A DNA stretch of 64,000 bases from Candidatus Parcubacteria bacterium. Its GTDB lineage: Bacteria; Patescibacteriota; Patescibacteriia; CAIXNZ01. Positions 1 through 64,000 of this stretch are shown here, piece by piece (within the stretch, counting starts at the first letter, position 1; each line of letters begins with the position of its first letter). The stretch spans positions 81,519 through 145,518 of the forward strand of contig JAPLYG010000009.1 in NCBI GenBank assembly GCA_026395685.1, in the 5' to 3' direction. Below the pieces are notes generated by a model. That model was given only the letters and a program-made list of their open reading frames with translations, did not search any database and had not been told where the DNA came from. A program made the position numbers and the translations under genes.

Positions 1-1194
1 TGTCCCTTCCCAATCTTTTTCATTTGCCTGATACTCAAAACTGCTGGCTGGCAAGGTAATCACGTTGTTCTGGCCATCCTGTCCACTTTCAGTGATGCCA
101 GAAATTACAGAGCGCTCTCCATTATCGCCTTCGCCATAGGTAAGGCTGTATTTTTTAACCCAAGTGCCGCTTACCTTGGCTTTTATTTCATATATACGGT
201 AACTGGTGGTAATTTCAAAGCCTGCATTATAAATCGGACTGATATCAGTTCTGCTTTCCCTTAAAAATTCTATTTCGAAAATACCATTATCAGTGTCATA
301 ACCTGTGTATTTAATTTTATCGGGATAAATTTGCCCACCGTCTTTGTAATATTCAAACTTAATAAAATTGCCGTTAGTATCAATAATTTTTTCAATCTGC
401 CATTTGTATATTTTAGTACTATCGTCAGGGTCATCCTGCCTGGAATTAGTAGTCAAGCCAAATTTATATTGCGTGCCAGTCTTATCGGTAACCAGCCAGG
501 AATCGTCATCCGAAAATTCATATTTGAGAAATTCTCCGTTATCTGTTTTTGAGCCGTATTCGCCGTAATCTCCGCTGATTAAATCAACCGGCATTAATTC
601 CCCGCTTAAAGACGAAGTGAAATAACTTTCCGTGTACAGATTATCTACACCTATTTTATTAACGCGCTTAATAAAAGGGATTGAGAGAGACCAGCCAAAC
701 CCTAGAATACTTTCATTTTCACTATTTTGGCTGTTATAAACCAATTTCAAGTCCGGCTGCATATTATTCCTTCCCGGCGGAACAACAAGCGGCAAGGTAT
801 AACTTAGAGCTCCTGTGCTGGGATCGGTATCAACATTTAATTTTTCAGCTCCGGGATTTTTAGGATCCATTAAATTCAAAGGGACTTCTTCTTCCGAAGT
901 TAAAGTCTCCATGGGCGGGTTCTCGGATTCGTCTTCCTGTTTGGCCTGATCGATTTCGCTTGAATTATCAGCAGGCTGAACAGTAGTATCTTCTGCGATT
1001 TGGGCTTCGGCTGCAGGCGCTGATATATCAGGCTCTGCTGATTCAGCGGAATCAGTCGGGGCTGAATCAACACTGACAGCTTCTTCTGCGGCCAAGACAA
1101 GTCCTGGCTGGGAAGTGAAAATAAACAAAAAAACCAGCAAAATCAATGCCAGCTTTGAAAAAAAACCACGCCTATTAAATTTGGTCCGGGTCAT
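1..1194 (-). CDS. Secreted Tc-toxin TcB/SpvB-domain protein (RHS/YD-repeat toxin family). Only the N-terminal part is in the window; the gene continues past coordinate 1.
   Basis: The reverse strand from ATG at 1194 translates to MTRTKFNRRGFFSKLALILLVFLF..., a signal peptide. It is followed by PSTGALSYTLPLVVPPGRNNMQPDLKLVYNSQ...GFGWSLSIPFIKR, which matches the SpvB/TcB N-terminal consensus (P.G..G..P.L.L.Y.S...FG.GW.L.IP.I.R). There is no stop before the window edge. The ORF track omits it because it is partial. Confidence 0.65.
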   Translation of the reverse strand, partial: MTRTKFNRRGFFSKLALILLVFLFIFTSQPGLVLAAEEAVSVDSAPTDSAESAEPDISAPAAEAQIAEDTTVQPADNSSEIDQAKQEDESENPPMETLTSEEEVPLNLMDPKNPGAEKLNVDTDPSTGALSYTLPLVVPPGRNNMQPDLKLVYNSQNSENESILGFGWSLSIPFIKRVNKIGVDNLYTESYFTSSLSGELMPVDLISGDYGEYGSKTDNGEFLKYEFSDDDSWLVTDKTGTQYKFGLTTNSRQDDPDDSTKIYKWQIEKIIDTNGNFIKFEYYKDGGQIYPDKIKYTGYDTDNGIFEIEFLRESRTDISPIYNAGFEITTSYRIYEIKAKVSGTWVKKYSLTYGEGDNGERSVISGITESGQDGQNNVITLPASSFEYQANEKDWEGT

Positions 1195-1609
1195 TTCTTA
1201 AAAAATGAATGATTAATTTACTGATTTAAGTATACCCTAACCTTCAGGCATCGTAAAGGCTTTAAAAAAAGGCTAAAGGCTAAAGACTAAAGGCTAAAGT
1301 ATGGTAATTATCAATCTTCCTAAATTTAGACCTTAGCCTTTATAATTTAGACTTAATAAAAAAACACCCGACGCCTTGCCGAGCATTTTTATATATAGAA
1401 ATTATAGATAAAAAAACTATGCTTCCAGATGCAAATGTTCCAATACTTTTTTCATTGAGGCTTCCAAATGATCATGCTTGGAGCGCAAAGATGTAATCTC
1501 AATATCCAATTTCTGATGCAAACCAATAAAAGTATCAATATGGTTCATTAATTCATTCTTGGTCTCGCTTAACTTTTCTTCAAAATATTCCTTAGTTATC
1601 GCGTTTTCT

Positions 1610-2239
1610 TCAAAATATTGCCCAAACTATCAAAACCTTCAGTTTAGGCATAGTCTTAATAATCCTTTCTAAAATAATTTCAAGGTACGGAAATTGCTTA
1701 ACCTTTTCCAATTCCTTAAATATTTTCCTATCACTCTCAGGTATTTCGTTAAGAGTTTTATATAAAGTAAGTTCGCCACTAACAGTATTAACTTTTCTAT
1801 ATATAGGGATTTCGTCGTAAGAATTATATATTACCTCTTGCTCCTGACCATTAACCTTGAAATACTCATAATATTTCTTATTATTACACTCACCCTCTTT
1901 ATTACCAGAACAACTAAAATTCATAGTTCCCTCGCTGTAATATACAACATACAAATCATCTCCTATGAATTTATAAAGTTTTCTATTGTTAACCACAGCC
2001 ACTCCACCGGCATATTTATCACTTATATAATATTTACCATCTAGATATGAAACGCTAACAACCCCTTTACAATCTATAAACTGGTATTCGTAATCAGCAG
2101 ATTGAGCATTTTTAATATCATTTTTTATTTCTGGACATTCACTTAATTTTTTCTCATCAATATATTCCGCTATTAGATATAACGATACAGGAATCATAAA
2201 TAATACCAGAATAACCTTAAAAGGGGTGTGTTTAGACAT
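1610..2239 (-). CDS. Hypothetical membrane-anchored protein (209 aa)
   Basis: ORF with an N-terminal hydrophobic anchor (VILVLFMIPVSLYLIA). It lies in a very AT-rich segment. No recognisable domain. Confidence 0.45.
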   Translation of the reverse strand: MSKHTPFKVILVLFMIPVSLYLIAEYIDEKKLSECPEIKNDIKNAQSADYEYQFIDCKGVVSVSYLDGKYYISDKYAGGVAVVNNRKLYKFIGDDLYVVYYSEGTMNFSCSGNKEGECNNKKYYEYFKVNGQEQEVIYNSYDEIPIYRKVNTVSGELTLYKTLNEIPESDRKIFKELEKVKQFPYLEIILERIIKTMPKLKVLIVWAIF

Positions 2240-2295
2240 AAATTTAAAATAAAAAAATACCCATCTTTAACATTGCGTATTCAAATTCAAGGCAA

Positions 2296-2790
2296 TTATT
2301 TTAACAATTTACTTTTAATATTTTTCCTTAAAATCATTTCTTTCAATTCCTTCAAATCCTTACTGTCCATTTGGGGCTTAAAAAGAATATTAGCTACTAT
2401 TTTATCATGATAAATTATGAGCCAATCTTTTAATTCTTCAATTTTAAAAATATTATCCCATTTATAATTAGAATTAAAAGTTTCTCCGGATACAGATACC
2501 TGATCTTCAGTAAATTCATATCTAATTTGCTCCTGCAAGAACTTGTTGATTTTAAAAGTATTTTTAGATTGCCTTAAAACCGAGTAAGGGATAAGCACCA
2601 CAACTAACAACCCAAACATAATATTAAAAATGGGAAAATCGGAATAATTACCCAGAAAATATGGGACAGCGAAAATCAAATTTAGAATCGCTATCACCAT
2701 AATAAAAATCATCGCCGGTTTGCGAAAGACCTGAATAAACAATAATTTTCTATAATCCTCCAATCTTATTTTGATTATGAATTGAAGCAT
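2296..2790 (-). CDS. Hypothetical membrane protein (164 aa)
   Basis: Two predicted TM helices (IMVIAILNLIFAVPYFLG; MFGLLVVVLIPYSVL) followed by a soluble C-terminal domain. Its stop is 14 nt from the mreB start, so it is probably co-transcribed. Confidence 0.5.
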   Translation of the reverse strand: MLQFIIKIRLEDYRKLLFIQVFRKPAMIFIMVIAILNLIFAVPYFLGNYSDFPIFNIMFGLLVVVLIPYSVLRQSKNTFKINKFLQEQIRYEFTEDQVSVSGETFNSNYKWDNIFKIEELKDWLIIYHDKIVANILFKPQMDSKDLKELKEMILRKNIKSKLLK

Positions 2791-2803
2791 AATTTTATTA
2801 AAA

Positions 2804-3811
2804 CTAATTTGAGCTCAAAATTGAACGTTTATACGCTTCCAAATTTTCCAAGGCAATGCCTGTTCCCTTGGCCACGCAAAAAAGCGCGTCATCGGCAATA
2901 TAGGCCGGAACTCCGGTTGACTTGGAAATCAGCTGGTCAATATTGCGCAGTAAAGAAGTGCCGCCGCTCATAATAATACCCTTATCAATGACATCAGCTG
3001 CCAATTCAGGCGGAGTGTTATGTAAAACTTCCTTGATTGCGTCAACCATGCCTTCCAAAGAATTTTTAACCGCTTCCACCACATCATTGGTGTTCATCGT
3101 AATCGTGCGGGGCAATCCGGTAATCATATCCCGCCCCCTCACTTCCATGGTCAAAGGATCTTTCATGGGCAAAGCTGACCCGATATTAATCTTAATATCT
3201 TCCGCAGTCCTTTCACCAATCGCCAAATTATAATTTCGCCTGGTATATTCTAAAATTGACTGATCAAGCTTATTGCCGCCAATGCGAACAGATGCGCTGG
3301 CAACAATACCGCCCAGAGAAATAACAGCCACTTCTGTTGTGCCGCCGCCGCTGTCAATAATCATATTGCCTGAAGGACTGCCAATCGGCACCCCGGCGCC
3401 GATTGCCGCAACAATCGGTTCTTTGATAATATAGGCGGCTTTAGCGCCGGCAGCCATTGTAGCGTCTACCACAGCGCGCCTTTCCGTAGATGTAATTCCT
3501 GCAGGGACAGCCACCATTACTTCCGGCCTTAAAATTCTTAATCCGCCCAAAGATTTATTGATAAAATAACGCAGCATTGCTTCTGTTGTTTTATAATCGG
3601 CAATCACTCCGTCTTTCATAGGCCGGCGCGCAATAATAGTATCCGGAGTCTTGCCCAGCATTTCTTTGGCTTCAATGCCGACTGCCAGAATTTTTTTATC
3701 AGTTGTGGAAATTGCCACAACAGAAGGCTCGTTGATGACAACGCCTTTCTTGGGCAAATAAACCAAAATGTTGGTGGTGCCTAAATCAATTCCGATCTTT
3801 TTTCTAAACAT
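2804..3811 (-). CDS. mreB: Rod shape-determining protein MreB (actin-like ATPase)
   Basis: MFRKKIGIDLGTTN...MIIDSGGGTTEVAVISLGG...IMSGGTSLLRNIDQLI. These are the canonical MreB/actin phosphate-1, phosphate-2 and adenosine motifs. Length is 335 aa. Confidence 0.95.
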   Translation of the reverse strand: MFRKKIGIDLGTTNILVYLPKKGVVINEPSVVAISTTDKKILAVGIEAKEMLGKTPDTIIARRPMKDGVIADYKTTEAMLRYFINKSLGGLRILRPEVMVAVPAGITSTERRAVVDATMAAGAKAAYIIKEPIVAAIGAGVPIGSPSGNMIIDSGGGTTEVAVISLGGIVASASVRIGGNKLDQSILEYTRRNYNLAIGERTAEDIKINIGSALPMKDPLTMEVRGRDMITGLPRTITMNTNDVVEAVKNSLEGMVDAIKEVLHNTPPELAADVIDKGIIMSGGTSLLRNIDQLISKSTGVPAYIADDALFCVAKGTGIALENLEAYKRSILSSN

Positions 3812-3935
3812 ATGCTAAAAGGATTAATAGGAAGAAAAGGAAAAAATGAACAAATGATTATAGGATTAAATGATAAAAGGAAAACTTCTCCTCTTATCCT
3901 ATTCTTCCTATTCTTCTTCTATTTCAATATCCTAT

Positions 3936-5996
3936 TTAAAATTTAACTTCAAAAACCTTATCGCCATCCAGAACAATTTCATTATTATAATTGGTGTTAA
4001 ACCACTCATTTTCCGGCTCTGCAGGCACTGCTGATTTAATATTTTTACCAAATTTTAGGTCCAAAGTCAAATCAGGCAAAACACCCGGCTGCTTCTGAAC
4101 CAGCAGATTATAGGTGTTGGCGCGTATTTGTTCTTTAATCCTGGCAGGCAGCTTATATTCAAAGGTCAAAGTGCCTGTTTCATGCGGTTCAATGGAAATA
4201 AAAGCGCCAAAAAAAGCTTTATTAAATTCACTACCCGCTTCCACCTGGCCAGCCTGGCCCAAAGGATCTTTGATTTTGTCATTTTCCATCGCACCGCTTG
4301 AACTGACCAATTCACTGCCTGAGGGCACATAAACTCTGGTATATGTTCTTAACCTTGTAGACTTCCAGGTAAAATCCGCATTATTCTGATAAACAATTTC
4401 AGCTTTTGCGATTAAATCGCCATTGCGCTGAGCCAAAGAATATTTTATCGTGCGTTTAACAAACTGATCTGTTTTCAAGGCTGCCATATTACTGTCAACG
4501 ACAAATAAGTAGTCGCCTTCAGTCTGTTTAACATCCCCTGCCCAACCGCGAGCTAAAACCATTTTTTGAATTTCAGGATCTTTCACATAAATTAAAATCT
4601 GCTTTTGATTCATGAATTCAAAGGCCACATCCAGCAAATCCGGCACCTGGCTCATGGGCACAGTCATAAGCTTAACTTTAATCTGGTCAGCCAGTTCTTT
4701 GATAATCCCTTTTCTTTGAGAAATCGGAATATCTAATTCCTGATAAAGCTTGCCGACCATTAATTCCAGCTGTTCCTGGTAATTGCTGTCAGTAAAGACC
4801 ATATTGCCGGCAACAACCGGACCTGTTATTTTTAAAAGTCCGCCTAAAATCTCCGGGGTCATGGCAATGACGCCTGATAAATTTTCCTCATAGGGTAAAA
4901 CATCCTTTATTTCCACGCCCTTTTCACCGATAATTTTTTTGCCCTGTTTTTTCAGCTCAATAATCAGCTTATTTTCCTTATCATACATTTCCAGAGATTT
5001 TAAAGCAGTGGTCGGAAAATCAGGCGCCCAATTTATATCGCGCATAGACCAGTCTTTTTGTTCCAAATATTTGGCGATCTGCCAGGGAGTCGGCTCTTTG
5101 AGTATGGCCTGAGTTGAACGGTCAAGGTTATAGATATTATCAGTATCAAAACTGATTAAATCGCCGTCCTTTAACTTTAAAATGCCGTAAGTGCCGATGA
5201 ATCCGCCGGTCGGCCTTAACTCGGAATTATTCTGAAGTAAAAATAAATATGATTTTGTTTCGTCAAAGCCGGCAATTTTGGGAATTATTCGCAATAAAGG
5301 CAAAGCATTGTCAATCATCATTTTTGCTTTTGGCAAATTATCTCTTATGGGCTCGAATTTTTCCCGCAAAGGGCCCACCAGCTTATCTGACGGAATTTCA
5401 GCAATGGCCTTATCCGCCTCATCAATTCGGTCCTGCAGCTCATACAACATATCTTCCGAAGCAACTATTTTTTCTAAAATCTGACGTTTTTGCTGGGCGG
5501 AAAGATTTTCATAAGTGATGGATTCATTTTTCAATGGTGCCGTAATATCCTCAATCAGCAAAACAACCTTTTCACCGCTATCAGTCAAATTTATTCCTGC
5601 GATTAATAATTCATCAACGGCCTTAAATTGAATTTCAAAATACGGCAGATTCTTTATTATTTTAACTTTATCCAATAAACCCCGGGCGTCCGCCAATTTG
5701 CCATGAGCAGTATTAATTAATTTGGCGCCGGATTTAAAATCACGGTTAATAATCACGTGCAAAGACTGCTCCAGATCATCTTTGGCGGATAAAGACAAAT
5801 TATATGCCTGTTTAATATTGTTATAATAGACTAATCCTAAAACGCCCAAACCGATTATTGCCAAAATAATCAACACAATCAAAATCTTAAGGCCAAAAAA
5901 TAAAGCCTTTTTGTATTTTGAATTTTTAGGAGTTTCCTTAATCTGGGTAAAATCAGGAGAATTTAAACCTACTAAATTGTTGTTTGAGTCTGACAT
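3936..5996 (-). CDS. DUF4012-like membrane-anchored protein (686 aa)
   Basis: N-terminal TM anchor (ALFFGLKILIVLIILAIIGLGVLGLVYY) followed by a large extracytoplasmic domain. Its size, architecture and position next to glycosyltransferases resemble the DUF4012 proteins common in CPR cell-envelope clusters. The family assignment is an inference. Confidence 0.5.
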   Translation of the reverse strand: MSDSNNNLVGLNSPDFTQIKETPKNSKYKKALFFGLKILIVLIILAIIGLGVLGLVYYNNIKQAYNLSLSAKDDLEQSLHVIINRDFKSGAKLINTAHGKLADARGLLDKVKIIKNLPYFEIQFKAVDELLIAGINLTDSGEKVVLLIEDITAPLKNESITYENLSAQQKRQILEKIVASEDMLYELQDRIDEADKAIAEIPSDKLVGPLREKFEPIRDNLPKAKMMIDNALPLLRIIPKIAGFDETKSYLFLLQNNSELRPTGGFIGTYGILKLKDGDLISFDTDNIYNLDRSTQAILKEPTPWQIAKYLEQKDWSMRDINWAPDFPTTALKSLEMYDKENKLIIELKKQGKKIIGEKGVEIKDVLPYEENLSGVIAMTPEILGGLLKITGPVVAGNMVFTDSNYQEQLELMVGKLYQELDIPISQRKGIIKELADQIKVKLMTVPMSQVPDLLDVAFEFMNQKQILIYVKDPEIQKMVLARGWAGDVKQTEGDYLFVVDSNMAALKTDQFVKRTIKYSLAQRNGDLIAKAEIVYQNNADFTWKSTRLRTYTRVYVPSGSELVSSSGAMENDKIKDPLGQAGQVEAGSEFNKAFFGAFISIEPHETGTLTFEYKLPARIKEQIRANTYNLLVQKQPGVLPDLTLDLKFGKNIKSAVPAEPENEWFNTNYNNEIVLDGDKVFEVKF

Positions 5997-6790
5997 GTTT
6001 TTGAGCTGCCTAAATATTTAAAAATATACTTTATCCAGGAAGCAATATGCCATCTGGTTGTTTTATCCAGTTTCCAAAAATTCCAAGATCCGTGATCCGA
6101 AGCTTTTTCCAGCAGATGAATCATTTCCGCTTCACCGAGAAAATAAACTTTGTACTTCGCGTCCCAAAATCTTCGGCACCAGTCAATATCTTCCACATAC
6201 ATAAAATAACGTTCGTCAAAAAGGCCTATTTTATCAACCGCTGATTTCCTGGCTAATAAACAAGCGCCGTGCAAGCAGTCCACCGCCCTATTTGATAAAC
6301 GGTCAAAATCCGCCATTAAATGCTTATCTAAAATGCTCTTGGCAAAAGAAAATTTACCTAAAGGAGTTCTTAACAAAATAATATGCCTGGTTTCAATAAA
6401 AGTACGGCAAGATATTTGAAATGTCCCGTTCGGGTTAATTAATCTTGGGCCCGCTAAACCGACGTCGGGATTTGCCTCCATAAACCTAACCATTTTTTCA
6501 ATTGCATTGCTTAACACTGTGATATCCGGATTTAAAATCATTATATACTTGCCTTGCGCCTGTTTGATTCCGGAGTTATTGCCGGCCGCAAAGCCTAAAT
6601 TCTTTCCTGACTGTATAAATTTAACATCGGGAAAATTTTCTGAAATCATTTGCTCACAGCCGTCACCGGAACCGTTGTCAACCACAATAATTTCATAATT
6701 CAAACCAGCAGTGTTTTCTTTAATATTTTTGATACACTGTTTAGTCAGCCCCCTGGTTTTGTAATTTAAAATTATTATTGATAAATCCAT
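5972..6790 (-). CDS. Family 2 glycosyltransferase
   Basis: MDLSIIILNYKTRGLTKQCIKNI...IIVVDNGSGDG...NLGFAAGNN...MILNPD is the GT-A/GT2 signature (DxD-like and the NPD region). Confidence 0.85.
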   Translation of the reverse strand: MDLSIIILNYKTRGLTKQCIKNIKENTAGLNYEIIVVDNGSGDGCEQMISENFPDVKFIQSGKNLGFAAGNNSGIKQAQGKYIMILNPDITVLSNAIEKMVRFMEANPDVGLAGPRLINPNGTFQISCRTFIETRHIILLRTPLGKFSFAKSILDKHLMADFDRLSNRAVDCLHGACLLARKSAVDKIGLFDERYFMYVEDIDWCRRFWDAKYKVYFLGEAEMIHLLEKASDHGSWNFWKLDKTTRWHIASWIKYIFKYLGSSKTCQTQTTI

Positions 6791-6882
6791 ATGTTACTAA
6801 TATACTAATCAAAGACTAATCAGCTAATTAGTTCAGAATATTACGAATTAGTAGATTAGTAACCAATTCGTAAATTAGTATC

Positions 6883-7911
6883 TTAATTAAACCATTTTCT
6901 CATTTCATCGTCTTTGATCAGCCGGCGCGACATAATCAGCTGATGCTTGATTTTCATACGTTTAAATTTTTTAAAAATTTCCTGCCAAGCCCTGAGAGTT
7001 GAAAATTCAAAAATTAATATATATAAAAATTTCTTAAGTTCATAAAATACAATGTAAATTCCATAGCGCCAGAAATTGCGAGGGCTTAAATTTTTCAGCA
7101 AAATAAAAATATGATTTTTATAGGAATGAAATTTAATAAATTTCGATTTATTTTTTCTCTGCTTAATCACATAAAGGTTGCCGCCCTGGTCAAGATTTTT
7201 TACGCCGCGCTCATGAAAAGCAATTGCTTCAGGCAAATAATAGCTTTTCCAGCCCCGCCACTGCAAACGATAAGCCAGGTCAATATCTTCCTTATAGCTG
7301 AAAAAATCATTATCAAAAAACTCATCTTCAAAGCGCACATCTTCCAAAGCTTTCCGGCAATAAAGAGGACAACTGGCGCAAGGTCCGAAAATTTCAGTAA
7401 CATTTTCCGATGAGGCATTATCATTCTCACCCGCCAGACGGTCAACTACCTTATGGCTTTTAAAAATTTTTATTCCTAATGAGTCAATAATATCAGATTT
7501 AAGGCTTTTTTCCCAGCCCTCATTCTGGTCAAATTGCCAGCGCAGAATCTTGCCGGAAATTGAACCGGCATTATGATGATCTTCTAAAAACCTTACTGCT
7601 TTTTCTAAAAAATTAGGCTCTAAAATGACATCCTGGTTTAAAACTAAAACATAATCAGAATCAGTCCATAAAATCGCCTGATTATGTGCAAAGGCAAATC
7701 CTAAATTATTCTTATTTTTTACCAATTTAATCTTCTGGCTAAAAGCCGGCAAAAACTGCTCTTCTATGATTTTAACTGTCTGATCAACTGAACCATTATC
7801 AATTATCAATAATAAATAATCGGAAAAGGTTTGTTTCAAAATAGCATTCAGACAGTTTTCAATAAATTTTTCGCCGTTCCAGGTGACTAAATTGATAGCG
7901 ACTTTAGGCAT
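6883..7911 (-). CDS. Family 2 glycosyltransferase (rhamnosyltransferase-like)
   Basis: VAINLVTWNGEKFIENCLNAILKQTFSDYLLLIIDNGSVDQT...NLGFAFAHNQA...VLNQD is the GT2 fold signature. Confidence 0.85.
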   Translation of the reverse strand: MPKVAINLVTWNGEKFIENCLNAILKQTFSDYLLLIIDNGSVDQTVKIIEEQFLPAFSQKIKLVKNKNNLGFAFAHNQAILWTDSDYVLVLNQDVILEPNFLEKAVRFLEDHHNAGSISGKILRWQFDQNEGWEKSLKSDIIDSLGIKIFKSHKVVDRLAGENDNASSENVTEIFGPCASCPLYCRKALEDVRFEDEFFDNDFFSYKEDIDLAYRLQWRGWKSYYLPEAIAFHERGVKNLDQGGNLYVIKQRKNKSKFIKFHSYKNHIFILLKNLSPRNFWRYGIYIVFYELKKFLYILIFEFSTLRAWQEIFKKFKRMKIKHQLIMSRRLIKDDEMRKWFN

Positions 7912-7948
7912 TTTCCAAAATTTAAAATTTTAAATTAAAAATTAAAAA

Positions 7949-9454
7949 TTATTTTCGGGCTTTGGGGGTGACAAAAAATCCCAAATATTTTCCCAGCATT
8001 AATCGTGTCTGCGCTTCAGCCGCAGGAATAGCGCCAAAAATAATAATATTGATAGGCAACAATGCCCATTGCAAAAGCATAACCAGCCATTTATATTTCG
8101 GCTGATGAACCGGTCTTGCCGGTAAAAGACGAATGCTTAAAATAGCTGAAACTATTATTCCGACCATGCCGATACTCATGATCCATTCTAAAACAAAAGG
8201 CGCGTTTTGAGCCAAGACAGTAGCTTTAACCTGCGGACCGGCAACGTATAAAGGTAAACGCCCTAAAATAAAAAGCAGAATCGGAGCGGTCGCCCAGGAA
8301 TACATGCCTTCAGACAAATTCCAAATATATTTTATTCTTACCTTAAACGGTATCAAATCCTTTTTTTTGCCAAAATGATAAAGCATATACGGCAAATGTT
8401 CTACTCCCCAACCCCAACGGCGTTGCTGCTTATACAAACTTATAAAGCCGTTCCACATCGACGTATCAGCAATTACCGTATCCATAGAAACCGGAATATA
8501 CATAGGCGTCACTTCATAATCGCCGTTATAATGGATAAAACATTGCAAGAAAATGCGCGAGTCATCAGTCACAATATCCTTTTCCCAAAAACCGACATCC
8601 ACTAAGGCTTTGAAACTCATGGCATGCGAGGAAAAAGTATAAAGACGATCCGGCCGCATTAATTCTGCGAGCAACCAAAAAACCGTAGAAAAAGCTGTAA
8701 TTCTCATCGGCGCCGGCGCATCCCAAATATTATTATTATATAAAACAGCAGGCTGGAATGATGAACGGGTGGGATTGGGATGAGTAATATAAAGATAAGT
8801 CAGATAATCCAAATATTTCTTATGTACATAAGTATCACAATCAAAATAAGAGACAATTACTTTTTCATAAGGAATGCCCAGCTGGTCAATCAATTCCTTA
8901 CATTTCCAGCCAACCCAATTAGCATTCGCGGCCTTGGCTTTTATCTCCCCTTCCATGCCGTCGGGATGAACTGTCGTAAGCAATTTAAAAAACTTGCCCT
9001 CAAAATTCTTCCTGATTTTTGGTTCAACTTCATCATAGACATCTTTTTTGCGTTCTTCCCAGGTAATAGCCACAATTACTTTTTCCGAGGGGTAACCGCA
9101 CTCTAAAATTCCTTTCAAGGATGTTTCTAAAACTTCATATGGCTCAGAATAGGTCGGTAAAATAAAAAGATGAAAATATTCCTGCCAATTGGGCAATGCT
9201 TCCCTTTTGGATTTCCATTCTACTTTAATTGCCTTATTAAAAACATAGGCTGAATAAATTGAATAGAAAATAAAATAGAAGATCCTCAAAACCCAGTATA
9301 ATGAGAAAAGAATAATAAAATAGATAACCCACATCGGCTGAATAAAAGACAAACTAATCGAAATAATAAAAGTAGCCCAGATCATTAAACCCGGAATATA
9401 TTCTAAACGTCTGTATTTTTTTCGTTCCTCTGGGGAAAATTTATCTAAATGCAT
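7949..9454 (-). CDS. Polytopic membrane glycosyltransferase, processive GT2-like (cellulose/chitin-synthase-like)
   Basis: N- and C-terminal TM bundles flank a cytoplasmic domain with DCDTY (DxD-like), TDDSRIF and a QQRRWGWG (QxxRW) motif. QxxRW is diagnostic of processive GT2 synthases. Confidence 0.6.
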   Translation of the reverse strand: MHLDKFSPEERKKYRRLEYIPGLMIWATFIISISLSFIQPMWVIYFIILFSLYWVLRIFYFIFYSIYSAYVFNKAIKVEWKSKREALPNWQEYFHLFILPTYSEPYEVLETSLKGILECGYPSEKVIVAITWEERKKDVYDEVEPKIRKNFEGKFFKLLTTVHPDGMEGEIKAKAANANWVGWKCKELIDQLGIPYEKVIVSYFDCDTYVHKKYLDYLTYLYITHPNPTRSSFQPAVLYNNNIWDAPAPMRITAFSTVFWLLAELMRPDRLYTFSSHAMSFKALVDVGFWEKDIVTDDSRIFLQCFIHYNGDYEVTPMYIPVSMDTVIADTSMWNGFISLYKQQRRWGWGVEHLPYMLYHFGKKKDLIPFKVRIKYIWNLSEGMYSWATAPILLFILGRLPLYVAGPQVKATVLAQNAPFVLEWIMSIGMVGIIVSAILSIRLLPARPVHQPKYKWLVMLLQWALLPINIIIFGAIPAAEAQTRLMLGKYLGFFVTPKARK

Positions 9455-9714
9455 GTTGTTACTAATTTACTAATCAGCTACTAATATAAAAATCAGACAC
9501 CTATTTACACATTAGTAGCCCTAATGAAAAAACGCCCGATGATTGGCCGTTAATTTTTAATAAAATCCTGGCTTTTTCGCTCAAAATTATTGGAATAATA
9601 CTGTATTCAAAATACCATTTTGAGGATAATAAATCAAGCCAAGATAGCTTTTTTTTTGCTAATCTTAAACTTTCTTGCTACAATTTAAGCAAATAAAAAA
9701 TAATCCCCCACACT

Positions 9715-10371
9715 ATGAACAATATAAATGAAATTAAAATTGAACAAACAGAGGAAATTAAGATTGATATTCAGGATAAATTTGAGATGATCGCCGGCAT
9801 TATCCTTGCGATCTTTACCGCCATTTTAGCTATTGCGGGTTTAGCAGGAGACTCTTATAGCCAAAGCATCTTACTTGCCAACACTGAAAAGGCTGATGCT
9901 TATGACTGGTATAATACCAAGGGTATTAAACAAACAGTGACTGAAGGACAAAAAGATGTACTAGACAGCTTAATTGCCACCGGGGTGGTCAAAGCCGAAT
10001 CGAAAAAAGAAGTGGAAGCATATTTAAATAAGCTGCAGGATAAAATTAACAAATATTCTGCGGAAAAAAATGAAATTCTAATCGGTTCTAATGCCCTGGA
10101 CAAAACTCAATGGGTGCAGGATGTTGATGGAGAACTTGGAAAAGTAACGGGCGCCAAAGAATTAGAAGCAGAAATTGCCGGTCAGGAAGCTGCCGGCGCT
10201 AAAATGGATTTGGCAAATTTATTTCTGCAAATCTGTCTGGTCATGGGCGCAATCAGCCTGGTCATGCAACAGCCAAAATCAAAATGGATATTTTTAAGCC
10301 TGGCAATACTAATTGGTTTAATCGGGACAATGTTTACCATCTGGGGACTGCTCCTTGTCTGGCCGTTTTGA
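9715..10371 (+). CDS. Hypothetical membrane protein with central coiled-coil (218 aa)
   Basis: TM helices at both ends (IAGIILAIFTAILAIAGLAG; IFLSLAILIGLIGTMFTIWGLLLV) with a K/E-rich middle. No confident family. Confidence 0.5.
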   Translation: MNNINEIKIEQTEEIKIDIQDKFEMIAGIILAIFTAILAIAGLAGDSYSQSILLANTEKADAYDWYNTKGIKQTVTEGQKDVLDSLIATGVVKAESKKEVEAYLNKLQDKINKYSAEKNEILIGSNALDKTQWVQDVDGELGKVTGAKELEAEIAGQEAAGAKMDLANLFLQICLVMGAISLVMQQPKSKWIFLSLAILIGLIGTMFTIWGLLLVWPF

Positions 10372-10443
10372 TGGGGTGATTTAATAGGAATGCTCTGAGC
10401 CACAGATTATTTTCACAGATAATACTGATTCTAAAAAATAAAA

Positions 10444-10470
10444 ATAAAAATCCCCCGCGACGCGTGGGGA
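10444..10470. terminator. Bidirectional intrinsic terminator between convergent genes
   Basis: The sequence aaaaataaaaATCCCCcgcgacgcgtGGGGATttttgttt forms a GC stem (ATCCCC/GGGGAT). It has an A-run upstream and a T-run downstream. Confidence 0.55.
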
Positions 10471-10484
10471 TTTTTGTTTACCAT

Positions 10485-10757
10485 TTATTTTTCTTCCTCC
10501 GGTAAAAGAATATATAGTGTGATGTAAAGAAAAACCGTAGCAAGAGAGACTCCAAAACTGATCAGTAAAAAAGAAAGTACAAATGCCAGCCGCAGCCAGA
10601 ATGGCTGGATGCCCATGGTTTTGGCTATGCCGGAACAGACGCCGCCAAACATATCGTCTTTATTATCGAGTTTAAAATTCTTCTTCCTCAATAAAAGACC
10701 GAGGCCGACGCAAAACCCAAAAATAATTAGCATGTAAATCAACTCTTGCATTTTCAA
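10485..10757 (-). CDS. PspC-domain membrane protein
   Basis: GGVCSGIAKTMGIQPFWLRLAFVLSFLL matches the PspC domain consensus (GVCAGLA.YFGIDP..VRL.FVL). Two TM helices. Confidence 0.7.
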   Translation of the reverse strand: MKMQELIYMLIIFGFCVGLGLLLRKKNFKLDNKDDMFGGVCSGIAKTMGIQPFWLRLAFVLSFLLISFGVSLATVFLYITLYILLPEEEK

Positions 10758-10765
10758 ATCTCCTT

Positions 10766-11059
10766 TTACTTCTTTTGCCGAAAAATTACGAAATAACCAA
10801 TATCCCTTCCGTAGCAGCCTGTTGCGTCACCAGAGATTATTACCGGCTCTAATTCCGGATAGTCCTTAATAAAAGCGGCTAAAGCTTTGGCAAAAGACGA
10901 ACTCTGATATGGGAAGTAATAAACGCCACTGCCGTGATCCACTATCGCAGAATACGCCTTTTCTTTAACACTTTGGGAATTACTTGCGGAATTACAGCCA
11001 GCCAGCAGCCCTAATGCCAGTACCAACGCAATGATAATGAACAACCTTTGCTTTTCCAT
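10766..11059 (-). CDS. Small lipoprotein (97 aa)
   Basis: The signal peptide carries the lipobox LLAGC (MEKQRLFIIIALVLALGLLAGCNS). Confidence 0.5.
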   Translation of the reverse strand: MEKQRLFIIIALVLALGLLAGCNSASNSQSVKEKAYSAIVDHGSGVYYFPYQSSSFAKALAAFIKDYPELEPVIISGDATGCYGRDIGYFVIFRQKK

Positions 11060-11261
11060 TTTGTCCTCCTCATTTAATTTTCAAACTTAAATCAAACTTA
11101 GGGGAAAATACCCTATTTGTCAATATGGAAAGTGGTTAATTAGGCTAGGGTTAAGATGCTAGTATGTGTTAAGGTAAAGGACTGATTTTTGTTAATTACC
11201 CCTACACTTAACCCAAACACCTACCAGCATCTTTACCAATTCACTATTCACAATTAAAAAA

Positions 11262-11292
11262 ACCCGCCGTTCGCGAACAGCGGGTTTCAGGG
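11262..11292 (-). terminator. Intrinsic terminator downstream of the beta-barrel gene
   Basis: In aaaaaaACCCGCcgttcgcgaacaGCGGGTtt, the stem AACCCGC/GCGGGTT encloses the palindromic loop gttcgcgaac. Read on the minus strand, the hairpin is followed by a T-run. Confidence 0.5.
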
Positions 11293-11325
11293 CGCAGGAT
11301 TTTCTCCTCGCCCTTAGTTGATAAC

Positions 11326-11936
11326 TTAGAAGTTGTAAATCAAAGTTGCCTTATACACATTAGAGTCCATGGCAGATTCGCCTTGTGGCTCAAATGCGTA
11401 GTAGTAGTTCAACTTCAGGGTCATCTTGTCATTGAACGGAATGGTCAGGCTCGGACCAACCTGGTACGAACGAGAGCCTTCATCAACCTGATCAAGGTAA
11501 TAATAATTGCGGTTATCCAGACCAACCCGCCCAAATCCGATCGGATAAGACAGGTTGTTGTAGATAAAGAGCGCGTCAAAGCCGGCATAGTAGTAAAGCC
11601 CGTTGGCAAATACCCACTTTCCGGATTTCAGCGCAGAATCAACCCCTAAAAACCATCCGCGGTCCAGCTCTTCAGCCTCAAAACCATAACCAGCATAACC
11701 AGCCAGGCTGTACTGGTCATTGAACTTGTAGCCCAAGCCCAATGAGGTATAAGGCGCAGAACTGGACATCAGGTTGATAAAACACATATTACCCAACAAA
11801 TCGACTCGCGCTCCGAGATTACGATTGGCATTGAGCGACACGCCCATCTGGGGCTTGTCCTCAACAGCCTGCGCTGAAAACGCGCTAAACATAATAACCA
11901 GAGCAACGAGCGCCGTAAAAAATCTTTTTTCCATCG
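11326..11936 (-). CDS. Outer-membrane-like beta-barrel protein (OmpW/MipA-like architecture), secreted
   Basis: Start placed at MEKRFFTALVALVIMFSAFSAQA (AGGAG 6 nt upstream). The signal peptide is followed by alternating hydrophobic beta-strand patterns. The protein ends in ...ATLIYNF with a terminal Phe, the classic OMP C-terminal signature. The gene is in the high-GC island. Confidence 0.5.
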
Positions 11937-12002
11937 GTTCTCCTTGCCTGCAAGCAGGCGCCGGGAGAACTTTGCTCCCGGATTGTTTTGCTGGTTTGTT
12001 GT

Positions 12003-13328
12003 TTAAAAACAACGCGCCGCAGCAAACAACCCGGAAAGAGGAACATGGTCAATGGAAGAAAAAACTTCCTTGGGTTTTCGCAGAATCAGATCAGCCAGCC
12101 TTACTAGTAATATCTGGAAAATGATCGGCAAAGACTGAGCAACTACTGCCAGATCATTGGCAGGCTGATTGTGCGATTGGTCTGAAAAATCAGTCCCGGC
12201 TCTGATCTGATTGCCTGAATCCTTTTGTTGTTCAAGTAATACTGTCTGACTATTGCCCAAGAAATGATCATCAACTTTATTGAAGTGGCTGGCTGCCAGC
12301 GAAATCGCCGGCTGAAACAGCACCCCGAAAATCAAAGACAAGTAGCCGATATAGACAGAACGCCTGACCAGAACTGGAAATTGGAACAGAGAAGCGATTG
12401 CTTTCTGAACATCTTTCACAGGCTTTCTGGATTGCGCAAGCAAAATCGCTTCTTCGCGCTTAGTCAGTTGATAACCAAGCGGTTTGTAGCGCAAAAACTC
12501 GGCTTTGAGCCGGTTAAAGCGCAGCATCTGCGCCGGACTTTCATAACGAGGATAGTTCCAACAATATTTTGGCCAGAGAATCATGCGCAGAGCAAACCGC
12601 CAGGGAGCTATCAGCATTTCGTCGTAAAACGAAAGCCGGCCTCCAAAAGGCTCTTCAACGTGAATAAATCTCCCCAGTTCAGAATGATGACGGGAAAAGC
12701 GGCGTAAGGCCTTGTTATGCTCTTCAAACCTGATGATATAGATCAGGCCCCAGAACAGCATCAGGATAATATACTTTTCAATCAGCCAGTATAGACAGGT
12801 TAAACCAACTTGTTTTGCCTTAAAGTCCGACATTTCTTCGTACAGGCCATCCCGTTGCTGCATCTTTTTCTGAATGCCGGCAATGTATTTCAACTCTTGA
12901 GAATTCGGCTCGTATCTATTCCAGCAACTTAGTGCATCACGCCGGCGAACCAGAGGTTCCAGCATATTGGGGCTGGTGAGATAAAAATTATATTTATCCT
13001 CCAGGGCAATCAGCTGATCAATATCCTGAAAATAATCAACCAGAGTATAATTAGTGCCTTTTGTCTCAGCACGGTCGAAAATTATTTTCAGTTCCCCGGA
13101 AACTGCATCTCTACGCTTTTTCCAGTCCTCATAATCTTCGCCTACGTAAGATTGGGGTCGATCCCAATCATTTAAGCCGTGATTGCGAGTCTGATAATTT
13201 GGCGCATTGGCATTTTCTCTGACAAAAGTAATGCAGTTCATACCACCCAAGCACACGAAAAATAAGGCAATCAGCCCAACTTTGAGCCATAGCCCATATT
13301 TTTTCAGCAGTTCTGACTTTTTGAACAT
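12003..13328 (-). CDS. Hypothetical membrane protein (441 aa)
   Basis: Long ORF with an N-terminal anchor (LWLKVGLIALFFVCLGG) and internal hydrophobic segments. GC is about 50%, versus about 35% in the flanking DNA. No recognisable domain. Confidence 0.45.
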   Translation of the reverse strand: MFKKSELLKKYGLWLKVGLIALFFVCLGGMNCITFVRENANAPNYQTRNHGLNDWDRPQSYVGEDYEDWKKRRDAVSGELKIIFDRAETKGTNYTLVDYFQDIDQLIALEDKYNFYLTSPNMLEPLVRRRDALSCWNRYEPNSQELKYIAGIQKKMQQRDGLYEEMSDFKAKQVGLTCLYWLIEKYIILMLFWGLIYIIRFEEHNKALRRFSRHHSELGRFIHVEEPFGGRLSFYDEMLIAPWRFALRMILWPKYCWNYPRYESPAQMLRFNRLKAEFLRYKPLGYQLTKREEAILLAQSRKPVKDVQKAIASLFQFPVLVRRSVYIGYLSLIFGVLFQPAISLAASHFNKVDDHFLGNSQTVLLEQQKDSGNQIRAGTDFSDQSHNQPANDLAVVAQSLPIIFQILLVRLADLILRKPKEVFSSIDHVPLSGLFAAARCF

Positions 13329-13444
13329 GGAAGTTCTCCTCTTATGTTAAAGTTGTCAAAGTTCTGTACTTTACAAAACGATTCTATATTTTAACAAAAA
13401 ACTATTCAATTGTCAAACACGGGCCTAAAGATTAACAATTTGAA

Positions 13445-13468
13445 AAGCCTCCACCGAAGTAGAGGCTT
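13445..13468 (-). terminator. Possible terminator hairpin downstream of the MBL hydrolase gene
   Basis: AAGCCTCcaccgaagtaGAGGCTT has a 7-bp stem. On the minus strand the T-tract that follows is weak. Confidence 0.3.
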
Positions 13469-13537
13469 TGATGATCGATTGGGGGAACCGATCATTTGGT
13501 TAGGGGGCTAGTTACCATCGAGCGTTAGGTTGATGGG

Positions 13538-14548
13538 TTAGAGTTGAACCTTCAGGTAGTCCTGGCAGACGAAGATTTTCTCCGGCGTCAGAACCACCAC
13601 CTCGGCTTTGGGATCCAGGCTTTTGACCTGCTCCCCGTAAGTCGCCTTTGCTTCTGCCAGAATGGCGTTAATTGCCGTATCCGTTGCCGGCGGGTCATGA
13701 TGGGTCAGACCCAGGCTTTTGGCGCCAACCTGCAAAGCAGTTTTGACACAGTACTGGGCAGTGCCGTGCCCAAACCCAGATGTCTGGGTCCTGTACTTAT
13801 TCTCAGGATACTGGCAATCCATGACCACCAGGTCTGCGTCTTTCAGCAGCGCCTTTAGGTCATTGGGCAGACCAGCCTGATTCTCGTGATCCGTGAGGAA
13901 CACGAAGACCTTGCCAGTAGGACCATCCTCAAAGCGGTAAGCAATAGTGCGTTCCGGATGGTTGCTGTACAACATCCTGATCACCAAGCACTCGCTTTTT
14001 GGATATTTCCTGCCATCCTTGCCAATCGACAAGGGCTTGCCGTCAGCCCGTTCAAATTGATCCACGGCCATCTGCTTGATGCCCCCTTCGGGGTGAATCA
14101 GCAGGACCTGGGTGTTGGGATGCTCGAGCTTATGGCAAGTAAAGTGGGAGGAAACCTGAGAAAAGTCGACCGGGAAGAACGGGTGCTTCATGATGTGCTC
14201 GAAAACCTCTCTCGGGCCCAGACCGCCATCCACAGGTCCCCAACAATTGATGGGGATATGTTTCATGTAAGTAAGAGCGCCAAGACCGATTCCCTGAGTA
14301 TGGTCATGATGGTAGTGGGTAAAGAGCTCGATAACCGCTTTCACTCCGCTTTTAAGGGCGTCACTGCAAAGAGGCACAAAGCCGCTACCCGCATCAATGA
14401 CCAGCCACCAGCCTTCAGGCAAACAGGGGCTGTTTACCCTCAGACAGGTTGTATTGCCACCAGTTTGCACGCTGTCCCTGTTGGCGATCGGCACTGACCC
14501 GCGCGTTCCGTAGAACGTCACTTCCAAACCGTTACGTTTTTTTTCCAT
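13538..14548 (-). CDS. MBL-fold metallo-hydrolase
   Basis: The HxHxDH motif is present (THYHHDHTQG) with downstream His/Asp ligands. Start placed at MEKKRNGLEVTFYGTRGS, which has an AGGAG RBS. The ORF track uses an upstream in-frame ATG at 14593. Confidence 0.75.
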   Translation of the reverse strand: MEKKRNGLEVTFYGTRGSVPIANRDSVQTGGNTTCLRVNSPCLPEGWWLVIDAGSGFVPLCSDALKSGVKAVIELFTHYHHDHTQGIGLGALTYMKHIPINCWGPVDGGLGPREVFEHIMKHPFFPVDFSQVSSHFTCHKLEHPNTQVLLIHPEGGIKQMAVDQFERADGKPLSIGKDGRKYPKSECLVIRMLYSNHPERTIAYRFEDGPTGKVFVFLTDHENQAGLPNDLKALLKDADLVVMDCQYPENKYRTQTSGFGHGTAQYCVKTALQVGAKSLGLTHHDPPATDTAINAILAEAKATYGEQVKSLDPKAEVVVLTPEKIFVCQDYLKVQL

Positions 14549-15014
14549 CGAGATTCTCCTTCTCCGACTTACCGATGGGCTAACTGATCCCAATTTAAAC
14601 GATCGATTCCCCCGTAACGCTTGTTATATCTCATAAGCACATATTTGTCAACAATAACGCAATAAAAAAACCGGAGAAAAGTCTCCGGGTGGTGGTTTTG
14701 GTCGGCAGCTTTTGCAGACCAAACTTAAAATGAATGTGTTTGAGTCTTCCTGTGTGCGCCCTCTCATGTGAAGGACGACTTTTGCCTGGTCTGGCCGGCC
14801 GCGAACCGCTGAGCAAAATCAAAGTGCAAAGCCCTGATAAAGCTGCCGAAAAACACGGCCTTGCTCCCCTTTTCTACCAGCGAGTACGTAGCCTTTGCCC
14901 GACCATCTGCGGCATTTACTTTTCCAAGATAGCACTATCAGATAAAATTGTCAAGATTGAAACCAAAAAAACCCCCGCAAAATAACAGGCGTTTTTATAT
15001 ACCTATAGAAATAG

Positions 15015-15308
15015 TTATTTTTTCTTTTTTTTATCTTTTTCGTCTTTTCTGTCCTTTAAAAACTCCACAATGTTACCGGCGCTTTCGACTAAAAGCTTCA
15101 TGTAGCTTGAAGTATGCTCAATCCTTTCCTTTAAAGCATTAATTACTGTTTCTACCAGTACGATCTTACGCCTCACGTCAAAGGTAATTTTTTTGAATTC
15201 GCGCAGAATCATGGTGAGATAATAAAGCGCCCAGCATAAAAAGATTGTCAAAAGCAGAACGACAAATGCAAGCACTAAAAATAAAATGTCTTTGGTTGTC
15301 TCAATCAT
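15015..15308 (-). CDS. Small membrane protein (97 aa) with K-rich C-terminus
   Basis: Single long TM (ILFLVLAFVVLLLTIFLCWALYYL) followed by a coiled segment and a KDEKDKKKKK tail. Confidence 0.4.
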   Translation of the reverse strand: MIETTKDILFLVLAFVVLLLTIFLCWALYYLTMILREFKKITFDVRRKIVLVETVINALKERIEHTSSYMKLLVESAGNIVEFLKDRKDEKDKKKKK

Positions 15309-15414
15309 AGTATTAAGGAAGGCTTAACCACAGATTTATTCTCACAGATTGCACAGATTTTTATCAATGTTATCTGTGAATTAAATCAGTGGTTCCGTTA
15401 TACATATTATACCA

Positions 15415-16803
15415 CTATTTCTTTTTTTTGGCCAAATGGCGGATTGCCCAAATAAAAATTACGGCAATAAAAGCTAAAACAATGGCGATAATATTAATCG
15501 GACTAAATAATTTATTATCTTCAGTCTGAGTATTTTCTTTGGTTGTTGAAATATAATCAACGATTCTGCTGACCTTATCCAGTTTTCCGTAGGCGCTTTC
15601 AGCCCTGACTTCAATTAAATTCGCGCCAGTCACCAAATTCAATTCAAATGAAAAACTGCCCTGTTCTGAATCCGGTTTGATATCAGAAGTAATTTCTTTG
15701 CCGTTTAGGCTGACATTGATCTGGGCATTGGGGTCGGATATTTTACCGGAAAAAGTATTGCTTTTGTCATTAGCGTAAATTTTTTGATTATCCGTAATAT
15801 AGACTTCCAGGCGCGGAACCAGACGATATTTCCCGCCTTCTTTGAGAATAAGGGATAATTGCGGCTTATCATTATAAATAAAGAAGTGGTAGCCTTCAAT
15901 CTTATCTTTAGTTATTAATTGATCATCATTCTTTAAAAGATCCGGTTCAAAGACAAAGGGCAGGTCATAAAAGGTCACTTCCAACGGAACTTTAAAATAA
16001 TCCAAAAATTCCTGCTTTATATCAATAACTAATTTTTCCAAAGTTAAATAATCGCTTAGCTTTTCAAAATATTTCACAGCTTCGGGAGTAGATAAATCAA
16101 CTATACCGTTAAAAGTAATCTTTTCCCTGCCTATTAAATCTAAAGTTAAATCCGAAACCTTAGTCGGATCTTTTATCTCGGAAAATTTAGTAGTTTTGGA
16201 ACCGGGTTGAAAAAATAATTCATTTAAATTGACCTGAGAAATTAAGGAAACAGTTTGCTCACCCTCATTTGTGGCTGTAGGCGGAAGTAAAGGCTCTTCT
16301 TCTAATACGCCTTCGGCAACCAGCGGTAATAATTTTTCCCCGCTGGAAAAAGCTAATGTTAATTGCGGATATTTAGAGCTAAAAACGCTGATATAATTTA
16401 TGCCTGAGTCCCCTGCCTTGCTGGAATTTTTTACTTTATTTAAAGTAAAGGTTATCTTTGTACCCTTTTTTACGCTAATCGGATTTGTATAATAATAACG
16501 GATATCATCACAATTAAAAACACAATTGGGATTGCTTTTCCCGACTATGGGATTACCCTGAGGAATGCCGCTGACAAAAAGCTCAGCCGAACCTAAATCA
16601 GGCTGATACCCGCCTAAAGAGATCAAAATGTGTCCAATTTTCGTATCCTGAGGAATGGTGAAAAAAATTGTCCAAGTCGCCAGCGAACCAGAAATTTGCG
16701 GATTAATGCTTAAACTCACCGCTGATAAGTCGGCAGCCTTAACATTCTGACCACAAAACAAGGACAGAATAATAATCGCTAAAATGATAAAAATTTTCTT
16801 CAT
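15415..16803 (-). CDS. Cell-surface protein (signal peptide plus C-terminal TM anchor), 462 aa
   Basis: N-terminal signal (MKKIFIILAIIILSLFCGQNVKA) and a C-terminal anchor (IIAIVLAFIAVIFIWAIRHLAKKKK). The central part is beta-rich. Confidence 0.55.
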   Translation of the reverse strand: MKKIFIILAIIILSLFCGQNVKAADLSAVSLSINPQISGSLATWTIFFTIPQDTKIGHILISLGGYQPDLGSAELFVSGIPQGNPIVGKSNPNCVFNCDDIRYYYTNPISVKKGTKITFTLNKVKNSSKAGDSGINYISVFSSKYPQLTLAFSSGEKLLPLVAEGVLEEEPLLPPTATNEGEQTVSLISQVNLNELFFQPGSKTTKFSEIKDPTKVSDLTLDLIGREKITFNGIVDLSTPEAVKYFEKLSDYLTLEKLVIDIKQEFLDYFKVPLEVTFYDLPFVFEPDLLKNDDQLITKDKIEGYHFFIYNDKPQLSLILKEGGKYRLVPRLEVYITDNQKIYANDKSNTFSGKISDPNAQINVSLNGKEITSDIKPDSEQGSFSFELNLVTGANLIEVRAESAYGKLDKVSRIVDYISTTKENTQTEDNKLFSPINIIAIVLAFIAVIFIWAIRHLAKKKK

Positions 16804-16831
16804 AATTACAAAAATCCCGATTTAATCGGGA

Positions 16832-17110
16832 TTAAGGTATATTTAACTGCACTTTAATTTTATTTATTTCCGCCCCATGAATCCCAACCTCGTCTTCAAT
16901 TCTGTCAATTCGCGAAATCGTAGAAAGACGTTCCTGATCCAAACGCTGAACCGTAGATGCAATCGGTTCTAACGTATCCATTATTTGACGCCCATCATCC
17001 TTTGTCATCATATTATCTAACTTTTCATCATGTTCAACCAACTTGGCAAACATCTTGTCAAATTTTTGATCCTGCTGTTCTAATTTTTGTAAAATTTTAT
17101 TCTCTTCCAT
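16832..17110 (-). CDS. Small coiled-coil protein (92 aa)
   Basis: ORF with a heptad-like charged pattern, placed between pheT and the surface-protein gene. Confidence 0.35.
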   Translation of the reverse strand: MEENKILQKLEQQDQKFDKMFAKLVEHDEKLDNMMTKDDGRQIMDTLEPIASTVQRLDQERLSTISRIDRIEDEVGIHGAEINKIKVQLNIP

Positions 17111-17162
17111 ATAAAAAATTTATACCATCATTATAAGCCAAAGCCCAAAACCTGTCAAAATA

Positions 17163-19598
17163 TTATTTTCTGATCTGCGCGCCGAATTTCGCTTCCAAAT
17201 GCTGTAAAACTTTCTGATGAATAATCTGAACTTCATCCATGGTTAAAGTTTTGTCATCAGAACGGTATTCAATTCTGAATGCAATTGATTTCTTAGCTTC
17301 AGGAATGCCCTGGCCTTCATATACATCAAAGAAAGTAATTTTGCGGATTAAATCCTTGTCCACATCTTTAACCGCCTGATAAATTTCCTCCCAGAGAATT
17401 TTTTTGGCTATAATCATGGAAATATCCAAATCAATGCTCGGGAATTTGGGAATCGGCTTGTATTTGATCACGTCCGTATATAATGATGCTAATTTAGTTA
17501 AATTAAATTCAAAAATTGAGACCTTGGATTTCAAACCCAGCTTATCATACAAATTATCAGCGGGTTCGGAAATATAACCAATGTCTTTAGCCTGAACTAA
17601 AATTTTTATTGCCCGATTCATTTTGGCAAAAGGTAACACATCAACAATTTTCTCCAGTTTATAATCAAAATGCAATTGGCTTAATAAACCGGCAATGACA
17701 TTTTTCGCAATATAAAACGGCTTATCATTTTTCTTTTCGCAAATAATGCCGGCAATTAATTTTTCCTGCAAGGGTAAGCTTTTATCTCCTTTATCAAAGA
17801 CTTTTTCGCCTTTGGCTTCCGGCCAGAAAATCGAACCAACTTCGAATAAACCGAAATCATCATAATTGCGACAGTTGCTGACTGCATTGCCTAACAAATT
17901 AGGAATTAACGAACGGCGCAATAGATTCCAGTCTTTGGACTGCGGGTTGGCAATGTGGATATGATCTTCTACTTTTAAACCCAAACTTTTCACCTGGTCC
18001 TCGCCCACAAAAGAATAATTATAAACTTCGTTTAAACCAAAACCATAAGCCAGAAGCTGTTTGATTTTTCGTTCCAAATCACGTTCAATATTGGCTTCGG
18101 GCTTAGAGATCTCGATCATGGGCAAGCTTGATTTCAAATTGCTATAGCCATAAATCCTAATTACTTCTTCAACTAAATCCTCAGGGATGGAAATATCCTT
18201 CGTGGCGCGCCAGGTTGGTATAGTCACGGTCAAATCCTTAACGCTTTTTTTAACCTCAAAACCCAAACTTGATAAAATCTTCACGACCTTATCTTTGGGA
18301 ATTTCCTGACCGACCTTCTTAGTTATGAAATCAAAACTTAGTTTGATCGGCCCCTGATTTAATTTAAATTTCTTAACATCTTCAATTTTGGAGACTAATT
18401 TTGCCTGAGGACAAAGCTGCAAGATCAATTCAATGGCGCGCTTAATCCCCCACTCGGACAAATTAGGATCCAAAGATTTTTCAAAACGGATTGAAGCTTC
18501 AGAACGTAAACCTAATTTAGATTCTGTCTGACGAATAGAAACATGGTCAAAATTTGCTGATTCAATAATGACTTTTTTGGTTTTATTATCAATTTCAGTA
18601 TTAGCTCCGCCCATAATGCCGGCAATGGCCACTGGTTTAACCGCATCAGCAATTACCAGCATACTTTCATCCAATTCCCTGGCTTGATCATCCAGAGTAT
18701 CTATTTTTTCACCTTTTTTCGCATTACGAACGACAATGCGGTGTTCTGCCAACTTATCATAATCAAAAGCATGAAGAGGCTGGCCGATTTCCATCATCAC
18801 ATAATTGGTAATATCAACAATATTATTAATAGAGCGCATACCCACGCTAGCTACTCGCTTTTTCAGCCAGTCTGGTGATTCTTCAATCTTAATGCCTTCC
18901 AAAACTACTCCGCAATATCGCGGGCATAATTTAAAATCCTCAATTTTAATATCCAACCGACTGTCACCCTGAGGCTCTCGAAGGGTGACTTTGAAATCCT
19001 TTAATTTTTCGCCTATCAAAACGGACACTTCCCGGGCAATGCCATAATGAGACCATAAATCGGGTCGATTACTTAATGATTTATTATCAATTTCATAAAT
19101 CGTATCATCCAAACCTAAAACTTTACTCAAAGGCTCGCCTACTTTAGTTTTACTGTCCAAAATTAAAATTCCAGTGTGATCTTTACCCAAACCAAGCTCA
19201 TCTTCAGCGCACAGCATACCGCTGGATTCCTCACCGCGCACTTTAGCTTTGCTAATTTCCATGCCATTGGGTAATTTGGTTCCGATTGTTGCGACCGGAA
19301 CTTTTTGACCCACAGCGATATTTGGCGCACCACAGACAATATTCAATTTTCCTTCGTTCGCCGAAGCTTTATGCGAAGGCGAATCAATATTAACCACACA
19401 TAACTGCAACTTATCAGCATTAGGATGTTTTTTAACTTCTAAAATTTCGCCGACAATCACGCCATTCAAACTTTGCGCCTGGTCAGTCATACCTTCCACT
19501 TCAGCCGTGGATATAGTCAATTTAAAACCCAGCTCTTTGGAAGATAAAGAGTTTGGTATTTTTACAAAATCGGAAAGCCAATTTTTTGAGATATACAT
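17163..19598 (-). CDS. pheT: Phenylalanine--tRNA ligase beta subunit
   Basis: 811 aa. It has the N-terminal tRNA-binding/OB region, B3/4 and B5 domains and the C-terminal FDX-ACB domain (…GIMGGANTEIDNKT…). It carries a 27-bp palindromic insert at 18963-18989. Confidence 0.95.
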   Translation of the reverse strand: MYISKNWLSDFVKIPNSLSSKELGFKLTISTAEVEGMTDQAQSLNGVIVGEILEVKKHPNADKLQLCVVNIDSPSHKASANEGKLNIVCGAPNIAVGQKVPVATIGTKLPNGMEISKAKVRGEESSGMLCAEDELGLGKDHTGILILDSKTKVGEPLSKVLGLDDTIYEIDNKSLSNRPDLWSHYGIAREVSVLIGEKLKDFKVTLREPQGDSRLDIKIEDFKLCPRYCGVVLEGIKIEESPDWLKKRVASVGMRSINNIVDITNYVMMEIGQPLHAFDYDKLAEHRIVVRNAKKGEKIDTLDDQARELDESMLVIADAVKPVAIAGIMGGANTEIDNKTKKVIIESANFDHVSIRQTESKLGLRSEASIRFEKSLDPNLSEWGIKRAIELILQLCPQAKLVSKIEDVKKFKLNQGPIKLSFDFITKKVGQEIPKDKVVKILSSLGFEVKKSVKDLTVTIPTWRATKDISIPEDLVEEVIRIYGYSNLKSSLPMIEISKPEANIERDLERKIKQLLAYGFGLNEVYNYSFVGEDQVKSLGLKVEDHIHIANPQSKDWNLLRRSLIPNLLGNAVSNCRNYDDFGLFEVGSIFWPEAKGEKVFDKGDKSLPLQEKLIAGIICEKKNDKPFYIAKNVIAGLLSQLHFDYKLEKIVDVLPFAKMNRAIKILVQAKDIGYISEPADNLYDKLGLKSKVSIFEFNLTKLASLYTDVIKYKPIPKFPSIDLDISMIIAKKILWEEIYQAVKDVDKDLIRKITFFDVYEGQGIPEAKKSIAFRIEYRSDDKTLTMDEVQIIHQKVLQHLEAKFGAQIRK
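18963..18989. repeat. 27-bp GC-rich palindromic element (copy 1), in frame inside pheT
   Basis: gtcaccctgaggctctcgaagggtgac is a perfect inverted repeat and encodes VTLREPQGD. A copy differing at only one base is present in murI at 23465-23491. Confidence 0.8.
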
Positions 19599-19609
19599 AT
19601 TGATTTTTA

Positions 19610-20230
19610 TTAATTTTCGCGATAATCGATTTGGAATATTGATTGGTCATTTAGTTCATAATTGCGGAGGGAACTGTATTTGTATTCGCTAAGATCTTTA
19701 ACTATACCGTGTTTATATGGGTTTTTGTGAATGTAATCTAACTTCTCCTGAAATTTTTTGTCAGAATAGACATTAAAATCGTAAAATTTTGATTGCCAAA
19801 GACGATATTGCAAATTTCTTTTGTGCGGTGTCTGGTCTCTCGGGATTGCGCGCAGCATCTGCTCTGTTAACCCCATCCCCCTTCGGGTGGAGCGGAGCAT
19901 CGGCTCTGCGCCTGGGTCAGCTTGAGACAAGAGCAGATGCTCTTGTCTTCCCGAACTTGCGTATAAATCAATAATTCTGCGCGCAGCGGCTCCTTTAATC
20001 CCCTGCATAATTTTTGAAATGGTCAATTTTTCATCCTCAAAATAAATCAAACAATGCACATGATCGGGTAAAATTACATAACCATAAATTTTCAAACCAT
20101 ATTTCTGACGATAAAAATCAAATTCCTCCAATAAAATTTTACAGCAATCTTCATCCTTAAATATCGGCCGTCTTATATTCGTCACAAACGTCACGAAATG
20201 AATATCACCCGGTTGATTAATCCTAATCAT
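19610..20230 (-). CDS. Y1 (HUH) transposase family protein, IS200/RAYT-like
   Basis: HUH motif in LPDHVHCLI. The C-terminal WQSKFYDFNVYSD...YIHKNPYKHGIV...YKYSS matches the IS200-like/RAYT catalytic-Tyr region. A GC-rich in-frame insert lies at about 19825-19965. The gene sits between pheS and pheT. Confidence 0.75.
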   Translation of the reverse strand: MIRINQPGDIHFVTFVTNIRRPIFKDEDCCKILLEEFDFYRQKYGLKIYGYVILPDHVHCLIYFEDEKLTISKIMQGIKGAAARRIIDLYASSGRQEHLLLSQADPGAEPMLRSTRRGMGLTEQMLRAIPRDQTPHKRNLQYRLWQSKFYDFNVYSDKKFQEKLDYIHKNPYKHGIVKDLSEYKYSSLRNYELNDQSIFQIDYREN

Positions 20231-20239
20231 TCTAATTGT

Positions 20240-21280
20240 TTAAAATTGGTTAAGAAATCTGAGATCCCCACTCTGCAATAACCTAATATCGTCAATATTA
20301 TACTTAAGCATCACCAACCTGGTTAAACCAAACCCAAAAGCAAAACCCTGGTATTTATCGGGATCAACATTGCCGGCTTTCAGGACATTGGGGTGGACCA
20401 TGCCGGCGCCGACAATTTCCAGCCAGCCGCTATTTTTGCATAATTTACAGCCTTTGCCGTGACACAAAAAGCAAGTTACTTCTCCGTTGACGCCCGGCTC
20501 CACAAAAGGATAATATTTGGGACGCAATCGTATTTTAGTGTCTTCGCCGTATAACTTTTGAGCCACGGTTTCCAAAAACCCGCACATATCAGTGAAAGAA
20601 ATATTTTTATCAATCATTAGGCCTTCCAGCTGATAAAATGTATGCTCGTGGCGCACGTCAGTAGCTTCATTGCGAAAACAACGGCCCGGAATCACTACTC
20701 GCAAAGGCGCGCCGTGTTTTTGCATGGCTCGAACCTGCACAGAGGAAGTCTGAGTCCTCATCACTAAATTTTCCGTTCCGTTCACAGTCTTGGGATCAAT
20801 ATAAAAAGTATCCTGCATATCGCGCGCCGGGTGCCAGGTCGGAATATTTAAACCTTCAAAATTATAATAATCAGATTCCAATTCAGGACCGTCTAATACC
20901 ATAAAGCCCATTGACTTAAAAATATCTTCCAATTCCGTTTGTACCTGAGTTACGGGATGCAAATGACCAAGCTTGTATTTCTCAATTTCCAAAGTAACAT
21001 CAATAAAATCACGCTCTAAATCCTCATCAATATCTAAATTCAAATCTTGTTTTTTTTGCTCCAAAGCTTTGCTAATTTCATTTTTGATCTCATTGGCCAC
21101 TGCACCAATTTTAGGACGCAAATCATCAGATACTTCTTTAATATCCTTCAAAAGCTTGGCCAGTTCCCCACTTTTGCGGGAAAAATACTTATTCTCAATA
21201 TTCTGCCATTCTTCTGAATTGCGGATATTCTCAATTTCCTTAAGCGCCTGCTCTTTTAAATCTTTTAATTTAATTTCCAT
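20240..21280 (-). CDS. pheS: Phenylalanine--tRNA ligase alpha subunit
   Basis: Class II aaRS motifs (…FRNEATDVRHEHTFYQLEGL…, GAGMVHPNVL, GFAFGFGLTRL). Length is 346 aa. Confidence 0.95.
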   Translation of the reverse strand: MEIKLKDLKEQALKEIENIRNSEEWQNIENKYFSRKSGELAKLLKDIKEVSDDLRPKIGAVANEIKNEISKALEQKKQDLNLDIDEDLERDFIDVTLEIEKYKLGHLHPVTQVQTELEDIFKSMGFMVLDGPELESDYYNFEGLNIPTWHPARDMQDTFYIDPKTVNGTENLVMRTQTSSVQVRAMQKHGAPLRVVIPGRCFRNEATDVRHEHTFYQLEGLMIDKNISFTDMCGFLETVAQKLYGEDTKIRLRPKYYPFVEPGVNGEVTCFLCHGKGCKLCKNSGWLEIVGAGMVHPNVLKAGNVDPDKYQGFAFGFGLTRLVMLKYNIDDIRLLQSGDLRFLNQF

Positions 21281-21343
21281 ATATTTATAAATTAAATAAA
21301 TCCCCGCTTACCCTTCTTACCCGTTTTTCCCTTCTTTTCCCTT

Positions 21344-22450
21344 CTAAATAAGATTACTAAAAAAATTACTAAAAGAAGGACTGTATCTTAAAATATCCTG
21401 AAAGGTAATAACAATAATCAAAATCATCAGGATAGAAAAGCCGATAGTATGAATGATGCCTTCAATTTTTTTATTAACCGGCTTGCGCCTGATTTTTTCA
21501 ATAATAATGAAAAGTAAATGGCCGCCGTCAAAAGCCGGGAATGGCACAAAATTTATGATGGCCAGATTTAAGGATAAAAGAGCTGCAAACTGTAATAAAT
21601 AAATAAGACCGAGCTTTGCCACCTGGCCGGTCAAAACTGCAATTCCTACCGGTCCGGCCACCTGGACTCCGATTGGCTGGCCAATCACTAAATTTTTAAT
21701 AATATTGCCAAAAGCAAAAATAAATTCTTTAGTTAACGCAAATGTTAATTTAATGCCGTGCCAGATAGCCAAATGCGGAGGATAAGAAACTATCCCTGTT
21801 TCCACCAGTCCTACCCCAATACCGCCCTTTCCTTTTTCCAATTCAACAATTTCTACTTCCGTTGTTATCTCCTCCTTATTGCGAATAATAGTAAAATTAA
21901 CCTTCTGACCTATTTTTTCACCGGCAAACTGTATTAATGTTTTAATACTTTTTATTTCCTGACCATCAACTGACTTCAAGACATCTCCGACTTCAATCCC
22001 AGCTGCTTTAGCCGGCTTATCATCCAAAACATTCATTACTTGAATTTTGTATTCGCTTACTTTACCACTGGCTAAAACATCCTGATCAACTGATTGCGGC
22101 AAGCCAAACATAAACCCAACTGACAGCAGAACAATACATAATAAATAATTCATGGCCACACCGGCGGAAATCACCAAAGCTCTTTGCCAAGGCTTTTTAT
22201 TGATATAACTATTTGGATCTTCAGATCCTTCTTCATTTTCGCGTAAATTCACAAAGCCTCCTAAAGGAATTGCATTAATGGAATAAATAATACCGTCTTT
22301 GCCCTTTTTGCTCCAAATTTTTGGCGGAAAACCAATGCCAAACTCATAAATTTTCATACCCATCTTTTTGGCAGCATAAAAATGGCCAAGTTCATGAACC
22401 AGGACTAAAATGCCTAAAACAATAAGAAAAATTAATACAGTGGTGATCAT
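21344..22450 (-). CDS. rseP: Site-2 protease RseP (M50 zinc metalloprotease with PDZ domain)
   Basis: HELGHF (HExxH) sits in the first TM. A PDZ domain is present (GIEVGDVLKSVDGQEI). The C-terminal region carries the LDGG motif (FDGGHLLF). Confidence 0.85.
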   Translation of the reverse strand: MITTVLIFLIVLGILVLVHELGHFYAAKKMGMKIYEFGIGFPPKIWSKKGKDGIIYSINAIPLGGFVNLRENEEGSEDPNSYINKKPWQRALVISAGVAMNYLLCIVLLSVGFMFGLPQSVDQDVLASGKVSEYKIQVMNVLDDKPAKAAGIEVGDVLKSVDGQEIKSIKTLIQFAGEKIGQKVNFTIIRNKEEITTEVEIVELEKGKGGIGVGLVETGIVSYPPHLAIWHGIKLTFALTKEFIFAFGNIIKNLVIGQPIGVQVAGPVGIAVLTGQVAKLGLIYLLQFAALLSLNLAIINFVPFPAFDGGHLLFIIIEKIRRKPVNKKIEGIIHTIGFSILMILIIVITFQDILRYSPSFSNFFSNLI

Positions 22451-22634
22451 TGTATAGAAAGATTATTATTAAGTTTATAACATAATTTTAACTTAAATAT
22501 AAATAAAAAGCAAACCCCTTTATCCCCCTAAAAACCTAACAATTCATTGACATAAACCAATAAATAAGCTAAGGTAAATTATCGCTAGACATTTTGTATA
22601 TCTTGTCATAAAAGCGCAACTGGAGGTTTTTAAT

Positions 22635-23234
22635 GTGAAAAGGACCAAAAAAAAGCAACAGCAGCTGAACCAAGTTCTTTATTTCGCGATTATGGAACAC
22701 CATGAAAATGTATCTGCGTTTTGCCGGGATTTTCATCTGCATCCGGTCGAAGTCGGCTTGCTTTTAAATCTCAAGTCATCACCTTGCAGAGTCAATGGCA
22801 AATGGCGAAAAATTTCGCTGGATTTGGCTGAAATATTAGGCATTGACACGCATATTCTTTTTTCGGCAGAACTTTACGGCTTAGTGCAGACTGAAACTAT
22901 GGCGGAAATTCCCCTTTCTAATTTGCCACCCAATGCTCGCCTCTGCATTCCCTCAGTTCTAAACGATTATGAAATCCAAATTCTGAGACAGACGGTCAAA
23001 GATGAAATCGACCTGGCTCTGGCCAGGTTCAGTCCCAAAGAAGAAATGATCCTCAGGATGAAATTTGGTTTTGGCGCAGAACGGGAATTTACGCAGAAAG
23101 AAATCGGCCAAGCCTTTTTCATCAGCCATTCCCGCGTCGATCAAATTACCACAAAAACATTGAGGATTCTCAGTATGAGAAATCCACAGCTAAAAAATCT
23201 TATCAAAGACATTGCCGATCTGGATTTTGACTAA
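22635..23234 (+). CDS. Sigma-70 region-4 (HTH) domain protein, too short to be a full sigma factor
   Basis: The C-terminal LSPKEEMILRMKFGFGAEREFTQKEIGQAFFISHSRVDQITTKTLRILS matches sigma-70 region 4. Translation starts at GTG, with GGAGG 8 nt upstream. No region 2 is visible. Confidence 0.5.
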   Translation: MKRTKKKQQQLNQVLYFAIMEHHENVSAFCRDFHLHPVEVGLLLNLKSSPCRVNGKWRKISLDLAEILGIDTHILFSAELYGLVQTETMAEIPLSNLPPNARLCIPSVLNDYEIQILRQTVKDEIDLALARFSPKEEMILRMKFGFGAEREFTQKEIGQAFFISHSRVDQITTKTLRILSMRNPQLKNLIKDIADLDFD

Positions 23235-23239
23235 AAATA

Positions 23240-23275
23240 AACCCCGACCCTAACCGGCCGGGTTTTTTTATATGT
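23240..23275 (+). terminator. Intrinsic terminator after the sigma-like gene
   Basis: aaaCCCCGaccctaaCCGGCCGGGttttttt is a GC hairpin followed by a 7-nt T-run. Confidence 0.5.
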
Positions 23276-23362
23276 GATGGCTTAACCACGAAAATCATAT
23301 CACTAAAAAACACGAAATATATATTTCGTGTAATTTCGTGCAACATTTCGTGGTTCCGATAT

Positions 23363-24235
23363 CTACTTCAGCTCAATCTTTTCAAACTTAATTCCGCTAC
23401 CAAACCACTCCTCCCCCAACTTCTGGTAATGCGGCGACAAATCAGTCACCTGAAACTTAATATTGTCACCCTGAGGTTCTCGAAGGGTGACATCGTCGGC
23501 GTCATGCTTCGAGATCCTCAGCATGACATTCTCGTTTTTATCCAATTTTGTTTCAATCTCCGGATGCCGTGTCAAATAATCAGCCAAAGAATCAGCCACA
23601 ATTTCACCTGAATGCAAAACTTTTGTTCTTGAACTCATAATCCCCTGAATTTCCTTAAACAGAATCGGATAATGCGTACAGCCTAAAATCAAAGTATCAA
23701 CTTTTGCCAGTTTCAACGGCTGTAAATAAACTCGCAAAATCCTCTTGGCCACATCTGTTTTTTGCCAGCCTTCTTCCACCAAAGGCACCAAAAGCGGACA
23801 CGCCTGCTGTAAAACTTCCAGCTTATTATTAATTTTTCCTATTTCGATTTCATAAGCTTTGGAATTAACAGTACCTTTGGTGCCAATAACACCGATTTTC
23901 TTTTTGGCTACTTTCACTGCTTCTTCAACTACCGGCCTGATCACGCCTAATACTCGCCTATCAGCAAAATGCTGAGGCAACCAGTTTTGCTGTATCTTAG
24001 GCAAAGCTTCAGCTGACGCAGTATTACAGGCAATAATTACCAACTGGCAATCCTGCTTAAATAAAAAATCAACTGCCTGTTCCGTAAAATTATAGATTAC
24101 CTCCCGGGAGCGGTTGCCATATGGCGTCCGCGCATTGTCTCCCAGGTAAATGTAATCGTATTGAGGCAGTTTTTTGATGATTTCTTTAAGAATAATTAAG
24201 CCTCCGAGTCCGGAGTCAAAAATTCCGATCTTCAT
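23363..24235 (-). CDS. murI: Glutamate racemase
   Basis: MKIGIFDSGLGGL...IACNTAS...LGCTHYP motifs. The start is taken at MKIGIF; the ORF track starts 8 codons upstream. The C-terminus is extended and contains the in-frame palindromic element (…DVTLREPQGDNIKF…). Confidence 0.85.
   Translation of the reverse strand: MKIGIFDSGLGGLIILKEIIKKLPQYDYIYLGDNARTPYGNRSREVIYNFTEQAVDFLFKQDCQLVIIACNTASAEALPKIQQNWLPQHFADRRVLGVIRPVVEEAVKVAKKKIGVIGTKGTVNSKAYEIEIGKINNKLEVLQQACPLLVPLVEEGWQKTDVAKRILRVYLQPLKLAKVDTLILGCTHYPILFKEIQGIMSSRTKVLHSGEIVADSLADYLTRHPEIETKLDKNENVMLRISKHDADDVTLREPQGDNIKFQVTDLSPHYQKLGEEWFGSGIKFEKIELK
23465..23491. repeat. 27-bp GC-rich palindromic element (copy 2), in frame inside the murI 3' region
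   Basis: gtcaccctgaggttctcgaagggtgac differs from the pheT copy at one base and encodes the same VTLREPQGD. Confidence 0.8.
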
Positions 24236-24244
24236 AATATTCAA

Positions 24245-24332
24245 GGCGAAAACGCCCAATTTCGGACTGACAGGCTTTAGCCTGTTATATTAACACACTG
24301 AAGTGTGTCAGTCCGTTCCTTAGCGTTTTCGC
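24245..24332 (-). ncRNA. Nested multi-stem structured element immediately upstream of the murI start (candidate regulatory leader or REP-like element)
   Basis: The outer stem is ggcgaaaacgcc/ggcgttttcgc. An inner stem (ggactgaca/tgtcagtcc) encloses two hairpins (caggctttagcctg and acacactgaagtgtgt). On the murI mRNA strand the structure ends 9 nt before the AUG. Confidence 0.3.
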
Positions 24333-24374
24333 AATTCCAAGAACCAATGGCTCAATAGATTAATGGCAAATGGC

Positions 24375-25507
24375 TTTATTTAATTAATCCCAATAATTCC
24401 TTCACCTTCTCGTCCACCAGCGCCTGCGACTTGGCCTCCACATTCAACCGAATCAAGGGTTCCGTATTTGACTTGCGCAAATTAAAGCGCCAGTCAGCGT
24501 ATTCAACGGAAACGCCATCAATATGTTCGACCTTGCCGTCTGAATATTTCTCTTCAGCATTCTTTAAAACAACATCGGGGTCATTTACCGCCCGGCTTAT
24601 TGATCAAAGCTTGGCCTTTAAATTTTTTGACAGTATCTTCCACCGCCCAGGTTAAACGGGGGTCATAAATAATTTTCTTAGATTCTTTGCCGAATTTTTC
24701 CAGCATTATCTGGGCTAAAATCGCAGTCAGATAATAGCCGTCAACAAAATCTCCGTTTTCATCAAAAATAAAACAGCGGTCAGCATCAGCATCCCAGGCC
24801 ACACCCAAATCAGCCTTTTCTGATTTGACTAATGCCTCAGTTTCTATACGTCTTTCAAGAATCATGGGGTCAGGCCGTCCTTTGGGAAAATTTCCATTGG
24901 GCTCAAAATCCAAAGGCACGATTTCAATCGGTAAGAATTCTAAAATCTTATTTACTGCCACCCCTGCCATGCCAAAATTGGCATTGGCCACAATTTTCAT
25001 GGGCTTGATTGCCTTGGGATCAATAAAACTCAGACAATGCTTGACATAATCAGCTAAAATTTCTTTTTTAGTTACTTCCCCCTTTTCCGGTTCAATTATT
25101 TGTTCCTCTTTCAAAGCCTGATCACGCATTTCCATAATGCCGGTATCACCGGAAATAGCAATCGCCTTTTCCCTGACAAATTTTATTCCGTTGTATTCTT
25201 TGGGATTGTGAGAAGCGGAAATGGTCATACCCCCGCTGTAACCGTATTTTGCCACACTGAAATAAAGCATGTCCGTAGAAATTGTGCCGATATCAATAAC
25301 ATCAATTCCAGCATCTGTCAGCCCCTTGGCTGCTGATTGCCATAAACTGGGCGAAGACAAACGTACGTCTTTACCTAAGGCAATCGGACCTTTAGGTTTT
25401 ACAAATTTGACGTATGCCTGAGCGATTTTATAAACCGCATCTTCATCAATATCTGTCGGATAAATACCGCGCACGTCATAAGCCTTGAATATTGAAGGGT
25501 TGATCAT
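24375..25507 (-). pseudogene. Phosphoglucomutase/phosphomannomutase (alpha-D-phosphohexomutase) with a broken frame. It is either a pseudogene or an assembly frameshift.
   Basis: The 308-aa ORF (24581-25507) carries the active-site TISASHNPKEYNGIKF and metal-binding WDADADRCFIF and ends ...QALINKPGGK*. A different frame (24375-24595) encodes VNDPDVVLKNAEEKYSDGKVEHIDGVSVEYADWRFNLRKSNTEPLIRLNVEA..., the typical PMM/PGM C-terminal domain 4. The GEMSGH-type sugar-binding loop is not seen. Confidence 0.6.
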
Positions 25508-25606
25508 ATTTTTTAAGTCTAAAGTATAAAGTATAAAGTCTAAAGTTAGGACTTCAGACTTTCCCGCGGAGCGGGAAGCCGCTTCGCGGCTCGGGCTTCA
25601 ATTTAA

Positions 25607-26788
25607 TTAATTTTCAAGTTTTAATTCTTTTTTTAAAACCGACAGCAAAGTCCCCAATCCCCACAAAACAATAGCCAGTTTAACAAACCAGCCTAAAAGA
25701 GGAATTGAACATATCAAATAGATAATTAATAAACCAATTATCATTGACCAGACTGCAGCCGGAGCATTTTGTCGGAAGATTTTCTTTAACACTTTTTCAC
25801 CGATATAAACGCCGATAAAAATACGGCACAGATAAATGGCTGTCAGATATAAGCCGCCTAAAATCATACTAAGCGGAAAACCGATAAATGTCACGGCTAA
25901 AATCATTAATGCAATCGGAATAACGATTAGATAAACAAAACCTTTTAAGATATTCAAAATAATATTTTTCTCTAATTCCATTTTTATCTTGCCGACAAAA
26001 TTCTTAAAAATAAATACCATTACCAAGCCGACAACAATTGCACCCAATAAACCCGCCAGCCAGAAAATTAATCTCAGCATATAGTTCGGTGCAGCCGGCT
26101 GAGGTGTTTCAATTTTTAATTGCGTGAATTTTTCTTCGCCTTTAATCTGTGCCCCGGCCTGTATTTCAGCCTGAAAAGGCGCGGTATATTCAAAATTACC
26201 GTTAATAATCGCGCTTGGCAGTAAAGTCAGAGAGCCTTCAGCGTCAATTCCAATATAGGCACTGCCTGTAATTTCATTGTTAATTAACAGATTACCTGCG
26301 GCGCAATATAAATTTTTCTTAATTTTACCGAATTCATCTACATTGCCGCCTAAGATAATGGCGCTTTTACCGATTTCAGCATCCTTATTTATAGTAATAG
26401 TTCCACCCAAGGCTGTCAGGTTACCTTCAATTTTGCCGTTAATTGTGACTGTCGCACCGGCTACTCTTAAATCCCCCTTAATTACTGAATTAATAACCAC
26501 GCTCGAACCAGCGACCATTAAATCCCCGTCAATCGGACCGGAAACAACCACATTGGCACCCGCCAAATAGACATCGTCTTTCATCTGGCTATTAAGATTG
26601 ATGTTTTGTCCGCTAGCCCAATATACATTTTCAAACACCTGGTCTGTTGATAAAAACAAGTTAATATTCTGGGGCTGATCAGCGCCTTTTCCCTGACAAT
26701 TTGTACTGGGCGCCATTAATATTAACACCGAAACAATCAAGAGCACTAAAATATTGAGTTTTTTACCTAATTTTTGCCTAAATTTCAT
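25607..26788 (-). CDS. Bactofilin-like beta-helix repeat protein fused to a polytopic membrane domain
   Basis: Repetitive V.G.I.GDL.VAG..V.ING turns (VSGPIDGDLMVAGSSVVINSVIKGDLRVAGATVTINGKIEGNL...) resemble bactofilin (DUF583). There is an N-terminal signal/TM and a C-terminal block of four or more TM helices. Start placed at MKFRQKLGKK, which has a GGAG upstream. Confidence 0.55.
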   Translation of the reverse strand: MKFRQKLGKKLNILVLLIVSVLILMAPSTNCQGKGADQPQNINLFLSTDQVFENVYWASGQNINLNSQMKDDVYLAGANVVVSGPIDGDLMVAGSSVVINSVIKGDLRVAGATVTINGKIEGNLTALGGTITINKDAEIGKSAIILGGNVDEFGKIKKNLYCAAGNLLINNEITGSAYIGIDAEGSLTLLPSAIINGNFEYTAPFQAEIQAGAQIKGEEKFTQLKIETPQPAAPNYMLRLIFWLAGLLGAIVVGLVMVFIFKNFVGKIKMELEKNIILNILKGFVYLIVIPIALMILAVTFIGFPLSMILGGLYLTAIYLCRIFIGVYIGEKVLKKIFRQNAPAAVWSMIIGLLIIYLICSIPLLGWFVKLAIVLWGLGTLLSVLKKELKLEN

Positions 26789-26846
26789 AATAGGCTTCTC
26801 CTTTTTTAGCACTCCTATGACTAGGGGTGGATATTAGATTGAATAA

Positions 26847-26876
26847 AATTAAAATTTCTTTTGACATTAGGCCGTT
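26847..26876 (+). promoter_or_regulatory. Sigma-70-like promoter upstream of lemA
   Basis: TTGACA-18 nt-TATAAT (ttgacattaggccgttttctatacTATAAT), about 120 nt upstream of the lemA ATG. Confidence 0.4.
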
Positions 26877-26996
26877 TTCTATACTATAATTAGTACAGAT
26901 ATTCAGCTAGCCGTATGCTGAATTTCGTAGCGTATTAAAATAAGCCTAATTTATAACTTAAGTATATTAAATTTAATTAATTTAAGCAAAAAAACT

Positions 26997-27548
26997 ATGG
27001 AAATTTTGGGGATAGTACTCATTGTAGTTGCCATATTAATTGTCTGGTTAATTGCCGTCTACAATGATTTAATCAAAAGCCGAAACCGCGTGGATGAAGC
27101 TTGGTCAGATATTGATGTACAATTAAAGCGCCGCTATGACCTGATTCCAAATTTAGTGGAAACTGTTAAAGGTTATGCCGGGCATGAAAATCAGGTATTT
27201 ACCAAAGTAACAGAAGCCCGTTCTCAGGCTATGCAGGCAAAATCAATTGATGAAAAAGGCAAAGCTGAAGGCATGTTATCACAAACTTTAAAATCATTAT
27301 TTGCCGTAGCTGAATCATATCCTGAATTAAAAGCCTCAACTAATTTTTTACAGTTACAGGATGAATTAAGCGACACAGAAAATAAAATCCAGGCCTCTCG
27401 CCGTTTCTACAATGGCAATGTCCGTGATTTCAATACTAAAATTCAAGTTTTCCCCAATACTTTAGTCGCCAGTTTGTTAGGTTTTAAAAAATACGATTTT
27501 TTCCAGGCTGAAGAAGGTGAAAAAGCAGCCCCTCAAGTCAAATTCTAA
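26997..27548 (+). CDS. lemA: LemA family protein
   Basis: N-terminal TM followed by LIKSRNRVDEAWSDIDVQLKRRYDLIPNLVETVKGYAGHE, the LemA signature. Confidence 0.85.
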   Translation: MEILGIVLIVVAILIVWLIAVYNDLIKSRNRVDEAWSDIDVQLKRRYDLIPNLVETVKGYAGHENQVFTKVTEARSQAMQAKSIDEKGKAEGMLSQTLKSLFAVAESYPELKASTNFLQLQDELSDTENKIQASRRFYNGNVRDFNTKIQVFPNTLVASLLGFKKYDFFQAEEGEKAAPQVKF

Positions 27549-27641
27549 AATTACTAATTGCTAATTAGCTACTAATCTATAATTATCAATATTCATAGAT
27601 TAGTAGAATATTCGCATATTAGCCTGCCTGACGCCTGCCTG

Positions 27642-28553
27642 ATGGTAGGCAGGGCAGACAGGTATCCTATGTACCAACAAATCGATTCCAATAAGAGAAA
27701 GACCGCCATACTAATGGTATTGTTTATTATTTTTGTATTAGGGTTGGGCTGGCTTTTCAGCTATTTAAGTGAGATGGGCTCTGGGGGCATTTTTTTAGCG
27801 GCAATTATTTCTCTGGCCATGGCAGCAACCAGCTATTATGCTGGCGACAAGATCGCCTTAACAACTGCCGGCGCCAAAGAAATAGCCAAAGAGGATAATC
27901 CCTATGTTTATCGTTTGGTGGAAAATTTATGCATCACTGCCGGGTTGCCAATACCCAAGGTATATATTATTTATGATCCCAATATTAATGCCTTTGCTAC
28001 TGGCCGCGATCCGCAGCATGCTTCGCTTGCCGTTACCCAGGGCGCAATTAATAAATTAGAAAATTTAGAATTGGAAGGCGTTATTGCCCATGAATTAGCG
28101 CATATTAAAAATTATGACATCCGCTTCATGATGGTAATAATCGTCCTGGTCGGCATTATTGCCCTGCTCGCAGACTGGCTAATGCACGGCTTTTTATGGA
28201 ATAGAAGCAACCGGGATAAAGGGAATCTGGGCATAATATTTTTAATCGCCGGCATCGCGCTGGCCATCCTTTCCCCGCTAATCGCTAAAATTATTCAATT
28301 AGCAATTTCACGCCGACGGGAATATTTAGCTGATGCCACAGGATCGCTTTTAACCCGTTACCCTCAGGGCTTAGCTAATGCTTTGGAAAAAATCGGGCAG
28401 GAAAATATTAACCCGCTAATCCGCGCTAATAATGCAACCGCTCATCTATATATAGCCAACCCCTTTGGCCAGACAAGAAAACTATTTTCCAATTTATTTT
28501 CTACTCATCCCCCGCTGGAGGATCGTATCGCCCAGTTGAGATCCATGGCTTAA
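27642..28553 (+). CDS. htpX: Zn-dependent protease HtpX (M48 family)
   Basis: HELAHIKNYD (HExxH), downstream Glu, and four TM helices. The true start may be the MYQQID Met at 27669. Confidence 0.85.
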   Translation: MVGRADRYPMYQQIDSNKRKTAILMVLFIIFVLGLGWLFSYLSEMGSGGIFLAAIISLAMAATSYYAGDKIALTTAGAKEIAKEDNPYVYRLVENLCITAGLPIPKVYIIYDPNINAFATGRDPQHASLAVTQGAINKLENLELEGVIAHELAHIKNYDIRFMMVIIVLVGIIALLADWLMHGFLWNRSNRDKGNLGIIFLIAGIALAILSPLIAKIIQLAISRRREYLADATGSLLTRYPQGLANALEKIGQENINPLIRANNATAHLYIANPFGQTRKLFSNLFSTHPPLEDRIAQLRSMA

Positions 28554-28599
28554 AAATTATAAATTGAATATTATAAACTAAAAATTTATTTCAATTCCC

Positions 28600-29355
28600 A
28601 TGCCCCAAAAAACATCTCTTCTCAAATTCTTTAAAGATTTTAAAGAAAACACAAAAAAACACTCCCCTAATTTGGTTTTTGCCACGCTATTTACGGCTAT
28701 TTTTGCCGCAATCATTTTGACGATCTTTTTCGGCCTCTACTATTTTATTATGTCCAAGTCATCACTAAGCACATTTTTGGCCGTGCGCTTTACTTTTCTG
28801 GTTATTAATTACCTTTTAGTGCTGATTTTATCTTCCATTGTGCAAATAATAGTAATTAAGGTGTTCTTCGAGCCGGAGCTCAAACTTGCAAATCTAGTCG
28901 GCCATGTAAAAGATTACTTCTGGAAATTCTTAGGATTAAGCATAGTAATTAACATCTTGTTTTTACTTTTTTGCCTGCCCATCTATGCCGCGCTGCTATT
29001 ATTTGCCATTGAAAACTTTATTCTCGCCATAGTATCTCTAATTACCGGTATCTTACTGATATTATTTTTTACCGCGTATGTTATGTTCAGCCCTTTTATT
29101 TTGATTGAAAAAAAGGAAAAAGTTTACCATGCGCTCAAACAATCAATGGATATGGCTTCAGGCAACCTTTGGGGCATTCTTAGCAAATTGCTTATTTTAA
29201 TCGTTATTCTGATTGCCTTAAACTACATTGCCACCTTATTTATAAATATTCCCTGGGTCGGCCAAGTCTTTGAATTAGCCGGTATTTTCCTTCTTTTTTT
29301 AGTAACTTTCATCTACGTTTTTACTCTTTACGAAAATATTAAAATTAAAAATTAA
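28600..29355 (+). CDS. Polytopic membrane protein (251 aa), hypothetical
   Basis: Five to six hydrophobic helices. No recognisable domain. Confidence 0.5.
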   Translation: MPQKTSLLKFFKDFKENTKKHSPNLVFATLFTAIFAAIILTIFFGLYYFIMSKSSLSTFLAVRFTFLVINYLLVLILSSIVQIIVIKVFFEPELKLANLVGHVKDYFWKFLGLSIVINILFLLFCLPIYAALLLFAIENFILAIVSLITGILLILFFTAYVMFSPFILIEKKEKVYHALKQSMDMASGNLWGILSKLLILIVILIALNYIATLFINIPWVGQVFELAGIFLLFLVTFIYVFTLYENIKIKN

Positions 29356-29365
29356 TTTCTAACTT

Positions 29366-30643
29366 TTGGCAATGGCGGCTCTAAACACCCAACCGATAAT
29401 ACCCAATGACTTAGCTGGCCAAGTAGCCAGAGAGCTTAAGTTAAAAAAAGATTCGGTTAAAAACAAAAAATATAACCGCCAGGTCGCTAATCTGCAAAAA
29501 AAGCTATCGTCTATTGCCCAAGATTTAAATTCAGAATCTGAAAATGGAAAAAAGGCGGGTGCAAGACAGCTTCGGGAAGAAAACGCCACTACCTCTGCTG
29601 AAGATACAGAAGCAGAAACACCGCAACCACAGGCGCAACAGGCACCCGGTGCAAAAAATAAGAAAAAAAATATTCCCCCAAAAGATGCCCGGCAAGCTGC
29701 CGGACAAGCAAAAAAATCAGCGCCCGGTAACCAAGCTCAAGCACCTGAAGGCTCTAAAACTACGCCCGCAAATCAAAATAACAACATACCGGCTGAAACT
29801 TTATTGGGCCAAAAACAGCCACAGCAGCCAGAAAACCTAGAAGCTGATACTTTACAAAAAGCCCCTCAACCTGAGGAAGCTGAAGAAAATGCAGCAGCAG
29901 AACCCGAGACAGAACCAGAAGAAGAAGAAAACGAAGAGAATACAGCTCCTTATCAACCATTAACTCAAGATGAAGAAGGAGCAGAAGGCGAAACAAAAAA
30001 AGAAGAAAAGGAGAAGCAAGATGAGGAACCTGAAACACCAGAACAAGCCCCGATGCAAAAAGAAACACCAGCAGAAGGACAACCAGCGCCAACGGAAAGG
30101 CAAGGTGCAGCAGAGGAAATAACTGAAAAGATAGAATCAGAAGAAGAAGAAAAAGAAGCAGAAAGAGATTTATCAAGAGAGCAGCGTTTGGCTGCTATAG
30201 CGGAAAAAAAAGAGGAAGAAAAAGAAGGCAAAGGCGAAGAAAGTCAGGGCGCAGAAGCAGCGAAAAGTCCTCTGGATATTGGCTGGCAACTGGCATCGGC
30301 TAAAGCGTTAATTTGGTCTTGGACTACTTTCTACTATGTGTTACCCCTTCTTTATACAAATTTCCATTTTATCGGAAAATATATTGCTTACAGCAACTGG
30401 TTTTGTAAATTTGGCGAGGAGGTAACTATTACCAAAAAAGCAACGAGCCAAATGGCTGCACAAGTACTTGGTGAGAAGAACGAAAATAATCCCATGGCAG
30501 GAATCCTTGCAGCCGGATCCGAATGGTTAGAAATAATAGCGCTGTTTACTCTTGATTTAATTATTAGTCTGATAATAGGCGGATTTATCTATCTAGTTTA
30601 TTATGTATTGGAACATTATAGCTGGATAACGCATATCCTATAA
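29366..30643 (+). CDS. Acidic, low-complexity (E/K/Q/P-rich) disordered protein with a C-terminal membrane domain
   Basis: 425 aa. Residues about 60-300 are highly charged and disordered (PEEAEENAAAEPETEPEEEENEEN...). The C-terminal 120 aa contains TM helices (IIALFTLDLIISLIIGGFIYLVYYV). Confidence 0.5.
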   Translation: MAMAALNTQPIIPNDLAGQVARELKLKKDSVKNKKYNRQVANLQKKLSSIAQDLNSESENGKKAGARQLREENATTSAEDTEAETPQPQAQQAPGAKNKKKNIPPKDARQAAGQAKKSAPGNQAQAPEGSKTTPANQNNNIPAETLLGQKQPQQPENLEADTLQKAPQPEEAEENAAAEPETEPEEEENEENTAPYQPLTQDEEGAEGETKKEEKEKQDEEPETPEQAPMQKETPAEGQPAPTERQGAAEEITEKIESEEEEKEAERDLSREQRLAAIAEKKEEEKEGKGEESQGAEAAKSPLDIGWQLASAKALIWSWTTFYYVLPLLYTNFHFIGKYIAYSNWFCKFGEEVTITKKATSQMAAQVLGEKNENNPMAGILAAGSEWLEIIALFTLDLIISLIIGGFIYLVYYVLEHYSWITHIL

Positions 30644-30701
30644 TTTTCGCCTAATGTTATATGAAATCTTAAATAATAAAAATATATTAATTATTTAAAT
30701 T

Positions 30702-31964
30702 ATGTCTGACAAATTAAAAAAGTATTTATTAATCATCGGCTTTGTCTTATTAGTTTTATTCCTGGGCTTTTTAATTTATTGGCTTTTTTTCCGGGAAATT
30801 ATTCCCCTGCCCTTCCAAAATATTGTAACCCCTGTCAATAATGCCAATTTTCCCAATGCTAATGAAAAGCCGCCAATAACAAATTTAAACGGGAATGAAA
30901 ATGTAGCGCCTATTAACGAGCAAATATTGCCGGCACTGCCGCCGGTAACCGGCGAAGTGGGTCCCACCATCTCCCCGTTTGCGAATGGCGGATTGACTGA
31001 TTACACTACCCTGGAAACAAGATTTGTTTCTTCCCCGACCTTAGCTGCCAATGGCCGTGATTTGGTTTATTATGACAAAACAGACGGATTCATTTATAAA
31101 CTTATAACAGAAACAGGCGCTAAGGAAAAATTTAACGAAAACCAGTTCAATAATGTTGAAAAAGCCACCTGGTCAAATAATATGGCTAAAGCAGTCTTTG
31201 AATATCCTGACGGCGGTAATGTGGTTTTTGATTTTAATACCAATCTATCAGTGACTTTACCCAGCCAATGGAAAGATTTCTCTTTTTCTCCTGATGGCAA
31301 TAAGCTTGCTTTTAAAAATATAATGCTTGATCCGGAAGAACGCTATATATCCATAGCCAATAGCAATGGCAGTGATTTTACCGAAATCCAGGCCATTGGT
31401 GAAAAAGACAGCGATTTGTATGTTGATTGGAGCCCGAATAATAAATACGTAGCTTTATATCGCGAGGGCATGGATGCCAGCCGTTCAGAAATTTACCCTA
31501 TCGGCTTTAATGATGAAAATTTTGCCAGCATCAGAGTCGAAGGACGTAACCCAAGCTTTCTTTACTCGCCTAGCGGCAATCTTTTACTTTATAGCGTATT
31601 TAATTCCCGTTCTGACTTTAAACCTCTTTTATGGTTTGTCATAAGTGATACTGCCAGCCTGGGCGCCGGACGACGTGATTTGGGACTGAATACCTGGGCC
31701 TCCAAATGCACATTTGCCACGGAAACAATTGTTTATTGCGCAGTGCCACGGACAATGGAAATGGGCACCGGTTATATTCCTTCACTGGCAGATAATACTC
31801 CGGATGACTTTTTCCGCATTAATTTAACAACTACTAATAAGACGATGATTGCCCGCCCGATTTTCAATACCACCGTGGAAAAACTCTTTGTCTCAAGCGA
31901 CCAGAGCAAATTATATTGGTATGAAAAAGGCACAGGCAACATCAAAGAAATTAAATTAAAGTAA
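30702..31964 (+). CDS. Membrane-anchored PD40/TolB-like beta-propeller repeat protein
   Basis: N-terminal TM followed by repeated FSPDGNKLAF / WSPNNKYVAL / YSPSGNLLLY blades. Confidence 0.55.
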   Translation: MSDKLKKYLLIIGFVLLVLFLGFLIYWLFFREIIPLPFQNIVTPVNNANFPNANEKPPITNLNGNENVAPINEQILPALPPVTGEVGPTISPFANGGLTDYTTLETRFVSSPTLAANGRDLVYYDKTDGFIYKLITETGAKEKFNENQFNNVEKATWSNNMAKAVFEYPDGGNVVFDFNTNLSVTLPSQWKDFSFSPDGNKLAFKNIMLDPEERYISIANSNGSDFTEIQAIGEKDSDLYVDWSPNNKYVALYREGMDASRSEIYPIGFNDENFASIRVEGRNPSFLYSPSGNLLLYSVFNSRSDFKPLLWFVISDTASLGAGRRDLGLNTWASKCTFATETIVYCAVPRTMEMGTGYIPSLADNTPDDFFRINLTTTNKTMIARPIFNTTVEKLFVSSDQSKLYWYEKGTGNIKEIKLK

Positions 31965-31968
31965 CTTT

Positions 31969-32145
31969 ATGGCAAAATTCTCCTTACCACGATCACCGAA
32001 GATGGATTTTTTCTATTTTATAGTTTTTTCCCTTGTTGTTATAATCATTTTTACTGTCATTATAATCGGCACTTTTTATGACTACTGGCAAAGAGGCCAC
32101 AAAATAGAGCAATATTATAAAAGTCCTGTTTCCAGCGCTCTCTAA
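31969..32145 (+). CDS. Small single-TM membrane protein (58 aa), translationally coupled to radA
   Basis: MAKFSLPRSPKMDFFYFIVFSLVVIIIFTVIIIGTFYDYWQRGHKIEQYYKSPVSSAL. Its stop lies 3 nt before the radA ATG. It is below the 60-aa cutoff of the ORF track. Confidence 0.3.
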   Translation: MAKFSLPRSPKMDFFYFIVFSLVVIIIFTVIIIGTFYDYWQRGHKIEQYYKSPVSSAL

Positions 32146-32148
32146 ATT

Positions 32149-33486
32149 ATGTCTAAACAACCTCAAACAATTTTCAGCTGCACAAAATGCGGCGCCCAGC
32201 ATCCAAAATGGACTGGGCGTTGTTTGACTTGCGGCGCCTGGGGCACAATATCAGAAGAAACGGAAAATGAAAAAATCCAAATGACTCATATCAAAGTGGA
32301 TACCTCGCAATTAGTTGACTTTAATATAGCGCAAACTACAAAATTTGAACGGCTAATTACCGGCTTTGACGAATTCGATCGGGTACTGGGCGGAGGGATT
32401 GTCAGCGGCAGCTTGCTTTTACTCGGAGGCGAGCCGGGAATCGGCAAATCAACCATTGTCCTGCAAATCTGCCAACAGCTCAAAGCCCATATTCTATATG
32501 TTTCCGGAGAAGAATCAGCCAGCCAAATTAAGATGCGGGTGGACAGGCTTAATCTTAATTTCGCCAATTTAAAATTTTTAGCGGAAAACAATATAGAAAA
32601 AATAGTAGGCTTTGCCCTTGAAGAAAAACCGAACCTGATTATCATTGACTCGATTCAAACTTTATATTCCACCGAATTGCCGTCTGAAGCCGGCTCAATT
32701 AATCAGGTACGCATTTGTACTGTCAAACTTTTAGAAATCGCCAAAAAGTATAATATCTCAATTTTATTAATCGGTCATGTTACTAAAGACGGCCAAGTCG
32801 CAGGACCCAAATCTTTAGAACATTTAGTTGATGCCGTCTTATATTTAGAAGCGTCGACCGGCAATGACTTTAGACTTTTACGCTGCGCAAAAAACCGCTT
32901 TGGCTCAACTCAGGAAATAGGTATTTTCAGCATGACCAATAACGGGCTGGAAGAAGTAAAAAATCCCTCCGAATTATTTTTACCGCAGAATCAGGAACCA
33001 GCATCAGGCTCAGCCTTAACCTGTGTAATGGAAGGCAGCCGGCCGTTTTTGATTGAAGTCCAAGCGCTGGTAACCAAAACCATGTTTGGCTATCCGCAAA
33101 GAAAAAGTGCGGGTTATGATTTAAACCGCCTGCAAATGCTGATCGCGGTTTTGATTAAACGCACTCAAGTACCGCTTTTAAATCAAGATGTCTTTTTGAA
33201 TATCACCGGCGGCTTGAAAATAACTGAAACCGGCGCAGATTTAGCAGTTTGCCTGGCAATTGTTTCTTCCCTAAAAAATATAATTATTCCGGACAGAACT
33301 TCAATCATTGGTGAAGTCGGTCTGGGCGGTGAAATCAGGCCAGTATATCAGCTGGAAAAAAGAGTCGAAGAATCCCTGAAAATGAATTTTAAAAAGATTT
33401 TGATTCCGAACAGCAAAATCAAGCTGGAACGTAAAGAACTGATTGTAGTAAAAAATCTTGAAGAGGCGATTAAAGCTATTAACTAA
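32149..33486 (+). CDS. radA: DNA repair protein RadA/Sms
   Basis: C4 zinc finger CTKCGAQHPKWTGRCLTCGAW. Walker A GGEPGIGKST. KNRFG motif. Lon-like C-terminal domain. Confidence 0.95.
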   Translation: MSKQPQTIFSCTKCGAQHPKWTGRCLTCGAWGTISEETENEKIQMTHIKVDTSQLVDFNIAQTTKFERLITGFDEFDRVLGGGIVSGSLLLLGGEPGIGKSTIVLQICQQLKAHILYVSGEESASQIKMRVDRLNLNFANLKFLAENNIEKIVGFALEEKPNLIIIDSIQTLYSTELPSEAGSINQVRICTVKLLEIAKKYNISILLIGHVTKDGQVAGPKSLEHLVDAVLYLEASTGNDFRLLRCAKNRFGSTQEIGIFSMTNNGLEEVKNPSELFLPQNQEPASGSALTCVMEGSRPFLIEVQALVTKTMFGYPQRKSAGYDLNRLQMLIAVLIKRTQVPLLNQDVFLNITGGLKITETGADLAVCLAIVSSLKNIIIPDRTSIIGEVGLGGEIRPVYQLEKRVEESLKMNFKKILIPNSKIKLERKELIVVKNLEEAIKAIN

Positions 33487-33586
33487 GAAACAAACTGCAT
33501 GTTAGCGCTGACAATAAATTATATTAACTCCCGAATTTAATACTTAATTATACCCCTTAGCGCGGGGTCTTTTTATTTAGTATGCT

Positions 33587-34228
33587 ATGCCGGCTTATCG
33601 AAGATTAAATCCTAAATTTTATCAGCAAAATACTTTTGAGTTTGCCCGGGATTTGCTGGGTAAGTATTTGATGCGTAAGCAGGGCAAATACACCTTAATT
33701 GGCAAGATCGTTGAAACAGAGGCCTATTTTGGCCCAAATGACCTAGCTTCACACGCCTCCCGCGGTAAAACAGCCCGAACACAGATGATGTTTGAGCATG
33801 CCGGATTGGCTTATATTTATCTGATTTATGGAATGTATTATTGCTTCAATATTGTTACGGAAGCCAAGGATTTCCCTGCCGCCATCCTAATCCGCGCCGT
33901 CGAACCCATCTCGGGAATTTCTCAAATGCAAAAAAACCGTCATCTAAATAAAAAACTTATAGTCCCAATGCCTAATGCCCAATGCCCAATCCCTAATCTA
34001 ACCAACGGTCCCGCCAAACTCTGCCAAGCCTTTAAGATTGATAAAAAGCTAAACGGCCATAATCTAATCACCAGCAAACTTCTCTACTTGGCTGAAAATC
34101 CTAAAGAAAAAATCAAGCCCTCTCAAATCCAAAGCGCCAAACGCGTCAACATTGACTATGCCGGGCATTATAAGCATAAGCTTTGGCGCTACTATATCAA
34201 AAACAATACTTTTGTGTCAATGAAATAA
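33587..34228 (+). CDS. mpg: DNA-3-methyladenine glycosylase (Mpg/AAG family)
   Basis: FARDLLGKYLMRK...IVETEAYFGPNDLASHASRGKTARTQMMFEHAGLAYIYLIYGMYYCFNIV matches PF02245. A low-complexity insertion (MPNAQCPIPNL) lies in the C-terminal part. Confidence 0.8.
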   Translation: MPAYRRLNPKFYQQNTFEFARDLLGKYLMRKQGKYTLIGKIVETEAYFGPNDLASHASRGKTARTQMMFEHAGLAYIYLIYGMYYCFNIVTEAKDFPAAILIRAVEPISGISQMQKNRHLNKKLIVPMPNAQCPIPNLTNGPAKLCQAFKIDKKLNGHNLITSKLLYLAENPKEKIKPSQIQSAKRVNIDYAGHYKHKLWRYYIKNNTFVSMK

Positions 34229-34239
34229 TACAAAGAACA

Positions 34240-34270
34240 AAAAAAGAACCCCGCAGGGTTCTTTTTTTAT
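34240..34270. terminator. Bidirectional intrinsic terminator between mpg (+) and the peptidase gene (-)
   Basis: acaaaaaaaGAACCCcgcaGGGTTCttttttt has a 6-bp GC stem flanked by A- and T-runs. Confidence 0.7.
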
Positions 34271-34289
34271 CTTATCCGATACTTCCAAA

Positions 34290-37200
34290 TTATCTAAAAG
34301 TTAAATTGCCTATTAAGTATTCTCCCGTATAACCCCGGTTTTCCTGTCCATTAGACGCTCCCCAGCTGTATATATAGGTTCTCAAAGTTCTAGCGCAACA
34401 TGGGCTTAGGAAATCTGTATCCCTTACATCTGCGACAACTAATATATTTAACGGAGAGCCAACAGTTAATCCGTTATTTGCCGTTAAGTTAATATAGGAA
34501 AAATCACTGCCTCCGTAAGTAACATTAGGGAAATATCCGGTACCCATTAAATTTTCAGGAGCCACTGAATCTTTATAAATTTTAACCTCTACAGTATTGT
34601 CTCCGATTTGACCAGGCTCACTGCCAATTAATGTACCGTTTAACTTTAAAGCTAACTGCGTTAAAACAGTATTTTGATTACAATCGGCAACTATTTGCGC
34701 GGCAGTCCTACCGATGATAATAGAGGAGCTATCTTTGGATCTAATTAGACGGTTCCCCGTTTCACTGATAGCGGGATTAAGTGTTACTGCTGTTGCTGTT
34801 CGAGAACATTGGCATTGCCCTGATACTGTATTCATTCCATAGCCTGGCGCGCATAAAAAGTTGCATGTGCCCATACTTAAATTATAATTTTTTACATATA
34901 CAGGCTGCCATTTCGTGCCGGACCAGGCTTGAGTATAAGAACTTTCGCCGTTCCATTGCTGACCGGTATTCAAAGCGCCGCAGGAGATTGTCCTGGTCAG
35001 AGCCTCACACTTTTTTGCAGAGGCATTGTACTCATAGTTCATCTTGCATTTAAAATTGCAGGAGCCCGCGGTTGTAGCATTATAATTTTTTACATATACA
35101 GGCAGCCATTCCGAACCGTTCCAGGTTTGTGTGTATGAGCTGTCGCCATTCCATTCCTCACCGTCATATAAATCCCCGCAGGAAGCTCCCTGGGTCTGGG
35201 AGCATTTATGCGTACTCACATCACTGCATTCTCTGCATATTTGCCCCATTGAATCTATTGATGTTTCCGCGCACTTTTTTGATTGGCAGATGCTCTGGGT
35301 GATTGTTCTGGTATATTCCCTCATGTTTCCTTCCGGGTCTAATTTACAGATTAACTGATCTCCTATCGGCCTGCAGTCCGCATTGCTCTTGCAGTCATTC
35401 AGCCACACCGCCCTGCCAAGTTCGCATATGCCCAAATCAGGCGCTGTCTTGTTTATTATTTTATCAGATTTCGTTGCTATGCCCAGCAAAAGTCCGACAT
35501 GATCCCTGAAAAAGTCACAATTATTCTCATCTAAGCATTTACTTTGGATGAGTTCGGATCTTAGGGGTGTATCCGCCTTGTATGCGGTTTGGAGTGATAT
35601 CATGAGCCTTATGATTTGGCCGATATTAGCTTTATTAAGGAGTGATGATCCTAAAGCGCCTTCCGTAAGTATGTTGCCAATGCAAGAATCTGTCTGATCC
35701 ATTTTTCCGCACCCGTCCACTGCCATATTTAATGTTCCCCGGTGATTACTTACAGCTCCTCCGTCAGAATCTGTCGGAACATTCACCGTAAGGGGGTCAT
35801 TTTCCAAAATGCCTGCCGCTACTACCTGATATTCTCTGCCGTCATTGCCTGTGAGTTTTAAATCAGCGCTTTGGTAGCATATTGCCGGGCATCCGCACAG
35901 ACCTCCAGGTACACCGTCGCAGTTAGAATCCCCGCACTTAAGGTCGCCCTGACTAAAATAAGGATAACCATTATTAATAGAATCACGAATATCCCAAATA
36001 TTTTCATTGGCGTTGTCATCGTACGGATTAGAAACAAAATCCCAAGGCGTTGTCAGGCCAGCTGTCGCAAGAGAAGTGAATGTTTCTATACTTTTCATCT
36101 CCGCAGTTGTCTTGCCCGTGGTGCCGGAAGGGCATATGTCCCTTGATATGCCGGATATTTCAGTGTCCCAGAAGCTATTTTGGCAACTTTCAGGTAGGCC
36201 ACCAGCTACGACTCCCGCTACATTAAACCAATCAGGAGTGGCTTCTATTTTTCCGGCGACATAGGAATTGGAAATTAAACCGAAATTCATTCCTGCTAAA
36301 CCTCCTATCGTAGGAGTCAAGGATGTTGACTTAACAAAAACTCTGGAGTAAGAATTTGAAATTTGTCCCTCATATTGATTTTCTCCCAATAATCCACCGC
36401 AATATTGATTACAATTAACATCCCCTGTCGCATAAGAATTTGATATATCAGCATCATTTTTGCCTACTATTCCCCCCGCATATGTGTCACCTGTAATATC
36501 TACATCTTCCAAGCCGACATTTTTTATAATAACCCTTCCGCCTAATCCGTAAGCGGATGTCTTACCAAATAAACCAATGGGCTTTTTAAAATTAGAATCC
36601 GGCCTGTTTACATATAATCCTTTGATAATATGATTTTGTCCGTCAAATGTTCCTGAAAACGGCGTTCCTTCGGTTCCAATCGGTTCAAACCCCGCGCCGT
36701 TGTTCCAATTTACTGTATCAGAACAGTCAATATCATTGGTTAATACATAATTATTATGGATGGGGAAATTATTAATGGCTTGCAATTCCTCGCAGTCAGA
36801 TATTGATATGGTTTGTGGAGTAATTGATTTTGATTTCATTACAACAATCGCGCCAAATTCCATACCGCAGCTGCCATAATCAATTTTTAAATAACCGTTA
36901 TCATGACTACCAGCATCTGCGCCCCAACTGTTCTTTAATATCCAATAGCCTTTTTCGTCATTATACCCTACTAGGACTACAGCATGGTTTGCCATGGGGG
37001 GATCAAATGAACATCTAAATATGCCATTAGAATCAAAAGTGCCGTTAAGATCCCAAGAAAAAGTTACGCTAAGAGGCCCGTAGTTAATAAGATATTGTTT
37101 AATAATTGCAGAATCAGGAGGCAAAGATAACCACTGATTTATTTTTACTACCCTGCTTTGCCAGTTAGCGCAACGGTCACTACAAGTAGCATCACTGCAT

Positions 37201-38372
37201 GAATTATTAGCTCTATAATTGCAAGTGGTGCTGTCAGGCTTACATGAATTGCCGCACATGCACCCAGATCCATCTATATAAGGCATGCAAGCTTCATCAG
37301 GTATCCCGAAGTCCTTAATAAATGTCAGAGCACCCCCAGACCATCCTCCGCAACAATTTCCGGCATTAGAACAATCAGAAACCAGATATTCTTCTGAAAG
37401 ATCCAAATCAAGGTCAGGATTATTGGCATCAATATTGGCAACTGCCTCCGTAGCACCCACAGTTCCAAATGCCCAGCAACTGCCACAACTCCCCTGATTT
37501 TTTACAGAAGTCATCCAATTGGCACCATTGTAATCTCTCCAGTCAAAGGATGTGGGAAGTGATCCTGAATCGCCTAAAGTGGTCATTTCCACAGTTTGTG
37601 CTTGTGCGGTGTGAGATAACAAAGCAGCCTGTATCTGCTTATCTATAGATTCTGTTTGCATAGACACTGATGGTTCTGTTTTAGATATATTGTTTACCTC
37701 CCCGCACGGTCCGCAATAGCCTCCCTGGTCAAGAAGAGCTTTGACTGCTTCTTCAGCGACACACAAAGTTTTTTCAGCGGCACTTCCAGGCTTGCTGCAG
37801 ACAAACGCCTTGCCTTTGCCGCAAGGAAATTTGCTGCAAGTCTTGTCCAAATTGCAGCTGGTCGCGGACTTTTTATATAAATCCATTAAATCAACGACTG
37901 ATCCGACTTCCTGACCTTTTTTATCCACGCAAACCGCGTATTCCCGGGAAAAAGGATTTTTGCCGTCAGTTTTTATTTTCAAGTCATAGCCTTTTTGGGC
38001 GCAGTATGAATGCTCTTTGCCGCAATATCCCTGGAGAAATTTCCATTCCTCGCATTCCACTTTGTCCGGAAAAATACAGACGCCATATTGGCCATTTTCA
38101 TTTTCCCTGATTTCATAGGAATAACCCAGTTCTTTGCAATGGACTGCCGCGGGATTGGCAAAGCCCCTGCCGATTCCATCAGCAGGAATTTCAGCAGGTT
38201 GAGTTGCGACCGGTTGAGGCTTGGTTGCGGTTTCAACTGTCTTTTTAGGCTTTTGCATTGCCGGAATAATAGCAAAAGCCAAAGCGCTTACTCCGAGCAA
38301 AACAGCTGTCGCAATTGCCAGCTGAATATCAATGCTTGATGTTGTTTTGGTATAAGTTTTCATAGAGATCAA
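34290..38372 (-). CDS. Giant secreted papain-like cysteine peptidase (C1A) with DUF333 domain(s) and Cys-rich repeats (1360 aa)
   Basis: Signal/TM at the N-terminus. DUF333: GFANPAAVHCKELGYSYEIRENENGQYGVCIFPDKVECEEWKFLQGYCG. C1 catalytic Cys box: NQGSCGSCWAFGTVGATEA. His/Asn region: ANHAVVLVGYNDEKGYWILKNSWG. Two tandem ~70-aa Cys/Trp repeats lie near the C-terminus. Confidence 0.8.
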   Translation of the reverse strand: MISMKTYTKTTSSIDIQLAIATAVLLGVSALAFAIIPAMQKPKKTVETATKPQPVATQPAEIPADGIGRGFANPAAVHCKELGYSYEIRENENGQYGVCIFPDKVECEEWKFLQGYCGKEHSYCAQKGYDLKIKTDGKNPFSREYAVCVDKKGQEVGSVVDLMDLYKKSATSCNLDKTCSKFPCGKGKAFVCSKPGSAAEKTLCVAEEAVKALLDQGGYCGPCGEVNNISKTEPSVSMQTESIDKQIQAALLSHTAQAQTVEMTTLGDSGSLPTSFDWRDYNGANWMTSVKNQGSCGSCWAFGTVGATEAVANIDANNPDLDLDLSEEYLVSDCSNAGNCCGGWSGGALTFIKDFGIPDEACMPYIDGSGCMCGNSCKPDSTTCNYRANNSCSDATCSDRCANWQSRVVKINQWLSLPPDSAIIKQYLINYGPLSVTFSWDLNGTFDSNGIFRCSFDPPMANHAVVLVGYNDEKGYWILKNSWGADAGSHDNGYLKIDYGSCGMEFGAIVVMKSKSITPQTISISDCEELQAINNFPIHNNYVLTNDIDCSDTVNWNNGAGFEPIGTEGTPFSGTFDGQNHIIKGLYVNRPDSNFKKPIGLFGKTSAYGLGGRVIIKNVGLEDVDITGDTYAGGIVGKNDADISNSYATGDVNCNQYCGGLLGENQYEGQISNSYSRVFVKSTSLTPTIGGLAGMNFGLISNSYVAGKIEATPDWFNVAGVVAGGLPESCQNSFWDTEISGISRDICPSGTTGKTTAEMKSIETFTSLATAGLTTPWDFVSNPYDDNANENIWDIRDSINNGYPYFSQGDLKCGDSNCDGVPGGLCGCPAICYQSADLKLTGNDGREYQVVAAGILENDPLTVNVPTDSDGGAVSNHRGTLNMAVDGCGKMDQTDSCIGNILTEGALGSSLLNKANIGQIIRLMISLQTAYKADTPLRSELIQSKCLDENNCDFFRDHVGLLLGIATKSDKIINKTAPDLGICELGRAVWLNDCKSNADCRPIGDQLICKLDPEGNMREYTRTITQSICQSKKCAETSIDSMGQICRECSDVSTHKCSQTQGASCGDLYDGEEWNGDSSYTQTWNGSEWLPVYVKNYNATTAGSCNFKCKMNYEYNASAKKCEALTRTISCGALNTGQQWNGESSYTQAWSGTKWQPVYVKNYNLSMGTCNFLCAPGYGMNTVSGQCQCSRTATAVTLNPAISETGNRLIRSKDSSSIIIGRTAAQIVADCNQNTVLTQLALKLNGTLIGSEPGQIGDNTVEVKIYKDSVAPENLMGTGYFPNVTYGGSDFSYINLTANNGLTVGSPLNILVVADVRDTDFLSPCCARTLRTYIYSWGASNGQENRGYTGEYLIGNLTFR

Positions 38373-38438
38373 TTATATTGTTATTGGTTTAATTATAGCA
38401 CAAAAGGCGACCTTATACCTCACTTCGGGGGGGACAAG

Positions 38439-38476
38439 ACGGGGCTCCGCTCCGAAGCTTCGGTGCGGAGCCCCGT
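38439..38476. repeat. 38-nt near-perfect GC-rich palindrome (REP-like hairpin) in the intergenic region
   Basis: acggggctccgcTccgaagcttcggTgcggagccccgt has only two central mismatches. It shares the GCGGAGC/GCTCCGC core with the hairpins at 25561-25597 and 19880-19900. Confidence 0.6.
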
Positions 38477-38711
38477 TCCCACCACTATATTAAAAAAATC
38501 CCTTTATTTCGACGGAATAACACCCAATCAACAATTATCAATCATCAAACAATAACTAAATTATAATACCGAATCATATAAACAAATTAGAATTTAGCAT
38601 TTTGATATTTGAATTTGTTTGATGATTGTAGTTTGATTATTGATTATTTAAAAAATAAAATTACACAACCTCATACAACTTCATAAAACATCATATAACC
38701 TCATACAACTT

Positions 38712-38750
38712 TTCAAATAAAAAAGGCGGACAAAACTAGTTTGTCCGTCC
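38712..38750 (-). terminator. Intrinsic terminator of the DksA/TraR-like gene
   Basis: On the minus strand: GGACAAActagtTTTGTCCgccTTTTTTATTT. Confidence 0.6.
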
Positions 38751-38773
38751 GACCCCTCCTGTTAAGGTATCCC

Positions 38774-39232
38774 CTAGTCAAACATTCTGGCCACGGGTTT
38801 TTTCTTTTCTCTGCTTTTTCTACGTTCCTGAAGTTCAGCCAGACAATGATTGCATAGCTGACCTATCGCGCTGGCCTCGAGTTGATTGATCCCGACTCGG
38901 CCGTCACAATCTTCATTATCCAAATGAAACTCATCCGGACCAATACATTGATTAAAGGTTCCTTCTATGATGCGACTAATAGCCGCATTGACCTTGCCAA
39001 GCTCTCTGCCATTCCAATTGCGGGTACGTACCTCCTCCTCCAAAAACCTGTTGCTATCGGCCTGATCGCAAAGTTCACTATGGCATCCGGCACTTTGCAT
39101 TGGCGCTGACAAAGAGGCTTCCAACTTTTCTTTTTTCTCCTTTAAAATCCGCCAGAACTTCTCAACTTCACGTTTTCTTAGACCGTTTTGAGCTTTAACG
39201 CAAATACCGCCTGTCTTTCCAGCTTCAGCCAT
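38774..39232 (-). CDS. DksA/TraR-family C4 zinc-finger protein (putative)
   Basis: The C-terminal cysteines (NQCIGPD...EDCDG...LCNHC) are preceded by a coiled-coil region, as in DksA/TraR/YteA proteins. The gene is noticeably GC-richer than its neighbours. Confidence 0.45.
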   Translation of the reverse strand: MAEAGKTGGICVKAQNGLRKREVEKFWRILKEKKEKLEASLSAPMQSAGCHSELCDQADSNRFLEEEVRTRNWNGRELGKVNAAISRIIEGTFNQCIGPDEFHLDNEDCDGRVGINQLEASAIGQLCNHCLAELQERRKSREKKKPVARMFD

Positions 39233-39316
39233 GATCTTCCTCCCTTGTCTTGATTAAAAAAAATGGAATCACCTTTTTATGCTATACGAAAACCTAATAA
39301 ATGTCAATGGTCTTTT

Positions 39317-41383
39317 TTATTCCAGATGATTGATCATTTTGCTTTGTTCAATTTTATTTTTTAATAGAGGAAAATCAGCAAGGCTATAATGCTCAAAGAA
39401 ATTATGCGCTTCAGCTTTAGCCAGATTTATAAGCTCCAAATCATTAAAACTGGCAATGTTTAATTCCGGCAAACCCGACTGTCTGGTGCCAAAAACCTCG
39501 CCTGGACCGCGGAATTTCAGGTCATATTCAGCTAAGGCAAAGCCGTCGCTTGATTTTACCAGGGCGCTTAATCTTTCTCTCGTTTTTTGACTAAAATTTT
39601 CAGAAAATAAAAAACAATATGACTGATACTCTCCCCTGCCTACCCGGCCGCGAAACTGATGGAGCTGGGCTAAACCAAAACGGTCGGCTCCTTCAATCAT
39701 CATTATACTGGCATTAGGCACATCAATACCGACTTCCACCACTGAAGTTGAAACCAAAATATTAATTTCATTATTTTTAAAATCATTCATTACCTTTTCC
39801 TTCTCGGCTGATTTTAATTTGCCGTGCAATAAGCCGATCCTAAAATCTGGGAAAACATGTTCCGCAAGTTTTTTGAATTCAGCCGTAACTGATTTGACGC
39901 CTAATTTGTCAGATTCATCAATCAGAGGACAAATAACAAAAACCTGACGGCCTTGATTTATTTCCTGCCTGATAAACTGATATGCCTGCTGACGATTGGC
40001 TTCTTCAATTAATTTAGTAATAATTCTTTTACGGCCCTTGGGCATTTCTTTGATCAGAGACAAATCCAAATCCCCATATAAAACTAAAGCCAAAGAACGC
40101 GGAATTGGCGTAGCTGTCATGGAAATAAAATGCGGCGTTAAACCGTTTCTATTTTTATCTTTCAGCTTTTTCCTTTGTTCCACGCCAAAGCGATGCTGTT
40201 CATCCACGATTACCAGCCCCAAATTTTGGTAATCCACCTCATCCTGAATTAAGGCATGGGTGCCAATAATGATATTGATTTCCCCTGTTTTTATTAATTT
40301 TAATACATCCTGCTTCTTCATTTTATCCTGTCCAAAAATGTTTTTTTCATTGCCGGTCAAAAGAGCAATTTTAAAGCCAAAAGGTTTTAGGAAAGAAGAT
40401 ATTGATTTAAAATGCTGGACAGCCAAAATTTCAGTCGGCGCCATTAATACGCCCTGATAATTATTTAGCGCCGTATTTAATAACGCAATTAAGGCGACCA
40501 TGGTTTTACCAGAGCCGACATCTCCTTCAATCAGCCTGTTGGCCGGAGAAGATTTCTCCAGGTCCAAAAGTATTTGCCAGCTGGCTTTTTTTTGATCATT
40601 GGTCAGAGTAAACGGCAAAGAGCTGACAAAACTTTTAATTTCTTTCTCTTTAAATTGAATCTGGGGAGCTTTTGCCTGAGCTAAAAATTGGCGTAAAATC
40701 TGACTGCTAACTTGAATCAAAAAAAGTTCGTCAAATTTTAAACGCCTGCGGGCTAAAGCCATCTGTTCTTGATTATTGGGAAAATGTATCTGGCTTAAAG
40801 CCTGGGGCAAGGGCATTAAATTATTTTTTTCCCTTATTTCAGGAGGCATCCAATCTTCCACTAAATTAACTGAGCGTAAAGCCTGACTCAGCAAAAAACG
40901 GATTTGCTTTTGCGTCAAATTTGCAGTCAGCGAATAAATCGGCACGATTTTGGCAGTATTAAGGCTGTCAAATTGCGTCGACCGTTCATAAGCAGGCGAA
41001 ACAAACTGTAAAGTGAGTCGCTCAATTTCAGGAGTACCGGAAATAAAAATATCATCACCCGGCTTCAAATTTTTAGTTAAAAAAGGCTGGTTAAACCAAA
41101 TTACCTTAATTGAGCCGGTATCATCTTCGATTAGCGCTTCGGTAATTGTCATGCGGCGGCGATGAGCGCGACGATTTTCAATCAAAACAATTTTCCCTTT
41201 AATCGTCACTGCCTCTCCAGGCTTTAAATCCCTGATATTTACTATTTTGCTATAATCTTCATAGCGGAATGGGAAATTATAGAGCAAATCAAAAACAGTT
41301 GCGATCCCCAGATTTTTAAGGCGCGATGCAGTTGTCTTGCCCACTCGGGTCAAAAGTTCAATCGGTGTATTTAATGAAAACAT
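39317..41383 (-). CDS. recG: ATP-dependent DNA helicase RecG
   Basis: N-terminal wedge/OB domain. Helicase motifs GDVGSGKT and DEQHRFGV, plus motif VI QLHQFRGRVGRG. Length is 688 aa. Confidence 0.9.
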   Translation of the reverse strand: MFSLNTPIELLTRVGKTTASRLKNLGIATVFDLLYNFPFRYEDYSKIVNIRDLKPGEAVTIKGKIVLIENRRAHRRRMTITEALIEDDTGSIKVIWFNQPFLTKNLKPGDDIFISGTPEIERLTLQFVSPAYERSTQFDSLNTAKIVPIYSLTANLTQKQIRFLLSQALRSVNLVEDWMPPEIREKNNLMPLPQALSQIHFPNNQEQMALARRRLKFDELFLIQVSSQILRQFLAQAKAPQIQFKEKEIKSFVSSLPFTLTNDQKKASWQILLDLEKSSPANRLIEGDVGSGKTMVALIALLNTALNNYQGVLMAPTEILAVQHFKSISSFLKPFGFKIALLTGNEKNIFGQDKMKKQDVLKLIKTGEINIIIGTHALIQDEVDYQNLGLVIVDEQHRFGVEQRKKLKDKNRNGLTPHFISMTATPIPRSLALVLYGDLDLSLIKEMPKGRKRIITKLIEEANRQQAYQFIRQEINQGRQVFVICPLIDESDKLGVKSVTAEFKKLAEHVFPDFRIGLLHGKLKSAEKEKVMNDFKNNEINILVSTSVVEVGIDVPNASIMMIEGADRFGLAQLHQFRGRVGRGEYQSYCFLFSENFSQKTRERLSALVKSSDGFALAEYDLKFRGPGEVFGTRQSGLPELNIASFNDLELINLAKAEAHNFFEHYSLADFPLLKNKIEQSKMINHLE

Positions 41384-41531
41384 TATGATAAATTATTGAT
41401 TTTATTGATAATATGTATTAATAATAGCCTATTAACCCAAACTTTTCAACAAAATAAAAAGACAGAAATCCCTAAATTTCCGTCTTTCTCACATAACTTT
41501 AAACTTTGCACTTTAAACTTTACACTTCAAG

Positions 41532-41603
41532 TGCCCCCGCTAGGAATCGAACCTAGATCACAAGATCCGCAATCTTGTGTTCTATCCATTGAACTACGAG
41601 GAC
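41532..41603 (-). tRNA. tRNA-Arg (anticodon GCG)
   Basis: The reverse strand reads GUCCUCGUAGUUCAAUGGAUAGAACACAAGAUUGCGGAUCUUGUGAUCUAGGUUCGAUUCCUAGCGGGGGCA. It folds into a cloverleaf with a 7-bp acceptor stem (two G·U pairs), D stem GUUC/GAAC, anticodon stem CAAGA/UCUUG with loop UUGCGGA, and T arm CUAGG-UUCGAUU-CCUAG. No CCA is encoded. Confidence 0.7.
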
Positions 41604-41858
41604 TTATTTAATTTGTGTGTACTCCATTGCCCGCCAGGGGCGGGCAGGCTGCCTTTGGCGGAAACTACGAGGACCTACTAAGTTGAAAATTCAAAGTGCA
41701 AAGTTTAAAGTTACAGTTAGTAGTTTAAATTTTTGGAATATATTTTTATTTTACGATACCCAATTAGCGTAACGAATATCCAGACCGAATAACGAAAAAC
41801 TATTTTAAAAGGGAGACAAAAATATCTCCCTCTCAAGTATAGAATATTTCTAAAAATT

Positions 41859-42365
41859 TTACAACTTTAATAAGGTCTCCAAAATATCACTTATTGTCTG
41901 GTGTTGTTTATTTAAATCCTCATCCAAATATTCCAATAATTTTTCTCTGATCGGTAAAGGATTATTATTATCTAACGGGATGGACAAATCATCGGGAGAT
42001 AGTCCTTTTAATTTAAAATATATCTTTTTAACGGGCGGGCTGTAAAGAATATAAAAACCGGAAAATTTATCATACTCAAAGAACTGGCCGCCAAGCACGA
42101 TCCCATCCTCGGTAATCTGGAAAATGATATCTTTGGGCGGCTCGTATTTCCTTAAAAAAACAATAAACGTAGCCAAAATAACTATCAGCGCAAAGAAATA
42201 ATTCGTAATCACAATACAGTAAACAACAACGATCACGGCTAAAATAATCATAATTAAGTACCAAAGATTGCTCCTTTGATGCTCGGTAAATTCAGGAATT
42301 TTCCAGCGGAAAAAGACTTTCCCGTAATTATTTTCTTGATTTTGATTTTCTGAGTTTGTTGCCAT
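41859..42365 (-). CDS. Hypothetical membrane protein (168 aa)
   Basis: Two TM helices (LWYLIMIILAVIVVVYCIVITNYFFALIVILATFIVFL) followed by a soluble domain. Confidence 0.45.
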   Translation of the reverse strand: MATNSENQNQENNYGKVFFRWKIPEFTEHQRSNLWYLIMIILAVIVVVYCIVITNYFFALIVILATFIVFLRKYEPPKDIIFQITEDGIVLGGQFFEYDKFSGFYILYSPPVKKIYFKLKGLSPDDLSIPLDNNNPLPIREKLLEYLDEDLNKQHQTISDILETLLKL

Positions 42366-42469
42366 ATATAAGCATTATACAATTATTTCATTAGATAAAC
42401 AAACAAATGTCCCTAAAGTTTGACTAATTGCAGAAAATAAGCTAAAATACTATACATAATAGGGCTTTT

Positions 42470-42562
42470 GGAGAGGTACCCAAGAGGCTGAAGGGGCGGG
42501 TTTGCTAAACCTGTAGGTCGGAGTTTTTTCCGGCGCGGGAGTTCGAATCTCCCCCTCTCCGC
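42470..42562 (+). tRNA. tRNA-Ser (anticodon GCU)
   Basis: GGAGAGG...CGGGU-UUGCUAA-ACCUG with a long variable arm (UAGGUCGGAGUUUUUUCCGGC), T arm GGGAG-UUCGAAU-CUCCC and acceptor 3' strand CCUCUCC. This is a class II tRNA. Confidence 0.8.
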
Positions 42563-42714
42563 CCAGATACAAGTTTATGAGGCAATGTGTTTGAACGGTG
42601 GAAGTTGCATCAATCTATTTTAACCGTTAATTGGTTCTATTTCATAAACTTGTATCTGGGCTCCGTTTGTCCCCCTGTTTTATACAACTAAACGAAAACG
42701 AATAACGACATTCA

Positions 42715-42801
42715 GGAAGGGTGGCAGAGCGGTTGAATGTACCGGTCTTGAAAACCGGAGTCCCGTTTACGGGACCGTGGGTTCAAATCCCACCCCTTCC
42801 G
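42715..42801 (+). tRNA. tRNA-Ser (anticodon UGA)
   Basis: GGAAGGG...CCGGU-CUUGAAA-ACCGG with a long variable arm (AGUCCCGUUUACGGGACC), T arm GUGGG-UUCAAAU-CCCAC and acceptor 3' strand CCCUUCC. Confidence 0.8.
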
Positions 42802-42809
42802 CACATTAA

Positions 42810-43547
42810 TCAATCTTCACGCTGGGCAATAACTAAACCATAAATCTCGGTAAAACCCGCCTGATACAATGCTTGAGCGCACTCCTTCAATGTACTGCCG
42901 GTAGTAATGACGTCATCTATTAAGATGGCTTTTTTAGTATTATCAAAATTCGATTTTAGGCAAAAAGCTTCCTTAACATTCTGCTGTCTTTCGCTTCTTT
43001 TCAAATTTATCTGGGTCTGAGTGTTCTTTATTCTTTCAATTATATTGGAAACTTCAATTCCGGTAGCTTCTTTTAGCTGAAGGGCAATCAATTCACTCTG
43101 ATTAAATCCCCGGAGTAACAAACGTTTTTTATGAAGCGGAACCGGGATAAAAATTGCCTTAGTTTTTTCTAAAGAAAACTCGGTCAATATGTTATTTAAA
43201 TTTAAATATTTAAGTAGAATTTCCCTTAAGATGGCGCTAATTTCTTCGATATAACCGTATTTTAGCTGATGTATCAGCTCCTGGATAACCTTTTGATTAT
43301 AATCAGTTGCCACCCAGATAGCTGCGATTTTTGTTTCAGCTGCACAACTTTCACAAATTTTTCCCCAAGGACTGGGCTTTTTGCAAAGTGCACAATAAAA
43401 TTCTTTGATCAGCTCTATTTGAGAAAGACACTGCTGACATAAATAATCCCCCTCTTTAGCGCAGCCGATACACTCTTTGGGAAAAATTAAATCCAACACA
43501 AATTCCTTAAACTTCTTTAACTCATTTTTAAAATTTTTCATGTACAA
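42810..43547 (-). CDS. comF: ComF family competence protein (phosphoribosyltransferase domain)
   Basis: N-terminal Cys cluster (CIGCAKEGDYLCQQC...CALCKK...CESC) and the PRTase motif AILIDDVITTGSTL near the C-terminus. Confidence 0.7.
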   Translation of the reverse strand: MYMKNFKNELKKFKEFVLDLIFPKECIGCAKEGDYLCQQCLSQIELIKEFYCALCKKPSPWGKICESCAAETKIAAIWVATDYNQKVIQELIHQLKYGYIEEISAILREILLKYLNLNNILTEFSLEKTKAIFIPVPLHKKRLLLRGFNQSELIALQLKEATGIEVSNIIERIKNTQTQINLKRSERQQNVKEAFCLKSNFDNTKKAILIDDVITTGSTLKECAQALYQAGFTEIYGLVIAQRED

Positions 43548-43565
43548 ATTACTAATAACTTTTTT

Positions 43566-44189
43566 CTATTGCCAATATGCTCCACTTACCTTCCAGACAT
43601 CGTTTTCTTTAACTAAATTCAAAAGTAATTCCTGAGTAAAGGTATTGGATGTCACACTGTCTTTTTTAAATTCCTCGCGCTGGGTAGAAACGCGGACTTC
43701 GGCTGTATTTTTTTCTTCATCAAAAGCCGAGATATTAATATTCAATACTTTTGTCTCAACAGCATAATATTCCGAGGTCGGATGCTTAGAGGAAATTTCA
43801 TTTGTATATGTTTCCAAAACCCACTCTTTCATTTTGGCTGTCATATAATCCTTTATATTGTCAAAATTAACAAAACCCAGCTGATTATTATAACTGCCGT
43901 AATTTTGGGCAAAAACATTTACCAAAGAGGTGATACTTTCCTTATCACCCTTTTTAACATTTTCAGCCTCGGGAATAATATTAGCTGTACCATTTGTAGG
44001 ACTGCCGTTATTATTATTTACTGAATTCCCGTTGGTATTGCCAGTTACCTGCTGATTTATAATATTGGCATTTTCATTTGTCACTAGAGGCTTTTTATTA
44101 ACCATCATCAGCGCCAAATAACCGCCAATAACCAAAATCATTATGATTAAAATGATAATTAGTAATAGAACAATTTTTTTACTCATCAT
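43566..44189 (-). CDS. Bitopic membrane protein (207 aa); possible VirB8-like T4SS component
   Basis: N-terminal TM (IVLLLIIILIIMILVIGGYLALMM), an N/T-rich linker and a ~130-aa C-terminal domain. Its size and topology, and its position immediately downstream of the VirB4-like gene, suggest VirB8. The assignment is inferred, not motif-based. Confidence 0.35.
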   Translation of the reverse strand: MMSKKIVLLLIIILIIMILVIGGYLALMMVNKKPLVTNENANIINQQVTGNTNGNSVNNNNGSPTNGTANIIPEAENVKKGDKESITSLVNVFAQNYGSYNNQLGFVNFDNIKDYMTAKMKEWVLETYTNEISSKHPTSEYYAVETKVLNINISAFDEEKNTAEVRVSTQREEFKKDSVTSNTFTQELLLNLVKENDVWKVSGAYWQ

Positions 44190-44212
44190 AAATTTATTTA
44201 AATATTATTTAA

Positions 44213-46144
44213 TTAAATAGGCAAATCTTCAACACCGGCTACCTTAGGAGTTACTTTACTTCCAGGAGCAACCTCCTTATTCCCCTGTAATTCAAATTCC
44301 CTTTTGGCAGCTTCAATCTCCAAAAGCTGACGGGGATCACTGGTAATAAGCTGGTCTTCAACATATGAGGCAACGACCTGAATAGCTGCGTGCTTGCGTC
44401 CGGCAAAGAAAATTCCTTCCCCTACCCCGCACTCCAAAAGCAGATATTTTTCACCTTCGGTAAGCACAAAAATTTGTTTAACCGTTTCAATCGAAGCGGG
44501 TGATTGTTTCAATAATAGCTGCATGGCTGAATTGGTTACAATTGCCTTGCCATAAGGATTGTTTAAAAAATCATTGACGTCCTGGGTAATAGTGGTGACT
44601 CCCAAATAATATTTGCGGCATCTTTTTACCAGGGCATAAATAAATTTTGCCGAATCTTCGCTTGTCATCAACCACCAAGCCTCGTCAATAACCATAATTC
44701 TTTTTTTTGTTATGGATCTGACAACATTCCAGATATAATTTACAATTGTATAAATTGCTATCGGCCTTAATTCGTCTTCCAAGTCTCGGACAGAAAACGC
44801 TACTAATTGATTGTTCATATCTACATTAGTCGGGGCATTAAACAAGCCGGAGAAAGTGCCGTCAGTATATTTTTTCAGACGGATACTCAATGATTCTGCC
44901 CCCAGCATACCAGATAAAATATTGTGCAAATCCTGCATGACCGGCACTTCTACTGTCGCTAAATCTGATTGCGGAGTAATATCTTTGCTGGCATAGGTCT
45001 CGATCAAAGCCCGATCCAGAATGGAATCTTCTTCCACGGTGAGCTTGCCCAGCATTAGGCGCAACAAGCCTTTTAAGGTAATAACCGCGCTGCGGATAAT
45101 ATCTTCGGTGGAGGCATCGCCGATTGATCTGGGCAAATCGAAAGGATTTATTTTATTTTTTGAAGACAAAGAAATATCGACAAAGGTGCCGCCGACTGCT
45201 TCAGTCAGGTGCAAATATTCTCTTTCCGGATCAATAATAATCACATCAGTTCCCAACATCAGGCTGCGTAAAACTTCTAATTTAACAGCGTAGCTTTTGC
45301 CGGCGCCTGAAGTGGCAAAAACCACAGCATTGGCATTTTGCATGGAAAAACGATCAAATAAAACCAAGCTGTTATTATGTCTGTTAATGCCGTATAAAAT
45401 ACCATCATCTGAGGTTAGCTCTGAAGAAATAAAGGGAAAAGAAGAAGCGCACGGTGACGTATTCATGTTAAAGGAAATCGTCAATTCATCATCGCAAAGC
45501 GGCAAAGTGGAATTGAAGCCCTGTTCTGACTGGTAAAAAACCTTGCGGCTATAAATCAGCTTACCGCCCAACATTGACTCGATTTCACTGGTTAGCTGAT
45601 CCATTTCTTCCTTGCTATTGGTATAAAACGTTATATAAAGGCCAAATTGAAAAAAATGCTCAATGCCCTGAGTCAGGTCATCCCTTAATTTTTCAATGTC
45701 TTTGATACCGGTTTCCAAAATCGGATCGCGGGGTGCGCCTTTTTCAACATCTGACATTAATTGCGCTTCCATATTGCCGACCCTCTTTTTTAGCTGCTTT
45801 AGGATAATATCAGCTTTGACAGGATAAAAATACATAGCCACATCCAAAGTCCTGCTCAAATTCACAATTGGCGTAAACCAGCCAACTGTTATATAGCGCG
45901 GATAATTAACCACAAATATGGTACGCACAAACTGATCTCCAAGCATTATCCAAAACGGCTTAACTTCAAAAGATGCCGGGGCAATCAAATCCTTCACTTC
46001 CACTAAGCCGCGGCGATAAATTTTCTCTTCCTGCAGAGTTACTGTTTCGGCCTTGCTTTTTACCGGCTCTTTTGGTCCTTTGCCTTTAAGCGGTACCGGC
46101 GACCGGGGGGCTGCTTGATTGAATTGACTGATATCAAGTGCCAT
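44213..46144 (-). CDS. VirB4/TrbE-family type IV secretion ATPase (ATPase core)
   Basis: Walker A (FATSGAGKSY) and Walker B (RIMVIDEAWW), plus conserved IYRRGLVEV...NYPRYITVGWF and TQDVNDF regions typical of VirB4/TraE/PrgJ. Confidence 0.75.
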   Translation of the reverse strand: MALDISQFNQAAPRSPVPLKGKGPKEPVKSKAETVTLQEEKIYRRGLVEVKDLIAPASFEVKPFWIMLGDQFVRTIFVVNYPRYITVGWFTPIVNLSRTLDVAMYFYPVKADIILKQLKKRVGNMEAQLMSDVEKGAPRDPILETGIKDIEKLRDDLTQGIEHFFQFGLYITFYTNSKEEMDQLTSEIESMLGGKLIYSRKVFYQSEQGFNSTLPLCDDELTISFNMNTSPCASSFPFISSELTSDDGILYGINRHNNSLVLFDRFSMQNANAVVFATSGAGKSYAVKLEVLRSLMLGTDVIIIDPEREYLHLTEAVGGTFVDISLSSKNKINPFDLPRSIGDASTEDIIRSAVITLKGLLRLMLGKLTVEEDSILDRALIETYASKDITPQSDLATVEVPVMQDLHNILSGMLGAESLSIRLKKYTDGTFSGLFNAPTNVDMNNQLVAFSVRDLEDELRPIAIYTIVNYIWNVVRSITKKRIMVIDEAWWLMTSEDSAKFIYALVKRCRKYYLGVTTITQDVNDFLNNPYGKAIVTNSAMQLLLKQSPASIETVKQIFVLTEGEKYLLLECGVGEGIFFAGRKHAAIQVVASYVEDQLITSDPRQLLEIEAAKREFELQGNKEVAPGSKVTPKVAGVEDLPI

Positions 46145-46147
46145 AAA

Positions 46148-46801
46148 TTATCTTTCTAAATTAAACTGAGTTAAATCCTTAATTTTTTGATTTTGGCTGG
46201 TCGTCGGATTATAGCAATTATAATACAGCTCAATCAATCCCTGAGTGTCCAGTGCAACGCTGTCAATGCCCATAGACTGCAGATTGGATCGTATATTATT
46301 AACCCTGAGCATTAATTCTTCCTTATATTTGGAAAAAACTTCCTTTCTTACTTTAATGATTTCTACCGGAAAAAGAGTTTCCTGAACTCTAGTAAAAAAA
46401 GATCTTTGTTTCTTTGAACCGGCCGGATGAAAGGGCACTACTACAAAAAACTTTTTGGTCATTATTTCATTCATTTCAATCAGCTGGCCGATATAATCAA
46501 TATAACCGGCTATTTGATTCCTCAAAAGCTCATTTTGCTGCAATTTTTCCGCTTCTTTTAAACGGCGGATATAACCCTCAATGTCTAATTTGCGCGACTG
46601 AATTACAATCTGTAAAGGATGGTCCAGGGAATTCAAAAACTGCATATATGATGAAATCAAAGCATTTTGTTCATCCTCGCCTTTCAAGGCGAAATTAACA
46701 CTGGAGCACATCAAAACAGCTCTTAAGGTGCCGTCGTGCATGATTACTATATCATCGCGGAATTCGGCCATTTGTAAATATTTTTGTACGGGAGCTGGCA
46801 T
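46148..46801 (-). CDS. VirB4 N-terminal (CagE/TrbE/VirB) domain, separated from the ATPase core by a single in-frame TAA
   Basis: DGTLRAVLMCSSVNFALKGEDEQNALISSYMQFLNSLDHPLQIVIQS resembles the N-terminal region of Gram-positive-type VirB4 homologues. It is in the same frame as 44213-46144: stop codon, one codon (TTT), then ATG. Confidence 0.55.
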   Translation of the reverse strand: MPAPVQKYLQMAEFRDDIVIMHDGTLRAVLMCSSVNFALKGEDEQNALISSYMQFLNSLDHPLQIVIQSRKLDIEGYIRRLKEAEKLQQNELLRNQIAGYIDYIGQLIEMNEIMTKKFFVVVPFHPAGSKKQRSFFTRVQETLFPVEIIKVRKEVFSKYKEELMLRVNNIRSNLQSMGIDSVALDTQGLIELYYNCYNPTTSQNQKIKDLTQFNLER

Positions 46802-46835
46802 ATTTTATATTATTATAAAAGTCAAAATTCAATAA

Positions 46836-47261
46836 TTATTCTTCTTCCTGATACGCACCGCCGGTATTAATGATCAAGCTTAAGGATGAAAGACGGGAGG
46901 TAACAAGCGGCGGTTTGATAATAAATTCTTTTTTCACTTCCATCTTCTCCGCTTTGACCACAGCCCGGGGCTCTACTTTTTTCCAAATTCGCATCTTAGG
47001 CTTTTTCAGAGTCTGCAGCAAATTAAGAAAAAAATAATGCATCGGCATGCCATTTATTTTAAAAAAAGCGATTAATAAAAATATTAAGGTAATTATAAGA
47101 GCAGATACAATAAAATAAGTAAAATTCATCGTCTTATACAATATAAAATCAATCATGGCGCAGACCATCATAATTAAAAACTGCCTAGTGGTAACCGGGC
47201 CGATAATTTTTGTTTCAATATCAATAAATTGGGGGACCAAAAATGGTCCAAGCATTGACAT
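46836..47261 (-). CDS. Small two-TM membrane protein, VirB3/PrgI-like (putative)
   Basis: 141 aa with two TM helices (FLIMMVCAMIDFILY; FIVSALIITLIFLLIAFF), placed immediately upstream of the VirB4 N-domain as VirB3 usually is. Confidence 0.35.
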   Translation of the reverse strand: MSMLGPFLVPQFIDIETKIIGPVTTRQFLIMMVCAMIDFILYKTMNFTYFIVSALIITLIFLLIAFFKINGMPMHYFFLNLLQTLKKPKMRIWKKVEPRAVVKAEKMEVKKEFIIKPPLVTSRLSSLSLIINTGGAYQEEE

Positions 47262-47319
47262 AATTTATAAAGGCTAAAGGCTTAATTTTAAATTTAAAAT
47301 TAAAAATTTAAAATTATCA

Positions 47320-48540
47320 TCAATATTTAAGACTCTTATTCAGTTCCATGATTGCCTTGAATTCAACCAAAGTCAAATCCCCCCGTTCCTTGATAACCTG
47401 TTCAAAAGACTTGCCCTCCAAAAGGGATTTATTCATGATCTCCGCATAAACCTTGTATAAAGGGCTGGATTTCAGAGCTAAAACTCCCTGAGAGCGCTTA
47501 ACCACTGATTCGCCTTCTAATATTTCCAGCTTATCGGCAATTTTCTGAACTGCTTGAATCGGATCTTTGGACAAACGGCGAAAATCAGTCAAAGTCAAAG
47601 CTGCTAATTCATCAACGGGACCATACAATTTCGGCTCAAACTTGACGTCTGAAAACTGGGGCCTGCTTTTGGGTTCATTTCTCTTAACCATCGGCTGATT
47701 CACGGGCATAACTGGCTGTATTGGCTCAGGAGCTCTGGTTATGGCGGGAGAAGCCAGCGGCGCTTGAGTATTTGCCTGCGGCGCCGGCAATTCTTTTTGA
47801 CTTTGTAGAAAATCTTCTTCTTCCATGATTTCTTCGACCAGGTCAGGCTGTGCTTGCCGAAGAGGAGCCGCTGTTTTTCCCAAAGACAGTCCTCTTTCTT
47901 TAAGTAAATCTTCAATATTAGTTTCTTGTTTTGGCGCTATCTGTTCCAAAAGATCAAAAGACTTTTTCGGCTTGGCCGCCACATCAATTTCCTGTTCACT
48001 GACATTGCTAACCGGCTGGACTGTCTGCTGTTTTAAATCAATTCCTCTTTTTTGCCAGTCTGCTTTTTTGATACGCAGAATTTGCAGCAGCTTTTCAACA
48101 GCTTCCAGGCCAAGTCCGACACCGCCGATTTTTTCAGATTTCAAAAGTGAATCTTTAAATTCAATTTCATCGCGGATATCCTGCAGATATGAAAGGATCA
48201 GCTTAACCAGGCGATCAGTCATTATTTCATCCGGGTAAATATCGGACTGAGCTATCAATGCCTTTATTTCCGTCTGCAAATCAAAATTCATTGCCTGCTG
48301 GCTTTTTAATTCTTCCAGCAAAGAGGCCTTATCCTTTTCCGGCAGAAGATTCATTTCCACTGACAAATCAATGGCAGCATCAATATCCATATTCAAAACC
48401 TTATGCAGGCTATAGCCGACTTTTTTTGCTTCGACTTCGCCTGAAAGAGCCGTCTGTGCCAGCTGGCTAAAAGTCCCCACATCCTGAATATTATATTTTT
48501 TTACTAATTCTGAAAAAATGTTTGAATTCATAATCTGCAT
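47320..48540 (-). CDS. Hypothetical acidic coiled-coil protein (406 aa) in the T4SS-like cluster
   Basis: Long ORF with a Pro/Gln-rich middle (PAPQANTQAPLASPAITRAPEPIQP). No known domain. Confidence 0.4.
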   Translation of the reverse strand: MQIMNSNIFSELVKKYNIQDVGTFSQLAQTALSGEVEAKKVGYSLHKVLNMDIDAAIDLSVEMNLLPEKDKASLLEELKSQQAMNFDLQTEIKALIAQSDIYPDEIMTDRLVKLILSYLQDIRDEIEFKDSLLKSEKIGGVGLGLEAVEKLLQILRIKKADWQKRGIDLKQQTVQPVSNVSEQEIDVAAKPKKSFDLLEQIAPKQETNIEDLLKERGLSLGKTAAPLRQAQPDLVEEIMEEEDFLQSQKELPAPQANTQAPLASPAITRAPEPIQPVMPVNQPMVKRNEPKSRPQFSDVKFEPKLYGPVDELAALTLTDFRRLSKDPIQAVQKIADKLEILEGESVVKRSQGVLALKSSPLYKVYAEIMNKSLLEGKSFEQVIKERGDLTLVEFKAIMELNKSLKY

Positions 48541-48565
48541 TAATTTAAAGAGGAAATTAAATGGG

Positions 48566-51500
48566 CTAAGTTTTTTCCAAAGACTTTACATTAGAGGCAA
48601 TATCAGTCAAAGAGCGCCTGACTCTGTCCTTGTCCTGTATCGCCAGCGGATTAGTCTGGATCTCCCGGACTAAATTGGTCATGGAATCTCGCAGTTTATT
48701 AGCCACTGACTGGTCAAATCTCGCACCCAAGCTTTCCTCCATCTTTTTGAGTCCGCTATCAAGATTTTCCTGCATTCTTTTCACTCCCCTCAAAAGCAAA
48801 TCATTGGTAGCAGCACCATCAACGGCCGTAGTACCGGCCTTTATAAAATTATTATAATAATTAGAAACATTTACTGTCGTGGTAGTAGAACTAGGTGCTG
48901 CCTCCGGTCTTGGAGCTGGAGCAGGAGCTGGAGCTGGCGCAGGTGCTGGTTCAGCAGTTCCTGCTGGCGCAGGTGCTGCGGGTTTTGGCTTAGGTGCTGG
49001 AGGAGGAGTTCCTGCTGGCGGAGGAGTCCCTGCTGGCGGTGGTGTAACTGGTGGCTCTTCCTCTTCCTCAGGTTCCTCTTCAGCTGATATATCTACATCT
49101 TTATCTCCTCTTTTTCTGGGAATAGCAAACTTATAGAAGCCAATACCTTGGGCTCGGCTCAAAATACCATACATTTGTCCGCGCTGTCCCTTTAGGTCTT
49201 TACCCTTCAACTCTTCTAATTCTCCAATTAATTCCTCAAGCTTATCAATCTCCATAAATTCAGGAGAATAACCGGCAGTTTCAACTTCTTCCCTGATAGA
49301 ATATGCCAACGCCTCTAACCCTGCCTGAGCACTGGTAATTTTATCAGGAGTAGCTTGACCACTATTAACCTTGGCCAAAAGTCTTTTCAATCTGTCAGAA
49401 ACTTTGCTTTCAGAAGTATTCTTAATCTCACGCTGGTTAATGACATCTCCGCCATGCTCAACATAATCCGCATTGATTTCATCAAAATTTTCTATCTGTC
49501 CGACTTCTGTTGTAGCCATTTTCTTCATACTGCGGGAAACTATTTCTTGTGCCTGTTGCGGAGGTACACCTTTAACTGATTCTAATAAATCCGGCATTTC
49601 TTTTTCCATTTTACTAATAACTTCAGCTGCATTTCGTTCTTGCGGAGTAACTGCTTTGCCCTCACGCATCTTATCCTTAATGCCTCTATAATCATAAAGC
49701 GAGTATTCTTCGCCTTTAATCTTAAATTTCTTTCTTTGTCCGCTTTGATTAAAGAAGATAACTTCAGCCATTTCCTTGCTGGTTTCTCCAGTGACAATAT
49801 CATGGCCAGTACCCTGGACATATTTACCGCCACTAGTCTTATAGCCTTCCTGCAAAGCCTGCATATTTTCCGTGGAATACAACTCTTTATGCATCAAATC
49901 CATCTGCTCTACTTTGCCTTTAATAAACTTATCTCTTGCCTCACCGGTTAAACCTTTTTTGCCTGCTTCTTCTTCAGCATATTTCCTTCTGCCTGCTTCA
50001 TCCTTAGAAGCTGTAATATAGTGCAGCTGCATATCTTCTTCCTTATCCTTAATGAATTTCTTTTTTTCTTCCGGAGTAGTTATTCTGCCTTCTTTTTCCT
50101 CTTTATCTGCTAAATCTGCTACGAGCTTCTTCCTCTCAGCGTCTGTTCCTGTTATCACTTTAATCAGATCACCGGTTGCTTTCTTGCCATTTTTCAGACC
50201 CTGTTCGCCAGACTGCTTCATGCGACCGGCATTTTTTGACAGACCCATCCACAACGCCATTTTTTGCGCAATATTTCCTTCAGCCAGACTTCCTGCCTGC
50301 TTATTATTCATCGCCTTAGTTACCTTTGAAGTATCAGCTGCAGCCGCACTCTTCATCGTGTCTTTAGCTTTTTGGATTTCACCTGCCGTACCAGCCTGCA
50401 CCAGTTGAAATTCATTGGTTTCAGGATTTCTGACTACAGCTGAAACAGATATGCGGTAACCGGTTTTTTCCTCATGTTTATCCTCCCATTTTTTTGATAA
50501 TGCTTCCATATTGGCAACACCTCCTTTAGCTGATTTTTCCAGATCAATTACTTTCTTGCCGGTGGTTTCATCTGTTTTTGTTTTAATACCATAATGTTCA
50601 AAAACACCCAAGTCTAAAGCTTTCTGCATATCATTATCATCAATTAAACCCTGCTCACCTTTGAGATTTAAAAGCGCCAGAAAACGATCGCCGGTAGCAG
50701 TTTTCATCCGCTCGTTAAGTATTTTCGGATCTTTATCTGAACCAACCAGGCGTTCTTGTTTTTCATAATTCTCAATTTCTTTTTGTCTTTGTTCCACCAA
50801 AGCGCCCGGCTTGCCGCCGATCCATTTTTCTACTTGGGCAGTCGAACGCTCTCCCAGAGTTTCACGTCCTTTTTTGGTGGCTACCAGACGAATACCTTTG
50901 GAAATAGCGCCAGAGATGCCACCGCCACGTTCTACTCTTTCTAATCCTTCCTTAGCTGTTAAGCCGGCATATTGTCCGACTTTTCCGGCTGACCATTTGG
51001 CTGTGCGCTCCATTCTGCCCAAAGTCGCATCCTGGATCTTGCCTGCTGCTTTGCCTGCATAGCTGGCGCCCAAAACTTTCATTTCAGAAGTAAATTTCAA
51101 ACCGGCGACCAGCATAATAATGCCCAGCATGTACTTGATAACATAATCCAGACGCCCGGCTTTGGAATTCGCCACTGCATCATCCAGATTTGCCTGTCCC
51201 AGTCCGCCTTCACTGACCTTGGCCAGTTCCGTGGCATACATTACCGTATAATTATTGTTCAGTGTCAGAATTGAAATCCATAAAAAGAAAGCTAAAAGCG
51301 GCCCAACCAGGCAGTATTCTATAAAACTGTTTAACCAACGGCTGCCATAACCTCCGATTCTGCCGCTGACTCCGGTAAAAGCCATAGAAGCAAAGGCAAG
51401 CGGTGAAAAAACAACCAAAACCCAAAGGACAATTATTCTAAAAATTAAAATAATCAGAAAGATCGCGACCACAATCAAGGCGACGACCACATACATGAGC

Positions 51501-52606
51501 CCCAGTAATTTGGAAGAAATCAGCTGGAAGCTGGTTAAGCCTTCATTATTGGTAATCGGATCCCAGATATCGCGCATGCCTAACCCTTTAAATAAGTTCT
51601 CCCCGAGGATATCTTTATAAGCATTAACAAAAGTAAACATCACAACCTGAGACAGGTCGATGATCAGCCCGCAAATTGTACGGGAAAAATTAACCACCAC
51701 GGCCATGATCAGCAGTTTCGGCAAAAGCTTCTGCCACTGGTATCTTTCAATTTTCAGCACCGTAACAAAAGCCACAAAAAGCAAAGCCAGCACGAAAAAC
51801 ATATTGACCAGATCGCGCAAAACAATCCACCCCTGAATAACATAATATGAATTGATAAAATGATTAAATTTACTGACATTAACCACAAGCTCAAAAAATG
51901 CCACTAAAAGTTTGCCCAAAAGGCCGATAACTATATTTATAATAAAAGCCAGCACCTGGATTACAGCATTTGCCTCCTTGTTCCCCTCCTGGGATGTTTG
52001 CCCGTCACCGGTGCCTGTTGATGCAGGCGCAGGCGTCTCAGTCGCTGGGCTAACTTTAGGCTTACAGCAAATTGGCGCAGCCGCCTCACTACAATCCATT
52101 ACCGGAATCTCATCTTCAGTAGTCGTATCACAGCTAGGGCCGGGGCTACAATTGCCTCCTGCTGCAGCACATGCTGTTCCCGGAGCTGTCGGCGCTAAAG
52201 GCGCTGCCGTAGGTTTACAACAAACAGGAGTAGCCCCACTACATTCTGAGCCAGGAGCAAGAGTATCAGGACCAAGACAACCGCCATTAATTACACACGT
52301 GCCATTTTCAGTTGCTGTGCCTGTAGGTGTCTTGCCAGTACAGGGGGTAGCTGCCGGAGCTGCGCAACAAAAAGTCTCAGTGGCTGCACAAGCAGTCATG
52401 CCGGCAGGTACTGTGGTAATAGTCAAATTACTGGGAGTACACACACTTGCAGAACAAGTACCATTTTTCGGTATACCAGCCAAAGTACCATTGCAACTTG
52501 CAGCCAGCACCGGGCTTGCTACAAACAGAAGCAAACCCAGCCCCAGTGTCAGACCAGTCAGGAAAAGGAATGTTAATTTGTTTTTAAGAAAAGATAACAT
52601 CACCAT
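48566..52606 (-). CDS. Polytopic VirB6/TrbL-like membrane protein with Cys/Thr-rich N-terminal ectodomain and a long disordered, Pro-rich C-terminal tail (1346 aa)
   Basis: Signal peptide, Cys-rich region, then six or more TM helices in residues about 210-450, consistent with VirB6-like topology. This is followed by ~800 aa of K/E-rich coiled sequence and PPVTPPPAGTPPPAGTPPPAPKPKPAAPAPA...PAPAPAPAPAP. Confidence 0.45.
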   Translation of the reverse strand: MVMLSFLKNKLTFLFLTGLTLGLGLLLFVASPVLAASCNGTLAGIPKNGTCSASVCTPSNLTITTVPAGMTACAATETFCCAAPAATPCTGKTPTGTATENGTCVINGGCLGPDTLAPGSECSGATPVCCKPTAAPLAPTAPGTACAAAGGNCSPGPSCDTTTEDEIPVMDCSEAAAPICCKPKVSPATETPAPASTGTGDGQTSQEGNKEANAVIQVLAFIINIVIGLLGKLLVAFFELVVNVSKFNHFINSYYVIQGWIVLRDLVNMFFVLALLFVAFVTVLKIERYQWQKLLPKLLIMAVVVNFSRTICGLIIDLSQVVMFTFVNAYKDILGENLFKGLGMRDIWDPITNNEGLTSFQLISSKLLGLMYVVVALIVVAIFLIILIFRIIVLWVLVVFSPLAFASMAFTGVSGRIGGYGSRWLNSFIEYCLVGPLLAFFLWISILTLNNNYTVMYATELAKVSEGGLGQANLDDAVANSKAGRLDYVIKYMLGIIMLVAGLKFTSEMKVLGASYAGKAAGKIQDATLGRMERTAKWSAGKVGQYAGLTAKEGLERVERGGGISGAISKGIRLVATKKGRETLGERSTAQVEKWIGGKPGALVEQRQKEIENYEKQERLVGSDKDPKILNERMKTATGDRFLALLNLKGEQGLIDDNDMQKALDLGVFEHYGIKTKTDETTGKKVIDLEKSAKGGVANMEALSKKWEDKHEEKTGYRISVSAVVRNPETNEFQLVQAGTAGEIQKAKDTMKSAAAADTSKVTKAMNNKQAGSLAEGNIAQKMALWMGLSKNAGRMKQSGEQGLKNGKKATGDLIKVITGTDAERKKLVADLADKEEKEGRITTPEEKKKFIKDKEEDMQLHYITASKDEAGRRKYAEEEAGKKGLTGEARDKFIKGKVEQMDLMHKELYSTENMQALQEGYKTSGGKYVQGTGHDIVTGETSKEMAEVIFFNQSGQRKKFKIKGEEYSLYDYRGIKDKMREGKAVTPQERNAAEVISKMEKEMPDLLESVKGVPPQQAQEIVSRSMKKMATTEVGQIENFDEINADYVEHGGDVINQREIKNTSESKVSDRLKRLLAKVNSGQATPDKITSAQAGLEALAYSIREEVETAGYSPEFMEIDKLEELIGELEELKGKDLKGQRGQMYGILSRAQGIGFYKFAIPRKRGDKDVDISAEEEPEEEEEPPVTPPPAGTPPPAGTPPPAPKPKPAAPAPAGTAEPAPAPAPAPAPAPRPEAAPSSTTTTVNVSNYYNNFIKAGTTAVDGAATNDLLLRGVKRMQENLDSGLKKMEESLGARFDQSVANKLRDSMTNLVREIQTNPLAIQDKDRVRRSLTDIASNVKSLEKT
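48879..49060. repeat. Tandem GC-rich microsatellite-like repeats encoding the PAPAPA/PPAGTPPP tract
   Basis: (gctgga)n/(gcaggt)n and two-and-a-half copies of ggaggagtYcctgctggcgg lie inside the 1346-aa gene. Confidence 0.6.
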
Positions 52607-52612
52607 AATTTA

Positions 52613-55600
52613 TTAATTGCACATAGAACCCTCGCAGCGGGAACCTGGGTTTAATGGATTCGGAATATTACACATATGGCAGTCAGGATTAAACTGTGTC
52701 GGCATACAGAAAGGCAACCAGGTATTACTATAAGTATAAGCAACCATTTTACACTTGGAATCTGCCACACAAGGAGCAGCCTCATCATATTCTTCACAGC
52801 CCAAAGTATCCTCTTTTATAATACAACCCATTGCATAAGTGCCAGCTGCCCAATGCTTACCCCAAAAACACTTAGGATCACGGGAACAAAGGAATCTGGT
52901 AGTCCATTTAGCACAGCCTGAAGAATCAAATCTGTCAACGCAAATACCGGTGGTCCAAGAGCAAAGGCCTAAAGTAGCATCACAATCTGCTTGAGATGTA
53001 TTCACGGAGCAATCTGTCCTACTGACACATGCAGGAGCCTTGGGCTCACAGCCAAATTGGTTTAGGCAACCAAACCATTGCTGATCAAGATTAATTTTAT
53101 AATCGCAGGTTGTTTTTGGCTCACAAAAATCTCCAAGAGTTGCTGCTGGAGTTGCTGTTGGAGCCTTCCAGTTACAAGCATCATTAGCTTGACAGGCACT
53201 CTTAAGCTGAATCGTTGTACAAAGATTCACGCATTGCTGATTGGGAAAATCCCAATAACAGCCATCATTGCCTGCTTCATTGCAGGTATCCTCGCTATAT
53301 TTTGTTTCACACGCAGAGGTGCAGAGATAATCTTCTCCGACCTCGCAGGTTGAACTATTTTTACATGCATTACTGGTTAATGGGGTTATATCTGATTTAC
53401 AGCAGACGCTGCCATAAGCAGTACATTGGATTCCCGGAGATAAAATATCTGTTTCCGCACAACTGCCAGAAGCCTGGCACTGGCCATTTATATAGGTATA
53501 ACCCGGATCGCCGACAGCTACTCCTGAACATAGCTGTGCAGTTACCAGCCCGGTAGTAGACATTTCTATACATTTATTTTCACATTTTAAATCTTGCTCA
53601 TTCCAGGAACAGTTTGTATTGCAACCAGCTGGATCTAAAATCAAATTGCAGGTATCACGGCAAACATCAGGCCGCCACTGACAAAATTTATCATCATTAC
53701 AAACTTTGGCATTAGGATTTGGAAGACAGCATATTGGAAAGTTATTATTCGGACATTTATTATCTACTGGAAACTCGTTAGATCCGCACTTACCCAGATT
53801 TTTTCTGCAGATACCGCCTGCATCTTTACAGGTTCCTACCGGAAGACTTTGTACTGCTGCCGGATATTTCTTATCGCACTGTAAATTACAGCTCCACCTC
53901 CAGCGATCTTTATCTGCCCAATAAGCATTCCAGGAGCAGTAATCTGCTTTTTGAGTCATACAAATCTCGCCTCTGGGGCCATGAGAATCAATATTTGTCG
54001 TACCCAAACCGCTATATCTATAAGTACAAATATCTTCCATGCAATAATGATTGAAATAGCTGCAATAAGTGGCAAGCGACTCACAGTCTTTTTGCTTTGT
54101 AGCTTCAGTGGCATTAATATTTGGCGTCGTAAGACTGCAAATATTGAAAAGGCAGGTAGCTGTGGCCTCATCCCAGGTACACATATCCTGGCCTGACTCA
54201 GTTACATCTTTTTCGCAATCTGTCTTATTCTTATGATAATCACACACATTTTTTATACATTGGCCGTTGTTCCACGCACAATAAGGCAGAAGTTCACACT
54301 TAGTTTTATTTTTCAGCAAGCCGCATTCGTCAATTTTAAAAGGAAAGTAAGTTAAACAAGCATTGGCGCCTTCACGATAAATTCCCCCATACAAGGGATT
54401 CAATAAATCATATTCCAGGCAACGGCCCTGAAAACCTAAATTTGTTTTAATGGTTTCAACAGCGCTGCATTGTCCGATGATTTTTTCATCAGTATTTTCC
54501 TCACTCAAAGGAATAACGCATTGGGGATTATTTTTTGTAACCCCCTGGCATAAGCGTCCCTCAACTGCTTTGTTGCCGGTACAAATTTGAGGCTTATTGT
54601 TTGATTCGCTTATAATTTTATTTAAAAATCCATAAGGAAAATAAGTAATGGTTCCTGTTGCTTCAGCCTTGTCATAATTACACCCGTCGGCAATATTTTT
54701 TAGGGTTAAAGTAGGACTAAAAAGATTAACCACCTTGCTATACTTGCTCAGCCGGGAAATATCATAAGGCAAAGGAGAATCTTCTTCCGGAAATATTTTG
54801 CAGACCGGGCTGATAAATCTTTGATCTGGTTCGGCAATGGGATCAACACTGGTATATTCCACGGGATACTTGGCAAACAAATATCCGTCATTAATTTCCA
54901 CTTCAACCGGATAGCGGTCAGGAATAGTATAACCGGAGTAATCTCCCAACTCCCAGCGTTTAATCGCATCATCCATGCCGGTTCCGCTTCCTGCAAATCT
55001 GGTAACATATGTGGCGCGGGTAATTTTTAATGGAGCCGAAGGTGTGGCTTTTGTATACCTGACTCCGTCAAAATTTGAGTGAATTAGAGGATCAGTATTA
55101 CCGGTATTTATTGTCTTGCTTATTTCCGTTGTCCCTTCAGAATTATAGGTAATAACCTGAGTCTGTCTGCAATTGCCTAGTCTGTCAGTTTCTGAACAGA
55201 TCACCCATTCTCCGCAGTCACGATCTTTGCTGACTTTTATAGTCTCAATATTATTATTACTGGTCTGATTTTTAAAAGCGACACAGCCTTTATTCCAATC
55301 AACGCTGGAACATGATGAACGGTCAATATTATTGCCGTTGTCAATTACATGATAAATCTGGCCGGAAGATTGATCCTGATTGATTGTCTGGAAACTGGAA
55401 CACCCGCTATATGCGCTCTGGCACTCACCGGTATAATTTATATACCCAGTATCAGTAACCTTAAGAATGCCAAAAGGATTGGCCACGCAAAGCCCTGCTC
55501 CTGAAGAAAGCCAGATGCCATGCTGATTTTCGCAATCAGCCTGACCTGTAGCTGACATGCCCTTACCGCACTGTTTCAAATCACCCACCCAGATACCGCC

Positions 55601-58600
55601 GCAATAGCTGCATGGTGTAGAACCAGTACTGCAGTCGGGCTGATTTCTCATGGTATTACATCCAATTTCTGTACCGGCCACAAACCAACCGCTTATAGTC
55701 TGCTGCTCGATCGGCTTATTAGCCTGGTACTGGCAAATTTTGGTCGGATCAATCTTGTAATATTCCGGCGAGCCGTTTTCATTGATCAGTTCCACGCAGC
55801 CTTCAGCATCCTGATTGCATAAAATTGCGCGCGCGCCTTCATAATTATCAGGATTATTTTTCAGATAAGCAACATCATAAACCACACCTGAACCCTGAGT
55901 CAAAACCGGCTCTTCAAATTTCTGACAGCCTTTATTCTCATACGTGCACTTGAATTTTTGGTTAACCACATAGGCTGTAAGTACATCTGACGGCACTGCA
56001 ATGTTCAGACTGGTCTTTGTATTCGGCGCTAAAGAATTCTGGGTATCAATCAGGTATTGGCAGCCAACTTTGTCAGCAGCGCATAATTTGCTGAATGATT
56101 TAAGATAAAACATCTGGCTGTTTGGCCCGCGATAAGCCGCGCAATTATAATCTACATAGGTGCAATTGGGCTGTGACCAGCTGTTTTTTATCAGATAATA
56201 ATTGTCTTTTTGCTGGATCAGGCTGATATTATCAAGGTTAAGCACATCAGTGCCGGAAACATTATTAAAGGTAATTGAGTCAAATGAAGAATTCAAATAG
56301 ATTGGCCCCAATTGGTACATATTCCAGGTATTCAATAATTCGGTTTCGCCAAAATTAGTTATGCGCAAAGTGCCGTTACCTTTGGCTGTAAATTGTAGAA
56401 TATAATAGTTGCCTTTGGAAAGAGTTGCTTGCCTGACAGCCGAGCCATAAGCCGCGATTTCCAGGGAATGACCGCCGGCATCCTGGCTGGCGGAACTTAA
56501 GCTGATGCCAGGACCGCTATACTGGGTCGGTAAATTGACGCTGTCTTCAAAAGTATCGTTAAATGAATGATAGGTATTATAAATGCCGGCACCATAATAA
56601 TGATAACATCCTGCCTGGGCTGCCGGACATTTCATGCTTAAAGAAGAAATGCCATCGTAAACGCAGTACTTATTGGTTTCATCCCACTTGCCATTAGTGA
56701 CACCGCAGGTTTCTTGAGTCGCAATGGTTTTTCTGTAAGGATGGCAATCTGCTGAGGCAATAATGGTTTTTCTGACATCCCGAAAATAAGTATTTCCGGC
56801 TGAATCGTAAAACTTCAGGCAATAACCGGTTGACAAAACATTGCTCCTGCAATCCTCTGAATTATCAAAAGTTTTGGGAGAACCGTCACCATTTGCCTGT
56901 AAAACATGCTTGACCACTTGTTGCGGTCCATCAGAAATACTTTCCCAGGTATAAAAAGTCTGTTCCCCCAAGCCAGAACCGGGCTTAATGCACTGCCTGA
57001 GCATTGTATAGTATTCAATGCCCTCGCCTCCCTTGGCTACTTCATCTAAATTAGTAAATTGGGAACAGCCGACATTAGCTGCCTGACAGGTTGTAGCAGT
57101 CTTTGGTACAAAGTCGGCTAATTCGCGAATCGGCTCAAAAGCAGTAGGCTGTTGAATATATTGATTATAACCGACGCATTCTGCCGGACACTGATCATCT
57201 TCCTGAATTACAGCCGTAACATCAGGATCACCATTTACCGGCTGGTACAAAGCGCAACCAACATCATCAGAGGAACATTTCATCATAAAATTATTGCAAT
57301 CATTGCGGGTGGGGCTGCTAGAATCGCAATTGGCGCTGGTTTTGTAATATACTCTGGTTGCCAAAACATCCTGATCATAACTGGCCGGCAAAACAAAACC
57401 CGTTGCCTGAAAATCGCTGATAGTCGTAGGATTTGCGATATATTCATGGCAGCCGTCATTCTTTTCCTCGCATGTTTCGATATTGCGATTGAAATAAAAT
57501 TTATCTAAGTTGTAGGTTTTATCAATTGATTTATAGCCTTTGCAATTAACTGTATCGGGCCCGCAATTGGAGGGGTCTAAAGTATTTTTGAGATACGCCA
57601 AATCAGCTTCACGGCCATTGGATTGAATCTGAGTATAGGTACGACAGCTGGAAAAATAGTCCGGGCAGGCTTTAGCGCTAAAACGCCAGACATTCTTTTC
57701 CTTAACACAAACCTGATAATTGCTGCTGCCGCAGGATTTAGGCTGATCATCTTTGACACAACTCACAAAATCAGCGCAACGCGAATAGCGGCGTCCTGAT
57801 TGATTATCCGTCAGAAGTTCGCCAAATGATTCAACCTGCAATGTCCTGGCGTCAGTCGGCAGATAACACTTGGTAGCCGGAATTTTTAAAACCCAATATG
57901 GATCAACCAGATTGCAAAATGGTGATTCTGCAGTGTCATAATTGCCGCAAATACCGTCCTGGCCGCGCTTATCAAAAGCAGTAACAATCTCCCCAAAAGT
58001 AGCATTGACAACCTGATTATACATTAATTTATTAACTTCTATATCAGTCCCAAATTTACAATTGTCAATCCTTTGTTTCGCATAGGGGGAAATAGGAAGT
58101 GTGGTCATTGATAAATCAATAAACTGTCCGAAATCATTACCCGTTGAAGCTGTATAAGCGCAATTAGCCGTACCCGGTACACAGGAAACACAACTGGCAT
58201 TATCAGCAGACCAAGAACACAAATTAGTAATGGATAGACAACTAGACAGTCCCAGGCTCTGGCAGGGATTATAATATTTACGGAAGTTACAATCTCTTAC
58301 CAGTTCAGCTGCCAGCTCCATGCCCAAAGGCACAACACGCGCTTTTCTCAGTTTTCTTATATTGGATAAATTGTAGGTATTATCTTCAATCTCTTCACCC
58401 CAGGAAAATGTGGCACCGGACTTTAATTTGCCCTGGCTAAGCGCCTGATCAATGGTCAGCCTGTTTTGAATAGCCATGGCAAAACTTTGATCAATGACCT
58501 GATTATAAATATTGGGATTAGCATTTTTACCCTGCAGATTGAGCTGGAATTCCTGCAATAAATCCAGATCGGAAAATTCATTATTGGTGCCCGGCTCAAA

Positions 58601-60205
58601 ACTGGTGAAATAAAGGGATACTCCGGACTCGGTAATAATACTTTGATTCTCTTTGACGAAAATACTGCCTTTATTTTCCTTCTGTTTTCTGGGATTTGAC
58701 AGAGCCATCATAAGCTCATTGATATACAAATTATATAATTCCTGTAAAAAGACGCCCAAAGAATCAGCCACAATACTCTTTGTATATTCAGTCATGCTGT
58801 CAGATGGAGTGAGAGACTGAATTGATTTCGCTTTCAAAATATCAGCCGGAGTTTTAATATAGCCTGTTACTTTATCCACCATGCCTTTCCAGCCGCCACT
58901 GGTACTGACTTCTGTTTTTTTGCGTTCTTCTGCTTCAGTCTGGGCTTTGCCTGTGCCTTCTTGCACCTGCGTTTTAGTGGTATTGGCCGGATCTGCCTGT
59001 GGTTCAAACTGAGTTTTTGCTTTTTGATAAGTATAAAGTCCGGCTCCGCGGAACATCTTGGCCTGGATGCGGTTATTAACAAATTTTTGCAGCTGCTCGT
59101 AGCCATTACTGATAGAATTATAAAGATTAGCGGCATCCTGCAGTTTAGCCTGGGCTTCGCGCTGAAAAATACCTGCCGCCTGAGAACCAGGTGCCACTTC
59201 AGCTGCAGTCGGGATCGTAGTATAACCGACATTCATTAAGGCTTGCTTGCATTGATTAATTAAGCCAGTGGCGTCTTTTTTCATGCAGGCTTGGTAGGTG
59301 GCGCGGCTGGTATTAACCGGACGCTGGGCATCATTAATTTTTTTATTCCAGGCACTTTTAATATCAGGTATATATTCTTCAGAAACATAATAATTGCTGC
59401 CCACAGTCAGGGTAACCGGCTGGTTTGTTCCCCTGCCGGCTATTAATTTATCAACGTCAGCATCTAATTGCTGTCTGGTAAGGTCTAAGGCTGCTGCTTT
59501 GGCTGTTAAATCTGATTTAGCCGAGGTACCTGCTAAAAGACTGTCACTGGTAATATCACGATTGATTTGGCTTACTGTCTGCTGAAAATTCGGACCAATA
59601 TCAGTTGTTTTAATTTTAATGAAATCCTGCCATTCCTTGCCTTCGAAATTAAATTGTTCCTTTAATTCCAAAAAGCTGCAACCTTTGGGAACTGCGCCAA
59701 AAATGCTTTTTTGCGCTAAAGTGTCGGGCTTATTCGGCAAAGTCAGGGCAATATTCAAGGTCAGAGTAGGATCAAAATGGCAGAGATCAAGGCCGATTCC
59801 CTGGCTTACTGCTCCCGTCAACCAGTCTTCAAAAGCAGCCTGGCCCTGGTCTTTTATCGCACCATAAGGGTCTGTTTCCCAAATCGGCTTTTGGCCTTTG
59901 CCCATTAAAACAATCGAGGAAGCGGTTTTTTTGGCAAATTCTCTGCCCAGATTGGCAACTACGTTTTTGAAAAAAGTCGCTTTCAGATCGTCCAATACTT
60001 CGTCTTTAGTAAATTTTGCAAATTCCAATCCCTTCCAACCCGTCTGGATGGATGATAAAAGAGAATCAATTACCATCTGGACCTGGGCATTAGCCGGATT
60101 AATATCAACAAAAAGAAAAAAATAAAAATTGCTTAGCACAAAAAAGAAAACCAAAAAGGAAAGAATCGCCTTATTGATTTTCTTTTTATTTTCATTTCCC
60201 CGCAT
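52613..60205 (-). CDS. Giant Cys-rich secreted protein (2530 aa), last-but-one gene of the T4SS-like block
   Basis: N-terminal signal/TM (ILSFLVFFFVLSNFYFFLFV...ANA), about 150 Cys throughout, and no internal stops. No confidently recognisable catalytic domain. Confidence 0.6.
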   Translation of the reverse strand: MRGNENKKKINKAILSFLVFFFVLSNFYFFLFVDINPANAQVQMVIDSLLSSIQTGWKGLEFAKFTKDEVLDDLKATFFKNVVANLGREFAKKTASSIVLMGKGQKPIWETDPYGAIKDQGQAAFEDWLTGAVSQGIGLDLCHFDPTLTLNIALTLPNKPDTLAQKSIFGAVPKGCSFLELKEQFNFEGKEWQDFIKIKTTDIGPNFQQTVSQINRDITSDSLLAGTSAKSDLTAKAAALDLTRQQLDADVDKLIAGRGTNQPVTLTVGSNYYVSEEYIPDIKSAWNKKINDAQRPVNTSRATYQACMKKDATGLINQCKQALMNVGYTTIPTAAEVAPGSQAAGIFQREAQAKLQDAANLYNSISNGYEQLQKFVNNRIQAKMFRGAGLYTYQKAKTQFEPQADPANTTKTQVQEGTGKAQTEAEERKKTEVSTSGGWKGMVDKVTGYIKTPADILKAKSIQSLTPSDSMTEYTKSIVADSLGVFLQELYNLYINELMMALSNPRKQKENKGSIFVKENQSIITESGVSLYFTSFEPGTNNEFSDLDLLQEFQLNLQGKNANPNIYNQVIDQSFAMAIQNRLTIDQALSQGKLKSGATFSWGEEIEDNTYNLSNIRKLRKARVVPLGMELAAELVRDCNFRKYYNPCQSLGLSSCLSITNLCSWSADNASCVSCVPGTANCAYTASTGNDFGQFIDLSMTTLPISPYAKQRIDNCKFGTDIEVNKLMYNQVVNATFGEIVTAFDKRGQDGICGNYDTAESPFCNLVDPYWVLKIPATKCYLPTDARTLQVESFGELLTDNQSGRRYSRCADFVSCVKDDQPKSCGSSNYQVCVKEKNVWRFSAKACPDYFSSCRTYTQIQSNGREADLAYLKNTLDPSNCGPDTVNCKGYKSIDKTYNLDKFYFNRNIETCEEKNDGCHEYIANPTTISDFQATGFVLPASYDQDVLATRVYYKTSANCDSSSPTRNDCNNFMMKCSSDDVGCALYQPVNGDPDVTAVIQEDDQCPAECVGYNQYIQQPTAFEPIRELADFVPKTATTCQAANVGCSQFTNLDEVAKGGEGIEYYTMLRQCIKPGSGLGEQTFYTWESISDGPQQVVKHVLQANGDGSPKTFDNSEDCRSNVLSTGYCLKFYDSAGNTYFRDVRKTIIASADCHPYRKTIATQETCGVTNGKWDETNKYCVYDGISSLSMKCPAAQAGCYHYYGAGIYNTYHSFNDTFEDSVNLPTQYSGPGISLSSASQDAGGHSLEIAAYGSAVRQATLSKGNYYILQFTAKGNGTLRITNFGETELLNTWNMYQLGPIYLNSSFDSITFNNVSGTDVLNLDNISLIQQKDNYYLIKNSWSQPNCTYVDYNCAAYRGPNSQMFYLKSFSKLCAADKVGCQYLIDTQNSLAPNTKTSLNIAVPSDVLTAYVVNQKFKCTYENKGCQKFEEPVLTQGSGVVYDVAYLKNNPDNYEGARAILCNQDAEGCVELINENGSPEYYKIDPTKICQYQANKPIEQQTISGWFVAGTEIGCNTMRNQPDCSTGSTPCSYCGGIWVGDLKQCGKGMSATGQADCENQHGIWLSSGAGLCVANPFGILKVTDTGYINYTGECQSAYSGCSSFQTINQDQSSGQIYHVIDNGNNIDRSSCSSVDWNKGCVAFKNQTSNNNIETIKVSKDRDCGEWVICSETDRLGNCRQTQVITYNSEGTTEISKTINTGNTDPLIHSNFDGVRYTKATPSAPLKITRATYVTRFAGSGTGMDDAIKRWELGDYSGYTIPDRYPVEVEINDGYLFAKYPVEYTSVDPIAEPDQRFISPVCKIFPEEDSPLPYDISRLSKYSKVVNLFSPTLTLKNIADGCNYDKAEATGTITYFPYGFLNKIISESNNKPQICTGNKAVEGRLCQGVTKNNPQCVIPLSEENTDEKIIGQCSAVETIKTNLGFQGRCLEYDLLNPLYGGIYREGANACLTYFPFKIDECGLLKNKTKCELLPYCAWNNGQCIKNVCDYHKNKTDCEKDVTESGQDMCTWDEATATCLFNICSLTTPNINATEATKQKDCESLATYCSYFNHYCMEDICTYRYSGLGTTNIDSHGPRGEICMTQKADYCSWNAYWADKDRWRWSCNLQCDKKYPAAVQSLPVGTCKDAGGICRKNLGKCGSNEFPVDNKCPNNNFPICCLPNPNAKVCNDDKFCQWRPDVCRDTCNLILDPAGCNTNCSWNEQDLKCENKCIEMSTTGLVTAQLCSGVAVGDPGYTYINGQCQASGSCAETDILSPGIQCTAYGSVCCKSDITPLTSNACKNSSTCEVGEDYLCTSACETKYSEDTCNEAGNDGCYWDFPNQQCVNLCTTIQLKSACQANDACNWKAPTATPAATLGDFCEPKTTCDYKINLDQQWFGCLNQFGCEPKAPACVSRTDCSVNTSQADCDATLGLCSWTTGICVDRFDSSGCAKWTTRFLCSRDPKCFWGKHWAAGTYAMGCIIKEDTLGCEEYDEAAPCVADSKCKMVAYTYSNTWLPFCMPTQFNPDCHMCNIPNPLNPGSRCEGSMCN

Positions 60206-60245
60206 ATATATAAAAATTTATGAGTTAATATTTTTAAAAAATTAT

Positions 60246-61067
60246 TTACTCATACTTATTAATAATCTGATCAAAAATCTGCTTTAATGTCTCATCATCT
60301 AGCTGGTCAACCGTAGCCTTATCCATGCCTCTGATGATCAGTTCTTCACGCAGCTGCGCCGGGGTCATATTTTTCAAATTATCAAGAGCCTGCTTTTTTT
60401 CTTCATCGGTCGCAACACCTTCCTGGCTTACAGCTCCGACATTCTTCATTTCATCAAACATTTTCTGAAGTTCCGGATTATCAATGCCAATATCCTTTAA
60501 AGTTTTGGTGCCGGCAATTAATTCCTGCTGATACTGCATGAGCTTGTCCATATCGCCTTCTTTCAGCGTATTCAATACTTCGCTTGGAGAATAAGTGCTT
60601 TCCGGCAAAGCAGCGGTTTCATTAATATTTAAAGCTCCGCAAACCTGGCCCTGCGGGCAATTGGGATCTTCGCCCTTGAGCAGTTCGTCCTTATCGCTGA
60701 TTTTATCACTATCAGTATCGGATAAATATGGGCTGGTGCCGTAAATATTCAGTTCGCTCCAATCATCCAAACCGTCCAAATCGCTGTCTTGATTTTTCAA
60801 TTGGGCAATCACTTCTTCCTCACTAGTCTGGAATAATTTGTTATACTCATCAATCAGCTGGCCGCGCTTATGCTCGAGTAATGAGGGGTAAAGCGGACCC
60901 TGAATATTTTTAATAAACTGCAGATAGCCAAGACCGACCGCAGAAATTGTAATCAATATTAAAAAAAACACGAAAAACTTTTCCATCGGAGTTTTTTCGA
61001 TTTTAGATACAATTTTTTCGGCTTTTGGCTCTAAGTAATTTTTGATTTTCTCATCAATTGGCGACAT
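60246..61067 (-). CDS. Membrane-anchored protein with Asp-rich Ca-binding-like (TSP3/dockerin-type) repeats (273 aa)
   Basis: TM (FFVFFLILITISAVGLGYLQF) and DSDLDGLDDWSE...DTDSDKISDKDE loops. Confidence 0.4.
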   Translation of the reverse strand: MSPIDEKIKNYLEPKAEKIVSKIEKTPMEKFFVFFLILITISAVGLGYLQFIKNIQGPLYPSLLEHKRGQLIDEYNKLFQTSEEEVIAQLKNQDSDLDGLDDWSELNIYGTSPYLSDTDSDKISDKDELLKGEDPNCPQGQVCGALNINETAALPESTYSPSEVLNTLKEGDMDKLMQYQQELIAGTKTLKDIGIDNPELQKMFDEMKNVGAVSQEGVATDEEKKQALDNLKNMTPAQLREELIIRGMDKATVDQLDDETLKQIFDQIINKYE

Positions 61068-61126
61068 TTCTAGAGCTAATTTTATTTAAAATATATACTG
61101 AACTTATTATACCATAAAAATAACAG

Positions 61127-61996
61127 TTAAACCACAAACTGTTGATAAAGTCCGGCCCAATCTTTCAGGCTCAAATTCTGAGCGCGGCAGTCAGCCCTTA
61201 AACCGATCTTTACCAGTCTATCTTTTGCTTCCAAATTGTCCAATTTATATCCGCTGGCCAGATTATTATGCAGTTGCTTCCGGGGCGAGCTAAAACCGAT
61301 TTTAACCAGCTGCCAAAAGCGTTTTTCTTGAAAATCTTGCCTTTCTTTTTCGCTCAATACTTGGCTAATTTCAGCGGGTAAAGTATCTCTATTGACAGTT
61401 ATTTTTAAAATCGCGCTATCAACCTTGGGAATGGGGAAAAAACTTTGTTTTAAGATAAGATTGGCAATCTCAGGCTGGCCATAAAACTGCACCGACAAAC
61501 TCAACAGACTCATCTCTCCGGGCTTGGCTATTATTTTCTCCGCGACTTCCTTTTGTACTAAAATGGTCAGCGATTTTGGCCGCGGCTCATAGCTTAAAAA
61601 CTTCCTGATTATCGGCTTGGTTATCGCATAGGGCAAATTAGCCACCAGCTTATATTCCCCTCCTCCCAAGCGGACGGCCAATTCTTGATTCTTTATTTTT
61701 AAAATATCTGCCTGTAAAATTTCCAGATTGCCTGCTTGTTTAAATTTTTTGTGTAAATAAAAAACAAGGCGCTTATCCAGCTCCACGCACAATACTTTAC
61801 GGCAATTGGAAATTAATTTTTCCGTTAACACCCCAAAACCCGGGCCAATCTCAATAACTAAATCCGTTTTTTTCAGTTCACCTGCTGAAACTATTTTTGC
61901 CAAGGCCTGCTCGTCAATCAAAAAATTCTGGCCCATAGCCTTGCTGGGCCTGATGCCGAGTTGCTGACAGAGATTTTTTATTTCAATGATAGTCAT
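61127..61996 (-). CDS. rsmA: 16S rRNA (adenine1518/1519-N6)-dimethyltransferase RsmA/KsgA
   Basis: GQNFLIDEQALAKIV...VIEIGPGFGVLTEKL is the SAM-binding motif I. Start placed at MTIIEIK; the ORF track begins 16 codons upstream. Confidence 0.85.
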   Translation of the reverse strand: MTIIEIKNLCQQLGIRPSKAMGQNFLIDEQALAKIVSAGELKKTDLVIEIGPGFGVLTEKLISNCRKVLCVELDKRLVFYLHKKFKQAGNLEILQADILKIKNQELAVRLGGGEYKLVANLPYAITKPIIRKFLSYEPRPKSLTILVQKEVAEKIIAKPGEMSLLSLSVQFYGQPEIANLILKQSFFPIPKVDSAILKITVNRDTLPAEISQVLSEKERQDFQEKRFWQLVKIGFSSPRKQLHNNLASGYKLDNLEAKDRLVKIGLRADCRAQNLSLKDWAGLYQQFVV

Positions 61997-62112
61997 AAAA
62001 TTGAATTTAAAATTCAAAATGCAAAGTGCAAAATTACAAATCAAAAATTAAAATTTTGGTATTCTTTTATTTTAATAAAACATTCCAGAATTTTAAACTA
62101 ACAACTGCAACT

Positions 62113-62457
62113 TTAAACTTTGAACTTTGAACTTTCAACTTCATCCTCCAGGGCCTCCTTCCGCACCACCTTCGTCACATCCTTTTCCACTTTATCCAAT
62201 TTAACCAAAGCCCGAAACATTAAATAAAACAGAATCAAAATAGAAATATATATCACCAGATCAACGCCGCGACCGACGCCGACCATATTAGCGGCATAGG
62301 AAGTAACATCGGGAAATAAGACTAAAAATGCTACTGCAAACCAAAAAATCGTCCACAAAATTAGTTCCTGCAGGGAAATATTCTTGTCCTTGTAGCGCAT
62401 GGCGACTTTGATTACGGCGAACAGGATGAAAAGGATTAGAATAATTTTAATTAACAT
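62113..62457 (-). CDS. DUF2304-like small membrane protein (GT2 partner)
   Basis: 114 aa with three TM helices and a charged C-terminal tail. Proteins of this type normally sit directly beside DPM1-like GT2 genes. Confidence 0.55.
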   Translation of the reverse strand: MLIKIILILFILFAVIKVAMRYKDKNISLQELILWTIFWFAVAFLVLFPDVTSYAANMVGVGRGVDLVIYISILILFYLMFRALVKLDKVEKDVTKVVRKEALEDEVESSKFKV

Positions 62458-62634
62458 ACTTAAAAAATTAATTGCTTAGTTATACGTTTATCGGTTTCCT
62501 GCCTTCGCCCGTATGAGACGGGCTACGGCAGACAAGCGTTTTTCGTTACGTCAATAGTTTAACGAAAAACGTAACGATCATCGATACCGAATAACGATAA
62601 ACCGATTTTATTTTCTAATTATTTTTGCCATCAA

Positions 62635-63240
62635 TTATATTTCATCAATTAATCCGGGATACTTTGTATAAATATATTGATAATTTGCCGCATCAAAAAT
62701 GTTATGCTTTGCGGGATTATTATAAAGATATCGCATATGTTGATTAAAATCATCATAATTGCGAATATAATGATCGTGAAGTGATTTTTGCCAATGAAAT
62801 TTTACATACAAAGTTTGATTTAATCCATATTTTGCCACAAATTGACGGCGCGTTGTAATCAAATATTCATAATGCTTTTCGATTATCTCTTCATAAATTT
62901 TATATTCCTCCCCCAATTGAAGGAGCGATTTGCAAATCGCTCCTTCGTCGACATAACCTAAGATAAAATTTATATTCCTGGTATAGTGTCTTTTGATAAA
63001 TTGCATTATTTTCGATAAATCCATCGCTTCATACGGCAAAAACATTAAATGAAAATGATCCAATAATATTACAAACGAATATAAATCAAATTTGTGCCTT
63101 TTTTTCGCCAATTTTAAAATTTCAATAAACAACTCGCAAAAAATCGACTCCTTAAAATATTCAACCCGGTTATCGGCAACACCTGTCACAAAATAAGTCG
63201 CCCCTTCAAAATATATCCGTTTTTGCGCTCCTTTATGCAT
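62635..63240 (-). CDS. Y1 (HUH) transposase family protein, IS200/RAYT-like (second copy)
   Basis: HUH motif in LLDHFHLMF. The C-terminal WQKSLHDHYIRNYDDFNQHMRYLYNNPAKHNI...YQYI is conserved with the 19610-20230 protein. A perfect 28-bp palindrome lies at 62919-62946 in frame. Confidence 0.75.
   Translation of the reverse strand: MHKGAQKRIYFEGATYFVTGVADNRVEYFKESIFCELFIEILKLAKKRHKFDLYSFVILLDHFHLMFLPYEAMDLSKIMQFIKRHYTRNINFILGYVDEGAICKSLLQLGEEYKIYEEIIEKHYEYLITTRRQFVAKYGLNQTLYVKFHWQKSLHDHYIRNYDDFNQHMRYLYNNPAKHNIFDAANYQYIYTKYPGLIDEI
62919..62946. repeat. Perfect 28-bp palindrome inside the second Y1 transposase gene
   Basis: gaaggagcgatttgcaaatcgctccttc equals its own reverse complement and encodes EGAICKSLL in frame. 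Confidence 0.8.
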
Positions 63241-63915
63241 TTACTTACCTATTATTTTTGAAAATAAAAGATCCCGAATAATCCTCAATCCGCTGCCAAA
63301 ACGCTGGCCATAATTATGATATAAAATTTCTACCGGAATTTCCTGATATTTTAAATTATTCAGCCGAACTTGCTCCAAAATTTCCGTAGCATGAGCCATG
63401 CCATCCTGATTAATAGTAATTTTTTCTGCAGCATTTTTTGATACAGCTCGAAAGCCGCAATGCGCGTCAGTTAGCCTTATACCTGTAAACAGCCAGTTGA
63501 AAATTATTGCCGGATAGTGAATAAAATATTTTTTTGACCAGGGCGTCTGGGACTTTTTATCCAGAGATCTGGAACCAAAAACAATATCAGCCTGACCGGC
63601 TATAATCGGGGCAATTATCTGGGCGATATCTTTGACCTGCATCTGGCCGTCACCGTCAAAATGCACGATTATTTCCGCACCCTGATTCAGGGCAAATTCA
63701 GTTCCGGTCTGCAAAGCCGCGCCCTGTCCCCTATTTATAAAATGCTTTAACAATTTAACATTTAACCCTTTAACAATTTCCGCCGTATTATCAGTTGAGC
63801 AATCGTCAACAACTACAATATTAGGCGTAATCTCTTTTAATTGAGAAAGAACGCCGCTGATATTTTTTTCTTCATTGTAAGCTGGAATCACGATCCAGAC
63901 CTTTTGATCTAACAT
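63241..63915 (-). CDS. Polyprenyl-phosphate glycosyltransferase, GT2 (DPM1/GtrB-like)
   Basis: VWIVIPAYNEEKNI...VVVDDCSTDNT...NRGQGAALQTG...HFDGDGQ. Its stop directly abuts the transposase start codon. Confidence 0.85.
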   Translation of the reverse strand: MLDQKVWIVIPAYNEEKNISGVLSQLKEITPNIVVVDDCSTDNTAEIVKGLNVKLLKHFINRGQGAALQTGTEFALNQGAEIIVHFDGDGQMQVKDIAQIIAPIIAGQADIVFGSRSLDKKSQTPWSKKYFIHYPAIIFNWLFTGIRLTDAHCGFRAVSKNAAEKITINQDGMAHATEILEQVRLNNLKYQEIPVEILYHNYGQRFGSGLRIIRDLLFSKIIGK

Positions 63916-64000
63916 AAAAGAGTTTAAAGTTCAAAGTTTAAAATGCAAAGTTACAGTGTAAAATTCAAAATTTTGGAATATATATTATTTAAAAAAACTT

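What the first reader, a model, noticed from the sequence alone, without database searches (positions are those of the whole stretch)
18963..18989. The same 27-bp palindromic element sits in frame inside two unrelated essential genes (pheT here, murI at 23465-23491)
gtcaccctgagg(c/t)tctcgaagggtgac appears twice with a single substitution. Both copies are in coding DNA and both translate to VTLREPQGD. In pheT the sequence is KDFKVTLREPQGDSRLDIK; in murI it is DDVTLREPQGDNIKF. The element is GC-rich (about 60%) against roughly 35% in the host genes, and it is a perfect hairpin. This is the signature of a small mobile palindromic element that inserts in frame into genes, like the Rickettsia palindromic elements (RPEs). 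It also resembles REP elements mobilised by RAYT-type Y1 transposases, two of which are encoded in this window. I am not aware of this being described for CPR-like genomes.
Basis: seen in the sequence. Interest (0 to 1): 0.85.

Follow-up and report, generated by a model that had tools for sequence, protein, structure and literature searches.

The report
Mobile DNA hairpin inside essential genes
A 27-base DNA hairpin that occurs in many bacterial phyla sits in frame inside two essential genes of this small-genome (CPR) bacterium; it behaves like a known kind of hairpin repeat, and in other genomes it lies next to a small GIY-YIG nuclease gene rather than next to the transposases encoded in this window.

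Summary
GTCACCCTGAGG(C/T)TCTCGAAGGGTGAC lies at 18963-18989 in pheT and at 23465-23491 in murI, and both copies read VTLREPQGD. It is an 8-9 bp stem with an asymmetric 11-nt top, not a perfect palindrome. I found a third, inverted copy at 23501-23527 whose stem changes are compensatory. The murI insert is therefore a 63-bp inverted doublet of 21 codons.

A 92%-identical MurI orthologue lacks exactly these 63 bp, and another carries the doublet flipped. In PheT the hairpin replaces a variable linker rather than simply adding 27 bp.

The hairpin is widespread: at least 118 loci in 12 or more phyla, against 0.07 expected by chance. The loop is constant and the stems covary. G·T wobbles fall on one strand, which points to folding as a single strand.

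Each of the two Y1 (RAYT) transposases in the window has its own, different hairpin. In other genomes the 27-mer brackets small stand-alone GIY-YIG nuclease genes, the layout described in 2025 for Ssn nucleases and their repeats. It does not fit the published consensus for those repeats.

Verdict: a new member of a known kind of hairpin repeat. Its in-frame presence in CPR housekeeping genes appears not to have been described.

The parts
18963..18989 (+). Hairpin copy 1, a singlet. The + strand is the reference (folding) strand. Sequence GTCACCCT|GAGGCTCTCGA|AGGGTGAC with a T at 18962. pheT reads it antisense as VTLREPQGD (PheT residues 204-212, in the linker before the B3_4 domain).
23465..23491 (+). 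Hairpin copy 2, GTCACCCT|GAGGTTCTCGA|AGGGTGAC, flanked by T (23464) and A (23492). murI reads it antisense as VTLREPQGD.
23501..23527 (-). Hairpin copy 3, newly found and in the opposite orientation. On the minus strand it reads GTCATGCT|GAGGATCTCGA|AGCATGAC. The stem change is compensatory. murI reads it in sense as VMLRISKHD.
23465..23527 (.). 63-bp inverted doublet (27 + 9 + 27 nt, REPIN-like) making up 21 codons inserted in murI. It can fold into one long hairpin (DNA -19 kcal/mol). These exact 63 bp are absent from the orthologous site in L119 and L122. The same site in L121 holds the doublet with its two stems swapped, that is, flipped.
17163..19598 (-). pheT, the host gene of copy 1. 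It is 100% identical to an NCBI 'Candidatus Parcubacteria bacterium' MAG protein (P0121).
23363..24238 (-). murI, the host gene of copies 2 and 3. The mechanical ORF runs to 24259 (TTG), but orthologues start at MKIG, which is 24238.

Best explanation
The 27-mer belongs to a widespread family of short DNA hairpin repeats of the REP/REPIN type. The family has a constant 11-nt apical part (GAGGYTCTCGA, with a sister form GAGCNTGTCGA), a freely covarying 8-9 bp stem that starts (T)GTCA, and non-conserved flanks.

One particular strand folds, as single-stranded DNA. Copies occur as singlets, as inverted doublets and as tandem arrays, mostly between genes. They are gained, lost, flipped and swapped for other family members at a given site.

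In the gene-dense CPR genomes some copies land in coding DNA. They persist only where three conditions hold: the length is a multiple of three (27 nt, or 63 nt for the doublet), one of the three stop-free frames is in register, and the nine or 21 extra residues fall in a surface loop or inter-domain linker. The in-frame state is therefore an outcome of selection, not a property of the insertion mechanism.

The most likely protein partner is a small stand-alone GIY-YIG nuclease of the Ssn/UPF0213 type. In other genomes its gene is bracketed by these hairpins. The two Y1 (RAYT) transposases in the window are less likely partners. No such nuclease gene lies in this 64-kb window.

Shown: the repeat family, the stem covariation, the strand asymmetry, the presence/absence and flip in murI, the turnover of variants in pheT, and the adjacency to GIY-YIG genes.

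Inferred: that the nuclease acts on these hairpins, and that cleavage followed by copying from another repeat (or transposition) spreads and replaces them.
For: 1. Distribution. The loci come from Patescibacteria, Bacteroidota/Chlorobi, Marinimicrobia, Cloacimonadota, Desulfobacterota, Binatia, Omnitrophota, Nitrospinota, Planctomycetota, Chloroflexota and Spirochaetota.

2. Covariation. The free stem positions covary: CC-GG, TG-CA, GT-AC, CT-AG, CA-TG, TGGT-ACCA. Of the 86 loop matches that were not selected through their stems, 45 have at least 7 of 8 stem pairs; my calculation gives about 0.6% expected by chance.

3. Strand asymmetry. G·T wobbles on the reference strand number 65, against 11 A·C pairs (binomial p = 2e-10; among distinct stems, 22 against 6). 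Orientation relative to neighbouring genes is unbiased (17 sense, 28 antisense). Within genes both orientations and all three open frames are used. This points to single-stranded DNA rather than mRNA.

4. REP-like arrangement. Flanks are not conserved except for a 5' T in 79% of copies. Inverted doublets have 1-19 nt spacers, tandem arrays occur, and copies lie between convergent genes more often than between divergent ones, 27 against 7.

5. Mobility in murI. The empty site in L119 and L122 reads AAT|AAT ATT. The window has AAT[63 bp]AAT ATT, and L121 has the flipped doublet at the same point.

6. Turnover in pheT. At one site, orthologues of 60-90% identity carry four stem/loop combinations (VTLREPQGD, VMVRQAHHD, VTLRQAQGD, VMVREPHHD). 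Others have no recognisable hairpin.

7. Tolerance. The murI insert is modelled as a low-confidence beta-hairpin excursion (pLDDT 58-77 against above 90 for the core). The pheT copy lies between Pfam domains.

8. Partner. Nine loci encode a GIY-YIG-only protein, about 95 aa where intact (Pfam PF01541; nearest solved structures are the UPF0213 proteins 1zg2 and 1ywl). In 7 of the 9 a copy lies within 100 bp; only 1 of 200,000 random placements reached this. Upstream copies are mostly in sense and downstream copies mostly antisense, so they form inverted brackets. In L011 and L110 the ORF ends in the hairpin's TGA. One of the nine is a Falkowbacteria MAG (L030). This is the NTS-ssnA-NTS layout of Chenal et al. 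2025 (PMC11893778), where the nuclease cuts only one strand of the hairpin, and only as ssDNA.
Against: - No GIY-YIG ORF was found in the window or in the close-relative loci L119-L127. I could not read the rest of the genome.
- The hairpin does not fit the published SRM consensus: 0 of 183 copies match, while the NTS positive control does. Here the loop is constant and the stem varies, which is the reverse of NTS.
- Membership of the neighbouring nucleases in the Ssn family proper (CDD cd10448) could not be tested. Their nearest solved relatives are UPF0213 proteins.
- Only nine GIY-YIG loci were available. Some of them are homologous to each other (L011 and L110) and some of the genes are truncated (L030, L110).
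- Ssn is a nuclease, not a demonstrated transposase, so the way the repeats spread is unknown.
- In PheT the hairpin replaces a linker of similar length (33 nt against 30 or 36 nt). A simple insertion model does not explain this.
- The window holds only three copies, all inside genes. Activity in this particular genome is not shown.
Confidence: 0.6

Rival explanations
1. This is a classical REP/REPIN mobilised by a Y1 HUH transposase (RAYT). The transposase would be either one of the two in the window or another elsewhere in the genome.
For: - The element looks like a REP: a short hairpin, inverted doublets, stem covariation and one-strand asymmetry.
- Two RAYT genes lie in the window (Pfam Y1_Tnp).
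- A RAYT subclass 2.6 REP of Planctomyces limnophilus has a similar top, CTGAGG-TCYT-CCGAAG, flanking its RAYT gene (PMC6006769 Table S1).
- RAYT genes of one subclass themselves carry in-frame REPs (PMC6006769). Both window RAYTs do as well.
Against: - The RAYT1 family is flanked by and contains a different hairpin, NNNNGAGCATCTGCTCNNNN (L124 3907, 4284, 4316; L125; L126).
- RAYT2 contains GGAGCGATTTGCAAATCGCTCC, and its homologue in L127 is flanked by a different repeat again.
- Neither window RAYT is flanked by the 27-mer.
- About 0.8 Mb of 27-mer-bearing loci hold only three RAYT- or IS200-like ORFs. Only the one in L039 lies near a copy, and it has its own hairpin.
- The 5' GT[AG]G tag is absent.
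Confidence: 0.2
2. The hairpins are relics in this lineage. They were inherited vertically from old insertions and are kept hairpin-shaped only by gene conversion among copies or by mutation bias. No active partner protein remains.
For: - The window has only three copies and no partner gene.
- PheT orthologues across 60-100% identity hold a hairpin at the same site and in the same orientation.
- Several neighbouring GIY-YIG genes are truncated.
Against: - The 92%-identical MurI lacks the doublet, and another orthologue has it flipped.
- From their protein sequences, the PheT hairpins of proteins 89% identical differ in about 10 of 27 bases, and every inferred change keeps the pairing (my inference).
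- Nested insertions into hairpin loops are seen.
Confidence: 0.12
3. It is a functional RNA hairpin, for example an mRNA stabiliser, a processing site or a regulatory element, selected at the transcript level.
For: - The G·T wobble asymmetry would also fit RNA folding.
- The RNA fold is stable: -15 kcal/mol, z = -3.8.
- REPs have been proposed to act as RNA elements (PMC3733652).
Against: - Copies lie in both orientations relative to transcription, inside genes (2 antisense and 1 sense in the window) and between genes (17 sense, 28 antisense).
- No Rfam family matches.
- Presence or absence among near-identical orthologues argues against a gene-specific role.
Confidence: 0.05
4. VTLREPQGD is a conserved peptide motif selected at the protein level, an ancient shared feature of PheT and MurI.
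For: The two proteins share the identical nonapeptide.
Against: - Most copies of the same DNA are intergenic.
- The DNA is read in three different frames and orientations: VTLRLSKGD, VTLREPQGD and SPFESLRVT.
- The closest orthologues lack it.
- Conservation is at the nucleotide and pairing level.
Confidence: 0.01

Closest known systems
Ssn nucleases and their hairpin repeats (NTS/dRS3 and 'SRM'; Chenal et al., Nat Commun 2025, PMC11893778)
   Same: - A short hairpin repeat present in many copies, starting (C/T)GTCA.
- Only one strand is relevant.
- Copies bracket, in inverted orientation, the gene of a GIY-YIG-only protein of about 95 aa.
- Found across many phyla.
   Different: - Our hairpin does not match the published SRM consensus (0 of 183 copies).
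- It has a constant 11-nt top and a variable stem. NTS has a constant stem and a variable loop.
- The GTC/GAC ends pair with each other (a 'double foot').
- Membership of the neighbouring nucleases in cd10448 is untested.
- No such gene lies in this window.
- In the main text of that paper I found no mention of CPR or Bacteroidota (term search), nor of in-frame copies in the parts I read. Its supplements were not available.
REP/REPIN-RAYT systems (Nunvar 2010; Bertels and Rainey 2011; Ton-Hoang 2012; Quentin et al. 2018, PMC6006769)
   Same: - 20-40 nt imperfect palindromes.
- Inverted doublets as the likely mobile unit, and clusters.
- Stem covariation.
- ssDNA hairpin recognition.
- In-frame copies inside genes are documented, including inside RAYT genes.
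- The Planctomyces limnophilus subclass 2.6 REP has a similar CTGAGG...CGAAG top.
   Different: - There is no GT[AG]G tag.
- The hairpin does not flank the RAYT genes examined here. Those have their own hairpins.
Rickettsia palindromic elements (RPEs; Ogata et al. 2000) and the CGTC-tagged REPs of Di Nocera et al. 2013 (PMC3733652)
   Same: - Palindromic repeats inserted in frame into housekeeping genes of a reduced genome and tolerated in surface regions.
- RPE-4 and RPE-6 are CGTC REPs.
- The CGTC tag is often TGTC.
   Different: - Classical RPE-1 elements are about 100-150 bp, against 27 bp here.
- CGTC REPs have 4-5 nt loops and an unpaired CCA-like tail, against an 11-nt top and paired ends here.
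- The host lineages differ.

Membership tests
REP/REPIN-RAYT | Short (20-40 nt) imperfect palindrome, repeated and interspersed, often as inverted doublets | tested here: met
   27 nt with an 8-9 bp stem. 138 exact and 183 loop-anchored copies in 118 loci, including about 30 loci of one Falkowbacteria MAG. 47 inverted pairs have spacers mostly of 1-19 nt. The window holds 3 copies, one singlet and one doublet.
REP/REPIN-RAYT | Conserved 5' GT[AG]G tetranucleotide next to the hairpin | tested here: not met
   The 5' end is (T)GTCA, and it pairs with TGAC(A).
REP/REPIN-RAYT | The repeat family flanks its cognate single-copy Y1 (RAYT) gene | tested here: not met
   The RAYT1 family is flanked by and contains the GAGCATCTGCTC hairpin. 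RAYT2 contains GGAGC..GCTCC, and L127 is flanked by another repeat. Only 3 RAYT- or IS200-like ORFs occur in the 27-mer loci; only the one in L039 lies near a copy, and it has its own hairpin.
Ssn / SRM (GIY-YIG ssDNA nuclease with hairpin repeats) | Gene for a single-domain GIY-YIG protein of about 95 aa, with the repeats in its 5' and 3' flanks | tested here: met
   Met in other genomes, not in this window. 9 loci have such a gene (Pfam PF01541 only), and in 7 of them a copy lies within 100 bp (1 of 200,000 simulations). L065 and L074 are bracketed on both sides. Upstream copies are mostly in sense and downstream copies mostly antisense.
Ssn / SRM (GIY-YIG ssDNA nuclease with hairpin repeats) | The repeat fits the published SRM consensus HGTCWYN(0-2)YYVSBRHN(0-5)WNVSBRGN(0-2)RNCYNB | tested here: not met
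   0 of 183 copies fit on either strand. Two NTS control sequences fit. The window has 0 SRM matches.
Ssn / SRM (GIY-YIG ssDNA nuclease with hairpin repeats) | [quoted passage not shown] | not testable with these tools
   No CDD search was available. Pfam gives only GIY-YIG, NCBIfam gives nothing, and the nearest solved structures are UPF0213 proteins 1zg2 and 1ywl.
Ssn / SRM (GIY-YIG ssDNA nuclease with hairpin repeats) | Strand-specific cleavage of the hairpin as ssDNA only | not testable with these tools
   Only indirect support: G·T wobbles 65 against A·C 11 on the reference strand, and no bias relative to transcription.
Rickettsia palindromic elements (RPE) | Palindromic repeat inserted in frame in functional genes and absent from orthologues | tested here: met
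   The murI doublet is absent from orthologues of 92% and 85% identity. The family is in frame in TsaD, ValRS, Dus and a UvrD-type helicase of other CPR genomes. The pheT case is a replacement of a linker, not a clean insertion.
Rickettsia palindromic elements (RPE) | Sequence or length class of a described RPE family, in a Rickettsiales host | tested here: not met
   The element is 27 nt and the host is Patescibacteria. No paper in the library holds the sequence or its peptides.

The most novel reading that the evidence does not exclude
A stand-alone GIY-YIG nuclease, not a Y1 transposase, drives a cross-phylum family of 27-nt ssDNA hairpins. It cuts one strand at the hairpin, and repair copies another family member into the break. 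This would explain same-site swaps of stem and loop variants (PheT), flipping of the doublet (MurI) and nested insertions. In gene-dense CPR genomes the process would continually rewrite surface loops of essential proteins, acting as a built-in source of peptide variation.
Probability: 0.2. Interest if true: 0.8.

Novelty: new member of a known kind. Interest (0 to 1): 0.55.

Why it matters
CPR (Patescibacteria) genomes are small and gene-dense, so repeats that persist inside their essential genes are unexpected. I found no description of them: no paper in the searchable library holds this sequence, its peptides, or REP elements together with Patescibacteria.

The finding gives a concrete, testable extension of the Ssn nuclease story of 2025. 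It is a second hairpin architecture that the published consensus misses. It spans CPR, the Bacteroidota group and several other phyla, and candidate nucleases and substrates can be synthesised directly.

There is also a practical consequence. The 9- and 21-residue inserts (VTLREPQGD, VMLRISKHD, SPFESLRVT and similar) are DNA-driven. They should not be read as functional protein motifs in annotation, alignment or phylogeny of CPR proteins.

Tried and rejected
- Rfam searches of the pheT site, the whole window and 20 loci found only two tRNAs.
- The 2.9 million viral contigs hold 0 copies, so there is no sign of phage carriage.
- The plasmid collection gave one intergenic partial copy in a Hymenobacter plasmid.
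- I tested RAYT1 and RAYT2 as partners and rejected both.
- I asked whether the non-hairpin PheT linkers (VEVKESTKPSEK, VESFKEGTEK) are decayed hairpins. Nucleotide similarity is too low to say.
- I tried to reach beyond the window along the 164-kb contig. Four look-ups of window proteins found nothing on record.
- The one metagenome scan, used for RAYT2 homologues, returned a single 1-kb locus.
- A GC spike is not a useful signal: the 27-mer is only about 1.6 SD above the window mean.
- The apparent G..C to C..G change at loop positions 12 and 15 between the two loop forms could not be assigned to a base pair. Two fold models remain open: GAG/CTC with a GA bulge, or tandem G·A pairs.
Full report
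**1. Observation**

The 27-mer GTCACCCTGAGG(C/T)TCTCGAAGGGTGAC is at window 18963-18989 and 23465-23491. Shuffled sequence gave no matches. Both copies lie in long minus-strand ORFs. One is PheT (17163-19598) and the other is MurI (23363-24259; orthologues start at 24238). Both have full Pfam support, and both copies are read as VTLREPQGD.

PheT is 100% identical to a protein of an NCBI 'Candidatus Parcubacteria' MAG, and the nearest named relatives are Buchananbacteria and Falkowbacteria. The window therefore comes from a CPR/Patescibacteria genome.

- The sequence is not a perfect palindrome. It is an 8-9 bp stem with an asymmetric 11-nt top.
- The window is 39.8% GC, so 59% GC for a 27-mer is only about 1.6 SD above the mean.
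- A third copy was missed. It lies at 23501-23527 on the other strand, 9 bp from copy 2, and has a compensatory stem change, CC..GG to TG..CA. murI reads it as VMLRISKHD.

The murI insert is thus a 63-bp inverted doublet (27 + 9 + 27 nt, 21 codons) that can fold into one long hairpin.

**2. A widespread hairpin family**

I scanned one genome per GTDB species with GTCANNCTGAGGNTCTCGAAGNNTGAC. About 0.07 would be expected by chance. The loci come from these groups:
- several CPR groups: Falkow-, Kerfeld-, Buchanan-, Peregrini-, Dojka- and Saccharibacteria;
- many Bacteroidota, plus Chlorobi and Melioribacter;
- Marinimicrobia, Fidelibacterota and Cloacimonadota;
- 'Deltaproteobacteria' and Binatia;
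- Omnitrophota, Nitrospinota, Planctomycetota, Chloroflexota and Spirochaetota.

The four free stem positions covary. A search anchored only on the loop showed that the rest of the stem also varies (for example GTCATGGT/ACCATGAC), and it revealed a sister loop, GAGCNTGTCGA. Of the 86 loop matches not selected through their stems, 45 have at least 7 of 8 pairs. My calculation gives about 0.6% expected by chance.

Flanks are not conserved, except for a T just 5' of the element in 79% of copies. Copies occur as singlets, as inverted doublets with spacers mostly of 1-19 nt, and as 44-45-bp tandem arrays in Chitinophagaceae. They lie between convergent genes more often than between divergent ones. 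No Rfam family matches. None of 2.9 million viral contigs holds a copy.

**3. Which molecule folds**

G·T wobbles in the stem fall on the strand written above 65 times. The other strand would have them 11 times (p = 2e-10; among distinct stems, 22 against 6). One strand is therefore the folded one.

That strand is not preferentially the transcribed one. Intergenic singlets are 17 sense and 28 antisense to their neighbouring genes. Inside genes both orientations occur. This favours a single-stranded DNA hairpin over an mRNA element.

**4. Evidence for gain, loss and exchange**

*MurI.* The closest orthologues (92%, 89% and 85% identity) have the baseline length of 267 aa and read KLDKNSNNI-FYVTDLS. 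The window and several others carry the 21-residue insert.

At the DNA level, relatives L119 and L122 read AAT|AAT ATT where the window reads AAT[63 bp]AAT ATT. L121 carries the doublet at the same point with its two stems exchanged, as if reverse-complemented, and still in frame (VTPSLSKGD-AVG-VMLREPQHD). Other orthologues have extra sequence nested inside the first hairpin's loop, or a sister-loop variant. A nested copy is also seen in intergenic DNA of L029.

*PheT.* This case differs. The segment between KV and LDIK is 30 nt in baseline orthologues (VESFKEGTEK), 36 nt in L119 and L122, and 33 nt in the window. The hairpin therefore occupies a hypervariable linker rather than adding 27 nt.

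Orthologues of 60-90% identity carry four different stem/loop combinations at this one site, always in the same orientation. From the protein sequences, the hairpins of proteins 89% identical differ in about 10 of 27 bases while every inferred change keeps the pairing. That is better explained by replacement with another family member than by point mutation. This last step is inference.

**5. Why in frame**

The element has stop codons in three of its six frames. The three open frames give VTLR(L/F/I)SKGD, VTLREPQGD and SPFESLRVT, and all three are found inside genes.

By a conservative ORF criterion, genic copies make up 11 of 68 in CPR loci and 4 of 115 elsewhere (one of those 4, L121, is actually from a CPR relative). 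The genes hit are real ones:
- in CPR genomes: TsaD, Dus, ValRS and a UvrD/PD-(D/E)XK helicase;
- outside CPR: a phytoene synthase and a histidine kinase.

Doublet spacers in general are not multiples of three. The in-frame state is therefore best read as what selection leaves behind.

An AlphaFold model of MurI puts the 21 residues in a low-confidence beta-hairpin excursion (pLDDT 58-77, core above 90) before the last strand. The PheT copy lies between the tRNA_bind and B3_4 domains.

**6. The transposases in the window are not the partners**

RAYT1 (19610-20230) lies between pheS and pheT. A 64%-identical homologue lies just downstream of pheS in a distant relative (L124). It is absent in L119 and L122.

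The RAYT1 family carries an in-frame hairpin with core GAGCATCTGCTC between its HUH and Y motifs, and the same hairpin flanks the gene in L124. This is the behaviour described for RAYT subclass 2.4 (PMC6006769).

RAYT2 (62635-63240) contains its own 12-bp-stem hairpin at 62919-62946. Its only retrieved homologue is flanked by yet another repeat.

Neither gene is flanked by the 27-mer. RAYT-like ORFs are almost absent from the 118 loci.

**7. A better candidate partner**

I clustered the ORFs within 2 kb of the hairpins across loci. The top recurring family was a GIY-YIG-only protein of about 95 aa. Nine loci from Bacteroidota, Chlorobi, Spirochaetota, 'Deltaproteobacteria', Binatia and one Falkowbacteria MAG have such a gene. 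In seven of them a copy lies within 100 bp (1 of 200,000 random placements).

Upstream copies are mostly in sense and downstream copies mostly antisense, so they bracket the gene in inverted orientation. In two loci the ORF ends in the hairpin's TGA.

This is the arrangement reported in 2025 for Ssn nucleases. Those are 94-aa GIY-YIG enzymes that cut one strand of their hairpin repeat (NTS/dRS3, a CGTC-tagged REP) only as ssDNA, and their genes are flanked by those repeats in many phyla (PMC11893778). Di Nocera et al. had already equated CGTC REPs with Rickettsia RPE-4 and RPE-6, and noted TGTC variants of the tag (PMC3733652).

The limits of this link are as follows.
- Our hairpin does not fit the published SRM consensus (0 of 183 copies).
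- Its conservation pattern is the reverse of NTS.
- I could not test the nucleases for membership of cd10448. Their nearest solved relatives are UPF0213 proteins.
- No such gene is in the window or in the relatives' loci.
- I could not read the rest of the genome.

**8. Verdict**

The proposed link to the window's RAYTs does not hold.

The element is a new member of the hairpin-repeat kind (REP/SRM). It is probably tied to Ssn-like GIY-YIG nucleases. Its in-frame presence in essential CPR genes was not found in the searchable literature.

The mechanism of spread is inferred, not shown. I favour nuclease-triggered copying over transposition.

Noticed in passing
window 19610-20230 (internal hairpin 19925-19948): A RAYT-type Y1 transposase gene is wedged between pheS and pheT with 9-11 bp gaps. 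It carries an in-frame GC-rich palindromic insert (core GAGCATCTGCTC) between its HUH and Y motifs. A homologue sits just downstream of pheS in a distant relative (L124), where the same hairpin also flanks the gene. The gene is absent in closer relatives L119 and L122.
   Followed up: yes
window 62635-63240 (hairpin 62919-62946): The second RAYT-type gene contains a perfect 12-bp-stem hairpin, GAAGGAGCGATTTGCAAATCGCTCCTTC, in frame. The one homologue retrieved (L127) is flanked by a different repeat (GCGACGAAT...CGCGAATGATAATTCGCG).
   Followed up: partly
window 19359-19385 (minus strand, PheT residues 72-80): A second 27-bp in-frame insert in pheT (GATTCGCCTTCGCATAAAGCTTCGGCG, read as DSPSHKASA). 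Among 34 aligned orthologues only one (P0126) shares it. It belongs to a different GC-rich family, with a 6-bp outer stem TTCGCC/GGCGAA.
   Followed up: partly
MurI orthologues P0017, P0037, P0043, P0045 and N-termini of P0006, P0010, P0019, P0035 (alignment A1): Other recurring inserts occur in CPR MurI proteins. One is FPPKADPP(R/Q/L)AE at a different loop. Another is N-terminal leaders such as MPARGGSAFGGK. They look like the two reading directions of another GC-rich palindrome family.
   Followed up: no
L011, L019, L110 (also L008, L035, L037), about 150 nt downstream of the hairpin: In the Deltaproteobacteria and Binatia MAGs the hairpin lies inside a larger conserved block. The small GIY-YIG gene is on one side in L011 and L110. 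About 150 nt of conserved non-coding-looking sequence (…GGCGGGCTAACCGAGACACCTCGGCCCAATCTC…) is on the other side. No Rfam family matches.
   Followed up: partly
L072 220-380, L079, L081, L118: In Chitinophagaceae (Hanamia, Ginsengibacter) the hairpin forms tandem arrays with a 44-45 bp period. The 17-18 nt spacers resemble each other (AGTAGTNNATCGNTCTTT).
   Followed up: no
L029 about 1230-1330; MurI P0010 and P0017; PheT P0128: There are nested insertions. A fragment of the sister-loop form sits inside the loop of another hairpin copy, which suggests that the hairpin top is itself a target.
   Followed up: no
window 24260-25507: The phosphoglucomutase-like gene upstream of murI looks broken. 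Residues 1-305 and 374-447 of the L122 orthologue align in different frames, and about 68 codons (domain III) are missing. An 87-nt imperfect palindrome (24246-24332) lies between it and murI.
   Followed up: partly
window 22518-23377: The stretch between murI and the M50 protease gene, including a Sigma70_r4 ORF (22635-23234), does not align with relative L119 (359 bp there). In L122 it is larger and holds two additional genes. This intergene region is variable.
   Followed up: no
window 41681-41746, 62004-62069, 63921-63986; also 41495-41529 and 62109-62143: AT-rich repeated intergenic motifs (AGTTTAAAGTTCAAAGT...TTTTGGAATATAT) lie next to tRNA genes and upstream of several genes. They may be promoter-region repeats.
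   Followed up: no
window 38439-38476 and 41628-41646: GC-rich intergenic palindromes (ACGGGGCTCCGCTCCGAAGCTTCGGTGCGGAGCCCCGT and TGCCCGCCAGGGGCGGGCA) are unrelated to the 27-mer. They may be terminators or further repeat families.
   Followed up: no

Follow-up and report, generated by a model that had tools for sequence, protein, structure and literature searches.

Why does an otherwise AT-rich transposase gene carry, within its open reading frame, a short GC-rich stretch that folds into hairpins? The question is raised by a gene at 19610-20230 of a 64,000-nt stretch of DNA from a Candidatus Parcubacteria bacterium (contig JAPLYG010000009.1), which was analyzed as a whole and is called the window here. 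A first-pass annotation, made from the sequence alone, had described the stretch as a hairpin-forming insert in a Y1/HUH transposase gene. In our reading, to which we give a probability of roughly 80%, the insert is a degenerate REPIN, that is, two to three REP units, each with a GT[AG]G-type foot and a GC-rich hairpin, arranged in inverted orientation and lying in frame in a loop of a REP-associated tyrosine transposase (RAYT). REPs are the small palindromic repeats on which RAYTs, as domesticated transposases, normally act. REPINs, in which two inverted REPs form a longer hairpin, have been described as extragenic elements whose populations number tens to hundreds (Bertels & Rainey 2011, PMC3116915; Bertels et al. 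2017, PMC5581495). According to the same papers, a genome typically contains about one copy of a RAYT, and RAYTs are mostly inherited vertically.

The transposase gene between pheS and pheT

The gene lies downstream of pheS (20240-21280) and upstream of pheT (17163-19598), with gaps of 9 bp and 11 bp, respectively. Its main features are listed here.

19610-20230, minus strand: RAYT (TnpA-REP-like Y1/HUH) gene, 206 aa (from the list of open reading frames, PF01797, NF047646, and 4ER8)
20054-20062, minus strand: codons of the HUH motif, H57-V58-H59 in PDHVHCLI, with coordinates counted from the start of the ORF at 20230; both histidines are invariant in alignment A1
19793-19798, minus strand: codons of W145-Q146, the start of strand β4 and the downstream edge of the variable linker
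19718-19735, minus strand: catalytic-Tyr motif Y166-IHKNP, which lines up with YIYINP in 4ER8

The gene is a REP-associated tyrosine transposase (RAYT, TnpA-REP). It scores 124.5 bits against the curated NCBIfam equivalog model for this family (NF047646, REP_Tyr_transpos; cutoff of 80), and it carries the sequence motifs of RAYTs: the HUH motif, the W-Q pair, and a Tyr motif of the form Y-I-x-x-N-P. The Pfam profile Y1_Tnp (PF01797) also matches (E = 1.9e-13). This match covers residues 10-92 only (profile positions 7-86 of 121) and ends where the flagged segment starts. With a family profile, the best solved relative was TnpA-REP of Escherichia coli (4ER8; E = 3.7e-20), which aligned in two blocks that are separated by 6 residues in the E. 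coli enzyme versus about 57 in the window protein. W145 is invariant in A1, and W145-Q146 aligns with W94/Q95 of 4ER8. Residues Y166, H168, N170, and P171 of the catalytic motif are conserved in the same alignment.

We considered and rejected an assignment to IS200/IS605 TnpA (subclass 1.1). The Tyr motif reads YIHKNP and not Y[IV]ENQ (class motif Y-x-x-x-Q), the score against the IS200 model NF033573 is 34.2 bits, under the cutoff of 55, and the gaps to the neighboring genes are too small for transposon ends. Nor do we see the multiple near-identical copies of IS200/IS605 elements, the two RAYT copies of the window being only 26% identical. The order pheS-RAYT-pheT is found in the window and at the homologous loci L103, L107, and L112, among homologues down to 45% identity, and a second syntenic set of homologues has the order TPR-RAYT-Big_1-RAYT-S8. 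The conserved pheS/pheT neighborhood would fit the vertically inherited, domesticated character of RAYTs (PMC5581495).

The insert and its repeat units

The GC content in stretches of 100 nt along the gene is 0.55-0.60 at 19800-19949 versus 0.28-0.35 elsewhere, and in stretches of 80 nt it peaks at 0.66 over 19815-19965. The linker as a whole (residues 88-144) has a GC content of 0.54, compared with 0.32 for the remaining gene. These values agree with the first-pass annotation, which had placed a GC-rich segment at about 19825-19965 in an AT-rich gene. The inverted repeats that it quoted are present as well: 19854-19865 pairs with 19930-19941 over 12 nt at 100% (I2), and 19925-19935 pairs with 19938-19948 as two 11-nt arms with 2 nt between them (I4). 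The frame is open, the ORF translation gives the peptide that had been quoted, and the segment lies, as it said, between the HUH histidines (H57/H59) and the catalytic tyrosine (Y166). One further claim, that the segment shares a gagcggagc core with intergenic hairpins, was not supported. The motif has one other match, at 38444-38452 in an intergenic hairpin, against an expectation of 0.22, and two occurrences were reached by 1 of 100 shuffles. This hairpin goes unrecognized by R1, our covariance model for the repeat unit, and we rejected the match as a sign of relationship.

The segment holds further repeats. An imperfect inverted pair of 26 nt joins 19882-19907 to 19930-19955, and the 12-mer GAGCMGATGCTS occurs three times in the window, always within the segment, against an expectation of 0.17 (0 of 100 shuffles reached three). 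Folded as sense-strand RNA, the segment reaches -57 kcal/mol (z = -3.6), a stability matched by none of 200 shuffles; folded as DNA, it has a z of -2.25. A search of the whole window with Rfam at gathering thresholds returned two tRNAs only and no match for the segment, ARAGORN gave no match there, and no intrinsic terminator was found in 19500-20400. The resemblance to a three-way junction prompted us to consider a small ribozyme, a candidate that we rejected given the lack of an Rfam match and of a conserved unpaired core in the aligned units. We divide the insert as follows, the units being putative REPs.

19840-19957, minus strand: REPIN-like insert, whole, 118 nt, with closing stem UUCGGGA/UCCCGAG, translated SSGRQEHLLLSQADPGAEPMLRSTRRGMGLTEQMLRAIP
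19924-19952, minus strand: unit a, with foot GGGAAG and hairpin ACAAGAGCA-TC-TGCTCTTGT
19885-19913, plus strand: unit b, with foot GGGTGG and hairpin GCGGAGC-ATCG-GCTCTGC
19847-19872, plus strand: unit c, a degenerate half-unit, GCGCAGCATCTGCTCTG, with I2, the 12-mer match, and a partial R1 match at 19854-19863

Units a and b, which both belonged to the training alignment of R1, score 40.7 bits (E = 5e-9) and 30.5 bits (E = 4e-6) against that model. Unit b contains the 12-mer GAGCCGATGCTC, and the arm of unit c pairs with unit a at 12 of 12 positions. The feet of the three units read GAAG, GTGG, and GATT, and only that of unit b fits GT[AG]G; in the relative at L104, the foot of unit a is GGGTAG. 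The hairpin core of unit a is identical in L102, L103, and L104. When the window gene is compared with the three genes closest to it, the spacers vary while the hairpin cores are identical. Among identical residues, codons were identical at 157 of 198 positions in the insert, compared with 296 of 455 and 172 of 279 in the two halves of the core (pooled), and in 6 of 6 pairs formed by these genes the insert had a larger fraction of identical codons than either core half. Because the cores are identical and synonymous sites are more conserved, the insert does not appear to be decaying freely. From sequence comparison, the feet in the window clade appear partly decayed, with the hairpin cores still under constraint at the nucleotide level. 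Alternatively, the higher synonymous conservation could reflect recent homogenization rather than selection.

In an AlphaFold2 model based on the family alignment, the core has a pLDDT above 90, helix αC spans residues 71-93, and strand β4 spans residues 145-154. The insert forms the loop between them, and residues 104-139 have a pLDDT below 50. The peptide that it encodes is presumably a disordered loop, modeled at low confidence. Four homologues (P0021, P0027, P0028, and P0030) have no residues in the insert columns of A1. They carry another variable stretch directly after the HUH strand, and a β3-αC insert is seen in that alignment in P0021 and P0027-P0030 only. For the REPIN at L107, two of three reading frames are free of stops on each strand, so that an insertion that leaves the frame open is not unlikely.

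Homologues, paralogue, and copies outside the gene

To place the insert in its family, we used alignment A1, which comprises 36 homologues, and the DNA of 12 homologous genes fetched from 10 loci. A scan of a genome collection returned mostly distant relatives from Acidobacteriota, and a single-protein metagenome scan missed the closest relatives. The stretch from αC to the WQ strand ranges from 0 to about 55 residues among the 36 homologues. The peptides EHLLL, EQML, SFYA, GIKA, and WEQLLP recur in it, and they are the translated arms of palindromes in the DNA. The linker is GC-enriched (0.37-0.55 versus 0.23-0.34 in the rest of the gene) and contains long hairpins in all 12 genes. Its element measures 32 to about 118 nt, with a varying number of units. 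In 13 of 13 family members, the real linker was more stable than synonymous recodings of its peptide (z = -1.6 to -5.5); for the window gene alone, the effect is moderate (z = -2.7 and -1.6). The claim of the first-pass annotation that members of the family carry a REP-like palindromic insert at the same place is upheld.

A single architecture recurs among these elements, with one or two hairpins between GGGTAGC and GCTACCC, known as a double foot. Double-foot units are found at L110, L082, and L089, and all family-1 homologues studied at the DNA level carry an in-frame insert. Both position and reading frame (GGT-AGN...NCT-ACC) are kept from Parcubacteria to Chloroflexota. We counted covariation in 21 foot-first units from different genomes. 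These had been picked by eye as hairpins, which favors pairing, and 98.8% of their cells were paired, versus 33-42% with partners slid. In four of eight pairs both partners had changed, as many as four pair types occurred at a pair, and the covariation score was 0.62, compared with 0.16 in shuffles (0 of 500 reached 0.62). The slid-partner control and the independent R1 matches ease the bias of picking by eye and do not remove it. The foot is almost invariant across the 21 units. As far as the aligned units can tell, compensatory changes between genomes maintain the hairpin.

The window holds a second gene of this kind.

62635-63240, minus strand: second RAYT paralogue, 201 aa, with DHFH, WQ, and YLYNNP (from the list of open reading frames)
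62919-62946, no strand assigned: perfect 28-nt palindrome GAAGGAGCGATTTGCAAATCGCTCCTTC in the αC-β4 linker of the paralogue, translated EGAICKSLL

This paralogue scores 86.5 bits against NF047646 (cutoff of 80), so that both proteins pass the model. As had been noted from the sequence alone, its palindrome differs from that of the first gene and has the same position; it occupies the same alignment columns as the insert. The peptide E[GE]AIxxSLL is conserved among homologues of the paralogue (alignment A3), with repeated copies in some. At L113, the stem is kept and the center is changed. At L114 (44% identity), the arms are fully compensated (GAAGGCGGGATTCG and CGAATCCCGCCTTC), and two tandem half-copies are present in addition. 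The palindromes of this second family are without the GTAG foot, and no extragenic copy of the paralogue palindrome was found within ±5 kb or in the window.

Units like those of the insert also occur outside RAYT genes. At L107, the 66-nt in-gene unit recurs between pheS and RAYT with 97% identity, and the similarity stops at both feet; this copy (4901-4966) is free-standing and not a fragment of a RAYT pseudogene, which the twin at 7385-7491 of L109 is. There are extragenic copies of 96 nt at L110 and 62 nt at L109 (90% each), and two upstream clusters at L105. At L082 and L002, both from Chloroflexota, footed hairpins lie on the flanks and one lies within the gene, and at many Acidobacteriota loci the linker repeat is also found on both gene flanks. 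At L003, L084, L085, and L086, which were outside its training, R1 detected units within the gene and up to about 100 bp outside it. The repeats come in genome-specific variants (GAGCATCTGCTC, GAGCCTCTGCTC, GCTTTTATGC, among others), and where a genome has both an internal and an external copy, the two match. Flanks with GT[AG]G feet, the arrangement called a REPtron, were found at L107, L109, L105, L110, L082, L002, L003, L084, L085, and L086. The insert in the window is built of the same foot-plus-hairpin units as those that flank these homologous RAYT genes, a location typical of cognate REPs.

Within the 64-kb window, we found no extragenic copy of the element by BLAST, by 12-mer and 11-mer matching, or with the pattern GGTAG...CTACC. 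R1, run over the window with its filters off, returned nothing beyond the insert at E < 1. The window gene is also without REPtron flanks: the gaps of 9 bp and 11 bp to its neighbors hold no extragenic unit. Since no extragenic copy was found in 64 kb, the association of a RAYT with dispersed REPs, which defines such systems, is not seen in the window.

Two other ORFs of the window, one of them pheT, contain a different palindrome. We rejected the pheT palindrome ('VTLREPQGD') as a net insertion, since orthologues carry 8 residues at that spot.

Origin, role, and relation to known systems

RAYTs are thought to move REPs by single-strand cut-and-rejoin chemistry, and a RAYT gene would sit in a local cloud of its own REPs. 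The same chemistry may have brought a REP element into the RAYT gene itself. Such an insert could have survived because the loop tolerates extra residues and two of the three frames of the element are free of stops, and re-insertion or gene conversion may have kept the internal copy like its extragenic siblings. In the account given in the relevant passages of Quentin et al. (2018, PMC6006769), direct RAYT-driven mobility of REPs in vivo has never been demonstrated.

Whether a REPIN of this kind does anything for the gene that carries it is a separate matter. We regard it as unlikely, with some evidence in its favor, that the internal REPIN is a functional cis-element, either an autoregulatory hairpin recognized in DNA or mRNA or a sheltered "master copy" that reseeds or homogenizes the extragenic copies. 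Such a role would agree with the position and frame kept from Parcubacteria to Chloroflexota, with synonymous sites that vary less in the insert than in the catalytic core, and with copies that match inside and outside the gene within a genome and differ between genomes. It would also agree with the intragenic copy being the only one seen in the 64-kb window and with the paralogue family, which has retained another palindrome at this position, shows compensatory changes, and has none extragenic within ±5 kb. However, relatives without an insert at the site exist, length and unit number vary freely (32 to about 118 nt), and the feet are decaying in the window clade. Moreover, repeated local insertion together with gene conversion explains all of these observations too. 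It is just as unlikely that the internal REPIN serves as a protected core, sheltered in the tolerated loop of a selected ORF and co-inherited with the enzyme, which would reseed or homogenize the extragenic copies or act as a regulatory hairpin of the enzyme and of which the window genome would hold the last or only copy, still kept by selection at the nucleotide level.

It is much less probable that the extra residues are an adaptation of the protein, for instance a DNA-contacting arm by the REP-recognition surface, with the hairpins being incidental. The peptide motifs EHLLL and EQML do recur across homologues, and short αC-β4 insertions of subclasses 2.2 and 2.6 lie near the REP-recognition region in the description that Quentin et al. 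give of these subclasses (PMC6006769). Yet the recurring peptides are translations of both arms of a single palindrome and change with the DNA (EHLLL/EQML, SFYA/GIKA, WEQLLP), the structure exceeds that of synonymous recodings, and the length runs from 0 to about 55 aa. It is the arm-pair peptides, the near-identical non-coding twins outside genes, and the low model confidence (pLDDT below 50 across the insert) that lead us to disfavor a role at the protein level. We give even less credence to a signal for mRNA processing or attenuation that would tune expression between pheS and pheT in a pheS-RAYT-pheT operon, which the 9-bp and 11-bp gaps and the recurrence of the arrangement at L103, L107, and L112 might suggest. 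The element travels with RAYT into unrelated neighborhoods (near TPR/Big_1/S8, pyruvate kinase, and PRPP synthase), identical copies occur in intergenic DNA elsewhere, and 19500-20400 holds no terminator-like site; an operon role is disfavored because of the first and last of these observations.

Our preferred reading, a degenerate REPIN in frame in a RAYT loop, has a precedent. REPs inserted in frame into tnpA-REP genes of subclass 2.4, which corresponds to RAYT group 4 of Bertels, were reported by Quentin, Siguier, Chandler, and Fichant (2018, BMC Genomics, PMC6006769). The first-pass annotation had called a transposase family with its own palindrome inside the gene unusual; such a family is real, but in light of that paper it is not unprecedented. 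The type of feature is thus already published, and what is added here is its occurrence in Parcubacteria, its location in the αC-β4 loop, and the absence of an external copy from the window. In-frame REP insertions in RAYT genes thereby extend to relatives in Parcubacteria (CPR), Chloroflexota, and Acidobacteriota, at αC-β4. The compensatory changes in the hairpin, the matching of inside and outside copies, and a constrained internal copy with no visible external copy go beyond the parts of the 2018 paper on which we draw (PMC6006769), and these three results offer a testable handle on the function of the internal copy. Among transposases that persist by vertical descent together with their miniature repeat, RAYTs with their REPINs are the case studied best. 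There is a practical side as well: inserts of this kind break Pfam matches and make GC islands, which annotation pipelines could misread.

As described in the passages of Quentin et al. on subclass 2.4 (PMC6006769), a double-foot REP has the form 5' GT[AG]G ... C[TC]AC 3', and the signature of the subclass (Table 1) is NH[IFV]H / WQ / YIxNNP with a variable insertion between β3 and αC. By that description, the family of the window gene shares with the subclass long or double-foot REPs, in-frame REPs, a peripheral variable region as the insertion site, and protein length (about 194 aa there). The HUH motif differs, being DHVH in the window gene and DHFH in the paralogue rather than NH[IFV]H. 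The WQ pair agrees, whereas the Tyr motif of the window gene, YIHKNP, has K for N, and YLYNNP of the paralogue is closer to YIxNNP. The insertion of the window gene is at αC-β4 rather than β3-αC, its host belongs to the Parcubacteria (CPR), which are not among the phyla named for subclass 2.4 in those passages, and it is without an extragenic REP in 64 kb. A firm assignment to subclass 2.4 was rejected on the mismatch in HUH signature and insertion site, and because of these two differences we file the gene as a RAYT with an in-frame REPIN.

Compared with described REPIN-RAYT systems (PMC3116915, PMC5581495), the window copy is located within the ORF of the RAYT, and the population that can be seen is tiny and confined to the vicinity of the gene; the conserved pheS-RAYT-pheT synteny, in turn, would fit their vertical inheritance. 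The E. coli TnpA-REP enzyme acts on a substrate with a GTAG foot and an imperfect palindrome (4ER8; Messing et al. 2012, PMC3479197). Its HUH, W-Q, and Y-x-x-x-N-P motifs all align with the window protein, but the REPs of E. coli are extragenic and its linker is short. Di Nocera et al. (2013, PMC3733652) describe unrelated genes into which REPs and Rickettsia palindromic elements have inserted in frame. As in those cases, small palindromic repeats are tolerated in frame in coding sequence, presumably in loops; there, however, the hosts are housekeeping genes unrelated to transposase, whereas here it is the RAYT itself. We rejected a generic in-frame element of the Rickettsia type, the window element being found in no other gene of the window.

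HUH initiators with a nick site inside their own gene are also known among plasmids and phages, namely, the pT181 RepC origin and gene A of φX174, where the internal hairpins are replication origins of proven function. The window gene differs from them in being chromosomal and syntenic, with an internal hairpin whose function is a candidate one only. Common to all three is that the gene for an HUH enzyme contains a hairpin of the kind that its product recognizes or, for the window gene, would recognize.

Setting of the RAYT genes

The RAYT gene lies between pheS and pheT in the window (pheS-RAYT-pheT, 17163-21280), separated from both neighbors by only 9-11 bp. This order is kept at three homologous loci from other genomes (L103, L107, and L112), among homologues with identities down to 45%. 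Together, the tight gaps and the conserved order imply that the RAYT gene is co-transcribed with an essential aminoacyl-tRNA synthetase operon.

At a further locus (L109), a second RAYT gene is represented by a remnant with a broken reading frame, located between the genes for Big_1 and peptidase S8 (7237-7688). The REPIN of this remnant and that of the intact gene 2 kb upstream share 96% identity over 107 nt. An intact RAYT paralogue occupies the same Big_1/S8 position in L105 and L110.

Palindromes within reading frames

A 27-nt palindrome, GTCACCCTGAGG(C/T)TCTCGAAGGGTGAC, occurs twice in the window, compared with zero copies expected, and both copies encode the peptide VTLREPQGD.

Copies of the 27-nt palindrome
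18963-18989, within a minus-strand ORF, pheT
23465-23491, within a minus-strand ORF of 298 aa (23363-24259), close to its C-terminus

We ruled out a net insertion in pheT, because the palindrome there substitutes for an 8-residue stretch of the orthologues.

In L114, a homologue (annotated as Peregrinibacteria) of the second RAYT paralogue, two tandem half-copies of 27 nt come after the counterpart of that paralogue's palindrome (5295-5380), and the peptide IRESRLREK is encoded three times. The tandem half-copies show that the element was locally amplified within the ORF.

Other repeats in the window

Directly downstream of the second RAYT paralogue is a cluster of nested inverted repeats of about 130 nt (62478-62608), which has a 33-nt stretch in common (85% identity) with an intergenic segment beside tRNA-Arg (41768-41800). 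These repeats may constitute a second, foot-less family. Just upstream of a 1360-aa ORF (34290-38372), the intergenic DNA forms a strong, GC-rich hairpin, ACGGGGCTCCGC...GCGGAGCCCCGT (38440-38477; RNA fold z = -4.8), which has only a 9-mer in common with the RAYT insert. Within the window, GC is highest in an island at 48867-49091 (0.68), which is made up of degenerate GGAGCTGG/GCAGG units in tandem and is probably a Gly/Ala-rich coding repeat. Several gene boundaries carry AT-rich repeats built of AAAGT/CAAAGT-like units, which fall into a 66-nt and a 35-nt family and show 71-89% identity.

AT-rich intergenic repeats
41681-41746
62004-62069
63921-63986
also at 1322, 41495, and 62109

Homologues with a variable stretch at another site

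Some homologues (P0021 and P0027-P0030; alignment A1, columns 84-135) lack the αC-β4 insert and instead have a variable stretch directly after the HUH strand. Its peptides, such as PNEFG, ANSFA, and ATNEFVAT, look like translated palindromes when compared at the peptide level in this alignment. The stretch falls at β3-αC, the same site that is tabulated as a variable-insertion site for TnpA-REP subclass 2.4 (Quentin et al. 2018; PMC6006769).

Follow-up and report, generated by a model that had tools for sequence, protein, structure and literature searches.

RAYT-like genes within two Parcubacteria operons and the palindromes in their reading frames

Described REP-associated enzymes and the Parcubacteria pair

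RAYTs are a textbook case of a domesticated bacterial transposase, and we know of no cellular role yet established for them. The closest described group is TnpA-Y1 subclass 2.4 (Quentin, Siguier, Chandler and Fichant 2018), which is the same as Group 4 in the RAYT scheme of Bertels et al. 2017. Class 2 TnpA-Y1 proteins share a RAYT signature of HuH, W(Q/E) and a catalytic tyrosine in Y---NP, and the IS200/IS605 TnpA proteins of subclass 1.1 carry the tyrosine motif Y...Q (PMC6006769). Subclass 2.4 has been described as having double-foot REPs, with feet of the form 5' GT[AG]G ... C[TC]AC 3', and tnpA-REP genes that contain REPs in frame (PMC6006769). E. coli TnpA-REP recognises GTAG plus a hairpin as its substrate; the E. 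coli REPs are extragenic with a bulged stem, and the single-copy gene has flanking REPs and serves about 600 dispersed ones (PMC8266576). In-gene REPs are therefore known from other phyla. What is new here is the CPR host, the embedding of the paralogues in operons, the failure to detect a REP population in the window (the whole 64-kb stretch of Parcubacteria DNA that was analysed) and a palindrome without feet in one of the two genes. Literature searches on RAYT or COG1943 in Patescibacteria or CPR turned up no paper that joins the two subjects. Our preferred reading, to which we give a probability of roughly 0.72, is that both genes are operon-embedded RAYTs with an in-frame palindrome in a disordered loop.

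The window contains two Y1 genes only, Y1a and Y1b (Table 1), with 28% pairwise identity between their products. Both match Pfam Y1_Tnp (51.1 bits for Y1a and 34.0 bits for Y1b, cut-off 23 bits), confirming the family membership proposed by an earlier sequence-only reading, and both pass the NCBIfam RAYT model NF047646 (REP_Tyr_transpos) with 124.5 and 86.5 bits against a cut-off of 80 bits. Against the IS200 model NF033573, with a cut-off of 55 bits, Y1a remains below threshold at 34.2 bits and Y1b has no match. Y1a carries DHVH (H57/H59), W145-Q146 and YIHKNP (Y166-IHK-N170-P171), and Y1b carries DHFH, WQ and YLYNNP; H57, H59, W145, Q146, Y166, N170 and P171 are invariant among 20 aligned sequences. 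E. coli TnpA-REP (4ER8) is the top match both for phmmer against the PDB (E = 1e-8) and for Foldseek with the AF2 model (E = 2.6e-9, TM(target) 0.68). The AF2 model of Y1a has a core with pLDDT > 90, and residues 100-140, with pLDDT < 50, are predicted to form a disordered loop. Core dN/dS for Y1a is 0.07-0.13, indicating strong purifying selection. On these sequence grounds Y1a and Y1b are classed as encoding RAYT-class Y1 HuH single-strand-DNA endonucleases, a domesticated sister family of the IS200 transposases.

An active or recently active IS200/IS605-type element that targets spacers just after stop codons would likewise account for the Pfam Y1_Tnp matches, and the proteins share with IS200/IS605 TnpA the HuH fold and presumably a hairpin-dependent single-strand-DNA chemistry. 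However, those TnpA proteins are ~150 aa, occur in multiple near-identical copies with subterminal hairpins and often accompany tnpB, none of which applies here. No near-identical Y1 duplicates occur in the window, where a repeat-family search covers neither gene; tnpB is absent from the same 64 kb, in which the neighbours of Y1a and Y1b are housekeeping genes. At just 28% identity, Y1a and Y1b are not copies of one IS. The identity of the genes as IS200 was rejected on the profile scores, the tyrosine motif (Y..NP, not Y...Q; PMC6006769), the missing end hairpins and this low identity between copies.

Subclass 2.4 provides the closest comparison. Its proteins are likewise ~200 aa with WQ and Y-I/L-x-x-N-P motifs, are present in few, diverged copies per genome, and have an in-gene REP-type palindrome; their REPs are long double-foot REPs, as in most Y1a-clade relatives. 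Of its motif set NH[IFV]H / WQ / YIxNNP, WQ is present, YLYNNP of Y1b fits and YIHKNP of Y1a fits loosely, although subclasses 2.6 and 2.7 have similar motifs. Differences include an HuH motif of DH[VF]H rather than NH[IFV]H, and the position of the insert: we read the AF2 model as placing it beyond the helix after the HuH strand, from helix 71-93 to strand 150-154, and the paper lists beta3:alphaC. The host also differs, as Patescibacteria/Parcubacteria are not listed in that paper. With E. coli TnpA-REP (RAYT group 2, subclass 2.2) the pair shares the HuH/Tyr core and the WQ...Y..NP.KHG region that contacts GTAG.

Gene order and history of the two loci

Table 1. Coordinates of the genes, spacer and palindromic features at the two Y1 loci
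Feature	Coordinates	Strand	Description
pheT	17163..19598	-	Pfam B3_4, B5, tRNA_synthFbeta, FDX-ACB, tRNA_bind; downstream operon partner of Y1a
Y1a	19610..20230	-	RAYT-class (TnpA-REP-like) HuH/Tyr protein by profile and motif, 206 aa
In-frame REP-type GC-rich module of Y1a	19839..19955	-	~residues 92-131; outer stem and three REP-like arms
Hairpin 1 of Y1a module	19925..19948	-	AGACAAGAGC-ATCT-GCTCTTGTCT, 10-bp perfect stem
Y1a hairpin			AGACAAGAGCATCTGCTCTTGTCT
pheS	20240..21280	-	Pfam tRNA-synt_2d (314.8 bits), Phe_tRNA-synt_N; upstream operon partner of Y1a
DUF2304 membrane protein	62113..62457	-	Pfam DUF2304 (88.1 bits); usual neighbour of GT2 gene
Structured Y1b-DUF2304 spacer	62458..62634	-	177 nt; from sequence and fold
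Y1b	62635..63240	-	Second RAYT-class paralogue, 201 aa; Pfam Y1_Tnp and NF047646
Perfect palindrome of Y1b	62919..62946	.	28 nt, GAAGGAGCGATTTGCAAATCGCTCCTTC, encodes EGAICKSLL; linker position homologous to Y1a module
GT2 glycosyltransferase	63241..63915	-	Pfam Glycos_transf_2 (90.5 bits); directly upstream of Y1b

The minus-strand order at Y1a is pheS, 9 nt (20231-20239), Y1a, 11 nt (19599-19609) and pheT. At Y1b it is GT2, 0 nt, Y1b, 177 nt and DUF2304, the ATG of Y1b following the GT2 stop with no nucleotide between. The sequence-only reading had wedged the two genes between these partners, and its ORF coordinates hold, with every neighbour confirmed by Pfam. Its 9-nt spacer on the pheS side is exact; the pheT spacer is 11 nt rather than its 10 nt, and Y1b does follow the GT2 stop directly, with a 0-nt spacer. 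Tight Y1 gene spacers are ordinary for so compact a genome. A scan found no terminator-like sites between pheS, Y1a and pheT; promoter and terminator scans near Y1a gave nothing exceeding shuffle expectation, and an Rfam scan at gathering threshold returned tRNAs only. Y1a and Y1b lie within host operons in the orientation of their partners; they probably lack their own promoters, and read-through is the most likely source of their transcripts.

That the interrupted pairs are usually contiguous, as had been supposed, is upheld by relatives. In most of 80 metagenomic pheS loci pheT lies within 5-30 nt of pheS. GT2 and DUF2304 are adjacent in a second contig and in the relative L154, where 148 nt and no Y1 gene separate them within a GT2-DUF2304-ksgA block (GT2 orthologue 76% identical). 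As to the Y1 genes themselves, two relatives have Y1a at pheS|pheT, L005 as M50-pheS-Y1-pheT (pheS 85% identical) and L003 as M50-pheS-Y1-...-pheT (pheS 71% identical); none of the 80 metagenomic loci, with more distant pheS at <=63% identity, has a Y1 gene between pheS and pheT. Y1a diverges in step with M50, pheS and pheT. This suggests that the ancestor of a small Parcubacteria clade acquired Y1a between pheS and pheT, with vertical inheritance from then on. The 76%-identical gene in L006 is located at Big_1|S8. Y1b was either gained in this lineage or lost in the relative at GT2|DUF2304, and its exact insertion boundaries could not be set against the empty L154 site, the spacers being too diverged to align. 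The closest homologues of Y1b were rejected as positional orthologues at GT2|DUF2304, as the four looked up sit elsewhere (RecJ|Y1 twice, Y1|TsaD and Y1|LigD_N). Positional orthology is therefore imperfect, and any of translocation, paralogue conversion and differential loss may account for this.

The absence of Y1b from the same site in a relative, and the varied contexts of homologues that always lie a few nucleotides from a neighbouring gene, are also what an insertion sequence would leave. Yet the pheS|Y1|pheT order is of long standing, Y1 and the adjoining genes having diverged together, and Y1a, with spacers of 9 and 11 nt, has no subterminal hairpins around it. Taken with the profile scores and the low identity between copies, this makes a mobile IS200/IS605-type element a very remote prospect. 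The domesticated, RAYT-like branch of the sequence-only reading fares well, given the passed RAYT and failed IS200 models, the low dN/dS, the lack of near-identical copies and the syntenic position of Y1a in relatives; its description of the enzymes as single-copy does not, as the window holds two diverged paralogues and related MAGs hold at least two, every copy having a conserved operon site of its own. Its other branch, precise intergenic targeting at terminators or REP hairpins, finds no positive evidence, and the empty GT2-DUF2304 spacer of L154, which is unalignable, shows no REP.

In-frame palindromes between the HuH and Tyr motifs

In both genes a palindrome lies between the HuH and Tyr motifs, and among the 14 perfect GC-rich hairpins in 64 kb the two longest are one in Y1a and one in Y1b. 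The sequence-only reading overlooked these hairpins, the most informative feature. Each gene carries its GC-rich palindrome in frame, in a loop that leads from the HuH core to the Tyr helix and is predicted to be disordered. The Y1a module has a GC content of 55-60%, compared with 40% for the window. Relatives have homologous GGGTAG...CTACCC doublets, although in Y1a itself the feet are degenerate, with GAAG...CCAC replacing GTAG...CTAC (GGGAAG...TCCACCC in full). In most relatives of the Y1a clade the GGGTAG...CTACCC feet are clear and the module is a double-foot REP doublet of the GTAG...CTAC type, and about 25 homologues contain GGGTAG-hairpin-hairpin-CTACCC modules with differing arm sequences. 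The motif GTAG-N4-GAGC-N4-GCTC has 54 matches in RAYT loci and none in 80 pheS control loci. In relatives of Y1a, GTAG-footed REPs adjoin the gene as in a REPtron, recalling E. coli TnpA-REP; in five relatives (L003, L013, L002, L008 and L015) REP doublets lie directly upstream. The Y1a-clade palindrome and the REP copies flanking the gene in relatives are of one family.

Pairing within the module appears to be maintained. In alignment A2, 91.8% of cells pair, compared with 79.3% in shuffles (0/500 shuffles reach the observed value) and 35-49% in slid controls, and 12 pairs have changed on both sides. Linker dS is 0.5-0.9 against a core dS of 0.96-2.5, and the linker peptide is not conserved. 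The sequence pattern indicates that selection keeps the pairing and synonymous sites of the module and not its peptide. Apparent compensatory change could also stem from replacement by new REP copies, and template-switch repair of quasi-palindromes could mimic it without selection in place. We rejected the idea that the palindromes of paralogues in a single genome evolve in concert: paralogue linkers within a genome are 44-54% identical, except for a recent duplicate pair in L013, and since they differ each paralogue has its own palindrome type.

The Y1b palindrome and those of its clade have no GTAG feet. Their centre is itself palindromic (TGCA, TATA or GGCC), and the Y1b palindrome is kept with compensatory changes in four homologous loci (L069, L071, L072 and L153). 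A peptide compatible with a perfect palindrome is encoded by 63 of 79 Y1b-clade homologues (80%), compared with 2 of 415 random windows, and a search of 1.3 Mb found no extragenic copy of the Y1b-clade palindrome. Both the missing feet and the missing extragenic copies set this clade apart from subclass 2.4.

These observations bear on whether, as Quentin et al. proposed, the palindromes are simply selfish REP/REPIN insertions that a disordered loop tolerates, persisting by repeated re-insertion, gene conversion from extragenic copies or template-switch repair and having no function for gene or host. The disordered, peripheral loop and its unconserved peptide would suit such insertions, as would near-identical extragenic copies beside the gene in relatives (in the pheS-Y1 spacer of L003 the copy equals the intragenic one at 64/66 positions) and the variation in module length and arm number from 1 to 3 hairpins. 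Yet every one of these variants preserves the reading frame, and the place of the insert in the protein does not change between clades only 28% identical or from one phylum to another. Hairpin 1 of Y1a is the same in L005 and L006, and hence across three lineages, despite a core dS of about 0.96-1.92, with no extragenic copy nearby, and the Y1b-clade proteins have largely remained compatible with a perfect palindrome with no extragenic source in the 1.3 Mb. Compensatory change in the palindrome, and the constraint it puts on synonymous sites, argue against an insertion that is no more than tolerated, and we consider the purely selfish account quite improbable. In-frame palindromic repeats that add 20-30 extra residues to tolerant loops are also found as Rickettsia palindromic elements and intragenic REPs (Ogata 2000; Di Nocera 2013). 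Those repeats, however, lie at varied sites in many unrelated genes, whereas the palindromes here hold one fixed position in a transposase-like gene family, conserved across clades.

A role chiefly at the RNA level, in mRNA stability, processing or ribosome traffic (for instance the pheS:pheT ratio or RAYT dosage) with the Y1 protein secondary, has more to commend it but is still unlikely. Both modules fold well as RNA (Y1a, -57 kcal/mol, z = -3.45; Y1b palindrome, z = -3.18), they occur within operons that seem to be transcribed as units, no terminator separating the genes, their synonymous sites are constrained, and REPs are known to act post-transcriptionally (PMC3733652; PMC8266576). Against this, the protein core is under such purifying selection that the gene must be more than a carrier. 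Recognition at the DNA level is indicated by the GTAG/CTAC feet of both strands and by the identical extragenic copies that relatives carry, and the palindromic centre in Y1b is typical of a DNA inverted repeat.

REP population and putative roles

No dispersed REP population was found in the 64 kb by a repeat finder or a perfect-hairpin scan, in which respect the locus differs from subclass 2.4 and from E. coli. A repeat finder and motif search detected no copies of either palindrome elsewhere in the window, blastn-short with the modules of all relatives found no copy of any relative's REP there, and the GT[AG]G-hairpin descriptor gave 3 matches against 2.3 +/- 1.6 in shuffles. The 9- and 11-nt spacers of Y1a contain no REP. 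The defining REP-associated property is therefore not demonstrated within 64 kb. The palindromes also differ from E. coli REPs in being intragenic and perfect or nearly so. With degenerate feet in Y1a and none in the Y1b palindrome, recognition would be impaired if E. coli rules applied.

Under the RAYT reading that we favour, the palindrome is the putative cognate hairpin that the enzyme binds or takes as its substrate, held in linkage with the gene, and catalysis would presumably take place on the intragenic hairpin. As the only copy in the 64 kb examined, it could, rather than feeding a large REP population, serve self-recognition or act as an mRNA structure. More tentatively, and with considerable doubt on our part, the Patescibacteria paralogues may be 'self-contained REPtrons', in which the only cognate hairpin retained lies in the enzyme's own ORF and is held there long-term by selection on pairing. 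A structure in its own gene or mRNA would then be what the enzyme acts on or is regulated by, and it would not be maintaining dispersed REPs. Its functions may include autoregulation, tuning of the host operon, or a programmed nicking or inversion of its symmetric in-frame module. If true, this would provide a tractable minimal system for what domesticated RAYTs do. The in-gene palindrome together with the RAYT already offers a compact enzyme-plus-putative-substrate pair for biochemistry.

In an ultra-small, streamlined CPR genome, strong purifying selection has thus kept these RAYTs as diverged paralogues within essential operons, with no REP population to serve in the 64 kb examined. In the annotation of CPR MAGs such genes are better labelled RAYT-like than 'transposase', and they should not be taken as evidence of active mobile elements or assembly breakpoints.

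The sequence-only reading had seen no flanking hairpins, which is correct for Y1a but incomplete for Y1b. The 177-nt Y1b spacer folds at -44.7 kcal/mol (z = -4.1) and is unrelated to the 148-nt spacer of L154. It contains one GTAG-footed hairpin, at 62499-62531 on the minus strand (CTGCCGTAGCCCGTCTCATACGGGCGAAGGCAG), which is unrelated to the internal palindrome of Y1b, and also an 11-12-bp AT/CG hairpin.

Two RAYT-class genes within host operons

ORF coordinates and Pfam assignments bear out the gene map of the sequence-only reading, which placed Y1-like genes inside pheS|pheT and GT2|DUF2304 (see table). Y1a and its paralogue Y1b are the only two Y1 genes found by tblastn in the 64-kb window, and their mutual identity is just 28%. 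Both belong to the RAYT (REP-associated tyrosine transposase) family and retain an intact set of catalytic motifs. Each passes the NCBIfam RAYT model NF047646 (Y1a 124.5 bits, Y1b 86.5 bits; cut-off 80), and a 20-sequence alignment shows no variation at the HuH histidines, at WQ or at the Tyr of the Y..NP motif. Y---NP is the signature of class 2 (TnpA-REP) and Y---Q that of IS200 transposases (Quentin et al. 2018, PMC6006769). Against the IS200/IS605 model Y1a reaches 34.2 bits, below the cut-off of 55, and Y1b has no match; an active IS200-type element is essentially excluded. The closest solved structure, both by sequence and by fold (Foldseek top match), is E. coli TnpA-REP (4ER8), and the core of the AF2 model has pLDDT >90. 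In comparisons of the window with three relatives, the core has a dN/dS of 0.07-0.13, so the genes are functional and under purifying selection.

Features of the window, with gene identities by Pfam and the Y1a and Y1b hairpins from the perfect-hairpin scan
Feature	Position	Strand	Remarks
pheS	21280->20240	minus	9 nt to Y1a
Y1a ORF, 206 aa	20230->19610	minus	Y1_Tnp; 11 nt to pheT
Y1a hairpin	19925-19948		10-bp stem
pheT	19598->17163	minus	
GT2 glycosyltransferase	63915->63241	minus	0-nt spacer to Y1b
Y1b ORF, 201 aa	63240->62635	minus	Y1_Tnp; 177-nt spacer to DUF2304 gene
Y1b hairpin	62919-62946		12-bp stem; palindrome GAAGGAGCGATTTGCAAATCGCTCCTTC
DUF2304 gene	62457->62113	minus	
GTAG-footed hairpin	62499-62531	minus	CTGCCGTAGCCCGTCTCATACGGGCGAAGGCAG
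Very large ORFs, 2530, 1346 and 1360 aa	52613-60205, 48566-52606, 34290-38372	minus	
GC-rich hairpin	38439-38482	minus	14-bp stem, GGGAACGGGGCUCCGC...GCGGAGCCCCGUC
AT-rich repeat family	41494-41527, 41680-41748, 62004-62069, 62073-62141, 63921-63986		AAAGTTYAAAGT units
AT-rich inverted pair	61998-62145		
tRNA-Arg(GCG)	41531-41603	minus	first 12 nt GTCCTCGTAGTT; upstream region 41604-41680
33-nt direct repeat	41768-41800, 62570-62602		CGTAACGAnnATCnAnACCGAATAACGAnAAAC

Palindromes inside the reading frames

Both Y1 genes contain palindromes that the sequence-only reading overlooked. A scan for perfect GC-rich hairpins returned 14 across the 64 kb; Y1a and Y1b contain the longest two, at homologous protein positions. 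Y1a holds a patch of 55-60% GC in a window of 40%. Linker DNA, between the HuH and Tyr motifs, was mapped for ~33 homologues via the protein alignment and has a shared in-frame architecture of GGGTAG, one, two or three GC-rich hairpins, and CTACCC. Pairing within this palindrome is conserved. Paralogues differ in arm sequence and peptide (GSQEHLLLA, GRRKPSLSP, GGQGLNALPG, GSRSFYASAG) with complementarity preserved throughout, and in a 21-sequence alignment 91.8% of cells pair versus 79.3% in column shuffles (0/500 reach the observed value), with both-sided changes in 12 pairs and a fall to 35-49% when partners are slid. For the same sequence pairs, synonymous divergence is 0.5-0.9 in the linker and 0.96-2.5 in the core, and hairpin 1 of the Y1a module has the same sequence in the window and in the related loci L005 and L006. 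The palindrome could be a purely selfish REP that the gene tolerates; its low synonymous rate and many compensatory changes speak further for its being maintained rather than just tolerated. The encoded peptide is predicted to be a disordered surface loop, given pLDDT <50 at residues 100-140, between helix 71-93 and strand 150-154.

GTAG plus palindrome in inverted pairs defines REP, BIME and REPIN elements, and GTAG plus palindrome is the substrate recognised by E. coli TnpA-REP (PMC8266576). The Y1a-clade palindrome appears by its sequence to be a REP. Extragenic sister copies occur in relatives: the 126-nt pheS-Y1 spacer of L003 contains a doublet matching the intragenic one at 64/66 positions, and copies likewise lie beside the gene in L013 and L002 (twice each), L008, L007 and L015. 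GTAG-N4-GAGC-N4-GCTC has 54 matches, in and outside genes, in RAYT loci of Patescibacteria and Dehalococcoidia and none in 80 pheS control loci. The window's own Y1a has degenerate feet (GGGAAG...TCCACCC), neither of its spacers has room for a REP, and the 64 kb show no sign of a REP population (3 descriptor matches versus 2.3 +/- 1.6 expected); further window searches by repeat families, relatives' REPs and motif gave no matches. We propose that the palindrome would be the enzyme's cognate hairpin, and that Y1a may have arrived as a unit of REP and RAYT whose external REP was lost later in the lineage of the window and L005. Alternatively, the hairpin may act at the RNA level in operon expression; no terminator-like site was found between pheS, Y1a and pheT, which suggests that the Y1 genes share a transcript with their host operons. 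Reduction of a RAYT and its sole hairpin to one gene in streamlined CPR genomes is an idea worth testing.

The Y1b-clade palindrome is perfect, 28-40 nt long, has a palindromic centre and lacks GTAG feet. In L071 the stem is lengthened to 18 bp, in L072 (GAAGAAGCGATTGGCCAATCGCTTCTTC) the changes are compensated, and the 1.3 Mb examined contain no copy outside genes. For 79 homologues known as proteins only, we asked whether the 10-residue peptide at the aligned position could be encoded by a perfect 28-nt palindrome. This held for 63/79, and for 7 more with one mismatch allowed, versus 2/415 random windows of the same proteins, with peptides as varied as EGAICKSLLR, EGANNYSRLQ, EGADHDPRLQ and EGRDYNPGLH; such compatibility is a necessary condition rather than proof, and agrees with the six loci having DNA. 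The structured Y1b-DUF2304 spacer holds a separate GTAG-footed hairpin of REP-like form, with one copy in the window and no relationship to the palindrome within Y1b.

TnpA-Y1 proteins have been split into 12 subclasses, of which subclass 2.4 (Bertels group 4) has 'double-foot' REPs, GT[AG]G...C[TC]AC, whose in-gene copies were judged to affect the protein little (Quentin, Siguier, Chandler and Fichant 2018, PMC6006769). Their description fits the present findings, so the phenomenon is already known. The present genes differ in their HuH motif (DH.H versus NH.H), their Patescibacteria host, their operon-embedded organisation with multiple paralogues, the lack of REPs beside them or scattered through this window, and the Y1b-clade palindrome, which is footless and seen inside genes only. 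Among the papers searched, none links RAYT or COG1943 with CPR.

Inheritance and position of the two genes

The synteny of Y1a at pheS|pheT is old. L005 has the same M50-pheS-Y1-pheT order (pheS 85%, Y1 79% identical; Y1-to-pheT gap 11 nt), and L003, a 332-kb contig, retains the arrangement at 71% (pheS), 64% (Y1) and 65% (pheT) identity, with a CBU_0592-like gene and a NIF3 gene intervening between Y1 and pheT. In both, Y1 divergence parallels that of the adjacent genes, consistent with vertical inheritance. Orthologues do not map cleanly to position: the L006 gene, 76% identical to Y1a, is located at Big_1|S8 rather than pheS|pheT. Among 80 metagenomic loci (pheS identity <=63%) none has Y1 at the junction and the pheS-to-pheT gap is mostly 5-30 nt. 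Other small genes (NUDIX, GIY-YIG, NIF3, GNAT) occupy it in ~15, so insertions here are tolerated in several lineages, and small genes have repeatedly landed or been retained at this junction. Varied unrelated small genes occur in the spacers of L074, L077, L090, L096, L102, L116, L135, L142, L144 and L148.

Other Y1a-clade paralogues in related MAGs occupy conserved sites of their own: TPR|Y1|Big_1|Y1|S8 peptidase in L001, L002, L007 and L008, and pyruvate kinase|Y1 in L004. These RAYTs are small families of diverged paralogues, and the sequence-only reading of domesticated single-copy enzymes holds in part only: the RAYT assignment stands, and 'single-copy' is wrong, since several related MAGs carry two or three Y1 loci at differing positions. 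Such paralogues can decay: at Big_1|S8 peptidase, L007 (7361-7663) retains ~100 aa of what was a second Y1 gene, with its REP doublet still present. Identity between some paralogues is mosaic (L008_5001 versus L012_6001; L002_2902 versus L007_5001), at 65-67% in the N-terminal core and 85-86% in the C-terminal core, which suggests recombination or gene conversion among them.

Y1b is present in the window and absent from a relative. The 565-kb contig L154 has the same epimerase-GT2-DUF2304-ksgA-260 aa-giant protein block (DUF2304 89%, GT2 76%, ksgA 61% identical) with an AT-rich 148-nt spacer in place of Y1b and no Y1 gene across 12.3 kb; a second contig also has GT2 and DUF2304 adjacent without Y1. 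The closest Y1b homologues (61-73% identical) lie 3' of recJ (twice), 5' of tsaD and 5' of a LigD_N gene, all co-oriented with the adjoining gene at a gap of 0-10 nt. This distribution points to a lineage-specific gain at GT2|DUF2304 or a loss in L154; the window and L154 spacers are too diverged for their alignment to define insertion boundaries.

Other repeats and large genes in the window

The very large ORFs are probably CPR surface proteins; that of 2530 aa is Cys-rich with a hydrophobic N-terminal segment, and L154 has a giant gene in the syntenic position after ksgA. About 60 nt 5' of the 1360-aa ORF lies a GC-rich hairpin (-41.6 kcal/mol, z = -5.2) with no Rfam match, which may be a leader or regulatory RNA. 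Copies of the AT-rich repeat family flank both the GT2-Y1b-DUF2304 block and tRNA-Arg, and an inverted pair between DUF2304 and ksgA folds as an extended AT-rich stem-loop (-37.7 kcal/mol, z = -5.1). In L154, inverted repeats of similar AT-rich, low-complexity sequence occupy the GT2-DUF2304 spacer. These repeats may be terminators, or else elements of MITE type. A copy of the first 12 nt of tRNA-Arg(GCG) stands ~65 nt upstream, and a GC-rich hairpin (GCCCGCC-CCT-GGCGGGC) separates the two; this layout resembles a scar left by insertion or integration at the 5' end of the tRNA. The two copies of the 33-nt direct repeat are 85% identical, one lying upstream of tRNA-Arg and one between Y1b and DUF2304, and may represent a common element of promoter or operator type.
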